Below are positions 1 to 64,000 of a DNA stretch of 64,000 nucleotides, piece by piece. How positions within the stretch are numbered: the first letter of the stretch is position 1; each line of letters starts with the position of its first letter. This DNA comes from Stegostoma tigrinum (Eukaryota), in contig NC_081396.1 in NCBI RefSeq assembly GCF_030684315.1, positions 5,456,001 through 5,520,000 of the forward strand, given 5' to 3'. The notes under the pieces are model-generated. The model saw only the letters and a list, made by a program, of their open reading frames with translations, made no database searches and had not been told where the DNA came from. The position numbers and the translations under genes are program-made.

Positions 1-840
1 TTTGCCAATTGATTGAACTTTTCAAGGTGGTGATCATGTGTGTAGATAGTTAATGCTGTCGATGCATTTTATATGAATTTTAGCAAAGCCTTTGACAAAC
101 CAGGTGACTGATAAGTAACGTAAAATTTCTTGGCAAATTGGATCCAGTTTGGCTCAGTGGTAGAAGGCAGAGGTAACTGATAGAAGGTTGTTTTTGTGAC
201 CGGAGGCCAATGCACAATCGTGTAACCAGAGATTTTTGTTGATCTCCGAACGGTAAGGCAGAAATTCTTGTGTTAAAGGAATGTATAGGCAGGTTGCTCA
301 GCTGGGCAGATCAATGACAGATGGAATCTAACTCCGAAAATGCCCTTAAGGGATAGAATCGGCCATATTTACCTGTTCTGTCCTACTCGTGAGTCCAGCC
401 TCACAGGAATGTGTTTGACTGTTACTTACCCCACAGACCGTGAGAGATGGAAGTGAGAGATGGACAAAACTTGTTAATATAAATAACATGCCCACACCCC
501 GTGAAGATTGTTATGAAGGTGATGCATTTTGGAAGAAGTACCAAGACAAGGGAGCCCCAATGAATGACAGGAAGCTTAGGAGTTAAGAGAAACAGAAGGT
601 TTTTTGGATGCTTGTCTACAGATACCTGAAGCAAGAAAGGTTGCTTAATACAGCAGTGAAGAAAACATACAAGACGCTATTTATTAACCATCATAGAAAG
701 ACTGAAGAGCACGGAGGTTATATACGAGCTGTACAATACTTTGTTTAGTCCACGCCTGTGAATTTATGCTTCAGAGATTCAATACATACAGTAATGGCCT
801 AATGGCCTTCTTTTGCTCTCGGGTCATCCTGTAGCTCTAT
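1..840 (+). mobile_element. CR1 LINE RT/3' fragments
   Basis: MNFSKAFDK at about 73-100, and aggtgatgcattttggaag. Confidence 0.6.
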
Positions 841-1200
841 TTTATGATTATTTGACGGCTCTCGGGTTGGATCAAGTTGCATACAGTCGAATCTTGCTTT
901 GGGCTGAGATGTAATATAGGAAAAGCCAGCAACTGCAACTTCCTCTCCAAGCAACTTGGCATCCTGATGTGGAACTATGTTGCCATTCTTTCATTGTCTC
1001 CGGTTCAAATCTGGAAAATCCCTCCCTAATGACGTTGTGTGTGTAGTTGCAGTTTCTTGTTTTTAAAAAAGCACAACATCTCCACGCTCTGTGACTTTTT
1101 TTATTGCTTTACGAACCTGCTTCACACCTCTAAAACACTGCTGCCCATGACTTCGTGTTCATGTTTTATGAATAGCTACTGTTAAACAAACTTCTTACAT

Positions 1201-1561
1201 ATACTACAACTTCTAGCTCCGTGTTGTCGCAGCGTCTACCTGTACAAACCTCTGCTGCATTTAAAATTAATTTAATCTGTCAGTATTCACGATGCAATCA
1301 GTATACAGTTTAATTGTACCATCAGTCCTTAGGACAAACTCTGAAGCACCTGCTTCAGAGGCGCAGTTAACAACTCGGTAGCAGAATAAAGAAAATACTG
1401 CCAGAGGAATAATTCCTGCTTCCACTGATCCTGCGGCAAAAATCAGCCAGTTAATGGCCACGAAAATACAACTAAGCGACTTCACTGTCTATTCCAGTGC
1501 TTGAATTGATGCTCAGCACACACATCGATACACAGCACAGAGGCATTTAGAAAAAAAAAAC
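1201..1561 (+). pseudogene. TCR delta-type V pseudogene resembling the NAR-TCR supporting-V-delta family
   Basis: Reads SSVLSQRLPVQTSAAFKINLICQYSRCNQYTV*LYHQSLGQTLKHLLQR, frameshift, QNKENTARGIIPASTDPAAKISQLMATKIQLSDFTVYSSA*. Acceptor mutated (cttacAT). RSS-like CACATCG-23-A-run at 1521-1559. Confidence 0.8.
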
Positions 1562-3499
1562 TTACAATGAAGCTTCGTAACTATGAGGCTGGAATATTAG
1601 AAAATTGAAGATGCAGTCTATTTCTTTCTAATATTTGGTAATTGATTTGTTATAAAGGAAGCCTTACAATTTAAAGTATTAATCTGCATGTCACGAAGAT
1701 TGCCTAAACTTCAAGCTTACTAGATCATTGTTGTAGCAGGACGTGATGAAAAAGATAGGCCGTCAAAACTTAAACAGGTATGCATAGATTTAGCAATGAA
1801 TTACACGTTTGGTTGGACAAATATTGGAACAAATCAAATATGTAAATTCTGGGGAAGATGCAACGATACAAGAACTAATTGGGCTATACCTTTCGGGGGT
1901 GGGAAGATATACAAATAAGATCATCCATATTGTATGATTCTATATTTCGAAATTTCTATTTATATTTTACTTCTGGAAATCTAACCAAAAGCAGCATTCT
2001 AATAGCAATAAGGCAGCTAGTTTCCAAACCAATAATTCTCCATAGGACAATCGGCCAGAAAATACAGTTTCAGTAATAACGAGCATAGGTCATGAAACAT
2101 AAGACTTCTCTGCTACTTTAACACATCACAAGAAATTCTACCTGTTTTTCATTCTATTTGACAGTTTCCATCTAACAAGGAGGTCGAATTTTTCGTTTGT
2201 AACTAATTTAACTTTTGTATGAAGTTTCACATTATTTCATCGCCTATTTTGAAGTTTCATCACTTAAAGAACATGTCCTAAGGTTTCTCAACCGTTGGTT
2301 AGTTTCCGTGTTTGCAGGTTTCTCAGTGGTTTCATTGCTACGTGCAACTGTTGCTTCTGCATCTCTGACAGCTTCAATTCCCTACAACCCATTAGTTAGG
2401 CATCTGACCCGTTCAAGGGACATGCATTTCACTGAATTTTACTTGCGAAAAGGTCTTATTGTTCAAGATAGGCAATTTGGCCCAAATTCGTAAACATGCA
2501 TTTATACATCACACCAGCCAATCCCTGCTCTACCACAGTCAACAATTACCAGCGGTGTCGGGTGTTTCTCGATGCGTCTCTCTCTCCTGTAATTATTCTT
2601 CTCCAGTCACTCCACTTCTCAATGAGTTGCACGTTTTTGTGTGTTTACAAGTGGAAGTATTCTTCCTTGTATGCTCTCTTCTGCCAGTAACTCCTTTGGT
2701 GATTTCTCTTTCTTTGGACTTATGCTCGAAATAATGTGCCTCCGCAATCGTTTCAATGAACGCATTAATCATTTAAAATATTTTCATGAAGTTGTCTCCT
2801 GGTTCCGTGATTCCCAAAGTAAACAGGTCACCTCAAAGTTTTCAGGTTGGAGTATATTGTAGCTGATCACCTTTATTTCAGGGGGTTAGTAATTCAACGT
2901 CTTTCACATGTGAACAAAAGAATTATTAACATGGGAGGCGAGTCGAAGTTTCAAGCTTGTTCCACCATTCAATATGATCACAGGTGATCATTTACCTTCA
3001 AGCAAACATCACTATACTGTTCAAAACAAAATTGATTCAGTTCTTACCCAAAAAATGCCAAAATTTCGACCATTGACAGCTTCTTCCTTGTCAATCTTAC
3101 AATCTCATCTCTGATGAGCAACGTACATGAATTATTGCAGCCCTTCGTCTCAAACATTAACAATCAATGTATTGCTTCAGATTTTTCATGCTCATTTCTG
3201 AAGAGGGAAAGTTCGGAAAATAATTGCCGATTTAAAGATAAGTGGAAGTATTGTCAGGAACAATAAATCGAGGGAGAGATGTAGGGGAAGATTCAATGAT
3301 ATAAAAGGCATTGTGATGTTTATCTGTGAAAGCAATTTTGCTTTAGATGCATTTAAGAATTTAAACACACTAATTTTCCTGTGGGTGGCCTGTGTTGGGC
3401 TATTTGATGCCTAAGCTGTCTGCTCACAAAAGTAGTCTTGCTCTACATCTGTACAACCCTAAAGCTGCAATCAAAGATCATAAATTATAAAGCTGTTCT

Positions 3500-5420
3500 G
3501 TTTTCCATTTAACAGGCTTGAGGTAATATCAAAGATAATGGAAACTGCAACTTGATGGCTTTTGATGTCTCTTTCTGCTAGTTGCATTCATCGCTGTCCA
3601 CAATCCACCAAATAATCATGACAATTCCCTAAGCCATTCAGTGCTTCAAGCCAGTCAAAAATGTCCCTGTGTATTTGTGGTGAATGGAGTGACAACTTCC
3701 GCATATGAAGCCTATTGTAAAGCATGCTGTGCCCAAGATGGCATGGAACATTTTGATTGTCTTGAAGTTGCACTTATTCAAGCAAGTTTGCAGTGTTGAA
3801 TCACACTTTTGAATTGTGTCTTGTTGATGATGGACAGGCTTTGGGTGATCAGCAGATTCGCTACGGCATTCGTAGCGTCTTTTGTACCTTCACTTCACCG
3901 TAGACCTTCTGTGGAAGCAACAGCATTAATATTACGAGTCAATTTCTGTTTCTGCCACTTGCTATCACCAGGATTTTGATACTCTGGGATTCAATAATGG
4001 CAACGACCACGAACATGAAAAGATGATGACTGCATTGTCCGTTGCTACAGACGGGCAGTGCTTCACATTGACGTGGCACGAATGTTCCTTTCCATCCATG
4101 ACAGCTGAACATGAAATATGAATTGTAAAATTGGCCAGCACCACCCGGTTCGCAGGAAGAACGGCAAATGTAAAACAATCCACTACACGTTCCAAATTCT
4201 TTTCATCACCTGCCAAGTGATGGAAGGCATCATGAACAGTGTAATAACCAAGCCTATGGAAAAGAATAACCTGCTAACTGATATAAAGCTTGGTTTACAC
4301 TGTACCCACTTAGCTGCTGATTGCATTACAACATTGGTCCAAACATAGATAAAGAGCTACACAACAGAAGTTAATTGAGCATGTTTTCTCTTGACATTAA
4401 GGTGACATTTAACTAAGCATTCTATCAAATAAATGGACATAGACTCCATTAGTTGCAGTAATATTTGGTCATAAGAGATTGTGAGTTTTGAAGAAAATTT
4501 ATGCCAACAGCAGGACATTGTTGTGCGTGTTCATTAGGGTAGTCTAATATTACTCAATGGCTTCGTCAAGGATCTTACTTCCATTACATTGTTAGAAGTG
4601 TAGATGCCTCTTCATGATTTTACAGTGTTCAGCAGCATTGCTGATTCCTCTGTTACTAAAGCAGTTAATCTTGTTCACAACAAGATCTGGACAACTTTCA
4701 GGTTTGCAATGAAACGTGAAAATATCATGTGTAATACCTAAGTGCCTGGACGTGATTGCCTATTATAAGAAATTATTTAATTGTCACCCTTTTATATTCA
4801 ATGGCATCACCATCAATATCAGCACCTGGGCCTAGCGATGACAGAAAATTGAACAGACCAGCCGAGTAAATATTCCAGCGACGAGAATAAGTCAGAGGCT
4901 GTGAAAAATATGTCGATCAACTCACTCCTATTGTCTGTTCACCGTCCACCAACCATAAGGCAAGAATGAGAATGGGATGAAAAACAGTCCACTTGGATTA
5001 TGAGTCCAGATTGATCAGGACTGAAGTGTCTTGAAATTATCCAAAATGAAGAATTGATTGTTTCCCATTCATTATCTTCAATGTTCATAAAAATCACCAG
5101 CGATGCACAGCAATTGCAGCGTTTGCCACAAACAAGATGCATTCTAGGAACTCACAAAGCCCCTTTGAATGGCACCTTCCATTACTGCGAACTCCACCAT
5201 TTAGAAGAACCATATTCATACCAACATATCCAAGTTCCCCTCCAAGTCACAGATCATCCTGACTTGAAACTTTTCATGGGTTTGGCACTATTACTGTGTT
5301 ACAAATCCTGAAACTGGCGCCTTTGGCTGCCAGATGGACTTCACAAATTCAGGCAGGCACAGCACACAGTCATGTTCTCTGTGGCAGGACTTGCTGGTCC
5401 AACCAATTACTGCCATAACC
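3500..5420. mobile_element. Old LINE fragments in both orientations
   Basis: Decayed RT-like text (VMEGIMNSVI..NNLLTD..GLH), the same family as 24000-24730 and 36920-37720. Confidence 0.5.
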
Positions 5421-7455
5421 CCAGAAGAAAATAAAAAGTAAAAGCCTGACTATGCCATTAATTAAACTGCACTTGAAATTGCCTATGTTAATACCTTACC
5501 AAATGTTATAGTTTGTTACATTTTTCTACGTTCTATCCCTGTTTATGGTACACATATACTCATTGTTTATATTTTCATTCCTGTAGTTATCGTTGCCAGC
5601 TTAACCCTTGTGTCCTTCATTTGCGAGTGCACAACCTGCATGCTGTGTGAACGTGATCTATTCCTTTCCATGTAACTGCTGTTCTATCAGTGACCATCAC
5701 AGTAATCATCTTCCTCACTTGATATAACACAATTGTTGTGACATTTGGTAGAGAACTTGTGGATTGGGAGGCTGGAATTTGCTGAGCGTAAAATGCTGGG
5801 GGAAAGAAGTGTGTGGCCACTTGAGAGAATGGTGTGTTTTTTCTATGCCTAGAGATTCAAAAGTGATGTCTGTGGGCACCAGGTTGCGGGGTTGCAAGAG
5901 CACAGAAAGCACTCGAATTAAAACATTTACACTAAAATGCTGTAAAGTTAGTAGGCCAAGGAGAAGTTTTGTTTTGTTACTAGGCAACAAGTTTTGAATC
6001 TAGCCAATCGAATTGAACCAGGCACGTTATACCGAAAACCATTTAAATTTAAATGTGATGGTTTTGACAATATTTGGAATAATCCTATTGTAAGACATTC
6101 CTATGCCATTATGGTTATAAAGGAGAAGAGAGTTGGACAATGTCAGGACCGCAAACTGCCACCTGCCAGGATAAACGGATTCCTGCTCTCAAGACAGAAT
6201 CACTGGCTCTCACAGCTTTATTTTCTAAGTCTTAGCGAAAGCACCATCTAAATCAGAGGTACCAACACACAACTAATTAATATTACTGACAGAAGAATCG
6301 ATGAAGAAGTTGTTCCTGACAGTATATTAAACAGAGAATGTGTAGAATGTTCCACAAAACATGTGACTTCGACATAATTTCCAAAAACTAACTAATATGT
6401 TTTTTGTTAATTATTTTATGTAAGACGGACCTGTATTTACAGAAACAGCACATCACTGGAATCGTGTTTCATTCAGGAATACTTATCAGCTAGAAGAGCT
6501 TCCTGCGATTTGTTAACTTTTTAGTTCATTGGTTCACTTTTAAAGTGATCTAAATATATTGCTACTTGTTGACTGTTATGTGAGTGCCAGATATTTGTTT
6601 TATTTAACCACTAGAACTGAAAGGCAAGTTATAACACTTTTCAGACTCCATTTTCACATATTATAGGGAAAGGCACTCCTCTTTGAATGTTTCAGTTTTA
6701 GTTCTCAGAGGGTCAATTTCCGCTCTATAACATCATCCCTCTGTATTCAATCTTACCTCTTCTTTTGTATTCATTCGTGGGACGTGGGCGTAGCTGGCTC
6801 CGCAGCATTTATTGCCCATCCCTAATTTCCCAGAGGGCAGTTAAGAATCAATCACATTGCTGTGTATGTGGAAACGCACGCAGGCCAGGGCAGGTATGGG
6901 TGTCAGTTTTATTTCCTAAAGGACATTTGTGAGCCAGGCGGGTATTTCCCCTGACAATCGATGATGGATTCACAGTTACCATAAATTCTGAATTTATTTA
7001 TTGAATTCACATTCCACCATCTGCTGTGGAAGGATTCGAGGCCAGGTCCCCCAAAGTGCTATCTCAACCTCTGGATAAACAGTTCAGCAATAATACCATT
7101 AGGCCATTGATCCTTCATGGGCAACCAGCTCCTTCAGTGCGTCACAGGAAGAAACACCTCGAAGGATTCAGCCGAATTTCGAGTTATCAAAGTTCGAACA
7201 AATTTCATTCAACACTACACAGGCCAGCATGACACGGCATGAAAGCCACTTCACATGATTTTCTGTCTGTTTTAAAGTCCATCAAACAGAAAGTAGTAGC
7301 TGAATCCATTTTCTCAAAAACTCCAAATAGCTGGGGATCCAAAGTAGCTCTCTGTAGATTTCCAAACATTATAAACTGATGTATCACTAAGCTGGGAACA
7401 GACAATCCCTGACATCAACAGTCAACAGCAGAAGCCATTGCTTCATGTGAAAAAA

Positions 7456-9930
7456 ATTCACGGCCCAAAGATTGGCCTAGTTTATGGAACTTACTTTCCA
7501 ATTCTTGCTGTAATCAGAGTCCCAGGTGAATCATTGTTCTAAATAAGTAATTCTGAAAATCACCGTGTTATGAAGGGAGAGCTGACAGTGACAAATGACA
7601 GTGAGAAATAATGATCCACAGTAATCGACGGGAATGTAATCTGCTCTGGAAAATTCCAACACTTATTCTTCCTACTTAAAGCGTTTGTGGTTGTTAAAGG
7701 CCAGGATGATAATTTCCATGAGAGATAGTAGTAACTTCCCTGCTCCTTTGATGCTGCCTGGCCTGCTGTGTTCATCCAGCTCTACACCTTGTTATCTCTG
7801 ATAATATCCCTTGACTGATTGAAGGGACAGATGAGTATTTGGCCAGTTATTCAAAATTTAGAGTTCATGGGTGGATATTCAATGCTTAGCATTGGAAATT
7901 GCAATTCAGCATGCATCTTCAATGGAACCACGGAATTTTAAGTGAAACATGGGATTGCGTTGCTAGATTGTTTTTCCACAGCGTTTTGCCATGAGCTCAA
8001 ATTCCACAATTTCAGTTGATTATTTCTGAAGAAATAAGTCTGTATTGGAAATCAAGTATCAAAGATGAACTTGGATTATGGGTCTTCTGGATTAAAAAAT
8101 CTCCGCCTGTCTCAGTAACGCTACATTTGGAAACAGATATACTTAAGTCGCTTGAGGAGTAGTGACTGTCAAGTTGAAATACTAGTAGTCATTTCTCTCA
8201 GGAGTGAGCTGCCTGACGATACACTAGAATTATGATGACTTGACATTTTAATTCTTTTTCAACCTAGAACCTGAGAACTGAATCTTCATCTCCCGCTGAA
8301 TTTATATAACATTGCCTTGAGTTGAAGAGTTTTGCTTCGGATTTTTTTCTTTGGTAGGTGAAAACTTTGAGGCAAAATTAGCAAGCCCTGCATTAAATAT
8401 CATATCCTACTAATGAGTAAATTAATTGTGCTTTTTCGTTAAAGGCATCAAGAATGTCGAAGCCAATGTACAGTTAAATTGGTGTTCTTGAAGCTGACAT
8501 TATCTTGAGTCATTTAAAGTGTGATCATAGGTTACCTGAATAAAACAAGACAACCCAAACGTGATTTTAAAATAAAAAAAGAGACATGTCGTTTATCAAA
8601 TTTATGTTGGTGTTAAAACTTACACTATAATTTTCATCTCAATCACTTTATGACAGTGTTAAAGGTGCTACATAAATACAAGATAAAACTCTTATTGGTG
8701 AGATGGAGATTTCGCTGCAGGTTCATAAATATTTGTTTCAGTTTCCACCCAGAAACGATGTCAATATAGCAAACCTTGCACAATCGTCTGTCTCGTTAGG
8801 AGCTTGTTTTCGTTTTTTCTTAGATGCTTGCAGTAAATTTAATGACAATTGCCATCACCAACTGAGAATGATGTCTTTCTGGATGTATCACTCGGTATCT
8901 GGCAGTGACTGACTTTTGGTAGTTATTAGTGCTGTGATGTTTAGTTGGATTACTAGCATTTCTTTCCCCGTTTGCTTCATGTCTACGACTCCCAAATGTA
9001 CTGTGAGTACTGTAATCATCCATGCAGCCATGAAGAGTTAAGCCTGATTAACCATTTCTTTCACTTTAATCGACTTTTAGCCATTTGATCCCAGAAGCTG
9101 ACAACAATATTTTTTACAGAGATACAGCAGCTGTGCTCAAAGAATCAGTCAGTTTGTTGAGCTGTTTAAAAGGCATTTTTGGTACTTTTCACACGAACCA
9201 CTCAATATAATGAACAAGGTAGCGTGGTTTTGCAATGAAAAGTCGACAGTCTATAGATCACCATCATGAACAGTCTACAATAGTTTGGCATGTGTTTTAA
9301 ATCTGGGCTTGCTGTTCTTATTGATTTGACTGCTTCAAACTCTGACTGTCAAATACAATTTTTTTTGCAGCCAGTTGGGCGGGCAGGAAACTCCTGACCA
9401 GCACAGCAGCGAAGAGAATCACAGTGATCCAAAGATGGAGAATTGGAGAAAGTCAATTGATTTCCAAATGACCGTTCCAAGAAGATTCATTTTGGATGAC
9501 ATAACATAGATTTGCTCCTTGTGACCGTTTCAAACGAGCCTTATCTCTGGAATAACAAGGCATGGAGCTCGATACACACAGCAGGCCAAGCAGCAATCTA
9601 GTAGCAGGAAAGCTGACGTTTCAGACCTACACCCTTCTTCTGATGAAAACCTTTCTGATTATGGACCTAGGCCTGAAACGTCAGCTTTCCTGCTCCTGAG
9701 ATGCTGCTTGGCCAGCTGTGTTCATTCAGCTCAACGCTTTGTTATCTCGGATTCTCCAGCGTCTGCAGTTCCCGTTATCTCTTATTTCTGGAATTCCAAT
9801 TGCAATGATTCCAGATTCACTCAGCAAGAAAGTGGAAACATGCTTCAGCTCCTTAGCTGTTGCACAACACTTGAATCGATATAGTGATTCAGAGAAAACG
9901 CAGAGATGAGATGAATAATCCAACAATAAC
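7456..9930 (+). pseudogene. GPR139-like GPCR pseudogene. Exon 1 7456-7525; exon 2 from 8834 to about 9930, interrupted by a repeat at about 9549-9782.
   Basis: 70-nt exon 1 (ATG>ATT)HGPKIGLVYGTYFPILAVIRVP-G with donor GTGAAT. Exon 2 after tgcAG reads VNLMTIAI..CITRYL..LSCLKGIFWYFSHEPLNIMNKVAWFC..DPKMENWRKSI, and after the repeat NDSRFTQQESGNMLQLLSCC. Collinear with the intact paralog, with many stops and frameshifts. Confidence 0.88.
9549..9782. mobile_element. Short inverted Penelope-derived repeat inside the GPCR pseudogene exon
   Basis: Head-to-head copies of cagcaggccaagcagca..gcaggaaagctgacgtttc. Similar copies at about 33710-33900, 30930-31025, 7730-7800 and 57900-58025. Confidence 0.7.
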
Positions 9931-11394
9931 CTTTGGAAATTTACTGTTCACGTCATACATTAGGAAATCTGCAGGCATTTATTTCCAGTATGTTCGTAAT
10001 TTTACTGTGGTATCATTCTATTCTTTACCCCAGCGACTTGGTGTCCAATTTATCTTGGGTAGCGAAGGAAAACATGCACTGAAGTGTAAGTTTTTCATCG
10101 CATTCCACTGATGTGGTGAGGGCCAGACAGTAGTAGATGGTAAAAATGGAGCTAATTTGTGATTGAAGATTGAGCAATAATCCCTTCACTTCTGTCTCCG
10201 TTCCCCCTTTTGCAGACCGTTTTAATAATATGACAAAAGGGAAGTAAGAGAACGTGATTCGGTTCGTCCACACTTCGCTGAAATTAAAATGACCCACCTT
10301 CTTTGTATGCTATGATCTTTTTCACCTTTGGCATTCTCAATAATTTAGTACCCACAATCTACTGACATAGGGATTTCCGGAGTCAAACCTTTGGCAGTTT
10401 ATATTTCGCCTATTCTCATCCCTAAATATCCTTTAACTGAAACTGACTTTTGGTTGCAATCTCTGCAGGCAGGAAGACTGTTTCACTTTGTTGAGTATCC
10501 AAATCCCCACATAATGTTTGTACATTATAAAGAGATAATGTCCAAACTTTTCAGCATTCAGAATGGACAGGCTAATTTTTTTAAGTGTATACCCTGTCTG
10601 TCTGGGATGATACATGTCTCTTACAACATATTCACTCACATTTATACCATATAGTGAGCAGAGAAATAGCTGAGCAAAGCCTCCAACCAGGCATCACAGA
10701 AAAAGGCAAACAGATGTTAGGATTGTGCTGCTGTCCTTAAGAATGAGGATAATTGCAAAAAAAAACAGTTTGGCATTTCTTTGTGTATTGGGGATCCCTG
10801 AGCAGGTTCAGAGTTATGTAATTAAGCATAGACAGCTCTCGGTGAAGCTGAAGCTTCCAGAGTATCATATTGAAAACAAAATTCTGATGAGAAAGTAGAG
10901 ACATCCTCACAGTCTTTTTCAGGAATGGGCTATGTCTGATCAAATAGGCATACAGCTCAAATATAGTAAGGAGACTTTGCAATAAGCGAAATTCCAATGG
11001 AAAAGCTTTTAGGTGTATTAACAAATGAGTATTTTGCACAGCCAAGACTATGACCCCAGTTCCATATTGAGAACACCCGTTCAGATGAGTGTAAGTTGAT
11101 TCTGTAGCTCTATTCCAGCAGATACTATCAGCATATCAGTACACCCTTACAATTATGAATACAGTTATGGCAAGTAAAGCCTGATTCTAAGAAACTACTC
11201 ATTTGAGGACTCTTGAAGGTAGATAATCATAGTAAACCAGACTCAGATTTTTCTTTTAAATATGCACTATTAATTTAAATACAACTTTACAGGGCTCGTG
11301 AGTTGTGCCTATCAGTTTTCTTCATTATAGGCAATTAGCAGTATGGGGTGAAAACAAATGCAGAGAACCGTGTACCAATCATACATAGAACACA

Positions 11395-14300
11395 CCTACT
11401 TAAATAGCAATTACTTACCTTCCCAACAGACTCACAGCTCTGACCTCACTTCCGCCCAGCACCCTCTGCACTCAGCTGTAAAAAAAGATGGCTGGTTTCG
11501 AGGTAAGTGCTTAAATAGCAATCACTTACCTTCCCAACAGCCTCTGTGCTTGGACCTCACTTCTGCCCAGACACCGCCACTCTCTGTTGTAAAAAAAGAC
11601 CCCTAGCTTCGAGGTAAGTGCTTAAATAATACTGGGATCATAGTTCCTCAAAAGAAATGGACTTTACCTGAACAGAGGAGGAACTAATCACCTGGTTTAG
11701 AGAATCAATCTTGCAGCAAGGGTGAATTAAAACTTGTAAGGAAGCGAGTGTGGGTTGACAAATGGGCTTAGATTTGGAAGCACCAGAGAGGACAAAGAAG
11801 AGAAAGTGGCGAATCAAGGTGAAAGGGTGAGAAAAGGCTTGCCTGTTGACAGACAATTAAGAAATGGCAACTTTACATTGGGTAAGAAAGAGATAAGGAC
11901 AGGGTTATATTTCACCTTCGTGAAAGCACGGAGTACCATGAGGAAAATTGGAGAAATATAAACAGAATTTTCTCGACGGGCACATGACATAGTACAGAAG
12001 CTTGGCTCAAGTCATAATAGGAACGGATAATTAATATTCTGGTTATAAAGCGTTCAGTAGAAGCAAAGTTTGGTAAAAGGTAAGGAAATGTAATAGTTTT
12101 CGTCAAAGGTAATGCTACTGCCCTTCAGAGAAATACATTTCCAGAATTAGAATCGATATAGTCAGGCAATAAACAGAAAGAGAACAGTGATCTTGTTAGG
12201 TATTTATTACAGTCCTCTAAATAATGGGGAGGAAGCAAATGAAAACATTTGTATGCAGGTTAGTGAAAACTGCAGGGAAAATTTGGTGGTGATTTCAATT
12301 CCGCTAGAGGAGGCTGAAATGAAGGTAGAGAAATAAAGGAGGGTGAAAGGGGTGATATTTTTCCAATACGTGCAAGAGAACTTTCTTGATCGTACATTTC
12401 CAGTCCCACCAGTGAGGGAATTGGGCTGGATCTTGTCGTAGAAAAAGAGGCAGGCCAAGTGGAGAAAATTCGAATGTGGAAGCATTTGGTAGATAACGTT
12501 CATAAAATAATAAGGTCAATATTAATCTTGAAATGGACTCAAATCAGTCGAAGATTAAGATCCCAGTGTAGAAAAGGCAGATTTTAAGTATTTAAAAGTT
12601 GAAATGGAACACTTGATTCGAAACACATATTGGCAGATAAAACGGTGGAGTAAAAAGGGGAGGATTTTTTTTAAAAATGAACTGGACAGAAGCTAGGGAC
12701 GTAACCATGATAAATATATACCGATTATTCCAAACAGGAGGACTCTGAATGACTAAGGATGTTGATGAGAATATGAGCAATTTAAAAGGGGCATATGATG
12801 CATACCAGAATAAAAATAAAAAGAAATCAGGGGGACCATATCAAATGCAGGAGAGAAGACAAGATTGAAATGAGGAAGACGAAGAAGAATCCAGAGGAAA
12901 GTATTGCAGGCTGCACCAACTCAACTGTACATGTTCTTCAGATATATTATTACAAAATATTAGTCAAAGACAGAGTAAGACCCAGAAGGAACAAGCAGGA
13001 TAAGCTGGTCACCAAAGCAAAGGATATAGCGGATGTACTAAATGGATATTCTTCTTCTATTTTTATAAAACTGAATATAGTGACAATGGCCTGGATGAAA
13101 ACTTGGCTTTTGAGTAACTGAAAAGTATAGTGATATGCAAAAAGAGATGTCAAATACACGGGAAGCACTCCAAGACGATAAGTTGCCCAGCGGAGGCAGG
13201 ATGCATCCTAGATTGCCAAGGCAGTTCAGGGATCAAAGTGCAAAGTCATTGAAACAAATTTTCCAGGCCTCTCTGAACACATGAGTAGTCAAGGCAGACT
13301 GCTGGATTGCAAATCTGACACCATGTTTCAAAAAGGGAAAAAGAACAGCACTCAAAATTACAAACCTGTCTGCTTCACGTCAGGAGTGTGAACACTGATG
13401 GAGGCCCCATGTGGGACGAGGTTGATGTACAGTTCGAGAAAAGTTAGGTAATGCCAGACACTCAACGTTGTTTTCTGAAGAGTAGTTCATGTATGGCACA
13501 TTTAACTAATTACTTGAAGAAGTGATACAGGCAGTAGATGACTGTACTGCTGTGGATGTCATACATTTGAACAGTCGGAAATAGTATGGTGATGTGCTGC
13601 TTCATGGCATGTTAACAAACGAATTAGAACTGCTTGGGATTGATGTGTCTTTGGCATCATGGGTAGAAGTTTGCTAAAGAATATGAAACAATGGGTAGGT
13701 GTAGATATGCATTTCCCAAATTGGAGACAACTTGAAAGTGTCATTCCATTGGAAATGGTGTTGGGATCTTGCTTTTCTCTTATTAAAACAAACGATTTGG
13801 ACTTGGCTTTTGAGGGAATACAAAATCTCAAAATTTGGAGATTGTACTAGGTTAGGACGAGGGACGAACTGTGAGGATGATGCTGAGCCACTTCAGGAGA
13901 GAATTGATAAGCTGGCCAAATGGGCAGGTAACTCGCAGATAAATTTTAATGCAGAGAAATATGAAGAAATGCATTTTGGGAGAATAAACACGGAAAGACA
14001 AGGCACGTTCAATAGTACGCATTTCAGGGAGTACAGGAGTGAACTGACATCGGGAATCATGTACATGACTCTCTGAAGGTGGCCAAGCAAGTTGAAACAG
14101 TTCAAGAAAGCAAATAAGATGCTTGAGTAAAAAAAAGATACAGAGGGTAAAAGCAAGGAAATAATGTTACGCCAAAAGGATATTGACTGGGATCATGCCA
14201 TAAATGAAAGAACTTTTTATACAAGGAAAGATTAGAGAGGTTGTTCAGTTCTCCTTGAAGCAGAGGAGAATACAAAGTGACTTTACTGAGGTGTTCAAAA

Positions 14301-14475
14301 TTGTGAATAATTTTCACAGAGGTGAAGAAGCATATTGTATTTCCACTTACTAGTATGCCAGTGAAAAAGGAGTTCCAAATTCAAGAATGTCAACCATGCA
14401 GCGAGGACTGAGGTGAAGAAAAATTTCCTTACTCAGAGATTCTTGTGATGACTTTTAGCTCAGATTGTGGTTGAG
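11395..14475 (+). mobile_element. Degenerate CR1-type LINE (endonuclease plus RT remnants)
   Basis: Fragments FFQYVQENFLDR, KAKDIADVLNGYSSSIF and LQERIDKLAKWAGNSQINFNAEKYEEMHFGR, plus a typical 3' tail. Confidence 0.8.
11399..11630 (+). repeat. About 112-bp tandem repeat, two and a bit copies, at the 5' end of the LINE
   Basis: Repeated cttaaatagcaat(t/c)acttaccttcccaacag...gacctcacttc...gtaaaaaaaga...ttcgaggtaagtg. Confidence 0.8.
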
Positions 14476-14479
14476 GTTA

Positions 14480-15390
14480 TTGATTTGTTCACCAAGCTGG
14501 CTGGTTGTATTCAGAAATTTTTTCACCATACTATATAACATCATCAATGCAGTCTCCGATGAAGTGATGTAGTTCTACTTCGCTTCGTATTTATATGATC
14601 CAGTCTGTTGAGTTAGTTTGTGGCAATTCATCTTCTTTTTTGAAAAGGTTTGAATATTGGGTCTAATTATACTTATTTATTGATAGCGTTATGGGTGGAG
14701 AACCAGGCATCTCGGAATCCCTACACGTGTCTATGGTTGGCTTGAGCTTGGATGATCATGTCATCCCAACTAAATTGCCAGCCTTTGTTGTCTGTGTGGA
14801 CTGAAAAGAGGGAAAGTCCATCACGTCATTTTGCTGCTAACTGGTGTTCATGTATCCTGATGGTCAGTTTCCTTCTGGCCGATGCAATGCTTTGGCAGTC
14901 GTTGCACGGAAGACAGGATAGGAAAGAGAGAGGAAGAAACTCTCAGGGGACTCTGCCATATTTAGCGATCAATATGATGTATACTGCGGAGGCTCGTCTG
15001 CTTCTAAACCGTTGTCAAACTTTATTAAACGTCCCTTCTCTCTTGCTTGGTTCAAAGAACAGGGAGGGATGGAAGGAAACACTGCGGTAATGTAATGTTT
15101 GGGGCTTCAGTGTTTTGTGACACTAGGTCCTCCACGATCTATTTCTCAATTGCGGTGAGCAAGGTGACTTCTCCCAGAAAATATCCCAGTCGCTTCTCAC
15201 CACCACCCGTCTGTTGGATATCCTTGCTCTTGTTGAACACCAGTTTCTTCACGAATCGATATCAGGCAGTGAGTGAGTCGGTTTTTCCCAGAACACACCT
15301 CAGGGTCTTGTTACCGCTATCCCCTGTGGTTGGAGCTGAGAAGCAGGAAGGGAACAGTGACCTTGTTGTGTATTTATTGTAGACCTCCAA
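14480..15390 (-). mobile_element. Penelope-like (GIY-YIG) element fragment with an internal insertion
   Basis: Minus strand reads PCNDCQ..RRKLTIRIHEHQLAAK..SLFSVHTDNKGWQFSWD..AWFSTHNAINK. Confidence 0.6.
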
Positions 15391-15399
15391 ATACTGGAC

Positions 15400-18300
15400 A
15401 GTAAGTAAATGAAAACTTTTGTGAAAAGAGTAAGGAAGTTCACAGGACAAGCAGGGGTGTGATATTTGGCGAATTTAACTGCCCTTGGAAAAGGGTAGAA
15501 TGTGGAACAACGGAAGTCTACAATTTCTGCAATATGTGTAATACAACATTCTGGAAAAGGTCATTTGCAATTCTAACAGAAATTTGTATGGTCCTGGATA
15601 GGCTCTAGGAAATGAAGCAGGCCAGGTGAAGAATATCAGAATGGGGTTGGGGGGATTGTGGAGAAATTGGAAAAAAGGGACACAATATTAGAAGTTTTAA
15701 TCACACGTTGGAAATGGGGAAAAAAAGAAAGTAATACAGATCCCAAGCTGGAAAAACGCAGATTTTAGGGGTTCAATATTTAACCTGGACATAGCTGATT
15801 GACAATGCATTGTGGTTGGTAAGTCTTTGGATGAAAACGTAAGAATTTCAAAAGAGACAAAGTTAGGGTATAAGCTAGCTACATGCCCAAGAGAAATAAA
15901 TGCAGGGTATCCAAAGTTAGAACGAATGACTCACGATTTTGATGAGAAAACAACGAAGTAAAAGGAGAAAAATGATGCATTCGGCAATACTAATAGTAAT
16001 AGAAATTAGGAAGAGCAAAGCAAATGCAAATGATTCCAAGGCTGGAATAGGGGAATCTAAATTGAAGCTTGATGAAAGGATTCCAGCCTGTGCTGAAAAG
16101 TTAATAGTCATTAAAACATTTTTATAAAATTTATGTTGAAGGATAAAGTGTGTCCCATAAAGAACAAGCAGGACAAGTACGACAGGAATACAAAACGTAT
16201 ATTAGAAAATGTATATGTTGTTTGACTGTTTGCCAAATTAGCAAGCAGTGACAATGTCTTAGTTGAAGGTGTGGGTGTTGAGCAACGAGAATCATAATAA
16301 TTGATAAAGAAGCAGTTCTGAAAGGGCTGGCAGCACTACAGATGAGAAGCCGCCAGGCCCCAATGCAATGCATTCCCGATTACTGAGGGACAAAAGTGAC
16401 CAGACGGCGAATTGACTAACCAAAGTTTTCTTGGTCTATCTGCACAGGTTTAGGCGGTGAAACCAGAGGATTGCAAATGTGACATCATTATTTAACCAAG
16501 GGCAAAGGATAACACAGGGGAATTCAACCATCAGCGTAATATGAACATTGGAAAAACACTTTGAGGTCAAAATTCGAAATAATGCAAATAAACAAAGATT
16601 GGAAAATAAATTATTACCAGAGAACCAATATGGCTTCGTCAAGTGTGTCTCAATTATGACAATTTTGACTGAATTATTTGATGAGGTGACACAGCCATGT
16701 GTGAGGGTAGTGTTTGGATGTTGCCTATTTGGATTTTCATGAAACATTTGATGCTGTGCCAAATATCAGTTGGTTAGCAATGTAGGAATGTTTGGGATTG
16801 ATATGTCATTAGAAGCATGGATTAAAATTTGTGTAGAAGATAGGAAACAGAGAAGGGTTATAGATGGGCATTTCTCAATTCGGAAATGAGTTGAAAATAG
16901 TGTTGTACAGTGATCACTGTTGGGACTTGCTTTTCTTGATTTGCATAAACGATTTGGAGATGTATGTAGCGGAAATAAACTTTAAACTTCTAGTTGTTGC
17001 TACAGTAGATAGAATGATGAGTTGTGATGCTGATGTGAAGGACATCAAGCCGTAATTATCTGTTGGCAAAATGGGCAGACACCCAGTAGATGCATTTCAA
17101 TGCAAAGAAATGTGAAGTAATGTATTTTCGTAGAGCAAACAAGACATGTCCCAGCACAGGTGAAACGTTGAGGAGAGTACAGGAGCAGAGGGCCTTCAGG
17201 GTTCACGGACATAATTCTCTGAAGTTGAACAGTCAAATTTTGAACAGTTGTTAAGAAGACATTTAGGATCCTTGAATTTTTCAGTAGAGGAATAACACAT
17301 AAAAGAAAGAAAGTGATGCAACACCTCAACAAACATTGATCGAACCACGTGTAGATTATTGTCTTTCAGTTCTGGGCACCTTATTCAAAGAAGGATGGGG
17401 AAAACCTCGAAAGCGTATAATGGACGTTTATTAGAATGATGCCAAGAATGAGGAACTTTCAATATAAGGAAAGATTAGAAAAATTGCGCTTATTCTGCTT
17501 GGAGCAGAGAAAACTAAGAAATGACCTTATTGGGGAATTAAAAATTGTGACTAATTTTGACGAAGTGTAACAAGATATTCTGGTACAAACAGATGGTATA
17601 TTAGGTCAGACCTTCAAGACTGTCAGCAAGAGACCCAGGAGCGAGATGAGGAAACAATACTTTACTCAGTGAGATGCTAGGATTCGGAATGCACTGCCTG
17701 GGAAAGTGATGGAGGCGGAATGCATTGGAGGTTTTAAAAGAGAACTGAATATACGTTTGAAAGAAAGCATTTAGAAGTCTACGAATGAGATGTTAATGTG
17801 ATAACTTCCCATTGATTTCTATGCTTCTATAAATTAAAGTCTTTTATCTGCATTTGATTCCTATGCAGAGACTTTAATTTATAGAAGTAAACTCTTATCT
17901 ACCTACACATAGGTATGCAGGGACTGCCCTGAACCTTCCTGCCCAGCTAGGAATTCAGGGTAAAGCTTTTGTAACTCCTTATCTTCTCACACATCGGTGT
18001 GCAGACACTGTCTTAAGCTTCCTGACTGAATTAAAATTAGAATCAAACTTTCAAATAGGGTTAGGTGGGGAAAATTTGTAAATGTGTGAAGCCTCTAAAG
18101 CGTGTAACTTCTGTCGCTGACAAAGGGCCAGGGCACTGACTTTGTTCTAGCCAGACACACTGGCAACTTGAAATCAGAATCTGTCCCGGACAACAACACG
18201 AAATCGCCTCCTGCCATTAGCAGCTACTTCACTCGCAATCGATACTATACTGGTCTTTTATGTTCTTGATGCAATACTTGTTTGGTATCCTGTCTTTGTC

Positions 18301-18640
18301 TGCTGTAGTAATTGTTTCATGAATCATGTCTTTTGTAAATTGTGAAATTGTTTTCTGTATCATGTCTTCTGTAAAGTATAAAAAGCAGGGACTATCCGCT
18401 GCTCAGGGAGATTCACTTACGAGACTCTGCACTCTGTGCTGGGTTGAGTACAGTGATTCTCCACAGCTTGTACTTGCTTGGTAATAAAGGGATTTGTGTT
18501 TTTCTAAACAGGTCAGTGTCTTGTTATTGCAGCAAGTCCGTGAGGGTCTCCGAAAACGAACCTGACACGGATATACAGTTGGAGAATGGGATTCGCTGAT
18601 TCGCTCTTTTGGGAGCCAGTTTAAACACAATGGGTTTTAT
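15400..18640 (+). mobile_element. Degenerate CR1-type LINE, interrupted by the solo LTR
   Basis: Fragments LLPENQYGFVK, LTELFDEVT and LFLICINDLE, plus a CR1 3' tail. Confidence 0.75.
17786..18567 (+). mobile_element. Solo LTR (782 bp) inserted into the 3' end of a CR1
   Basis: TG...CA termini, imperfect 4-bp TSD CGAA/CGGA, TATAAAAA at about 18377 and AATAAA at 18483. The CR1 tail resumes directly at 18568. Confidence 0.7.
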
Positions 18641-19277
18641 GGTCATCTCCAGAACAGTTAAAATCATTTTTTCCCATGATTCTCCGTTATTTTAATTTTC
18701 ATTGCGCTGGAGATCTTAACATGAAGCAAGCATCTTGCAATTATAATTCAAATACAATATGTCTCCTTTTGTGATACACTTTCCCGTGTATCTAGTGTGA
18801 ATTTATTCGAAATTTGCACAAAAATAAACTTTTCGATTCTCTGCCTAACACATTTGACAATTGTTTTGTTTCTATTGCACTGACACATCATCTGACTCCG
18901 GTTTTATTGTATGAGACCACATATTTCTTGTTCCAAAGTGCTGAACAGTCATTTCACTATTTTTATGAATATAAGCGGGACCTGCAGGAAAACAGTTATT
19001 TATTAAAACACAAAAAGGAGAACATTGGTTTCAGTGGTGTCAAGTGTAGGACAAATGTCTTTTATTTAAGGGAGCTGAATCCTTTCCTATTCTGTTTTGA
19101 AATATTGACATCATAATGTTTTACTTTATATTTGTGAGAATAGCCACAGTCCGAGGTTTTGTGTCACATCCATGAAGGCAGTATACCTGAAAAGGCAACA
19201 AGGAAACTTAAGTTCTGGGAGTTTGAAACTATGATTTTCTCTGTCGCATTGCAAGTTATGAAAGATTACAAGCACTT

Positions 19278-21569
19278 TCAATTTCTCACTTCTTCCTGTT
19301 TAAAGAAGGCAGCGGGCGTAGCAAAAGGACACATCAGCATCTTTTTGATCTCCTTTCGGAACTTGGTCTGGGAAATTGCGTAGATGAAGACGTTGTTGCA
19401 TGAACTGAGCAACTGAAGCATGTTGGTGAACTCTTGAAGGATGTACCGTGAGTCATTGAAATCCAGGCCAGAAAAGTAGCCTTCACCTGTAATTCGCACA
19501 TACAGAAAATGTCCAAGATAGCTGGCCCAAAGGAGGAGGAAGCTGGTGGAGACTGCGAAGAGCAGGACAATGGACTTTCTGCGATTGGCCATCTCAGTGT
19601 CACCGTGATTGTTGACACCCCGGAGCCTCCTGCGAACTCTGCCTGCTGCTAAGATGTGTCTTACCGTCAAGGTGTTCAAACATAGGATAAGTAAGAATGG
19701 TAGGGAAGGAGTTAGTGCATGGTCCAGCCAGTCATAGAGCTGCCAGATTGGCAGGATGTAAAAGTTTATTCGAATGTCACAAAACCAGTCCACTCCGTTC
19801 ACAGTGTACAAGGGTTCATAAATAAAGTAGAATGGAACGTTCTTAATGCAGCTCAGGGCACAGACTATTTCGATCACCAACGATGCAGTCTTCTTTTTGC
19901 AGTATCTGGACATCACTCTCTGGCAGCAAATGGCTACAAAACGGTCTGTAGTGAAGGCTACTGTCAACCAGACAGAACCATCCCGGCTGCAACGGACCAG
20001 CACAGCACTGAGTCTGCAAGCAAGCGTAGTGGAAAGGAAACTATCCCGAAAGTAAATGCGTCCAAGCCGGTTGAGAACAACAGCAGTAACAGTGACAAAG
20101 AAATCATTCACTGCTATTGCCACTAAGTAGCATGTTATACACCGGGAGAGACCACACCGGCCTTGGGAGAGGATTACAATCGTTATCAAGTTCGCTGTGA
20201 GAGACAAAAACCGAAAGAGACAATGAAGCACATGCCACCAGCTTCTACTTCACCTACTCTGTTGCTGAAATTCCATGATCAGTCACGTTTCCCTTTCAGA
20301 TTCTGGCTCTGCCAAATCCATTGCTAATTGTTTGACATCCAATTTTGGAGTAAATAGTTTTCAGCATACGGAGTCATTGAAAACAATCCCCTTATAAATT
20401 CGCACCCTCATCTCTGGTCATGGAATTAATCCCCACGCCTGGGTATCCAAAACGTTTGCTGCTGATGTTTTGATGCATACCATGTCACATCCAGCCATCA
20501 GCACTATTTTAAGTTTCTCCACATGCAACAGCAATTCAATTTTAACTACTCCAAATTTCCAATTTCTCTACGTCTTCGCCACATCCATCCATGTTATACT
20601 CTCCACATACCTGATGCTGCGCCCGACCTCCAAATCAGTCATTTCTCGATACATATATTTATATGCACATTAGTGGCAGTGAAGTGTTTAACTACTTATG
20701 CCCTAAATATGGGGATTCCCCGTGCCAATTACTCAATCACTCTTCATTTTTTTCTGGTGATCCATGTGATCTAAACATATTTTAAAGCTTTTTTTCATTG
20801 TGTATTGTTTTCACCTAAGTCAACCATACCCTGCCAAAGATTAGGAAAATATGCTGACCCATAACAAAGCGCAAATATAAAAGAAATCTAGGAGCACAAA
20901 TTAGAATGCAAAGTAGATTTTTAAAATCTTGTATTTTCACGCAACTCTTCAGCCTTTTCTGAAATTCAGTGACTGAACAACAGATGCTGAACTGGATGCA
21001 CGTCCCTTGAATGAATAAAAGAAGGCGCCAAACTGAATTACCAATGTTCATTCAGAACTCATCCAACGGTAGATATTGATTTTGTCCTAAAGTGGAATTG
21101 CAGATTACTATGCCAGTAAAATAAAATATACTTCATCTAGCAACCATCTAATGGAATGATTGTTTTGGCTGTTCAATCACGCAAGCACATAATAACTTAC
21201 GTCACTGCATCACAATGAGATTATTCCGTGCAAAACTAATACATTAAACATCCTTCCATTAAATCAGACTAAAATGCAATGTCCTGCAAAACAGCACACC
21301 AATGTCACGTAATCCTATTGGAAATAACTTCTATTTTAACATTAAACAAACTTATATCATAGAATGTGCCCATACAAATTGGCATGTGGTTAAAGTAGCT
21401 TCCACCAGAGGGGGCAGCGTATTCATACAAAAACTGACTTGGTCATGAAGAGGAAGATCTTTGGAGTTAAAAAAAAGTTTCATCAGATCCATTATTTACC
21501 AGGGATCCCAATAATTGCGAGAATGGGATAGCAAATGGCAAAAACCGGGCCATCTGCTGCACCGTGCAT
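19278..21569 (-). CDS. gpr139-like: Intact two-exon class A GPCR, GPR139/GPR142-like shark family, 328 aa. Exon 1 21569-21500, exon 2 20194-19278.
   Basis: Exon 1 is 70 nt (MHGAADGPVFAICYPILAIIGIP-G) with donor GTAAAT. The acceptor tctcacAG at 20195 joins in phase to ANLITIVILSQGRCGLS. 70+917 nt = 329 codons including the stop. Seven hydrophobic segments; VAFTTDRFVAIC (DRY motif), PFLLIL, RRKSIVLLF and SCNNVFIY (NPxxY variant). Family assignment is from recognised motifs, not a search. Confidence 0.92.
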
Positions 21570-24500
21570 TGTCTTTCATAGAGTGAAAGTATTCCCAAAG
21601 CTTCACACTTTACCTCTGAGATGCAAACAGATCATCCCTCATTTATGTGGAGGAAGAAAGTCTAAAGGGACAAATAATCTTCAACATGCATATTCATAAC
21701 AGTTCATCAAACAAACATATTAACTGACTAGTTCGTGCCATTCACTTTTCACGTTGGAAAGATGGATGCTTTTAGTATACCTAAAGGTGAACTCAAGATT
21801 GCCAATGCTGCAGCTCCCACAAACCATTCCTTCACGATTCCAACCCTCTGAGTGACGGATGTTAAATGCTGATCTGCGAACCTATCCCCAACCTTTCGTC
21901 TGCTTTTTCCCATCATTCTCATATTTCCAATTATTGTATGCTTAGAGCTACGGTTTAGAGAGGTCTTTGTTTCATCAACAGGTGTTTACATGTTTAATGT
22001 GTTGATGTTACCTCATGTAGTTAATGAACAGAAATCCGCAATCTTTACCAGAGAGAACATTTGGGTCAGGAGGAATGGGTGATAAATTCTGCTCTAACAA
22101 GCAATGTCCTCCTCCCATAAATGACAAAAAAAAACAAAACTAATGTTTATGCCTTTACCTACAACTTCCATATCCTTGTTCCCCACAAATATATCTTAGC
22201 TCGAGATCTGATCCTACAGTTCCCTAATATGTGTTTTCTGCAGGAACATTCGGTTTGGAAGCAATAGAATGAAGTATCAGCCCGATACACAACGATATTG
22301 AGGGACCGACACTGCTTCCTGACAACTGTTGCCGAGGGGTATGTCAAATATTGACAAAACGTGCCTTGAAATGATGCACAGAGAATTTAAGATATTCACC
22401 AGAAGTGAATGAATCACCAAAGTGCTTCCTAAATGACAGAATCTGAAAGCTCTCAACTGATGGTTTACGAGAAAGGAAATTGAAGAATCTAGCCTCGCAG
22501 TGCTCTGGGAGACTTGACTTTGGAGCTGCACTGAAATACTATAGGGGTTATTGTGTTGGTTTGCACAGAGAAATGCCCAGGAGGACAGTGATGAACTGTA
22601 TGGACAAACAATATTACAACTTTTATATTGCCAATAATTGTGGTGCTTACCATGGGAAAAGATAGCTTTATGCAGCTTCTCTAGTTCTGCGAGCTAAGTT
22701 TTAAACTCTCCAAACATTAGTCAGGTAAAAGAAGTGTGCAGAGGAGTTGGCACGAGGAGGTATTCTGTGAGTGGAGCCTACTGTGCTTCATGTCTCTCAC
22801 TCTAATGAGATCTAAGGTCAATATATGCACTGTTATAAATTGACATTCTTTCAGGATGGAATTTGTGCCCAGACACACATATAATCCAACTTCAGTGTAC
22901 CTGTTCCACGACCTCTGTTCTTATTCAAATGATGCTGAGGAATATTTAAAATCACGCGAAAATAGTAACATGATCTCAGCCAAAAGATTAATCAGAAACA
23001 CCAAACCAGGCAGTTGACCTCAGTCTAATAACTGTTGATTCAGTTGCAATATGAGATGATCGATGTCTATTTACAACCATGTATATGCAATATATGCAAA
23101 CCTTTTTCGATGTATCAACTTCGTCTGTTATTTTTGTTCAAAATGATAGGCTTATTTGGTACTCATATATTCCCAGCTTTTTAATATGCAGATTGCTCAC
23201 CTTAATTACTTTTTTTTTATTATTTCGGGAGAGGTGGGCGCAAATTTCTAGGTCTGTATATGTTGTTTATTCCGAACTGCCTTTGAGAACGTGGTGATGA
23301 GCTGCAGGCTATTGTGTATAAAGTCCCAGCAATCCTGATAGGTAAGGATTTCAGCCTCAAAGACAAAGAAGAGGTTTATGCATTTCTCATTCAAGATGGT
23401 GGTTGAATTGAAGTTGAAGTTGCAGTTCCATGCTTTTGTGAGTTTCAAAAGTGCTATCTAAAGGACCGTAGTGATCTTCTGCGGTGCATTTTATGGATTG
23501 TGTAATATGTTGCTGCTGTGTATCGATTTTGGATGGAGTCATTTGCAAATCATGCCTATCATACTCGTTGCTCTGTACAGATGGCGTCCAGCTTTTTGAC
23601 TGTTACTGGATTTGCATTCATCCAGACGAACCCGAAGCATTGCATCACGCTCTCCTTCCTGCAGATGTGGTATCATGTCTTTAAGGGATAAGTATATTAC
23701 TATGGTGTCCACAGCTTCTATTGGTGATCAGCTTTTCTTCTCTGTTCATTCCTTTCTTGATACCGCAGTATGTACATGGCGAGTCAAATTCAGACTCAGC
23801 CAACAGAAACTCCCAATGTGTCAAATTTGGGGACTCAGCGATTGTAATAAAGATTAATGTCAGATGATGAAGATTAGGTTCTTTGTTTTGCAAATGGCCA
23901 CTGCCTCACTCTGGTACAGCAAGAATATGAACTGACATATAGCAACAACATTGGCATTGACCAGACAACACGCAAATTTTTCCAGCAATCTTCTGTACAC
24001 TGAAAGTAGGACAAATTCAATCCGGTAAACAAATCTCTTCCATGTTCCCTCGATCATCTGTACAGCGATGGAAGGCATTATTGACAGTCCTATTAACCAA
24101 CTCATGGAGTAGGACAAAGGCAAATTCAATCTAGTAAACTAATCTCTTTCGTGCTCTCTCGATCATCTGTATAGTGATAGGAGGCATTTTCGGCAGTGCT
24201 GTCAACCAGCTCATGGAAAAGAATAACCTATTAAATTCTGTGCGATTTACTTTCCGCTGGGATCACCCAGCTTCTACCTTCATTATACCCTTGGTCCAGG
24301 CATGCATAAAAGTACTGTGCTTCAGTTGTGACTCAAAAGGTCTGCTTGACATCAGGTTGACTTTTTCTCGACCATAACGTCAGCAAAACCAGCAAAATCT
24401 GTGAGGGTATCTCCATGATTCAATGGCAAAATAAAATTGATTGCGAGTTTTTGAAGGCCATTCCTCTCAGCGATAGGATATCGCTCGAGAAATCACAAAT

Positions 24501-27500
24501 TCATTCTATAACAAAATATATTCAGTTGCCCTTTCAAGGATCTTCCCTCCAATATATGGTTAAAAGTGTGGATTCTCCTTGATGGTTGTACAGCACTCAA
24601 CACTATTACCAAATCTTCAGTTTCTGAAACAGTCCATTCAGTTTAGCGCAAGACCTGAACACCATTCGTGTTTGAATTGACAATTAAAATAATATGCCTT
24701 CTCCGTCCATCCCAGGCAATGATTATCTCCAGTAAGAGAGAATTTACCTATACCAGGGATCATCTTGGAGAACTCTTCGTGCACTTCATACAGTGAAATA
24801 ATATCTTTACACAAAGAAGGCAGCCTAACTGCTCACAGTACTCCAGAAATCATCTCAACAGTACGTTTTACATTTACAGCACCACGTCACTATTTTTACA
24901 AAGGAAAATAAATGAAAATAAGGGCCAACATTCAGTTGGCCTTCCTGATTACCTGCTGCACCTGTATGCTAGCTTTCTCTCTTTCATGCACAAGTACCAA
25001 GAAATCCCTTTGTGTTGCAACTTTCTTCAGTTTCTTTTATTTCTCAGTTTAAATAATATTCTATTCCTTAGCCCCCTTTTTAAATGAACACGGCAATTTC
25101 CACATTAGACATCATTTGTCAAAGTCTAGCCAATTTATTGAGCCTATCAATAACTGTCGAAACTATATGCATCCCTCCCAAAACTTGTCTATTTTTGTAC
25201 TGTCTACAAATTTGGCTGAAATATGTTCATTTCCTTCCTCTACTTAATGAATATATATTGCACAATGTTGCACTCCCACCAATGAAAACTGTGGAATTCC
25301 ACTGGTTACTCATTGCCAAACTGTGAAAGAATCCTTCATTCCCACTGGTTGCTACCTGCCAATGAGCCAATTTTCTATTTATGCCAATGCGGTATCTTCA
25401 GCACTGTAAGCTCTTGTGACAAATTTTTGTGTGGTACATTTCCGAAAGTAAGTGCAAATGCGACTCATATGCTGGTACCCCTCTATCATCTCAGACTGAG
25501 ACTTTCTTGAAAAACTAATAAATTAGCCAGGCATGGTTTTAATTTATGAACCCATGCAGACTCTGCTTGACTAGATTATGATTTTCCAAATATACAGCCA
25601 TTGCATGCTTAAATGACTTTACTTTTCTGACAATTATCGCTCAGCTGATCGGCCTGAGCTTACTCTTTTTTGTGTCTTCCTGCGCCCCCACCGCCACCCC
25701 AAGGCCCGACCTGCCCCTCCACTTTTTTTTGTGAGGAGAGGTGTCACGACGGATGTTTTCGAATCCTCTGGTACTTTGTTGCTTGTTCACCATTCCAGTT
25801 CATGCCTCTTTTAACACCACTTCTCTACAACATGTAAAAGATAAATATGTCTACTGATGGATAACGTGTGTTTCTACGGTTCAGCAGATTGTAAACGTGA
25901 TTCCTACCCTGTTCATGAGCAATGCCAACATTAATAGCTTTCTAAACTAAGTTCTTTTGCATTGTCCCAAAGCTATGATGAGATTTTAATTCCTGACGTT
26001 CAAGATTAAGCATTGTCTTCGCTAAACGTGTGATCCAGAATATCACTGCCAATGTCCTGGCGTCTTCAGAGAAGGGGCAGCTGAAATATTGAAACAGGCT
26101 TCTCATGTTCGGCCTTACATTTCCCAAATCCACGAAACTATCGAATATGGCTCCTGGCTCAAGATAAACGAGGATGTGATTAGCAGATTTAATCAGTGAA
26201 TGAGTCAAGAGTTAGGGAAAACAGAAAGGAAACAGATCAGAAAACGTAGTCTGGAGCTTTGTGAATCTTAAGAAAACCTTTGGGAATGGGAAGCAGAGGA
26301 GAAAAAAGGGTGAACGGTCCAACTTAGCAGAGACAGTCGAACCATCATTCACTTTTTGAAGATTCTGGAACAGCGATTCTGATGTTCTCAGGGGCATCCA
26401 GTGAAGTGACACGTTGGAAGGATTCTTGTCCCTCTGCATCATAGAAAAGTCACAGTTTAAGATCCACTCCAGTCAAATATACTTTCATTTCTTGAGCAAT
26501 GGTCTCCGCATGTAGAACCTTGTTCTTCTGAAAAACCTCAAACCCACATTCCTGCCTTTTCCCACAACTCTTGACTCACTCACTGATTAAAATCTGCTAA
26601 TCGCATCCTTGTTTATCTTGAATGATTCAGCCGCCACAGGCTTCTGTGATAAGGATTTTCACAGATTCACAAATCTCAGAGAAGAAATTCCTCCTTATCT
26701 CTGTATGACTCTGATTCTGAGATTATGCCATCTGGTCAAACATTGTCCCAGGAGGTGAAATAGCATTGACATACCCCAGACATCAAGCTCTCAAAGAATC
26801 TTGTGTGTTTCAATAAGGAACAGTCTTATGTCGTACTGAGGCCAGTATTTAGAAGAAAATAAATACTGAGAAGCAGAGGAGTATGTGATGTACTTTCTCC
26901 CCTGTATGATAGTCATCTCGATGTAAAACACTCGGTAATTCTGGCAAAGATACTGTGTATTTCACGTTATCTCTGTGACTAATTCTGGTCTTTTTTTAAA
27001 CTGTTCGTACAAGAACAATTAATTCTACTTCTTTGACTGGAGTTCAGACACGGGCCACAAAGGTGATGGAGTTAAAATCTGAACACTCGATCACCAGGCA
27101 AGAATCTTTTCTCAATTATATCTCTTTTGGCCTTTTTCCTTATCTCAAATTAATTTTACTAAAGATAAGTTTGTACTCCAAAAGAATCCAATATTACACA
27201 AAGCAGAGGCCTTCCAGCCTGTTGTGTCTATGTCAGTCAACAAAAATCCATCTACTCTAATCCCAGTTTCCAGCTCTTGATACCTAGCCTTGTGTGCAAT
27301 GTGCTTTGAATTGTTCATCTGAACATTTCTTCAATGTCTTGAGGGTTTCAGCCAGACATAAACAGGTCCTTCAGCAAATTGCAGGAAGCATTGTTGTTCA
27401 CTGGCATATCCAGTCCACATTTTCCTGTTTTGAAGACAGCTCTGAAACTTCCAGTCTCTTTCTTAGAAATGTCTCTCCCTTTCTCTATGATGTGGCTGAG

Positions 27501-30074
27501 TGTCAGAATTTGTCCCAAGCTCTTGGTCGATTCATATTGATGCAGTCTCATATTTACAATGAATATCCCAACATAATAAACTGTGGTTCTTTAAATGTGC
27601 AGCATGATACACGGAGAAGCGTCTTGCAGCCTTCCACAATGAAAATAGTAAGAATTCACATTAACTCACCAAAACATCGTGCAATGTATAACATGCAATC
27701 AACATTTGAGCTGGGCAGAACTTGCTGACATTAAAACAGAAATAAATGTTGGAGAGGTTTCATGAGATTTAGAGAACAAAATCTCATTTGGAACTCTGGC
27801 TTACCAGAATCACCAACAGCACGATCATGGGATAGCAAACGATAAAAAAAAAGCGCTGACTCACTCACTGACTTGCAGAAACATAAGGAAATCATAATCC
27901 TGTATGCTTTCACTTTGAGACAAGTTAGAATTTTTGCTGACCTATTCCAAGTGACAGTTTTCAGAGGGATAACTAAATTACAAGATGCAACTCTTTTAGA
28001 GTTTTTTTGTGGGATAAAAGCACAAATAACTTGGCAGTTGCCGACCTTGCGTTTGCAACATTACCAATATGAATGATTCTGCTTTATTTGAGGGTGAATA
28101 GCTGGCTGCAACTTGTGCTCGAACCCACTTCCCAATAACCTTGCCTTTACGCCTCCATCGAGTGGAGACACTGCTATTTGGTTCTAATGTCCTTCTTCTA
28201 ACCAAAAACGGCCTTTTCACATCCCAATCAATTTCACACTTATTTCAAGATTTTTCATTTGAAACTAGTTTATAGATTTGATTTATTGAGTTTTTGTTAT
28301 CAAAGATTTATCGCTACCTTCGTATGAATTGTTTGAAATTATTATAATTACACGGTGGTGGAGATCAGAGGACGGGACTATCACATTCAAAATCTGGGCC
28401 AAGAGGAAATTGCAGATTATTTCACTTCTTTCACCAACTCAAGCATAAGAAGGGCTTCATATTGCAAATTGGTGTTTGGATTTACTGCCACAGCAACAGT
28501 TGACAAATGGCTCAGTATGATACAAGCAGAGATATCTTCAGGTGAATGAATAAATGAAACATGACATCGAACTGGACTGATAGGTATACTGGAAATAGAT
28601 TCATGAATAACGTGATGTGCGATGATGCACGTGCTTGTGGATAAGACAAAGCCAACTGCAGACGATCACTCTGAAAGAACATTAGCAATGGAAATTGGGG
28701 TTGGCCATTTTGGTCTTCGCGTACTTTCTGCTTTTAAGTAAAGTAATGGCTGATGTAATGCGCCTTGAAGTCAGATTCCTCTCTGAGGAAAAAGCCAATC
28801 TGTATGCTGTGGCCTAATATGTGCTGAGGTTTCGTTGGAATGGAATGGGATGGCAGCATGTGGTGATGACCGGTGCATTTGATACGGTCTACAACCAATT
28901 GGCCCAATGGATATCTCAGTGCTGGAATGTTGCAAGATAGTAGGAACAACATTTATTCTCAGATCAGAAGATTCACGTTAATTTTATCAGGGCTTTGTTG
29001 CTGATTTTGACGTATTTTGTTTAGACTAGTTCACGTTCTTGGGGCACCAACAGAAGAAGGGATGTTCCAGGGAAACTGGAATTGTTTCACCTGCACTTTA
29101 TGTTATTATTTACACAGTATTCCACATGGGAGAGTGCTTACTTTAATATTGCTGGAGACGGGCAATTGACATCAATCTAGCTTATCACTTCTCAGCTGAA
29201 ATCCAGGATGTTGTTGTTGTTCTTTCTAGGTTTGGACGCAGACTACCTCAGTGTATGAAGAGTCAAGAATTGTATTGAAGATTGTGCAATTATCAGCTTG
29301 TGTATTTACTTCTGACATTCTGATTCAGGGAGTGTCATTGATGAAAAATTAATTCCCGGTAGCAAGAATGTGTCTGCCGTGGGTATTATCAGACTGTTTG
29401 CATATCTCCACAATGAAAGTTCCAGCCTTTAGTTTAGAAAGTTAAAACTGAAAGAGGATAATTATCATCCACAAAAATTGCAATATCAAGTTTGAAATCA
29501 CCGTGTTATGGGATCTTGAAAGCAGTAGAATGCCTCGGCAATGTGGCAGGATTGGTCAGTGCATTCAGCCATTAAATCAAAGCAGTTTGGTTCGAGATCA
29601 CAAAAGAGCCAAGGGACTGCCGTTTTCAATCCCTTACCTTTCTTTGCTGTATAGATTTGAACTGTGAATGAGGACACGAAAATACACCCAGACAGAAACC
29701 TTTTCCAGTGAGTCATGAGAAAGCGTGTCGTTTTTTTTTATTGAAATGACTTTGGATGTTTGAAACATGAATCAAAGCCAGTAAGCCCTGGAGAAACTCA
29801 ACTCGGGTTTGGTAACATCTGTACAAAGAAAAGTGAATTCTGATAAAGTTCCCAAACATTTACTCTGTTTCTTTTACCTCAAAGGCTGCCACTACTGCTA
29901 AGTTGTCCAGAAATTCCTGGTTTTGCTTGGTGTAAGCTAATTTTCATACCAAATTGTTTAATAAAACAACAAGAGCCACCATGTATGGATATTTAACCCT
30001 TTAGAAATCGATGAAGCGGTTGGATTCAAATAAACCCATCAATGATTTTCGCTTCCTCGGTAGTGCAGAGAGAG

Positions 30075-30435
30075 ACATTGGGAAAAACAGACTGGAAGCG
30101 TCGTTCTGTGATCGTGGATGAATTGTTAAGTCGAAGCACAAGAAATCCATTGTGATTTCCTCTGGCATTTTCGCACCTTCTGACTGTTGGTGATACCATG
30201 AAGAAGAGGTTTCCATCCTCTGGGCTGAGGGTGTCGTCGTCAGTGATTTGAGCAAAACAAATTCACACGGATCCGAGGTGGAGAGAATCTGGTGCTTACT
30301 GACTGTTACGATGGAAAAAGTAGAAACTTTCTGTTATATTTAAGAAGTAATTATATGTGCATTTGTGATGCAAAGACTTACACGGCGACAGACCAAATGC
30401 TGGAGAGTGAGACTATAATAACTGTGGTACTTGTG
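30075..30435 (-). pseudogene. Decayed short V-like relic, inverted
   Basis: Leader-like exon ending ..SSIW(fs)LSP-T with donor GTAAGT at 30381, a 79-nt intron, and an exon from 30302 with SSSWYHQQSEGAKMPEEIT..FDLTIHPRSQNDAS. No RSS recognised. Confidence 0.35.
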
Positions 30436-31404
30436 TGTGTGACCGATGCAGGCTAGATCGACTGAAAAGCCTTTATCTGTGTTGCAGGCGTCGAATGACA
30501 GCAGTATTCAGCTACGTTTGTGAGGCGACAGGATAATGTTTGCAAAATATACCATAGCCAGGAAGGAGATGAATCGACACTCCCTGGGTTGTCTGACAGA
30601 CATATTATACATTGCAACATTGTGACTGGGTATAATTGACAATGCGTACATTCCTGGAAACAGTTTATGTGAGAATCAGGAAATGAGATCCCAACTATCT
30701 CGTTACCTACCTGTGTGCAAGCCCGTTGATTCGCAAAACCTTATGTCTTACATTCCATGGCCCTGCTTTTCTGCTAAAGACTGACTTCACGATTTCACTG
30801 TGTTTGTATCCAGCAGCTCACTGACTTTGGTCCTGATAATTCGACAGAGCTGGAGGCGAGGCAGGGACAGAAGCAGAAACTGGTGCGGCGTGAAAGCGTT
30901 CAGAGTTTGCTGTAGGCCAATTCAGAATTTCTGAAGAAGGGTCTAGGCCCGAAATGTCACTCTTCCTGCTTCTCTGATGCTGCTTGGCCTCCTGTGCTCC
31001 CCCAGTGCTACACCTTGTTATCTAAGAATCCTTATAAATTCATTTGGAATAATGTTTATACTGCGCGCAGTAATTCTCATAGACAAGATGAGATCAGAAT
31101 TCATGAGGGAAAATCTGACAGAAAACGAAGAAAGATCCTACTTGGGGCTCAGACAGTTTGACTTGATGAGCTCGTGAAAAGGAAGGAAGCAACAGAGGCA
31201 TTTGATTATGTTATGCCAATCTTATTGAGAAAGAAGGAGTTTGACTCCTTTGCACTTGTTGATGAAGACAGACTTGGAGGAAGAAGGTAACAGGGAGACC
31301 CCTTCAAAAGGACAAATTTGTGTGTGAGGAAGAACAAAGAGTGAAAAGCCCTTTATTTAACACAAAACTAATTAATTTATTTGTAAACAGAATATCGTGT
31401 AATA

Positions 31405-32615
31405 TAGATTACAAGGCGTAGACCTGGATTAACAAACAGGCCAAGCAGCATCAGAGGAGCAGGAAAGATGACTTTTCGAACCAAGACCCATCTGCAGAAA
31501 TGGGGAAGGGGGTTCTGAAGTAAATAAGTAGACAGCGGAAGCAGATAGAAGATGGATAAAGGAGAAGATACGTAGAAAGGAGACAGACGGGTCAAAGAGG
31601 TGGGTGTGGAGCCAGTAAAGGTGAGATTACATTGGGAGTTAGGGAGGGGATAGAACCGCCCAGGGAGGATGGACTGGTCAAAGGGGCGGGATGAGGCCAG
31701 TAATTGAGGGATGGGGGTGGGGCTGGAGGTGGGAAGAGGGTATAGGTGGGAGGAAGGACAGGTTAGGGAGGCAGGGACAAGCTGGGCTGGCTTTGGGATG
31801 CAGGCGGAGGAGGAGAGATTTTGAAGCTTGTAAAGTCCACATTGATATCATTGGGCTGCAGGGTTCTCAAGCAAGATATGAGGTGCTGTTCCTGCAAACT
31901 TCAGGTGACATTGTTGTGGCACTGCAGGAAACCCAGGCTGGACATGCCATCTAAGGAATGGGAGGGGTAGCTGAAATGTTTGGCGACTGGGAGGTGCAGT
32001 TGTTTAGTGTGAACCGAGCATAGGTGTTCCGCAAAGCATTCCCTAAGCCTCTGCTTGGTTCCCACAAAGCAGAGGAGGCCGCATCTGGATCAGCGGATAT
32101 ATTTAACCACATTATTAGATTTGCAGGTGAGCATCAGCTTGATGTGGAAGGTTTTCCCGGGGCCTGGGATTGAGATGAGGGGGGAGGTGTAAGGGCAGGT
32201 GTAGCACTTCCTGGGTTTGCAAGGAAACGTGCCGGATGTGGAGCGGATAAAGAAGTCATGGAGGTGTTGTCCCTCCGGAAAGCAGATAAGCGTGGGGGGG
32301 TGAAAAATATCTTTGGTGGTGGTGTTGAATTTGAGATGGTGGAAGCATCAAAGGATGATGCATTGGGTCTGTAGTTTGGTGAGGTGGGACGTGAGGGCAA
32401 AGAGGATTCTGTTTTGGTTGTTATTGCAGGGACGTGTTGTGAGGGATGAGTTGCAGGAAATATGGGAGTCACAGTCGAGGGCATGCTCGACCACTGAGTG
32501 TGGGGAATGTGTGGTCCTTGGAAAATGAGGACATCAGAGATGTTCAGGAATGTAATGCCTCATCCTGGGAGCAGATGTGGTGGAAGCAAAGGAACTTGGA
32601 ATAGGGGATGAAACC
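31405..32615 (-). mobile_element. Penelope-like element fragment (GIY-YIG endonuclease and terminal repeat)
   Basis: Minus strand reads GPGKTFHIK..CKSNNVVKYIR*SRCGLL..GTKQRLRECFAEHL..HLPVAKHF, with the shared shark terminal motif agcagcatcagaggagcaggaaag. Confidence 0.75.
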
Positions 32616-32904
32616 CTGCCTCAACATAGTATTTTTCCTCAGCTTAGTTTTTTTGGTATGGAGACATTCCTACAAAATTCTCTAATTCCTATTCTATTTC
32701 CAGCGTCCCTCACAATGGAATTATTGAATGTAATTTCACGAAAGATGTGTGATGTTGCTTTTATTTTTAGAGATGACTAAAAGAGATGCAAAGTCTGAAA
32801 TCTACACAACCACACAGTGTACACAGTGAAGCAAAGGAATTAATGCAAATCTCACTGTAATATTCGGGTGCAAGCTGAAATTACCACATTGAAAGTGAAC
32901 CATT

Positions 32905-32980
32905 ACTCACGGAAGTGACAATGAGCCAATTGAAGTCTCTGATGGGATGTCTTCCTTTCTGAGCTCGGCTTTTAAAGGAA
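32905..32980 (+). promoter_or_regulatory. Putative V-gene promoter
   Basis: ETS-type GGAAGT at 32911, CCAAT at 32926 and TATA-like TTTAAA at 32971, about 35 nt before the leader ATG. Confidence 0.4.
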
Positions 32981-33007
32981 CTGACAAAGTGTCACTTGAC
33001 AGCAGCC

Positions 33008-33464
33008 ATGCAGATATTCAGCGCCTGGGTTCTGGTCGGGATGTTCATTCTCGGTAAGGAAGAGTTTAATTATTATATGATCAGACTAAAGATTCATTAT
33101 TGATCCAGTAACAGATTTTAATACTTTCTTTTCTTCTTTTTGGGCTCGTTACAGATCTGAGTGATGGTAACTCCGTCACTCAGCCGCAGTCTTCAGACAG
33201 CAAGGCAGAGTATGAAACAGTGACTATAAGATGTACATATAGTACGACAGAACAGAACTATTATTTATATTGGTACCGACAACATCCAAATAAACAGCTC
33301 CAGTTTATTGTGTGGAGGCAGTCTTGGAATGCAGACCAAAGGAAAGGAGACGGTTTCAGAGACCGTTTCTCTGCAGAACTCAAAACCGGGTCAAAACTCA
33401 CCAGTTTAACCATTTCAAAGCTGCGGCTGACTGACACAGCTGTGTATTACTGTGCGTTCAGTCT
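33008..33464 (+). CDS. TRAV/TRDV: TCR alpha/delta V gene segment, apparently functional. Leader exon 33008-33053; V exon 33155-33464.
   Basis: Leader MQIFSAWVLVGMFIL-G with donor GTAAGG and a phase-1 acceptor. V reads DLSDGNSVTQPQSSDSKAEYETVTIRCTYSTTEQNYYLYWYRQHPNKQLQF...RDRFSAEL...LTISKLRLTDTAVYYCAFS, with C23, W41 and C104 intact and an RSS immediately after. Confidence 0.95.
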
Positions 33465-33503
33465 CACAGTGACAGAAAGCAGTCTCAACCCAGTACAAAA
33501 ACT
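33465..33503 (+). other. 23-RSS (recombination signal sequence)
   Basis: CACAGTG, 23-nt spacer, ACAAAAACT. Confidence 0.97.
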
Positions 33504-34039
33504 GCTGCCTACATTTGGAGCTTCATTCTGTTCGAGTTTGTGTAATGTGTGAGGAATTGCAGAAGTAAATGCAACCACAAAGTGACATGTGCTGTCGTGT
33601 GGTGAATGTTATGGCTGAAAGGAAACCAAAGTAATCCCGAAAGAAACTGTTGCAAAATTATTTCCGGAAGCTTTCTAGAAAACAAACCACAGAGTAAATT
33701 TCAGAGATAGATGGAACTGCCGATGCTGGAGAATCTGTGATGACAATGTACAGAGCTGGATGAACGCAGTAGGCCCAGCATCATCAGAGGAGCCGGAAGG
33801 GTCCTTCCTTCTGAAGAAGCCTACAGACCCAAAACGTTAGCTTTCCTGCTCCTCTGATGCTGCTTGACTTGTTGTGTTCTTCCAGCTCTTCACCTTGTCA
33901 CCACTGAATAAACTTGCCTGCAAAGTTGATTATCGATTCCAATTTGTGGTTAATCTGACGCTTCCGTTCGAGGTCAGCACAAATGTTGTCATTGGCTTGT
34001 ATCCGCAGATGTTCATATCAGCTCCAATAAAAAGATTTT

Positions 34040-35765
34040 CAGAATCATAGAGTACAGAAGAGACGCTTTGGTTCATCAAGTTGCAGCTCCAAAGCTACAT
34101 GAAATGTACACAGGCCCTACATTTCAGCAATGGCATAAAAGCTTGGATGTTATGACACTTCAATTGCTCGTATGAATTCTTTGTAAAGGAAGCCTTCTGC
34201 CTGAAATATGTTGCTAGGAAATGCATCAGCCTCTGTGAAATTTGTAGTCCTCAGAAACCCCACTTAATCTCCTGATTTCACTTTAAAATTCTGCTCCCTT
34301 GTTATTTCACCCTCAAGTAAAGCCAATAGCTTCATTTCCTTCAATGTATCTATGCCTCTCATTATTTTTTAAACATCTGGAACCACTCCAGCTCAATCAT
34401 TTTTTTCATGTGGTGCAGAGATCAAAACGGCACACAATACTCCAACTGTGGCCTGACCAAGGTTTTGGACTGGTCCATGATAATCTCCTCGTTCTTTTTA
34501 TCTGTGCTATGTGTGGTGAAGGCAAATCTCCCACATACCTTCTCAATAACTATATTCACCCACCTTTCCACACTCCAGGGATTTGGGGTCAACCACCTCA
34601 AGATCCTTTGTTCCTCTGAACTTCCTTATGTTCTGCCAGTCATTGAATACACCTTCGACTTTTCACTCCTTTCAAAATGAGTCACCTCACGCTCATCAAG
34701 GTTAAATTCCACACCCGACTGACCTGCATATCCGCCAAAAACGTCTGTTTCTTCCTCTAAGCCAACACCTTCACTGGCATGATCATCCATGTGGCCAATA
34801 ATTGTGTCATTCACATGCTTATTTGACGTTCACGTCCCAACACCACGCCACAAATTCCAATCTGCATGATTTGCATATGCATATATTGAACAATGATGCA
34901 TCTCAGCACTTATCCCTCCCTCTGAACACTGGCCTCAAGTCGCATAAACAACTATCTACCACCAATTTCTGTTTTCGACCTCTGAGCCAATTTTAGATCC
35001 AACTTACCAAGCTACCCTGGGTATTATGTACTATTACCTTCTTTATCTATCTCCCACACTCAATCTTGTCAAAAGCTTTACTGAAATCCATTAACGACAC
35101 GAACCTCATCCATACATTTATGGATACATAATCATGAAATGATTCAATCAGATTTATGTGGCACGATCTTTGTATGATAACGTCATGACGATTTTTCCCT
35201 AATCAAACACTGCCTTGCTAAATGAAGATTGATTATCTCCTCTAATTTTTTTCCAATAGTTTCCCTACTGCCAATATGAAATTCATTAATCGGTGATTCT
35301 TTGCTTTATTCTTACAAACCTTCTTGAAAAGTGAACGACATCAGCTGCCTTTAAGCCCTCAGCCATCTTCCCTACAGCCAGGCAGAAATTATTCATTTGA
35401 GTGAAAACCTGTCATTGACTCCCTTGTTTCCCATAGCACACTCAAACATAATTTATGCACCTAAAGGTGTATCCATTCTTAAATCCAGCAAAACCACCAA
35501 AACATGCACCACTCTTAGTATCAACCTGTTCAAGAATTTCACCCTATCTTCCTAATTTCTGGACGTACACCCTCATTTTCCTGCGTGAGGGCATTCATGT
35601 AATATTGGTTTCACATTCCCCTAATGCCCTCAGGCTCGATGCACAGATTTCACTCTTGATCCCCAATCGGCTCTACTCTTTCCCTGGTTACTCTCTTCCT
35701 CTTGATGAGCTTGCAGAATATCTTGGAATTCGCTGTAATCTCTCCTGCTAAGACTGTTGGCACTT
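34040..35765 (-). mobile_element. Degenerate CR1 LINE RT fragment
   Basis: Reverse-strand RT motifs such as GVEFNLDEREVTHFERS and the FSKAFDK region at about 35065. Confidence 0.65.
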
Positions 35766-36129
35766 CAACATGCTGAAATTGGCCGGGCCTCTTTATACAG
35801 GTTAAAGATTGAAAAGTAGATACCGTGTCTACTGACAGTAGATTGCATGCTGTCACCAGAGGACATGATGTCCCAATATGGGCTTTTAAAACATAACCTG
35901 GACAACCTGGGATAAATAGGAGAAAAACAAAACAGAGGTGAGCCACGACTGCTGGAGGGGAAACAGTCCAGCATAGAAAGCGTGAACAGGAGTAGGCCAC
36001 TCGGTCATTCCAACTTTTCACACCATTAATTACAATCATCCAACTCAATAAATTGTTCCCATTTGTTTCTGCTCAATGCATGGGGTTCGTTCAGTTTGAA
36101 AGCTTGCCCAGGACAACATTAGAATCCGC

Positions 36130-36449
36130 CGCCCCTCCTCTATTCGCATTGGGCAGTAAACTAATTCACTTCTTCGCGAAAGGGCTAGTGGAACGTCAGT
36201 TTGACGCGTGGCCTGAAAGAGTTGCCATGGCTGAATGATATCGTCAGTATTTAGACACAATAAAAATGAAATACATAAGGAATAAATTCTCACCGACACA
36301 TTAGCCAATATTTTCCTGCAGTTTTCCTGTTACAGAAGGCAGCTATTCCTTTGACATTGATTACTTTGAGTCATGATGGATTTCTACATCCTTATCAGGC
36401 AAAGTTCAGAACTGCAGTGACAGAGAATGAGGTGTTACCGAGAAGAACA
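36130..36449 (+). pseudogene. Highly decayed V relic
   Basis: Reads KGLVERQ(F)DAWPERVAMAE*YRQYLDT...PIFSCSF...GSYSFDIDYFES..(G)KVQ, then TGCAGTG at 36413. TGA-TAT-CGT-CAG matches WYRQ with a stop, at the right spacing from the C23 position. Confidence 0.45.
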
Positions 36450-37974
36450 ATGGATGTTTGATACGTTTTTATAACCATTATTAATTTAAGGGATGTGGAC
36501 CTAACTGACTGGGCAAGCATTTATTGGCCACCGTTCGTTGTTTTTGATGGGGTTGCGTTCACCTGTCTATTTGAACTTCTGCAGATTATTTATTCTGTGA
36601 CTTGATTTAAAAAATACATGCAAAATCTTTTCATTCTGTCTGAATTGTATCTTTGCAGCAACACTGCGTTTGTTTAAATCACGTGACTGGACACGACCAA
36701 ATGCTGAAGAATACCTGATGACCAAAATAGAGAAAATCATTTTTTAATGTAATTAGCAATGAAATTTTACACCAGTTCATGTTTCGTTAGTCCCACATAA
36801 TCATTCTGCACGCCCTATCCACCTATTTTTTGTCAAAGCTCTAGAGCTGGGAATATTTAACCATTAATGTCATCGCCCTTAGACATCCACATTAGTCTCT
36901 CTTTGTTTTGGTATTCACTCAAGGGACGTGGGCATCGCTTTGTGGGACATCATTTGTTGCCAATCCAATTTGCCCTTGAGAAGGTCGGATTGATTTGACT
37001 TTCTTGATCAGTTGCAGTCCATGTGCTACAGGCAGATCCATAAAGCCCCGAATGAAGGAGTTCCAGTTTTTGACACAGTCAAGGTGTAGGGATGGCGATA
37101 TAATTCCATGCCAGCTTGGTGAGTGTCTTGGAGAGGAATAAGCACGTGGTGGTGTTCCCATGATTCTGCTGCCCTTGTTTTTCTAGACTGATGTAGTTGC
37201 GGACTTGAACCAGATGCCTACGAAATGTTGCTGAATTTATATCAGCTTATCTTGTACATATTTGCGCTGCTGCTACTGAGTGTTCAGGTTGGCAGATGGA
37301 GTGGATCTTTGTGGATGTAGGGGCCATTCAAGTGCGACTGCTTTGTCCTAAATGGTTTCAAACTTTTTGGGTAATTCTGGAATTACAACCATCCATGTAA
37401 TTGGAGAGTATATAATTATACTTCTTATTTTCCCCTTATAGATTGTGTGCAGCCTTTGTGGAGTCAGAAGGTGAGCTATACGTCGCAGTCTCTAACCTGG
37501 TCTTGTAGTGGCAAGTCCAAGAGAGCTTCTGGTCAATGGAAACCGCCAGCATGTTAACGGTCGTTAATCCAGTAATGGTATTGCCATCGAAAGTCGAGAG
37601 CAGTGGTTAGGTGTTTTTGTTGTTTGTCTGGAGATCGTCATTGACTGGAATCTGTGTGGGGTGAATGTTACTTGCCACTTGCCAGCCCAAGCTTGGATAC
37701 TGACCAGATCTTATTACGTTTGAAAATCAAGATTAAAGGAATCATTCATAAGATTCATTCTACATAAGATTGAATCCTGCTCCCGACTTTACATCTACTT
37801 TGTGCTCCATACACTACAAAATTACTTTAAATCCTCTCCAATAACATGACAAATTGGCAAAAATATTATAGGTTCAGGTGTAACCCATAAAAGTTTTAGA
37901 TGTCCCAAGTACTCCAGAAATTTTCTCAATGTTCCAAAAATCCAAAATGCTTCTTCCCAACCATCACTTTAGCC

Positions 37975-38580
37975 ACGAATTCATCTGACATCTCTCCTAC
38001 TTCTATGCTCCGTAGCATGTGGTACTTGAAGTTATAAGGATATTAAAATCTTAGCAATCCTCCACTTTATCTACGACTTAACTGTCTAAATATCTATTGC
38101 AGAATCTCACTTTTTATTCATATCATTTTTACCAGGATATACCACGACTTCTGGCTGTTCACCTTCCCCCTTCAGAATGCTTTCCAACTGCTGAGGTGTA
38201 TCTGACTCTCCCACCATTGTGGCAACATGCTAATCGAGAAAAAGATATTGACAAGATTAGACTCAGTGAGATTGCAGTCTGGTCTGCCTGTCAATGTCCC
38301 AGCAGTCTATGCATCATCCTGTACTGCATCAATTGTGTATGATCTACCAGTGCACTTGACGCCACAGCTCAAAGCTATGTTTCAGTCACCACTTCATCTG
38401 TTTATAATATGCCAGGACAATCGTCAACATTTACTTGATCAGAAAATCTGACCCACTACTCGAACATTTGAAGGTCTTGGTGAAGTTTGAAGTTTAGTGG
38501 AACAAAATTTTATATTTTCCATATGGCACAGATGTTGCATGTGATGTTCTGCATCTTATACCCCATATAATGGCACAGTG
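37975..38580 (+). pseudogene. Possible decayed V relic
   Basis: Leader-like gcc(ACG)..LTSLLLLCSVAC-G with GTACTT, later MPGQSSTF, and CACAGTG at about 38574 without a good nonamer. Confidence 0.28.
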
Positions 38581-39131
38581 ATTTCAAACAGCCTGTCTTT
38601 AAACCAGTTAAAATATTTAGCTAATATTGAAACAATAAGCTCTAAAGCACTTACCAACTCACGAAACAGAATAGTTGACCTGACACTTAGGACGACAAAA
38701 AATTGTAAAGTCACAGAGATGAGAAAAGATTATATTAGCCAAGAGATATGAACTCTACTCACCGAAAACATCAGAGGCTCCACTTGATGAAAAGGCAAAA
38801 ACTTGGTTTATTGGTGGTGCTGGTGATGGGTGTGTTGGAGAGGTGACGAGATGTACTGGGGTGGGGTTTCAGAGGTAACAGCAAATTTTTGTACCAGAAT
38901 TTTCAGATCGTACATCACACAAAAGTATAATGCAATTATCCACCGTTTTCACGTTACAAATGCAAAACATGAAACCCTGAAATACTCTGTTTGTTCATTC
39001 AACTCTAACTGCGGTATCTGTTGTAACTCAATTCTCCATCTTGAGACACTCACTCAGAATAAATGACGTCTGAATGCATCCCAAGAGTGAAGGACTACAA
39101 CATCGTGAGTTCCTTATTATTTTGAAAGAGG

Positions 39132-40065
39132 ATGCACGAACCAGCTATTTCTTCCTTCTTTGCAATTTTCTATCTTATTCCCCCTGCTGTTGATCTCCCT
39201 GGTTAGTAATCGTTCCCAGCGCCTTTTGTAACTCTCCCAGGATATAAGTGGCTTCCCTTTCTGGATTGTGTTGATAGTTTTATGATATTCAGCAGTGTCT
39301 GGTAATAGTGGAATTCCAACTCAAGTTTACATGTGAATATTATTTGATATTGCACTTCACAACAGTAAATTACAGAACATTGTTTCATAAATCATTTTGT
39401 AGCATTGCAAGGTAATCTTCTGTTAATTTTGCTATGCAATTATATCTTTGAGTATGAATTTATGTATTAATATATGTGGTATTGCTGTAATTTTATTGCA
39501 TTGTTAAAACTTGAGTTCTCATTTAATGCAGTAAAATACCACCTGTTTCATTTAGTGTTGGGTGGAATTACAGTTTATGGTCCTTTATTATAGCATATTT
39601 CTTGCACCAATCTTTTGATACTACTGAAGAATTAATTATTATAGTGCAACGGATCTCTTGAATTCATTGTAGGACAAAAGACATATTCAGTCATTACACG
39701 AATATATGTTATGATCGTTACAATATACTTTGTCGCCACTGAATATTCCCCATTATTAACAAGGCATTGGGAATTAATTGCAGAAAAGTTTCAAAGATTC
39801 GAATGGACATATAAAACACTTAATCTGTATTTCATTTTCTATTTCTGTTCATATGTTTTCTACAGTTTATATAACTGTATTTCTTATTCATTGGTGAGAT
39901 GTATTGGCGTCTAACGTGCAGAAGACTAAGGGGTGATATGACTGAAGTGTATAAGATCCCGAATATCCTCGACAAGTTTATTTGTTAACTATAATTGCAT
40001 TTTTACTTGAGCACATAACTGTTGACGCCTTTTCAAATTCTGAGTCGTCCTTTGAGGACAAAGTG

Positions 40066-40130
<65 letters not shown>

Positions 40131-41935
40131 TTGTGTGAATTTGGAAAGTCTGCCTTGGAAATACGTGAAGATGTGCTATTAATTATTTTGAAGGCAGTGG
40201 CAGGTAGATTCTCAACAGACAAGGGAATCGAAGTTTATTGGAGAAAGGTAGGCATGAAGAATTTCCTAACTCATATGCCCGTATGTCTCAGACAAGGTTA
40301 GTTTATTGTTTATTTCTAGATTTCAATTATAACAGCAAAGTTTTTCTCCTCTGCCTTTAGTCACTATAGTTCGTAGAGTAGAGATGTTTCACAGCAGCAC
40401 GAACAAGAAATTTGATAAATTACGACAACAGGCGATACTTGACTCAAATTTTGATCAAAGCATTAGTGTAACAGGAATATCCTAAAGAGAGAAGAAAACT
40501 CTAAGCCACAAAGGGTCGAAATTGCAGAGAACAGATTTCCATAGCTGAGGGCATAACCACCAATGATGGAAAAATTAATATCAGGGATTTTAAAATGGAG
40601 AAATTACACATTCACAAAAATCCCAGATGCCTGCGAAATTATCCAGGGCAGAAATTTCTGGATTGTCAAAGTATTTAAAAATTCGGTGGAACTGATTATT
40701 GAAACCGAGAGCGAGCCAAATGATGAATAAGTGCTGGTCTGCAAAGCAGAGGATTTGTTGCTGAATGCGTTTAGATATGAATATAACACTGGCCACAAAT
40801 TGTTCATGTTATACTTGTGTGCAGTAGATCGACACGAATTGACTCACTTGCCAGAGAGTGGAGTTTGCGTCAGAGACTGACTGCAGTGACCCCCTGACAA
40901 TTGTTGAATCCAACATTGGATGCTGAAAATTAACTTAGCTTTGGAAGAGGCAGTGTTACAAGTGGCAAAGGGAGGAATTGGAAAGGTTTCAGTCAAAGGA
41001 AGGATAAGGAAAATCTCGTGCTTACTGTCTCGTCAATAATTTTCCTCTTTTTCTCTCCACGACAACTTGTTGGCCATTTTGACCTTCTCGTAGGCACTGA
41101 CTGTCAGTGCGTTACCTGTTGTTTGGTGGTGATAGCAATGACTCACTTCCTCATCAACATCATTGTCTTCATTATAAGCTGAATTTGTGACACTTACTTT
41201 CATGAAAGTGTCATGTCCACTCCTCCGACGACGACGACGCTCAGTAATGTCCTGGTCATTTCAACCCGGATTGCTCTGACTGGCTGACGGTAGCTTTCAC
41301 CATTGACCATTTAGTTACGATCTATTGCCAGAGCCAGAGCACCAGATAATGCAACGGAAAAACTGCTTTCTGGCCGCAGGAATTGTTTGTCTACTGAGCT
41401 GCATTAAGAACCTTTCTTTCTACTTAACATGCTGGAAGAAGAGCTTTGGTTCCATGGCCTTTCAAGTCAGCCTTCTACACCTCGCCCACGGGGCAGACTT
41501 ACCAACGGCTGGACTGTATCTTTACCCATTTCTCCCGTTCCTCCTCATTCTGCTTTTCAATGCCATGACCATTAGACACATCATGGCAGCCAGCCAAGCC
41601 TGCATAGGTTTCTGGGTTGATGATAAACGCAAAGACCCGGAGGTATTGAATCACAAAATGTCAATTCTCCTTTTCTTCAACATCTCTCTTTGCTCTCATG
41701 CTGTGAGGCAACTATGTTTGGCATTTCCTTTTCTATGAAGCTGAGCTTCAGTTGTCTGGATTTCAATGATCCGCAGTCCATCCTTTCAGATGTGTTGAAT
41801 ATCTTCCTAGTACTCAGCTCCTTCAACATCGTCTTCATCTAAGCAGTGACCAAAAAAAAAGCTCCAACAGAAGATGAAGAACCCACACCTCTGCCCAGCC
41901 GTCACTGTCATTTTTTTTCCTTTAAATTGTGAGAA
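39132..41935 (+). pseudogene. GPR139-like GPCR pseudogene. Exon 1 39132-39201; exon 2 about 41062-41935.
   Basis: 70-nt exon 1 MHEPAISSFFAIFYLIPPAVDLP-G with donor GTTAGT. The exon 2 acceptor is degraded (ccacga). Exon 2 reads NLLAILTFS..WLTVAFTIDHLV..LSCIKNLSFY..PFLPFLLILLFNAMTIRHIMAAS..DPEVLNHKMSILLFF..DFNDPQSIL with stops and frameshifts. Confidence 0.9.
40067..40105 (+). repeat. (CT)n microsatellite
   Basis: Read directly from the sequence. Confidence 0.95.
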
Positions 41936-44189
41936 ATTAATAATACATTGTAATATATTCTTACCCCTCCATCCAACTTTTATTGCCCTCTACACCTTTG
42001 CATTGTTTGTCATCTATCCAGGTAGCTCACGGTGAAGAACTTTATCTCAGTCATCTGAACCATAAACTTGAGGTGTCAAGTTATATTCCAAAGATGCATA
42101 CTGTATATTTCAGGGTCTTACCGTACAGACCAATCCTGGTCGTCAGTACTGAAGGAGTGTGGTATTGTCAGAGATATAATTTATTTGATTTAGACTGAGG
42201 TGCTTATCGGCCTTCTGAATGATTCCAAGGGTTCATCATGCAAGAACAAGAGAGGTTCATTCTTAAGATCTGGATCGGTATTACTTTTCCACAACTCTTT
42301 CACACACTGCAGAAATCTTTTTTTCACTTTAACCTTTTGATCGAAATAGAATATTGATCGAAATGGAAACTCCTTTGCTTTAAAATAAATTAAGCTTGTT
42401 ATCGAATCTGCTATCAGGCTGGAAGCCGGAATTGACCAGTAAAATTCAAACTGTGGTTGAATAAATAAATCATAAGGTCAAATTTGGGGTAAAGTATCAA
42501 GGTATGTATCTATATAGCCAATTCTTTCAAATATCAGGCTTTGGCATGGTGGCTCTGCCTCTCTTCTTTGGTCGTGAACATTACATTCTACCACTTCAGG
42601 ACAACCCAAAGTCTGTCTCAGTGCAAGCGGTATTTTCTGAAGGACAGATAAAATTGTGTTAAATGTAAAATTCTGTAGTAAATGTGAGCACCAATAGGTC
42701 CCAATTTAATTAGCGTCACCTAAAACTAATAATCTAGTAATTGTTTTGTGAGATGTGTAGGTGAGTAAAGGATGAGTAAACATTACATCGAAAGGGGATA
42801 TTCAGATGTAATTGACATGCCAGGAAATGATATAAATGGGTCGCAGTGGAACTGTGACTCAATTATCCATTCAACGGCGCAGAAAAACGTTTTTGGTACA
42901 CCGTTTGAATTTTGCTTTGTGCAATTTAGGATATGTCGAAGATGTAATGATAATGCCACTGGAATGACAATATTCTGGGAAGGGACGTTTAAATGGCAGG
43001 CGGTCAAATGCGGATTCAGCAAATAACAAAATTTATCCGAATTGCAACCAATTAAGCACTTTTTTTTGTTAATTAAGAAAAACATCTCGTTCACTAATGT
43101 CCTTTAGGGAAGGAAACATTTGCACATTAATGGCCAGGCTTTCCAATGATTCCAAACCCATAATGTTTTTGACTTTTGATTATTATCAGAGCAACCAGGC
43201 CGTTGGCCACATCGCAAGAATAAATTTGAAAAGTAAAGTCATTCAAAAATAAAATAAAGTTAAAGAAAATGGAATTAATCGGTCCTTGAACGTGCTATCT
43301 GTTATCTAGTAGTCTCATTTGGTAGAATATTTGCTTTAGCTAAGCGTGATATTTTCATTTGGTCTTTTTAAGTGGAGAATATGGAGACACAGCAATATGA
43401 TCTACTCAACATTACCTAATCAATCGACCAGCAGAAGAAGCCCATTGGCTTTGGATTGATCGAAAGAAATGTCAGGGAGCCACAGAACCCTGTTGGCGCA
43501 GAATTGTCCTCCTCACTGATGTTTGACGGCTTGTGTCACAATTTTTAAGCCTGACTCACAAGCAGCAGTCTGCTATTATCAAGCGCACCAAATCATACAT
43601 TATAGCCAATACTGTGTTACCAGAGTTGTGATCAATGACGTATCAAATCTCACGAGTATGGGAGATGCAGTAACATAATGGTGAGTTGTCTGGAATAAGT
43701 GGCAGAAGCAATATCCACAAAAATGGAGACCCGGAGACATACATAAGTAAAGAGATACATTAAGTAACAGATATTAAACAGAAGCCTTTTCTTTTCCTGT
43801 ATATGATTAATATTGGATCATTTATATTATATCGCCTCTCCTAAGTCTACACCCAAAAAATATAGATTCACAGGTGTAAGTAGTGCAGTTCTCCTTTCGA
43901 GTGTCTGTACTTTTCATCAGACTGTTTGTATCCTCGTAAGGTATACTCGAATTCTCTTCCATCTTTACTATATCATCAATTTTAGTGTCACTAGCAAGTT
44001 TCGAAGTTATGGCCCTTGAATTAAACTCTTACTCATTATTCATATAGAAAACGTTTTATTTCTTTCTTCATGCAGGCAATGGTCCAGACATCACTCGTTA
44101 AATTGCCCCATCATCATTCTTATCATACATTGAGCAGTTTCATAGACTTGTATATGTATCTATATTTCTCTGTGCATCTGATTTTGCTC

Positions 44190-44710
44190 ATAACTCTGTG
44201 TGAGTATGCATCTCTGTGCGATCATGTCACTGAGTGTGATACAACGTCAGTGTGGGTGAAAACATATCTGTGTCTGTGCATGCGTGTATGAGAGAAACAG
44301 AGCATGTTTGTGGGTGTATGTGAACATATCTGGGTTCATACAAGTGAGATTTGCAAAGTGTGTGAGAAGTTTTGCGTGTTTCTGTGCCTCTGCTTATAAG
44401 CGTGTATCTGTACATCTGTGAGTATATTTGTCGCTTCGTTTGTGTTTGCAAGCAGACTACTATGAGTGAAAGATCACATGTGTTCTTCATTGTCAGCATG
44501 CGTGTGTGAGAGAACATATTTGCGTTTTCATTTGTGAGCATGTGAGTATACCTGTGTGTTTTTGTAAGCATGTGTGTGTTTGTGGGTCTGTGTGCATGCG
44601 TGTGCATATTTGTGTGCGTGTGTGTATGTGTGCTGACATGCACACATACCCATGTGTGCCTGTGAGGGAGACAGAGGGAAAGAGATAGAGTGTGTTTGTG
44701 TTATTGTGCG
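44190..44710 (+). repeat. Degenerate (TG)-rich low-complexity tract
   Basis: Read directly from the sequence. Confidence 0.85.
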
Positions 44711-46689
44711 TTCTCGATGACGGGTGTGAAGATTCAGGGATCACAGTCTAAGGATGTATATTGGCCACTTACAACTGAAATGAGTAGGAAGTTCTTCACC
44801 CACAGGACGGGGAGCATATGGCATTCACTGTAACAGAAGGTGGTTGACGTCAAAACACAAAATATTTTCAGGAAGGAGATAGACATTGTTCATAGATCTA
44901 AGAGGATCAAAGGACATGGGGGGAGCACAGGAATAGAATGCTGAGCCGGATGATGTGCCATGAACATATTAAATGGTTGAGTCTGCTCTATGGATCGAAT
45001 AGCCTACTGATTGTCCTATTTCCTGTATTTCCATGCTTCTAATTAGCGTGGTCGGTAATTTCATAACGCTTTTGAACTTGGTCCTCCCAGCCAAGAAATA
45101 GCGATATTACCATTGCACAACAAGTGTCACTCGTACCAATTCAATCTCTCTCTGTCTGCACCGACTGAAGAAACGCCTTTCACGGGCTCCCACTCTCCTC
45201 TATTAGGGAACACAGGAGTTCTAGGCCTGAGGTACCTCTCCCTCGACCCAAAACACTGTCAATACCCTCTGAAGAAGCAATTTGTTGCTCTTGTATAAAC
45301 TGTTAAAATGATCAGGAATTATTTACCATGATAACAGCAAACATAGAACATCTCAGCCAGAACTGAAAGCATCACGCAGGACCAGGAAAAAATCTCATAT
45401 TCGTCTGCATCTGAATATGTATGTTCTCTTAAATACTGGCTGCAGGACTACAATAGCCACACTCCTTAGTGAAACATGTAAGATTCTTCGGGGGATTGAT
45501 GGCTTGAATGCCGAAAACTAATGTTTCACTTCCTGAACACGAGAATTACAAGCCAGTAATATATGTTAACCATTAACAAATCCACATAAACTTCTCTTCC
45601 CGACAAGTACCCAGATAATGGCAATGAAGACCCGAATCCCAGCCAGTTAAGCTAGCTGTGCATTTTGCAACTAGGATTATACACCCTATTTGCGCTACTT
45701 CCTCACGTCAGCTCGCCAAAACAAGAAATAACATTCTCCAATGAAAAGCAGCTTTAGGTGGAACACAAGCTGGGGCATGAAATAAATAGTGAGTTGAAAT
45801 AGTCTCACAATCTGCGCGTGCACAGTTTTCATTCACTAAAACTAACAGATCCAATGACTGCATCTACTGGGAATAGGCATGAAAAACAACAAAATCCCAA
45901 TCTTCAGCTTTCTGGTTCTTTGGAAACTCTTTGGGAAGAAGAATCAAAGGAGAATGAAGAGCGAAGTGTCTGATTGAGCAGATGCAGTCAAGGAACTTTC
46001 CCCTTTTTTAAGAGGCTGACTTTCTCGCGTATATTAAATGATCTGGGATATTAAAAGATTATCGTTTCTGCACATCAGGAATTCAAATTTCATCTTGGTT
46101 TTCGGTGAGAAAACACAGTTTAGAAGATGCAAAAATAGTGAAAACAGACAGAGTACAATCAAGCTGTTTCTCTTTGATCAGAAGTGCAGCATAAATGTAA
46201 CGCTCTGTTTTACTAATTGGAATCATAATGTTGTAGTTTTTACTTCTTGCACAGCAATGTTCGGCATTCACTCCAGCTCTGACAGACCCATGTTGCTGTA
46301 ACTGAATGTATGAGAGGTTGGCTAAGAAGAACCATGATTTGTGTCTCTGATTCGGTCAGCCTTCTTGTTAACATGTATTTAAATATCAATTTCTTCCCTT
46401 TTTTCTTCCCTCCGACCCTCCATTCTTTCTGTCTTCACTCCGTTCTCTCTAATCTCAGGGGTGCCAGGGCTGTCTTTCCTGATTTTTCCGCCACAGTGCA
46501 CTTCTTTGTCCTTCACCCTACCCTTTTTTTCTCCTAAAACCTAACTCAAAAAGGGATCTGTTTGGCACGAGGCCTGCCGTCTTAACTTATCAGAGACAAC
46601 GTGGATGAAGAGACAGTCGGTCTGCCTCTGAAGCTTGGAGCGGAATTATGGCTTCAACATGGAGTATGTCCTGATGGCGGTATGGTGTG

Positions 46690-46850
46690 GGTTGGAAACC
46701 CCAGAGTGGGACATTCTCTCAGCGACATGGTTTGAGCTCGGAAGCCTGAAGTGGGACAATTACTCGGCACTATGGCATAGACTAGGAAACCCGAAGTGTG
46801 TCACTCTCTATGGCATTGGCATGAGCCGGGAAACCCAAAGTGAGTTTCTG
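46690..46850 (+). repeat. About 45-46-bp minisatellite, four diverged copies
   Basis: ggaa(a/g)cc..aagtg recurs at about 46693, 46740, 46785 and 46829. Confidence 0.65.
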
Positions 46851-47089
46851 GTGGCAGCAGTGCAGAAGGAAATGTTGCACTCTCTTTAAGATTTTTTTTT
46901 TAATTCTGCGAATGGCACTGATGTATTAGCAACGGCACACACTTTTCACTGTATTCTTTATTTGAATCATGTGACAATAAAGGATATTCAGTTCAAGTTT
47001 AAAAAGCTCCAAAAAGACCTCAAAAAACTTGTCCAAGTATTTGAACTCCATTCGACTGTGAATGGTCTTTTCGGGTTCCCTTATATTGT

Positions 47090-47450
47090 TTTGAATTATG
47101 CTGTTCGATTATCCTTGGCCGTTTCCCAGTTACCACTGCTTTGGACGACCAATACTTTACATTCAATTGCCCTGTATTCATGGTGAACTGCTCTAATTAT
47201 GCTGAGCTTTTACTTGCGATGAACTTATCTTGAAATCCAACTTCAGTTTCATTGAGTGTATTATGCCAATGCTCCCTTTGGGAAACATGCTCCTCACCAC
47301 ATCTCTGCGTTCATACAGCACTTGATCCTGTCTTAATTGTCAGTGCACTGATGCCTACCCATCATAATATCACATTAGACCTGTCACTGACGACACTGCA
47401 TTTGGTGTTGCCACAGTTTGCGGACACAGTTGCACTCATTTCATCATATT
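47090..47450 (-). pseudogene. Decayed V-like relic, inverted
   Basis: Reads KCSVVSDRSNVIL*W(fs)RHQ...EVGFQDKFIASKSSA*LEQFTMNTGQLNVK, resembling the GF.DRF.A strand of the 33 kb V. Confidence 0.3.
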
Positions 47451-48764
47451 AAGTTGATGATATTCAATTGCCAGTGGTATTGGCATTCTTTCAGACATGG
47501 TGCCTTATGTGAAGACATGTTTAAATATTTAATGAGGTGATGGTTCCTCTGTTCGTGTTACGCAAGTGCGTTTGTTAACAGTTACTTTTCTGGAATCATA
47601 TAAATTAGAACACATGGTTTTGCACAATATGAAATTCTACTATCGTTAACAATGTAGCATTACAGTGTAATAAAATGCGGTAATGAAAGTGTATTCTTAA
47701 AAGACAATTTTTATATTAGATGAATTGCAACTTAAATATACATTCATTGCTTACAGTAACTTTCACTGTGACCCTGGAAAAATGCAATGATTGCAAACTA
47801 GTACAAATTGCAGTTCCATTATTGCTGTCATCTCAGATTTTGTCTGTGCAGTTATACAAAATTGAGATTTTAATTTATTATGGACGTTATCGCCATCATC
47901 AAAAGATGTTTGACCACGTTTGAATTTAATAATAAAAAGTTGTACTAAATGTCAACTTTTCTAATGGCGACAATGTAACCATTATTCATTGTCGTACATA
48001 CTCATCGTGTTCAGTAATGTCCTTTAAACAACAAATGTTGTTGTACTTCCCTAGTCTGGTCAACATTTGACTTCAGAGAAGCAGAAGTCTTTTGGCAACT
48101 TACTACCGTTTGAAATAGCCTAGAAAGCTATTCATTTGGTAGGCGATATGGGATAATGTAGTAAACGCTGCACAGCCTGAGATGTCACACGAATTGAACA
48201 AGAAGTTAGATTATAAAGTGCCACATGAAAAACTTAAGACAAACAAAGCTAATCAGGGGTGGTATTCAGGAAGGTTTCCACTGGAAGCTGAAGGTCGAAC
48301 TGCCACTGATAGGCTGACTAATAGGAAGAATTGAGGAGCGTGCAGAATTGTATGGAAATTTAGACTTTTAGGGTGGGTGGAGACAGGTGATGGAGGTAAT
48401 TGAAAATCTAAAGGGTGAGACTATTAAAAACCAGTTTTGCCTGACATGAAACAAATGTATCGCTGATGTTGATGTTATTAATAAGGACTAGGAAAAGAAA
48501 TAAACACATTTTAGGTGAGATTAAGACTGATGGATTGACAATCGGTGGGCAGAGAATAGAGTTTGTATTGGGACTGACCAGACTGATTGCTATATTTCCA
48601 AATGTATAACTCAGCGCTGAATGTTGAACAAAACCAACAGTTCTGAAATACATGGAATCAGGGTAGTAAAAGGACGGACGGGGATGGGGAGTGGAGGTGG
48701 GGTAATTAACTGGTGTTTGAAATTTATTCAGTAACACAGTAACAAAACGTTTTAACCGGTGAAA

Positions 48765-49115
48765 ATCACTACACCTGACTTCCTTGTCATCATAGATGGC
48801 TGTATCCTTAACCAAATTGATAGCATAGACATCAGCAACAATGCCAGTCCACTGTCCAGAAACAGTGTGCTCTTCCATGCTTTCAGGTTTCATTTCACAT
48901 GTGGAACAAAACTGTGTACATGTCAGGCCGTATGAGTCCCTTTCAACATTACTGCGTTCCACTGGGTGTGATTCAGAGCTTGAGTCACTTATGTATGTGC
49001 ACAGTTGCCAATCAGGAAATGGAGATTTCTTCCTTTTGTGTGAATTATCAGAACGAAAACAAATTCCTGGTTACAAAAAAGTCACCAAAGCTGAATCTGA
49101 CAGAATCAGTTCTGT
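48765..49115 (-). pseudogene. Decayed short V-like relic, inverted
   Basis: Reads VTQALNHTQWNAVMLK(G)THT, frameshift, KPESMEEHTVSGQWTGIV..INLVKDTAIYDDK. DTAIY-D-D-K is one to two substitutions per codon from DTAIYYCK. Confidence 0.35.
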
Positions 49116-50026
49116 GAGGGTTTGATAATGCCGAGAGGGACAATGGCAGGAGAGACATGTTAAAACTGCCACCCTCAAGTCCCCCTCCAAGTGACGCACC
49201 ATTCTGAGTTGGAAATGTATCGCTGTTCCTTTAGTGCTGTTGGATCTAAATTCTGGAAATCACTGCTTAATAGCATCATGGTTGTACATATGTACGAAGG
49301 AGTTCAAGTGTTCAAGAAAGTATCTCATTGTCTCCATTTCTGTGATAACTAGGGATGAACAAAAACTCCTGACCAGGTAAGACATGTCTATCTCCCAAGA
49401 TTCTGTTTATAAAAGCTGACTTTTCTGGTCAGAGACCTGCAATTGATAAGGAAGACCATTGCAAAGCAATGAAAACTGAGAGGCATGAGGCACGAAGTTA
49501 GTGTGGATCTGATTATGCAAGGCTCAGTGCAGTTACTAATGAGTCAGATTTTCCTATCCATTAATTACACTGGCCTATGCATCACTCGATCAATTAACCA
49601 CAATGAGGTTCCTCTTGTGAGGTCCCCTCTGCGTGTAATGACGCAGTTAATAGACTCCAAGAGGATGAAGCCACTGCCTTTATCCAATTAGTTCAGCAGA
49701 TGAAACTATCAGTTTCAAATCAATGCAAAGGGAGATTCTCTAATTCTCTGTGACAATTTTCACTTGTGAATTCTCTGTTTTTGCAAAAGTGAAAGGAAAT
49801 TGACATTGTCTCTCAGCAACATTGGAACAAAAGAAAAACTGTGTTGATGTGGCTGAGCGGTTAAGAAAATGGGCATATGGATGGGCAGAAACCCAATGCT
49901 GCAGCTTACTTGGTCAAATATTCCTGACTAGTAAACAGGAGGACCTCAATAATCTTCTCACAAATTACATTTGTTGATCAAAACTGGTGATGTGGTGGGG
50001 AGCAAATATTGATTGTACGTGTCTCC

Positions 50027-50810
50027 TGTAGCCTTCAGCATCCCGACAGTGTGGAAACAGGCCATTCAGCCCAACATGCTCACACTGAGTCTCTGAAGAG
50101 CATTCAATTCTCCTATCCCTGATTTCCCCACGTCTAACCCACCAAACCTAAATATCACTGAACACAATGGGCAGTTTAGCATGACCAATCCACGGGCACT
50201 GCACATCTTTGGACTGCGGAAGAAACAGGAGCACCCGGAGAAAACTCCTATCGACAGTCACCCAAGGCTGGAGTTGATCCTGGGCCCCTGGTACTGTGAG
50301 GCAGTGGCGCTAACTACTGAGCCACTGTGCCAACGCCACCCTCCAATTTTTAACTAACACAACTTGGGATAACTTGTAGCACAATCAGCCAACTACCTGT
50401 AGCATTTAGAATCCCTAAAGTGTGGGAACAGGCCATTCAGCCCAACATGCACACACTGTGTCTGAAGGGCATCCCATTCCCCATCCCTGATTTCCCCACG
50501 TCTAACCCACCAAACCTAAACATCCCCGAACATCATGGGCAATTTAGCATGGCCAATCCATGGACACTGCACATCTTTTGACTGTGGGAAGAAACATGAG
50601 CACCCGGAGGAAACCCCTATAGACAATCACCTACGGCTGGAATTGATCCTGGCCCCGGTGTTGCGAGACAGTGGTGCTAACCACTGAGCCACTTTGCCAA
50701 ACCCACCCTCCAATTTTTAATTAACACAGCTCAGATAACTTGTAGCACAATCAGCCAACTACGTGAAGCCTTTAGCATCCCTACAGAGTAGGAAGAGGCC
50801 AATCAGCCTC
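50027..50810 (-). mobile_element. Tandemly duplicated HE1/V-SINE-like element with flank (about 370-bp unit, 2.1 copies)
   Basis: Unit starts at about 50027, 50398 and 50764. Each full copy has the tRNA-derived head (gtggctcagtggttagcacc) on the minus strand. Confidence 0.8.
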
Positions 50811-52122
50811 TGTTTGAACTAAACGTGCAATTGTTCAACTGCTCCCGTTCCTGTAGCCTGGGTTAGTCCTTCATCTGTGGCTTTTGATTCTTGTTACTTT
50901 ATGAACTATAATACATAGATGATCGCGAAGTTTTTTCCTCTGATCCACAATGACTTTTTCTTCTTCCCGTTTCTTTTTGCTACTCCTTCATTCTCAGTTT
51001 CTTGCGAATAAGGAGGAGAGACAAGATAAACTGCAGAGTGATCAGGGAACGTTGTGGTAAAGGTGGAGAAAAGACGAGCCAATCATTCTCGTTCTCTAGT
51101 GTGAATATTAATTAATTTTACACCACCAGTAAAGCTGTCATTGTAAATTCTGTAATTGTTTTCGGACTGACTTGATGTTGGATTAGAAATTACACCAAAC
51201 TAGACCTATGTAAGACTCTGGTCAGGGTCTTACTCCCACATGATACGACCACACATCAGGCCTTGACATCGCAGGTTAAACTGTTGCACACCACCTGTTG
51301 TTCTCCACTAGTTGTCCTCATTCGTCGCTAATCATTTTCCCAGGTTGACAGTTATCTATCCCTTTGTATATCCAGCAGTTGTCCTCTTTCTTTGAGCTCT
51401 ATTTCCATCTATCATTTACTCTTTACCCCCTTCAGAATACAAAAACATTTTTTTTCTCGTACCTAACATCAATTCGGGGGAAGGGGCAACCGACCCAAAA
51501 ATGTTAAATCCGATTTCTCTCCACAGATGCTGCCAGACCTCTGAGCTTTTCCAGAAATATCTGTTTTGGTTTCTGATATGGGGGAGGCAGGAAAATAAAG
51601 ACAATGAAAAGAGATAGGGAGACATTGGAAGGAATAATTTCCCACCCGACTTGCACATTAACCATATCAACAAAACTATAAGACAACTACATAAGCACAG
51701 CCCTTTGTCACCTCAGTGCAATGGAAGGAGTATTTAGAGTTGATTAATTTTTACAGTTATAGAGTTGACTGTTGTAATTTAATTAGATAAATATGCTAAT
51801 TCGGCAGATAAACATGAAATTTTACCCCAACATTTCAAGTTGCAGCTGCATAACTAACCTAATTCTGAAGAAACGCCACAAAATGTGAGCACAAAATGTT
51901 CACTCTGTTTCTCTGCCCACAGATGCTGCTTGGCCTGTTCCATTTCCCCGTAAAAATTCAGCTTTCTTTTGCAGATTTTCGAAATCCATCGTTATTTGCT
52001 TTTAAATAACATGAAAATCGTTTGAATGATGAGAAATTTTTGATGGTTCCACTGCTGATTTCTTGCTTCTTAAAATCAGTTTTAAGAATGTTGTCAGCAC
52101 GAGAAAGTCGCAAAAACTCCCA

Positions 52123-52188
52123 TTCCTTGACCGGGAATCGAACCTGGGCCACAAGCAACTAAACACAACGCATTACACCAAAGCAGAA
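52123..52188 (-). pseudogene. tRNA-Glu-like pseudogene or tRNA-derived fragment
   Basis: The minus strand ends GTGGCCCAGGTTCGATTCCCGGTCAAGGAA, like the tRNA-Glu T-arm and acceptor, followed by a T5 run. The anticodon arm is degraded. Confidence 0.5.
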
Positions 52189-54038
52189 GTTATGGTTAAC
52201 ACTTTCCCCTTTTTATCATGGCACTGTTCTTCATTTTACCTTTGTGATCATTGTCATACATAAGTTTCTCCCGGCAATGGAGTTCCCACAGCATGAAAAT
52301 GGACACTTCCGTCTATTGTATCATAGCTCACCATCAAATAATATCTATTCGAATCCTCGTTTCTAGCACTTCGTCTGAGCCCTTGCGTGCGCTGTCGTTT
52401 CAAGTCCTCATCTCAATGTAAAAACTGAAAGAGGTGGAGATGCGAGAAATCAGGAGCAAAAACAGAAGTTGCTGGTAAAGATCAGCAAGTCTGGCAATAT
52501 CTGTGAAGAAAAACCGGAGTTGAAGTTTTGTGTCCAGTGCATTCTGAGGGATGGTCGCAGGACACGAATGTTAACTCCGACTTTTGTTCACACGTGCCGG
52601 CAGATTTGCTGAGCGTTTCTCTCTGTTTTCTGTCTCCAATGCGACCAAACCGACTGAATTTCTCCAGCGGTTTCAAGTTTTTTTTCAGATTCCACGTATT
52701 GAAGCAAACTGTGACGAAGTTGTCAAGATGGCCACTTGGGACTTTTTTAACGAACGCACCTTGGCCAAAAATGCCTGACAAGTACTTGCAACTGATGTTG
52801 ACAGCTGGATTTGTGGTCTCCATATGTATATTTTGGATAAGATGAGGCTCTCCATCGAAGAAACAAGAGGGAAGTTAATCTAGATCCTGTAACTAGGCAG
52901 TTCTCAACAAATAATCGAGGAAATCTTTTGTATGGCCTAGTTTTAGTCACAGTCACAAGTTCCTTATTTAGTCAGAACTAGAAAGAAAAGTCTGATCCTA
53001 TAGTATTCTGAGCTGGTTAGGCTATTGCAGAATTAGAAAGGCAAACAGCAAAGTACTGTGAAGGGTTTAGTTGCAACCCTTGAGCAAAAGGTTTGTCAAT
53101 TATAAAGAGTCCCAATACATTATTAGGAAACATAAAATAATAAAAGATGTAAACATGACCTCGAAAATAAAAATCATTGCCACTGGAGGGGGCAGGAGAA
53201 AGTTGTGAAAAGAGAGATCACGACTGCAGAATGAAAAGCAAAGGAAATTTCAGTGCACTAGCAGATAGTCTTATAACTTGTTACATGCCGAGATCAAGGG
53301 AAACGAGACAAGGACAGGTAACAAAATAAAAGGAATAACGTGTGATTGTCCTCTCGGTGTTTCTGGCATCTACACAGGTTTCATTCAATGGTTTGTTAAA
53401 GTGGTAAAGTTGTTGATTTTCACTCTTATCAGTAGGATTCGGAGGCATTTTTTAATGACAAAAAACATAATATGTACAGGAAAGTGTTTAGTTTTGAAAC
53501 AGTAAATATTTAGTTCAAAATGAAACTTTATTTTGAGTCCACTGGTAACATGGAAATAAAAAGGATCATAAACCACTGTTACATTTCAAAAGGACTGATA
53601 ATTGATCTCTCAAGTTTAAGGAGGAGAGGGATTGTCCTCAATTTTCCAGCTACCTCACCATAACTTTACCATAGAGTTGCTTTTAAACACTTGGGTATAA
53701 TTGGCTCAAGAAATTATTATCCTTCCTCATCTGCCATACTGAAATTAGTATCTAATTTGGAAGAGTTCCAAGATATTTTGTTTAAAAAAGGCCGCAATTT
53801 AGGCAAGTGAGAATATAGTGCAGGAAAGCTGGAAAATGTCACGGAAGGAGTAAAGCTGTCAGAAGCATACCAGTCACATGATGGAGGTGCCTGGAGTTGG
53901 TAAACAATGAGATCACTATTACATATAATTATTGTAACAAAAAGGTTATGGAAAGTTGTATCTTGCTGTGGAATTGAAAACGTAATTTTTATTTTATTTT
54001 CAATCTGAGCTGTTATTACGACAGCAGCTGGGGCCCAG

Positions 54039-54478
54039 GTGAAAACCAGATTCGTGATTGTCTCCAGTCTCTTCCATATTTGTGGTAATTTATCTCTGAA
54101 TGTAGATCTATTATGCTAAAGAACACGGGATTTAAGACGCTTATTTGATATTCTCCCCACAGCAGCATTTCCACGAGCAAAGACACAAATATTCAGGGTG
54201 CTGGATTGAGAAAAAAGAATGTCCTTGTATTTCCACAGCACTTTCATCACCACCTGAATCCAAAACTCCTCAGACCCAAAATAGTACTTTCCTAGCAGAT
54301 TCGGATTAAGCACACACAAATAGCAATATGCCTCGCTCCACAAATTTGCCCCGACATACAGAGTTTTCCCAGAATTTTCTGTTTGGAAATTAGAGTGGCA
54401 ATTCGCCGCTGTCCTGGGGAGTTGACAATGATTTCAGAATGCAGTGGTTCGAAATGAAGTTTGTATTGAACATGAAAT
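54039..54478 (+). pseudogene. Highly decayed V relic with leader, intron and RSS geometry
   Basis: 46-nt leader-like exon (GTG)KTRFVIVSSLFHIC-G with GTAATT, a 78-nt intron ending ccccacAG, and a 277-nt exon ending FSVWKLEWQFAAV. Then TGCAGTG-23-ACATGAAAT. Confidence 0.45.
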
Positions 54479-54689
54479 TTCCCAGTTTGGTCCTACGTGG
54501 TTCCCTCTGTTTAAATTATTCTGGGAAATTATAAAGGACCCATAAAGTCCCTGTCCTCCTGTGGAGGACCGTCAAAAAAAACTCTCAGGACGTTTTAAAT
54601 TCCAAAATAAGACGACTAGCAAACTTTGCTGCAGCACGTTCATATCCAAGAGAGACAATTCAGATACTTCAAGTGCAGTTTCAATAGAT

Positions 54690-54972
54690 ATGGTTAGATT
54701 AGATTCCCTACAGTGTGAAAACAGGCCCTTCGACCCAACAAGCCCACACCGCCCCTTGAAGCATCCCACCCAGACCAATCGCTTTATAACCCACACACCC
54801 CTGAACACTACGGGCAATTTAGCAAGACCAAGCCACCTCGTCTGCACATTTTTGGACGATGGGAGGAAACCGCAGCACCCACACTCCACACAGACAGTCG
54901 CCCGAGGCTGGAATTGAACCCAGGTCCCTGGCGCTGTGTGGCTGCAGTGCTAACCACTGTGCCACCGTGCCA
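54690..54972 (-). mobile_element. HE1/V-SINE-like tRNA-derived SINE
   Basis: Minus strand ggcacggtggcacagtggttagcactgc...gggacctgggttcaattcc, with tail aatctaatctaa. Confidence 0.85.
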
Positions 54973-55182
54973 CATTAACACTCCAGTTTTTAAAGTGCAA
55001 GGATTTGACCAACAATTCACATATTCTAATAAGCTTTGACGTTCTGTGTATGGGACAAAAACTCATTTCTTCGCCCCACCTGAGAATTCAGTGTGTTCAA
55101 GGCTAACAATCTGGGATGGCGGGATGCATTAACAAACTGAGGGCTTGCCTTTAAGACTGAACTGTTCTGGAAGTTTATTTAT

Positions 55183-55319
55183 NNNNNNNNNNNNNNNNNN
55201 NNNNNNNNNNNNNNNNNNNNNNNNNNNNNNNNNNNNNNNNNNNNNNNNNNNNNNNNNNNNNNNNNNNNNNNNNNNNNNNNNNNNNNNNNNNNNNNNNNNN
55301 NNNNNNNNNNNNNNNNNNN
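55183..55319. other. Assembly gap
   Basis: Run of N. Confidence 1.
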
Positions 55320-55474
55320 TGTCGGATATTTCCCACAGTGAGCTGTAAAAGATGAATGGATAACCATGTTCAAGATGATTAATAAGCAATGAGGGGAACA
55401 ATGTAGAGGGGAATCGAGAGAAATTTTGAGTTGAAAATATCTCTGATGATGTGTCTGAGAGGGTGGGTTTGGGT

Positions 55475-55508
<34 letters not shown>

Positions 55509-56212
55509 GCGAATGGTTTCAGATAGAGTCCAGTAGAAATCTGCACTGTGATGAGTTGCCAAGATTGCTCTTCTTGTGGAAATGTTGTGCATACTTAAAT
55601 AGTTATTCATGTCACATCTGAAGAAGTAGACAGCTCCAAATTACGAATCGAGGTTTCAGGATTAATGTGGGAACAGTACTCTTTTTAAGGAGACTGGTCA
55701 CAGTGTGGCATAAAGCTTTGGTTACAAAGCGGACAAATAGAATCCTTAAATCATTGGATGATGGAAATGAAGTTGAAATGCAAAGCGTCACCTGTTCATA
55801 GTTTTGTACCGGGAAGGGCAACATTGAGCAGTAACCTGTGAACTGTCATCTGTGTCGAGAATTTCCACCTTGCAAATACTTGTACTCGCCACTAGAGTGC
55901 AGTGTGAATCTGCGGCAAATGTTGACAGTGACAGCCAGAGAACGAATGACCTTCCAGACAGTTAAAAACAGTTGTCAGTGTGAAACACTTATTATGGAAA
56001 AACATAATGGGCCATATCTTCTTCTGTAACTTCAACAAGAAGTTAGAAGTGAGCAGAGCTTTGTTCTATATGTTCATTCTTATAAATTGAATACTTCCAT
56101 CAAGTTTCTCAACTGATATCGGCCACCAATTGTTTTCGCTGACTTTTCTTGCACTCTGATAATGTTCGAATTTGCAGAGTTCTGTTGCTGTTCTCCACTC
56201 TGATCTCCATAG

Positions 56213-56497
56213 ACATGACTGCAGAAATCGATGTGATGCAACTTTCTCCGAGGATGGTTATTAGTGAATTGGGAATGGTGTCCATGAATTGCTCCATTAC
56301 TGCTGCTACATTAACCACTGTGTATTGGTACAGACAGCTCCCAAATCAGCCAGCTGAGCATCTAGTGATGGCCAGAAGAGAAGGCAACCAGCCTACGAGG
56401 GTAAGCACTTCAATCAGTGGAGAATACAAAACCAGTACACTGACTGTGAGAGAGACCGGGATTGATGACACGGCCACCTACGTTTGTGCCAGTGAGA
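56213..56497 (+). CDS. TRAV/TRDV: TCR alpha/delta V exon of the short-CDR2 type. Open frame; leader unresolved.
   Basis: After ccatAG it reads DMTAEIDVMQLSPRMVISELGMVSMNCSITAATLTTVYWYRQLPNQPAEHLV...TSTLTVRETGIDDTATYVCASE, with C23, W41 and C104 present. No convincing separate leader exon was found upstream. Confidence 0.88.
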
Positions 56498-56536
56498 CAC
56501 AGTGTCACCAACAGAGGGAGTGTCCACACAAAAACC
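56498..56536 (+). other. 23-RSS, perfect consensus
   Basis: CACAGTG, 23-nt spacer, ACAAAAACC. Confidence 0.97.
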
Positions 56537-57094
56537 TGCAGAGTGGCAGTTGTGTATTGTTAATTTTGGCATAACAGTGTTACTAATTAAGGTTTCTAAA
56601 AACCACGTTTGTGGGGAATGTGGGTAAAATACAACAGAAAATATGAAGCATCAAAATTCAAAGATAGTCAGAAGTGAATAAAATTGGAGATGAGAATGGA
56701 GATGAAGGAACGGTATATTAGCAAACGAGAAACGCTTAAGGAAGAAATACAAAGTGGAGAATACACGAATACTACTTTCGGAGAGCAGAATGTGAAAAAC
56801 TATTGAAGGAGAAATGCATGAAAGTGAAAACCTACGATTGTGATGCACAGAAATTAAAGCTCTGTTTAAATCATAAATAAACGAAACATGAATAAGCTAG
56901 GAAAGACTTTCCTTAACATTGCTCATATGTCCATCATAGTTAAACGATTTAATCCTGTCAGTAACAATTCCTGAAAACTCATGGACTGATAAAGTCTCAC
57001 CCATAAATAATCATTTGTGGTGAACATTTCATGGTACTTCCACCAGCGGATGCAATACTCACCCTCAGTTAAACCGTTTACATCTTCCTCTTAA

Positions 57095-57520
57095 GATAAT
57101 AAAATGTGAGGCTGGATGAACACAGGAGGCCCAGCAGCATCTCAGGAGCACAAAAGCTGACGTTTCGGCCCTAGACTCTTCATCAGAGAGGGGGATGGGG
57201 TGAGGGTTCTGGAATAAATAGGGAGAGAGGGGGAGGCGGACCGAAGATGGAGAGAAAAGAAGATAGGTGGAGAGGAGAGTATAGGTGGGGAGGTAGGGAG
57301 GGGATAGGTCAGTCCAGGGAAGACGGACAGGTCAAGGAGGTGGGATGAGGTTAGTAGGTAGGAGATGGAGCCTTCACCCCATCCCCCTCTCTGATGAAGG
57401 GTCTAGGCCCGAAACGTCAGCTTTTGTGCTCCTGAGATGCTGCTGGGCCTGCTGTGTTCATCCAGCCTCACATTTTATCATCCTGGATTCTCCAGCATCT
57501 GCAGTTCCCATTATCACTGA
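57095..57520. mobile_element. Young Penelope-derived terminal repeat in inverted arrangement
   Basis: About 115-bp arms at 57095-57210 and 57368-57482 are near-perfect reverse complements. Confidence 0.8.
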
Positions 57521-58480
57521 TACATCTTCCTCTTGTCGACTCTTTGAGTCATCCTCAAGACTTGCCTTGCCACTTCTTTTTCTGTCATTTGTAAACTTGG
57601 CCATACCATGTTCGCGTTGGTCAGAATATGAATGTCTTGTTCATGTGTGTCTGCTCTCTCACCAGTCACTTTGATGGAAACTTTTAAACAATGTCTTTTA
57701 TTTTCTTTCAAAACAATCTGTTTTCCTTTTATTGGCGCTGCTGGCATTTATCTGTGATATTATGGCGGTGAGCAATCTTCTTGACACGCTGCAGGGCACC
57801 AGTTAATGAGATAGGAGTGACCTTTACAATGTCGCAAAAGCAACAATCAGTTCTACATTTTCATTTATTGAGAACTTGCTAGAGTATTTATTTATGTAGA
57901 AATAGTAGGAACTGCCGATGCTGGAGAATCTGAGATAACAAGCTGTAGAGGTGGATGAACGCAGCAGGCCAAACAGCATCAGAGGAGCAGAAAAGCTGAT
58001 GTTTCAGGTCTCGACCCTTATTCTGAAAATTTACCGAAATGTTCATGTCTCTGAATGAAACCATTTTCAGCTTCGACCAGCTCTACTCACGTTCACCGTG
58101 ATCTCTTTGCAAGCATGTCGCCAAGAGTTCTGTATTTATTCTTCACAGCTGTAGGTTTTCCAAATGGTAAGTTCGCACCTTGTGGAACTCGATACTTCAG
58201 CTGTTTGCAGGGATTGCATTTCAACGAGCAGCTCACCAAATGTAGAGGAAAGGATGCATTCTCCCCAATTTGAAATAATCGTCTGGACCCAGACTTGGCC
58301 CGACACCTAGCACTATGTGGGTGAAGTTCGCAAACTTCCACGTGTGAAAAACAGTGGTTTAGTTAAGCTGGGAATCCAAACAGGAAGGAGGACATTGAGA
58401 TGATTTCACGGAGAGGCAAGTTTTTAAACCAAGGGCTATTTGCAGATTTCCCTTCAAATCGCGGGAGATGAAATGGGAAA

Positions 58481-58515
58481 TGACCTCATTAGAAGGCGTG
58501 GCCTGTATATTAAAA
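58481..58515 (+). promoter_or_regulatory. Putative V-gene promoter (CRE-like, GC box, TATA)
   Basis: TGACCTCA at 58481, GGCGTGG at about 58495 and TATATTAAAA at 58506. The first downstream ATG is 58623. Confidence 0.5.
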
Positions 58516-58622
58516 ACTCTTTATTGAAGCCATCGAAGTCTTCCCTTACCAGCCGTTGAGTTGCATAAAATTTAGTTTAGTTTAATTTCATTGCCATATT
58601 TAGCAGGCTATTGTTCTCGGTG

Positions 58623-58993
58623 ATGGGCCAATTGTGGACGATAAGAATATGGGTTTTCTGCAATTTACTGTTCCTGCTGACTCTTCCTGGACAGTTTCGA
58701 GGAGATTCCATTTCACAGACAACAGCTAATATCAAAGTGAATGAGGGAGATGATGTCCAATTGTTCTGTAATTACACCACAACAGACAGTAATCCTTATT
58801 TGTTCTGGTACCGTCAGAGCCCCAGAGGATCCGTGGAGTATCTGCTACAGAGAAGCAAATATGCTGGGGGCACCCAGAAATTTCCAGGAGCCCGGCAGTC
58901 CTCGGAGTTGGATCATGTGAATCGTACTATCCGACTGATTGTACGTAGGACAGAACTGGTGGACTCCGCAGTGTATTACTGCGCTCTGAGACC
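58623..58993 (+). CDS. TRAV/TRDV: TCR alpha/delta V gene with the leader apparently in the same exon as the V domain
   Basis: One ORF: MGQLWTIRIWVFCNLLFLLTLPGQFRG-DSISQTTANIKVNEGDDVQLFCNYTTTDSNPYLFWYRQSPRGSVEYLL...RTELVDSAVYYCALRP. Canonical C, W and C residues; RSS follows. Confidence 0.93.
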
Positions 58994-59032
58994 CACTGCG
59001 ACTCTGCACTGGGCAGAACCTCTACAAAAACT
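58994..59032 (+). other. 23-RSS
   Basis: CACTGCG, 23-nt spacer, ACAAAAACT. Confidence 0.93.
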
Positions 59033-59329
59033 ATCAGAGCGACACTGACTGTGACAGTCGTCAAGCGAACAATATATCAAGGCGAGATCTGAAATAGCTC
59101 CGAATTTGCACTGATATCCGACACTTTTCACTTGAATGCATAGCTTAAAATTATAAATATAGTATTGATATAAACGTATTCCACCAGGTTAGCTAATGAA
59201 AACCAAATTATTTGTTTAAAAACTTTCATTATGTCCTAGCCTATTACACTACTATCTCATAGGGCTGCAAAATTTGGCGCCTGCAAACAGGGGAGGGTTG
59301 CACACTTGGGATGGTGCAGAAAAGGGAAC

Positions 59330-59920
59330 TAAACGAAAAAATTACTGAGCGGAAACAAGTACAGAGTAAAGCAAAACGGTGGGGGGGTGGTAAATGGGCA
59401 GGGGAAAGAACAGAGGGAGGTTGAGCAGAGAAGCAGGAACACGCAGGAGGGCGAATGGGCATCGGGGACAAAAATGGCCAGGAGGGGAGAAAAGGAAGAG
59501 GGGTGCAAGGTAGAGTGTATAAAAAAAATCCGATGGGAAAAAAGGGGCAGGGAAGGAAGGGCAGGGTGGAAAGGGAAGAAAGGACAGGAAGAAATAAAGA
59601 CAGATGGAGAGAAAAAAAGAAAGAAAAAGAGGCAGGTGCGTGCAAAAAAAGAGAGGCACCCAGAGAGAAGGGGCCAAAAAGAGCGAGGGACAGGGAGAGA
59701 AATGGTACGAAAAAGGGGCTAAAGCAGAAGCAGCCAGTGATGGACACAAACAAAGAGAGCAAGGGAGACAGAGAAAAGGAGTGGCTGCCAGTGAGAGAGA
59801 GAAGGAATGAAAAAAAGAGGGAAGGAGATACAATCATATAAAGAGAAAAATGCACAAAGAAAGAGAGAAAACGGGACAGTCTGAGAGAGCCATAGCGTGC
59901 AAGACAGAGAGAAAAGAGAG
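59330..59920 (+). repeat. Purine-rich (GA) low-complexity tract
   Basis: Read directly from the sequence; explains the spurious 128-203 aa ORFs here. Confidence 0.85.
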
Positions 59921-61071
59921 AACGTCGGTGCGAGTCAAACAGGAGTTAAGGAAAGGCATGGAGTTAATATTCGACACTGCAGTGGGACTCAGCTCACTTG
60001 ATGGTTTCTCATTCTCTTTCTCTCTGATCAAGGACAGTCCCTGCTGCCGTGGGGTTTTGTTCCATCTGGCTGTTTCAGGGAAGGGAGTGAAACTTGTGAA
60101 ACAAAACTGCTATTGAGATTCCAAGATTAGGCTCACATTCTCTCTCACACACACACAGAAAAATAAAAAACTCTGAATCATTACTCCTGGTATGTTCACG
60201 TGGCAAAAGAACATATGACTCCCAGGGCCTAATTTAAATCCCCTCACACCTGACAATCAAATCGCTCTCTCTGCCCAATGTCAGCTCATTCAGCCATCAG
60301 TCAGCTCTCGCAACCTGGAGCTCACCTACCGGAGGTATGGGGAAAAGCAGGAATGATTTTCGTGTAATTAGAGGGTGGAGGGAAGAAGGTAGTATGGCAG
60401 AAAGCAAAAGCTGACTAGTTTCGGTTAGACTGCTTCTGCGAGTCCCTACGCCACTGCACCTTTATAAGCACCCACCACCACCATCACCAGCGCACAGCAG
60501 TACAGGTCGAAGTTGAACGAATTGTTATTTTAACCTTATTACTCGTTCAGCAATAAACATTACAATTACCCATTCCTTGGATGGTTGATTAATAGTGGAG
60601 AATCTAATTGTGATTTTCTTCGTTGTTATTACGTAAACTAGATACTAATATTCCCCCATCTAGAGATAGAGGCACTGAGTTCGAAGTAAAAGAGCGACGA
60701 ACCATGGCAAAAAAGCAGGTTAGCTGGGAAAGAACTGCAAAGACCGGAGAGAGTCCTCAAGAAACTTTGATTGTTCAACAGCTGACCTCAGATTGGAGAC
60801 ATCAGCCAGTCATAGCATAAAGAATCTGCAGTCAACTTCTGTGGAAATAAAGGCTGTCTCTGATATGGGCTCAGTCACTGGTAAAATACCAGAAATGTAA
60901 ATACATTTTAGAACTGTGCTGATTATGACTAAACCAGAAAAAATATACTCCCCGCCTTCTATACTGATAATACCAGTTGTGCTATCCATTGAGAATTAAT
61001 CAAAATTATCCTGTGTTTCACCGGTCACATTTGTTCACATACCTTTGACACATTCTACTTACTTATTACAG

Positions 61072-61417
61072 AAGCAAATGGTCAAGATTCTTTTTCACAG
61101 GACCCACCTGGATGATTCATTCAGAAAGGAGAAACTGATGTATTAAGTTGCAGTTAAACGTCAAAATACAGTGTACCAAGTTCCTTCTGATACATCCAGT
61201 GCCCCAGGAAAGCTCTGAAATGTTTACTGAGGAGTTTCAACTCGGAACATGTTGATAAGTCTCCTCACTTCTCAGATCGGTTTCCTACTAATTTGGATGA
61301 AGAAGACAAAACGGTTCCTGCAAAAGTTAACTGTGCTCTTGTAGCTGACTTTGCTGTTGATTACTGTGCATTCAGTTTCACATGCAATTCGAGGCGCAAT
61401 CGGCCTTTACAAAAATA
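61072..61417 (+). pseudogene. TCR alpha/delta V pseudogene with a degenerate 23-RSS
   Basis: After ttacAG it reads EANGQDSFSQDPPG*FIQKGETDVLSCS*TSKYSVPSSF*YIQCPRKALKCLL...HFSDRFPTNLDEEDKTV...ADFAVDYCAFS, with three stops including W41. RSS CACATGC-23-ACAAAAATA at 61379-61417. Confidence 0.88.
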
Positions 61418-61989
61418 CGCAGGACACTCTCACCTCCTTTCCTTGAATCAGGTGCGTGATGTATATTGTTCATTGGTGCCATCATCAAAAACAGATAGAA
61501 GTAGGGCGTTCATTCTTTCGAGTCTGCTCCGCCATGTAATTTGACTGATCCTCTATCTCAATGCCATATTCCCACTTTCCCTTTTCAGCTTTTGATGTTT
61601 TTAATATCGGCAAATGTTAATCTCCAGATTGAATTTACTCAATGACCTGGCCACAACTGTGCAAAGACTGAATTGTCAAACGAATTTCATTCTGGGCTTT
61701 CGAATATGCCTCATTCGAAATGAAATATTCTCATTGTGATAATTGTTCATAATTACTGGGCAGATATTTTCTTAGAAGACTCTGGTACAGATACAATAGC
61801 ATTCAGAGTTATCATTCACTGAAACATTGAGGTCAACCTTGTTAAAGAGCCATAGATGAATTTATAAGCTTGTATACCAGGGAAACCCTGGCACTGTTCT
61901 TCACTTTACTTTACATGGATCGATAATAAAGTATCTAAAAGGATTTGTGAATAATGCAGGAAGTTGGACGTGAGGCATATCATCATTTT

Positions 61990-62440
61990 TTACCAGGATG
62001 TTGCCTGGTCTGGGGCGCAGCCCTTACAAAGAAAGGCTGAGGGACTTGGGTCTGTTCTCATTGGAGACAAGGAGGCTAAGAGGGGAATAAATAGAGACAT
62101 TCAAGATTATCAGAGCATTAGATAGGGTGGACAGTGAGAGTATTTTTCCGAGGATGATGACTTCAGCTTGTACAAGGGGGCATAGCGACAAATTGAGGGG
62201 TGATAGATTTAAGACAGATGTCAGAAGCAGGTTCTTTACTCAGAGAGTGGTAAGGGCGTGGAACACCCTGCCTGCCAATGTAGTTAACTCAGCCGCATTA
62301 GGGGCATTTAAACAGTCTTGGATAATCATATGGATAATGATGGGATAATGTATGGGGAGGGGCTTAGATTAGTTCACAGATCGGTGCAACATCGAGGGCC
62401 GAAGGGCCTGTCCTGCGCTGTATTGTTCTATGTTCTATCA
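61990..62440 (+). mobile_element. Relatively young CR1 3' end
   Basis: TRGHSDKLRGDRFKTDVRSRFFTQRVVRAWNTLP and tail ...gggcctgtcctgcgctgtattgttctatgttctat. Confidence 0.85.
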
Positions 62441-62731
62441 ATGATTTCGTTGAATACAGCGACTGGTTTGAAGGGCCAGGTGGCTTCCTCCAGCTTCAAT
62501 TCTGTGTTCTTGAGCACATATCTCTGACGCAACCGACTGGAGAACAAATAGGTTGTGAGCAGATTGGGTTTCTACGAGTAACCACTCAGAATAAACTAAT
62601 CAACGATGATCTTGGATATGACTCAACATCAGCTGAAATAACTCAGCTTCAGCTCCGTCTGTGGAAACACGTTGCCAACTTTCAGCTGAAACAATTTAGC
62701 TTTGTTCAAATCCACTATCTGTTCTCTAAAC

Positions 62732-63242
62732 ATGTCAGCTGTTACATTTTATGCATTAACCACAGCTGCAGTTCTCTTCACTGGTAAGTTCAATAACTCG
62801 CAAAACGTTGACTTGTACATGATATTTACGTAGTGATCTCACCTGGAAAATGTTTTCTTATCTCGATGACATTATTGAACAAAACGGTACTTTCAGACTC
62901 AGTTTGATTTTCGGTTTAATTTTCTGTAGATGTGAATTGTGCAGATTCGATCTCACAGGAACCAGCTACAGCAAAACAGCTTGAAGGACAGTCGGTGAAC
63001 ATTAATTTTATCTATTCGATCAAAACAGCTACTTCATCATATTCCTTACAATTGTACCGGCAAGACCTGGGTAAATCACCAACATTATTGCTCTACATCC
63101 TTCAATACGGAACAGTTTTCAGATCTGATGGCGTGGGAAAACGATTTACCACAGCTCTGGACACTTCAAAAAGTGAAGGGAGTTTCACCATTGGTGACCT
63201 ACGATTGTCTGACAACGCTGTGTATTATTGCGTGCTGAGAGA
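62732..63242 (+). CDS. TRAV/TRDV: TCR alpha/delta V gene, open frame but non-canonical (C23>F, W41>L). Leader 62732-62783; V exon 62930-63242.
   Basis: Leader MSAVTFYALTTAAVLFT-G with donor GTAAGT. After ctgtAG the V reads DVNCADSISQEPATAKQLEGQSVNINFIYSIKTATSSYSLQLYRQDLGKSPTLLL...FTIGDLRLSDNAVYYCVLRD. Confidence 0.9.
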
Positions 63243-63281
63243 CACGATAACAGGAACCAGAGGGAGCCTCGTGCAAAAACA
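63243..63281 (+). other. 23-RSS (variant)
   Basis: CACGATA, 23-nt spacer, GCAAAAACA. Confidence 0.85.
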
Positions 63282-64000
63282 TTGCTGTAATGGAATATGT
63301 TGAACAGGGTATGGTAGGAGGTAGGAATTGTGCGAACTGCAGAGAAGCCAAAACATTTCTAAACGTTTTCTTGAACTTCATTGAATTGAAATATATCCAA
63401 ATATTATCGACCAGGGAGTGATAAATGCAGTATCAGGAAAGGGTTTCCCTGTTCCAATCGAAACGAACACATTCTGAACATGATACATGCATGTGAATAC
63501 AGAATTTATGCCATGTTATTAATGAAAGTGTTAGGGCAGGACAGCCGATTTCCAGCCGATAATGGATGTTTAACTGCAACAGGACAGCACAGGCGATGGT
63601 ACAAAGCAAAACGTATGTTTTTTTTTATTCGCATGCAGGCTTATCCGTCGAATTTAGATTTCCAAAAGCAATTCTAATACCCGGTAGCATGTTTTTTTTT
63701 CAACTGGGCTTTTACATTAAAGGAGCAATCTGACCAAGTGTTCCAAAAACAAATCCCAGACTGCTCTGCCAGATTGTTACCATTAATGTCACTGATCATT
63801 TTGTTCTCATCATATACTGAAAATATACCCCTTTTCCCTTGTTACATTATGGAGTCTTAGTCTTTAATATGTGCACATTTAAAATTGGGAGAACTTCAAT
63901 CATGTCACAGTAAGTATTAGGGATTTCCTCAAGTAGTGGGCTGCTGTCCATAAACCTGGAATTTCACATCGAAAATTATTCATTCCATTTTTGTCCAAAA

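Follow-up and report, generated by a model that had tools for sequence, protein, structure and literature searches.

A split leader is described as common to all antigen-receptor genes in the available part of PMC12227049, and in that of PMC10972964 a single-exon leader is described as unique to chicken V-alpha 1. The chicken TRAV1 genes are unrearranged and, apart from three named members, have their leader in a single exon (PMC10972964, same part), while marsupial TRMVj is germline-joined to D and J (PMC2275272, accessible portion). Catfish V genes with defective splice sites were classed as pseudogenes (PMC8656973) and a shark V with a GT-AT leader intron serves as an example in PMC2193156, both according to the accessible portions. 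TG acceptors function only beside an AG at most 28 nt away; of the candidate TGs about 0.01% serve as acceptors, and in human AG>TG mutants the neighbouring AGs were activated but the TG itself was not, as stated in the accessible text of PMC2374985.

We have analysed a window of 64,000 nucleotides of the zebra shark (Stegostoma tigrinum) genome (C55:5456001-5520000). In this stretch a first-pass annotation had described a V gene at 58 kb with an apparently intronless leader, an intact promoter and an intact RSS, citing the marsupial TCR-mu V as the known exception to the split leader. The latter is indeed germline-joined, but the list of exceptions was incomplete, with chicken TRAV1 missing from it. 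The 58 kb gene resembles TRMVj only in the apparent lack of a leader intron: its V is unrearranged and not germline-joined, the RSS is retained, and both the leader exon and the intron are still present. In contrast to chicken TRAV1, it keeps a split leader. With the ordinary split-leader TRAV family of XP_059497704.1 it shares the 52-nt leader exon, the long intron, the 14-nt L-PART2, the V clade and the 23-RSS; its own clade differs from that family by a TG instead of the cAG acceptor, a new out-of-frame cAG, a repeat in place of the distal promoter and the heptamer CACTGCN.

IMGT includes V genes whose splice sites are defective in its ORF/pseudogene class. The 58 kb gene is like them in that its V is open and an RSS is present while the signal of the leader intron is broken; however, its lesion is common to four copies in tandem and recurs in a second species, and its in-frame intronic ATG is a possible bypass. 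Its TG also resembles the TG-AG tandem 3' splice sites (pyrimidine at -3, purine at +1, AG 5 nt away), although the tandems known from the accessible text of PMC2374985 are alternative sites beside a working AG, whereas here the AG product is frameshifted. On balance, the gene is probably a crippled split-leader TCR-alpha V with a mutated acceptor, carried along as a passenger of block duplications.

Locus, gene identity and feature map

The V protein gave 74 matches in this genome, 73 of them on C55. The V of XP_059497704.1, a RefSeq-predicted Stegostoma tigrinum TCR alpha, is identical to that of paralogue L004, therefore the C55 locus is evidently the zebra shark TCR alpha/delta region. In the locus survey 70 loci were examined (69 of the 74 matches and one other region), of which 56 were parsed; the other 14 failed the V parser and are excluded from the counts given below.

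The V at 58690-58993 falls into one clade with XP_059497704.1 (support 99/97, the bootstrap being not fully settled). It has a V-set domain with Cys23, Trp41 and Cys104, and its PDB matches are rich in TCR alpha chains. A 3' 23-RSS starting with CAC and an L-PART1 exon with a phase-1 GT donor are also present. Judged from these sequence features the gene at 58115-59032 is a member of the TRAV family, and what it lacks of a functional one is an in-frame AG acceptor at the L-PART2 boundary. Protein searches returned nothing closer than 67% to this V, no MGQLW-type leader on any V and no cDNA-type sequence of the clade; the best match of a nurse shark leader primer to the clade leaders still had 6 mismatches. 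Protein P0045, which matches the 27-aa stretch in front of the V at 48%, was set aside as a tandem-repeat protein without a V domain.

Table 1. Features of the 58 kb V gene and of its upstream neighbour, in window coordinates
Feature	Position	Strand	Evidence or remark
Neighbouring V: ATG 56162, contiguous leader, V 56224-56497, consensus 23-RSS 56498-56536	56162-56536	+	
High-copy repeat, SINE-like, left end unmapped	57900-58031	.	1e5-1e6 depth in the DNA runs
Remaining proximal promoter / 5'UTR of the leader exon	58032-58114	+	73-82% local identity to AG paralogues
L-PART1, the true leader exon, with 17 codons + 1 nt (phase 1)	58115-58166	+	homologous in paralogues
Leader intron of 523 nt with the donor GTAAGT at 58167, ending in cTG instead of cAG	58167-58689	+	alignment to AG paralogues
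CRE-like TGACCTCA (58481) and TATA-like TATATTAAAA (58506), intronic	58481-58515	+	putative promoter motifs
Last 67 nt of the intron, from the ATG in frame with V	58623-58689	+	homologous to L006, L007, L009 intron 3' ends
Acceptor region: mutated TG 58688-58689, cAG 58692-58694, gAG 58699-58701	58688-58701	+	
L-PART2 (14 nt) and open TCR-alpha-type V, both Cys and Trp	58690-58993	+	translation
23-RSS, CACTGCG-23-ACAAAAACT; heptamer with 2 mismatches, nonamer with 1 mismatch	58994-59032	+	

The first-pass annotation had found no upstream leader exon; one is present nevertheless, 523 nt upstream (Table 1). A homologous exon was found 424-892 nt upstream in 8 of the 9 closest paralogues scanned, and none was found for L010. 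In L004 the homologous exon starts the predicted XP_059497704.1, where it is joined over 604 nt to a normal cAG. As for the RSS, the 23-RSS has been kept as claimed, with two mismatches in the heptamer; a full-consensus heptamer is present in 16 of the 56 V genes of the locus.

Two further observations were made in the window. At 33008-33503 there is an ordinary split-leader V, with the leader exon from 33008, the donor at 33054, an intron of about 100 nt and the RSS CACAGTG-23-ACAAAAACT at 33465. The same repeat fragment occurs twice in opposite orientations (about 57110-57180 and 57400-57480), each giving a weak RSS-like match with a 22-nt spacer.

Splicing of the mutated leader intron

It was confirmed that the TG at 58688-58689 is genuine: contigs of all four DNA runs span the junction without differences, so that an assembly error was rejected. 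These runs represent at most two samples of one study, possibly the source of the assembly itself. The junction lies at the usual phase-1 position and reads cTG|GACAG, as had been noted. The 14-nt leader remainder is as long as in the 33 kb V, although this is the usual spacing in the locus. Among the 56 parsed V genes the acceptor is YAG in 52, AAG in one and TG in three, the latter being clade members only. Copies L002 and L003 (86% and 79% aa identity) share cTG|GACAG, the upstream exon and the donor with the window copy L001. L033, the remaining copy, is dead: its donor reads GG and its junction cTC, and it has frameshifts and a truncated V; in no other copy is the donor mutated. This sharing suggests that the AG>TG change preceded the expansion of the four-copy tandem clade.

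In all four copies a cAG was gained 5 nt into the exon (GACTT>GACAG). This cAG (58694) is in phase 0 relative to the phase-1 donor. As the first AG it would be the most likely target of splicing, and its use shifts the frame, with a stop after 28 codons. A phase-0 donor within the leader exon, which could make the cAG productive, was considered and rejected, as the GTAGGT of L001 is unconserved in L002 and L003. In organism C, runs X9 and X13 showed intron depth equal to exon depth and no leader-to-V joint, with no bearing on expression; position 58688 was mostly A there, and the T remainder (about 25,000 of 178,000 and 500 of 153,000) differed between the two runs and was given no weight.

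According to an alternative explanation, which we regard as unlikely, the gene works with its upstream leader, either by partial splicing at the TG (as a TG-AG tandem) or at the in-frame gAG. Both of these sites give an open frame from L-PART1, and the leader exon, the donor and the V are intact in three of the four copies. The context of the TG is also acceptor-like: without the mutated column it scores 11.5-13.3, compared to a median of 12.6 for true acceptors. Furthermore, the AG which a TG acceptor needs within 28 nt lies 5 nt downstream, and the clade has gained exactly one. Against this stand the rarity of TG usage and the avoidance of the TG in the AG>TG mutants (PMC2374985, accessible text), as well as the loss of the distal promoter. 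The gAG (58701), 12 nt downstream of the TG, is only the second AG (the third in L003), it is preceded by G, and it scores -6.9 to -11.6 on the locus acceptor matrix, which is in-sample and biased against shifted sites. Branch-like words were recognized at 58664 and 58677. Cryptic 3' sites are mostly exonic with a peak 8 nt downstream, and an AG exclusion zone extends about 7-19 nt past the branch point (PMC1636351, in the part available). A branch point at 58664 would favour the cAG, while one at 58677 would place the cAG inside the exclusion zone, and therefore the gAG would be favoured.

Intron end, promoter and duplication history

The ATG at 58623 is, as the first-pass annotation had stated, the first one after the TATA-like motif, and 27 stop-free codons lead from it into the V. 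Nevertheless, a ten-way alignment, which had been proposed as a check, matched the 67 nt upstream of the junction to the intron 3' end of AG-bearing paralogues and not to their leader exon. The intronic ATG also occurs in L006, L007, L008 and L009, with a stop one codon after it in L006 and L009; the clade is 4 nt shorter than L006/L007 within the intron end, which sets the frame. The apparent signal peptide is the old intron end, where an ancestral intronic ATG was probably framed by the 4-nt deletion, and its translation is hydrophobic because pyrimidine-rich codons encode hydrophobic residues. The earlier proposal of acceptor loss with recruitment of a new leader stands as far as the cAG>cTG change and the in-frame position of the old intron end are concerned, but the ATG of the new leader is not conserved. 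It is ATA in L003, and AAG in a TG-bearing contig of a second species (organism B; depth 6.9, one run, among the matches listed), which has T at 58688 and is ungapped across the junction.

The CRE-like and TATA-like motifs, which had been taken for an intact promoter, lie 142 and 117 nt upstream of the ATG at 58623, thus within the intron. Similar ones, present before the clade arose, are found in the introns of the AG-bearing L005, L008 and L004. The leader exon itself has lost its distal promoter to a repeat: the block from -260 to -95 is conserved in six AG paralogues and absent from L001-L003, where the high-copy repeat stands at the equivalent place. The conserved promoter block of L004-L009, which lies between 260 and 90 nt ahead of the leader ATG, contains words which we take to be CRE/E-box-like, CCAAT-like and GGAA. 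A similar block matches L038 (C55, about 1.957 Mb).

It could also be supposed that, following the damage of promoter and acceptor, transcription starts from the old intron and its exonised end functions as a new unsplit signal peptide. This is improbable in our opinion, and it is slightly more doubtful still that the clade is mid-way to a single-exon leader by this route of intron-internal transcription and exonised intron end, an architecture known already from chicken TRAV1 and present in the neighbouring shark family. In support, L001 and L002 have the in-frame ATG followed by a hydrophobic core (2.5 and 3.1, signal-peptide likeness being judged by Kyte-Doolittle window), the 67 nt are free of indels in the four copies, whereas any two of them differ by 3-4 indels elsewhere in the intron, and CRE-/TATA-like motifs stand upstream while the leader exon's own promoter is truncated. 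However, the ATG is gone in one of the three open copies and in the organism B contig, though the V or the junction is still ungapped. The stretch diverges at the intron rate (10-16% among L001-L003 versus 8-19% for intron halves) without any excess of synonymous changes (of the 7 that separate L001 from L002, none is synonymous), and no coding constraint was detected on it. Besides, the motifs are older than the clade, and the strong donor at 58167 has been kept. Of the 52 V genes with YAG acceptor, 4 likewise have an in-frame ATG 14-40 codons upstream, one of which, that of the AG-bearing L005, opens a hydrophobic and equally signal-like stretch, and the translated intron end contains a hydrophobic window in 17 of the 52. 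A signal-like stretch at a V intron end is uncommon yet not rare.

The precise loss of the intron via cDNA of a germline transcript, which had been suggested by the junction at the usual phase-1 position and the 14-nt remainder, deserves practically no credence and is refuted by the persisting leader exon and 523-nt intron and by the 67 nt, which align to the paralogues' intron.

Returning to the reading of a crippled passenger gene, the clade copies are located at C55 5.515, 5.578, 5.618 and 5.654 Mb, and leaderless V segments alternate with them (5.539, 5.606, 5.644 and 5.681 Mb). The starts of these segments match the second domain of two-V shark proteins, e.g. P0016, thus they are likely, judged by this match, NAR-TCR supporting V segments (the name is taken from the available parts of PMC5931798 and PMC12227049). 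The neighbouring V of the 56.2 kb family was duplicated along with each clade copy. The copies were probably multiplied as passengers of blocks of 40-65 kb alternating with the supporting V, and such block duplication would explain the copy number without selection on the 58 kb gene. Use of the 58 kb gene as a NAR-TCR supporting V was also considered and rejected: its cAG is in phase 0, the supporting V acceptors here are in phase 1. In the V segments L029, L030, L044, L045, L048, L049 and L062 the acceptor is at -8, and a leader exon was not found for them; these segments match the second domain of the two-V proteins and are likely NAR-TCR supporting V, four of which alternate with the TG clade.

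Evidence of selection on the clade is mixed. In the V, 13 of 41 changes are synonymous compared to a neutral share of 0.286 (p=0.38), whereas the AG control pair L006/L007 has 13 of 26 (p=0.017). The V dN/dS is 0.59-0.80 in the clade versus 0.28 for L006/L007 at similar intron divergence, and 0.99 in the control pair L005/L008, which has just 4 changes. High dN/dS is possible in functional TCR V genes, therefore this neutrality test is weak. Speaking against a crippled gene, the V is open and the leader exon intact in three of the four copies at about 11-16% intron divergence, and the TG-bearing copy of organism B is ungapped across the junction. In a neutral-decay simulation, conditioned on the window copy, an open V in two of the other three copies had P=0.06-0.21, and P=0.02-0.09 when the leader exon was added. 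The V divergence is below that of the intron in two of three clade pairs, which could be attributed to gene conversion. Between the window copy and L002 there are 2 differences in the 105 nt of 58704-58808 (FR1-CDR1) versus 13% in the remaining V, and an intron patch with 8% divergence was seen between L001 and L003; these patches suggest gene conversion.

The neighbouring V family with a predicted unsplit leader

The unsplit-leader architecture which had been claimed for the 58 kb gene is predicted from the sequence for the V family at 56.2 kb, and this family is a better lead than the 58 kb gene. The V at 56224 belongs to a family separate from that of the 58 kb gene (clade support 100/98, the bootstrap being not fully settled). 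In L080, L081, L082 and L084 an ATG is located exactly 63 nt (21 codons) ahead of the V, and the leader which it opens has a hydrophobic core and is not interrupted by an intron; L080, L081 and L084 are 50-56% identical to L082 across leader and V. In the assembly sequence a single nucleotide is missing from the window copy directly behind its ATG at 56162, thus this copy is frameshifted. L081 and L082 have a good 23-RSS, while L080 has lost the first C of the heptamer. The family resembles chicken TRAV1 in its architecture: the ATG, the 21-aa leader, the V and the 23-RSS follow one another with no intervening intron.

The conserved ATG is accompanied by coding constraint on the contiguous leader: pS exceeds pN in 6 of 6 pairs, which are not independent of each other, and the chance of keeping the ATG and the open frame in three lineages is P=0.001-0.02, with indels uncounted. 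The distant members are alike only at about -350 to -180 and in the leader from approximately the ATG onward, and no shared upstream L-PART1 candidate was found within about 1.4 kb in four loci. As a caveat, the phase-1 position is YAG in all five copies; as an acceptor it scores -6.7 to 1.2, compared to a minimum of 1.2 for true sites.

The same leader was detected in four predicted Chiloscyllium punctatum proteins, chiPu_0019058-60 and chiPu_0025496 (64-69% over 109 aa). The family profile aligns over leader and V to human TRAV12-3; human TRAV12-3 and TRAV41-like were its best PDB and Atlas matches. In the sister family the leader is split by an intron at roughly the corresponding place. Of 12 comparisons bearing on an origin of the unsplit leader by intron loss or by exonisation, 11 score it higher on the sister's leader exon than on the sister's intron end and one is a tie, but these scores are low (15-25) and could be explained by composition.

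Repeatedly, a member of the unsplit-leader family precedes one of the long-intron family by about 2-4 kb in the same orientation. Such pairs occur at C55 1.727/1.730, 5.367/5.364 and 5.806/5.802 Mb as well as at the four clade copies, and this pairing suggests an old tandem pair.

In the literature, titles and abstract openings mentioned no unsplit-leader TRAV in sharks; this coverage is weak, as subscription work on shark TCR lies mostly outside it.

For the annotation of V genes the lesson is that a long leader intron with an AG>TG acceptor mimics an intronless leader; in turn, the unsplit-leader family would be mis-annotated by V-gene finders that insist on an AG acceptor and on a leader exon upstream of it. 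If either TG splicing or the intron-derived leader were true, the 58 kb clade would be a natural test of the birth of a signal peptide from an intron, and in case of TG splicing it would also test a TG acceptor bearing the only productive splice. If the architecture of the 56.2 kb family is true, an unrearranged shark TRAV with an unsplit leader would be the second case, either convergent or very old.
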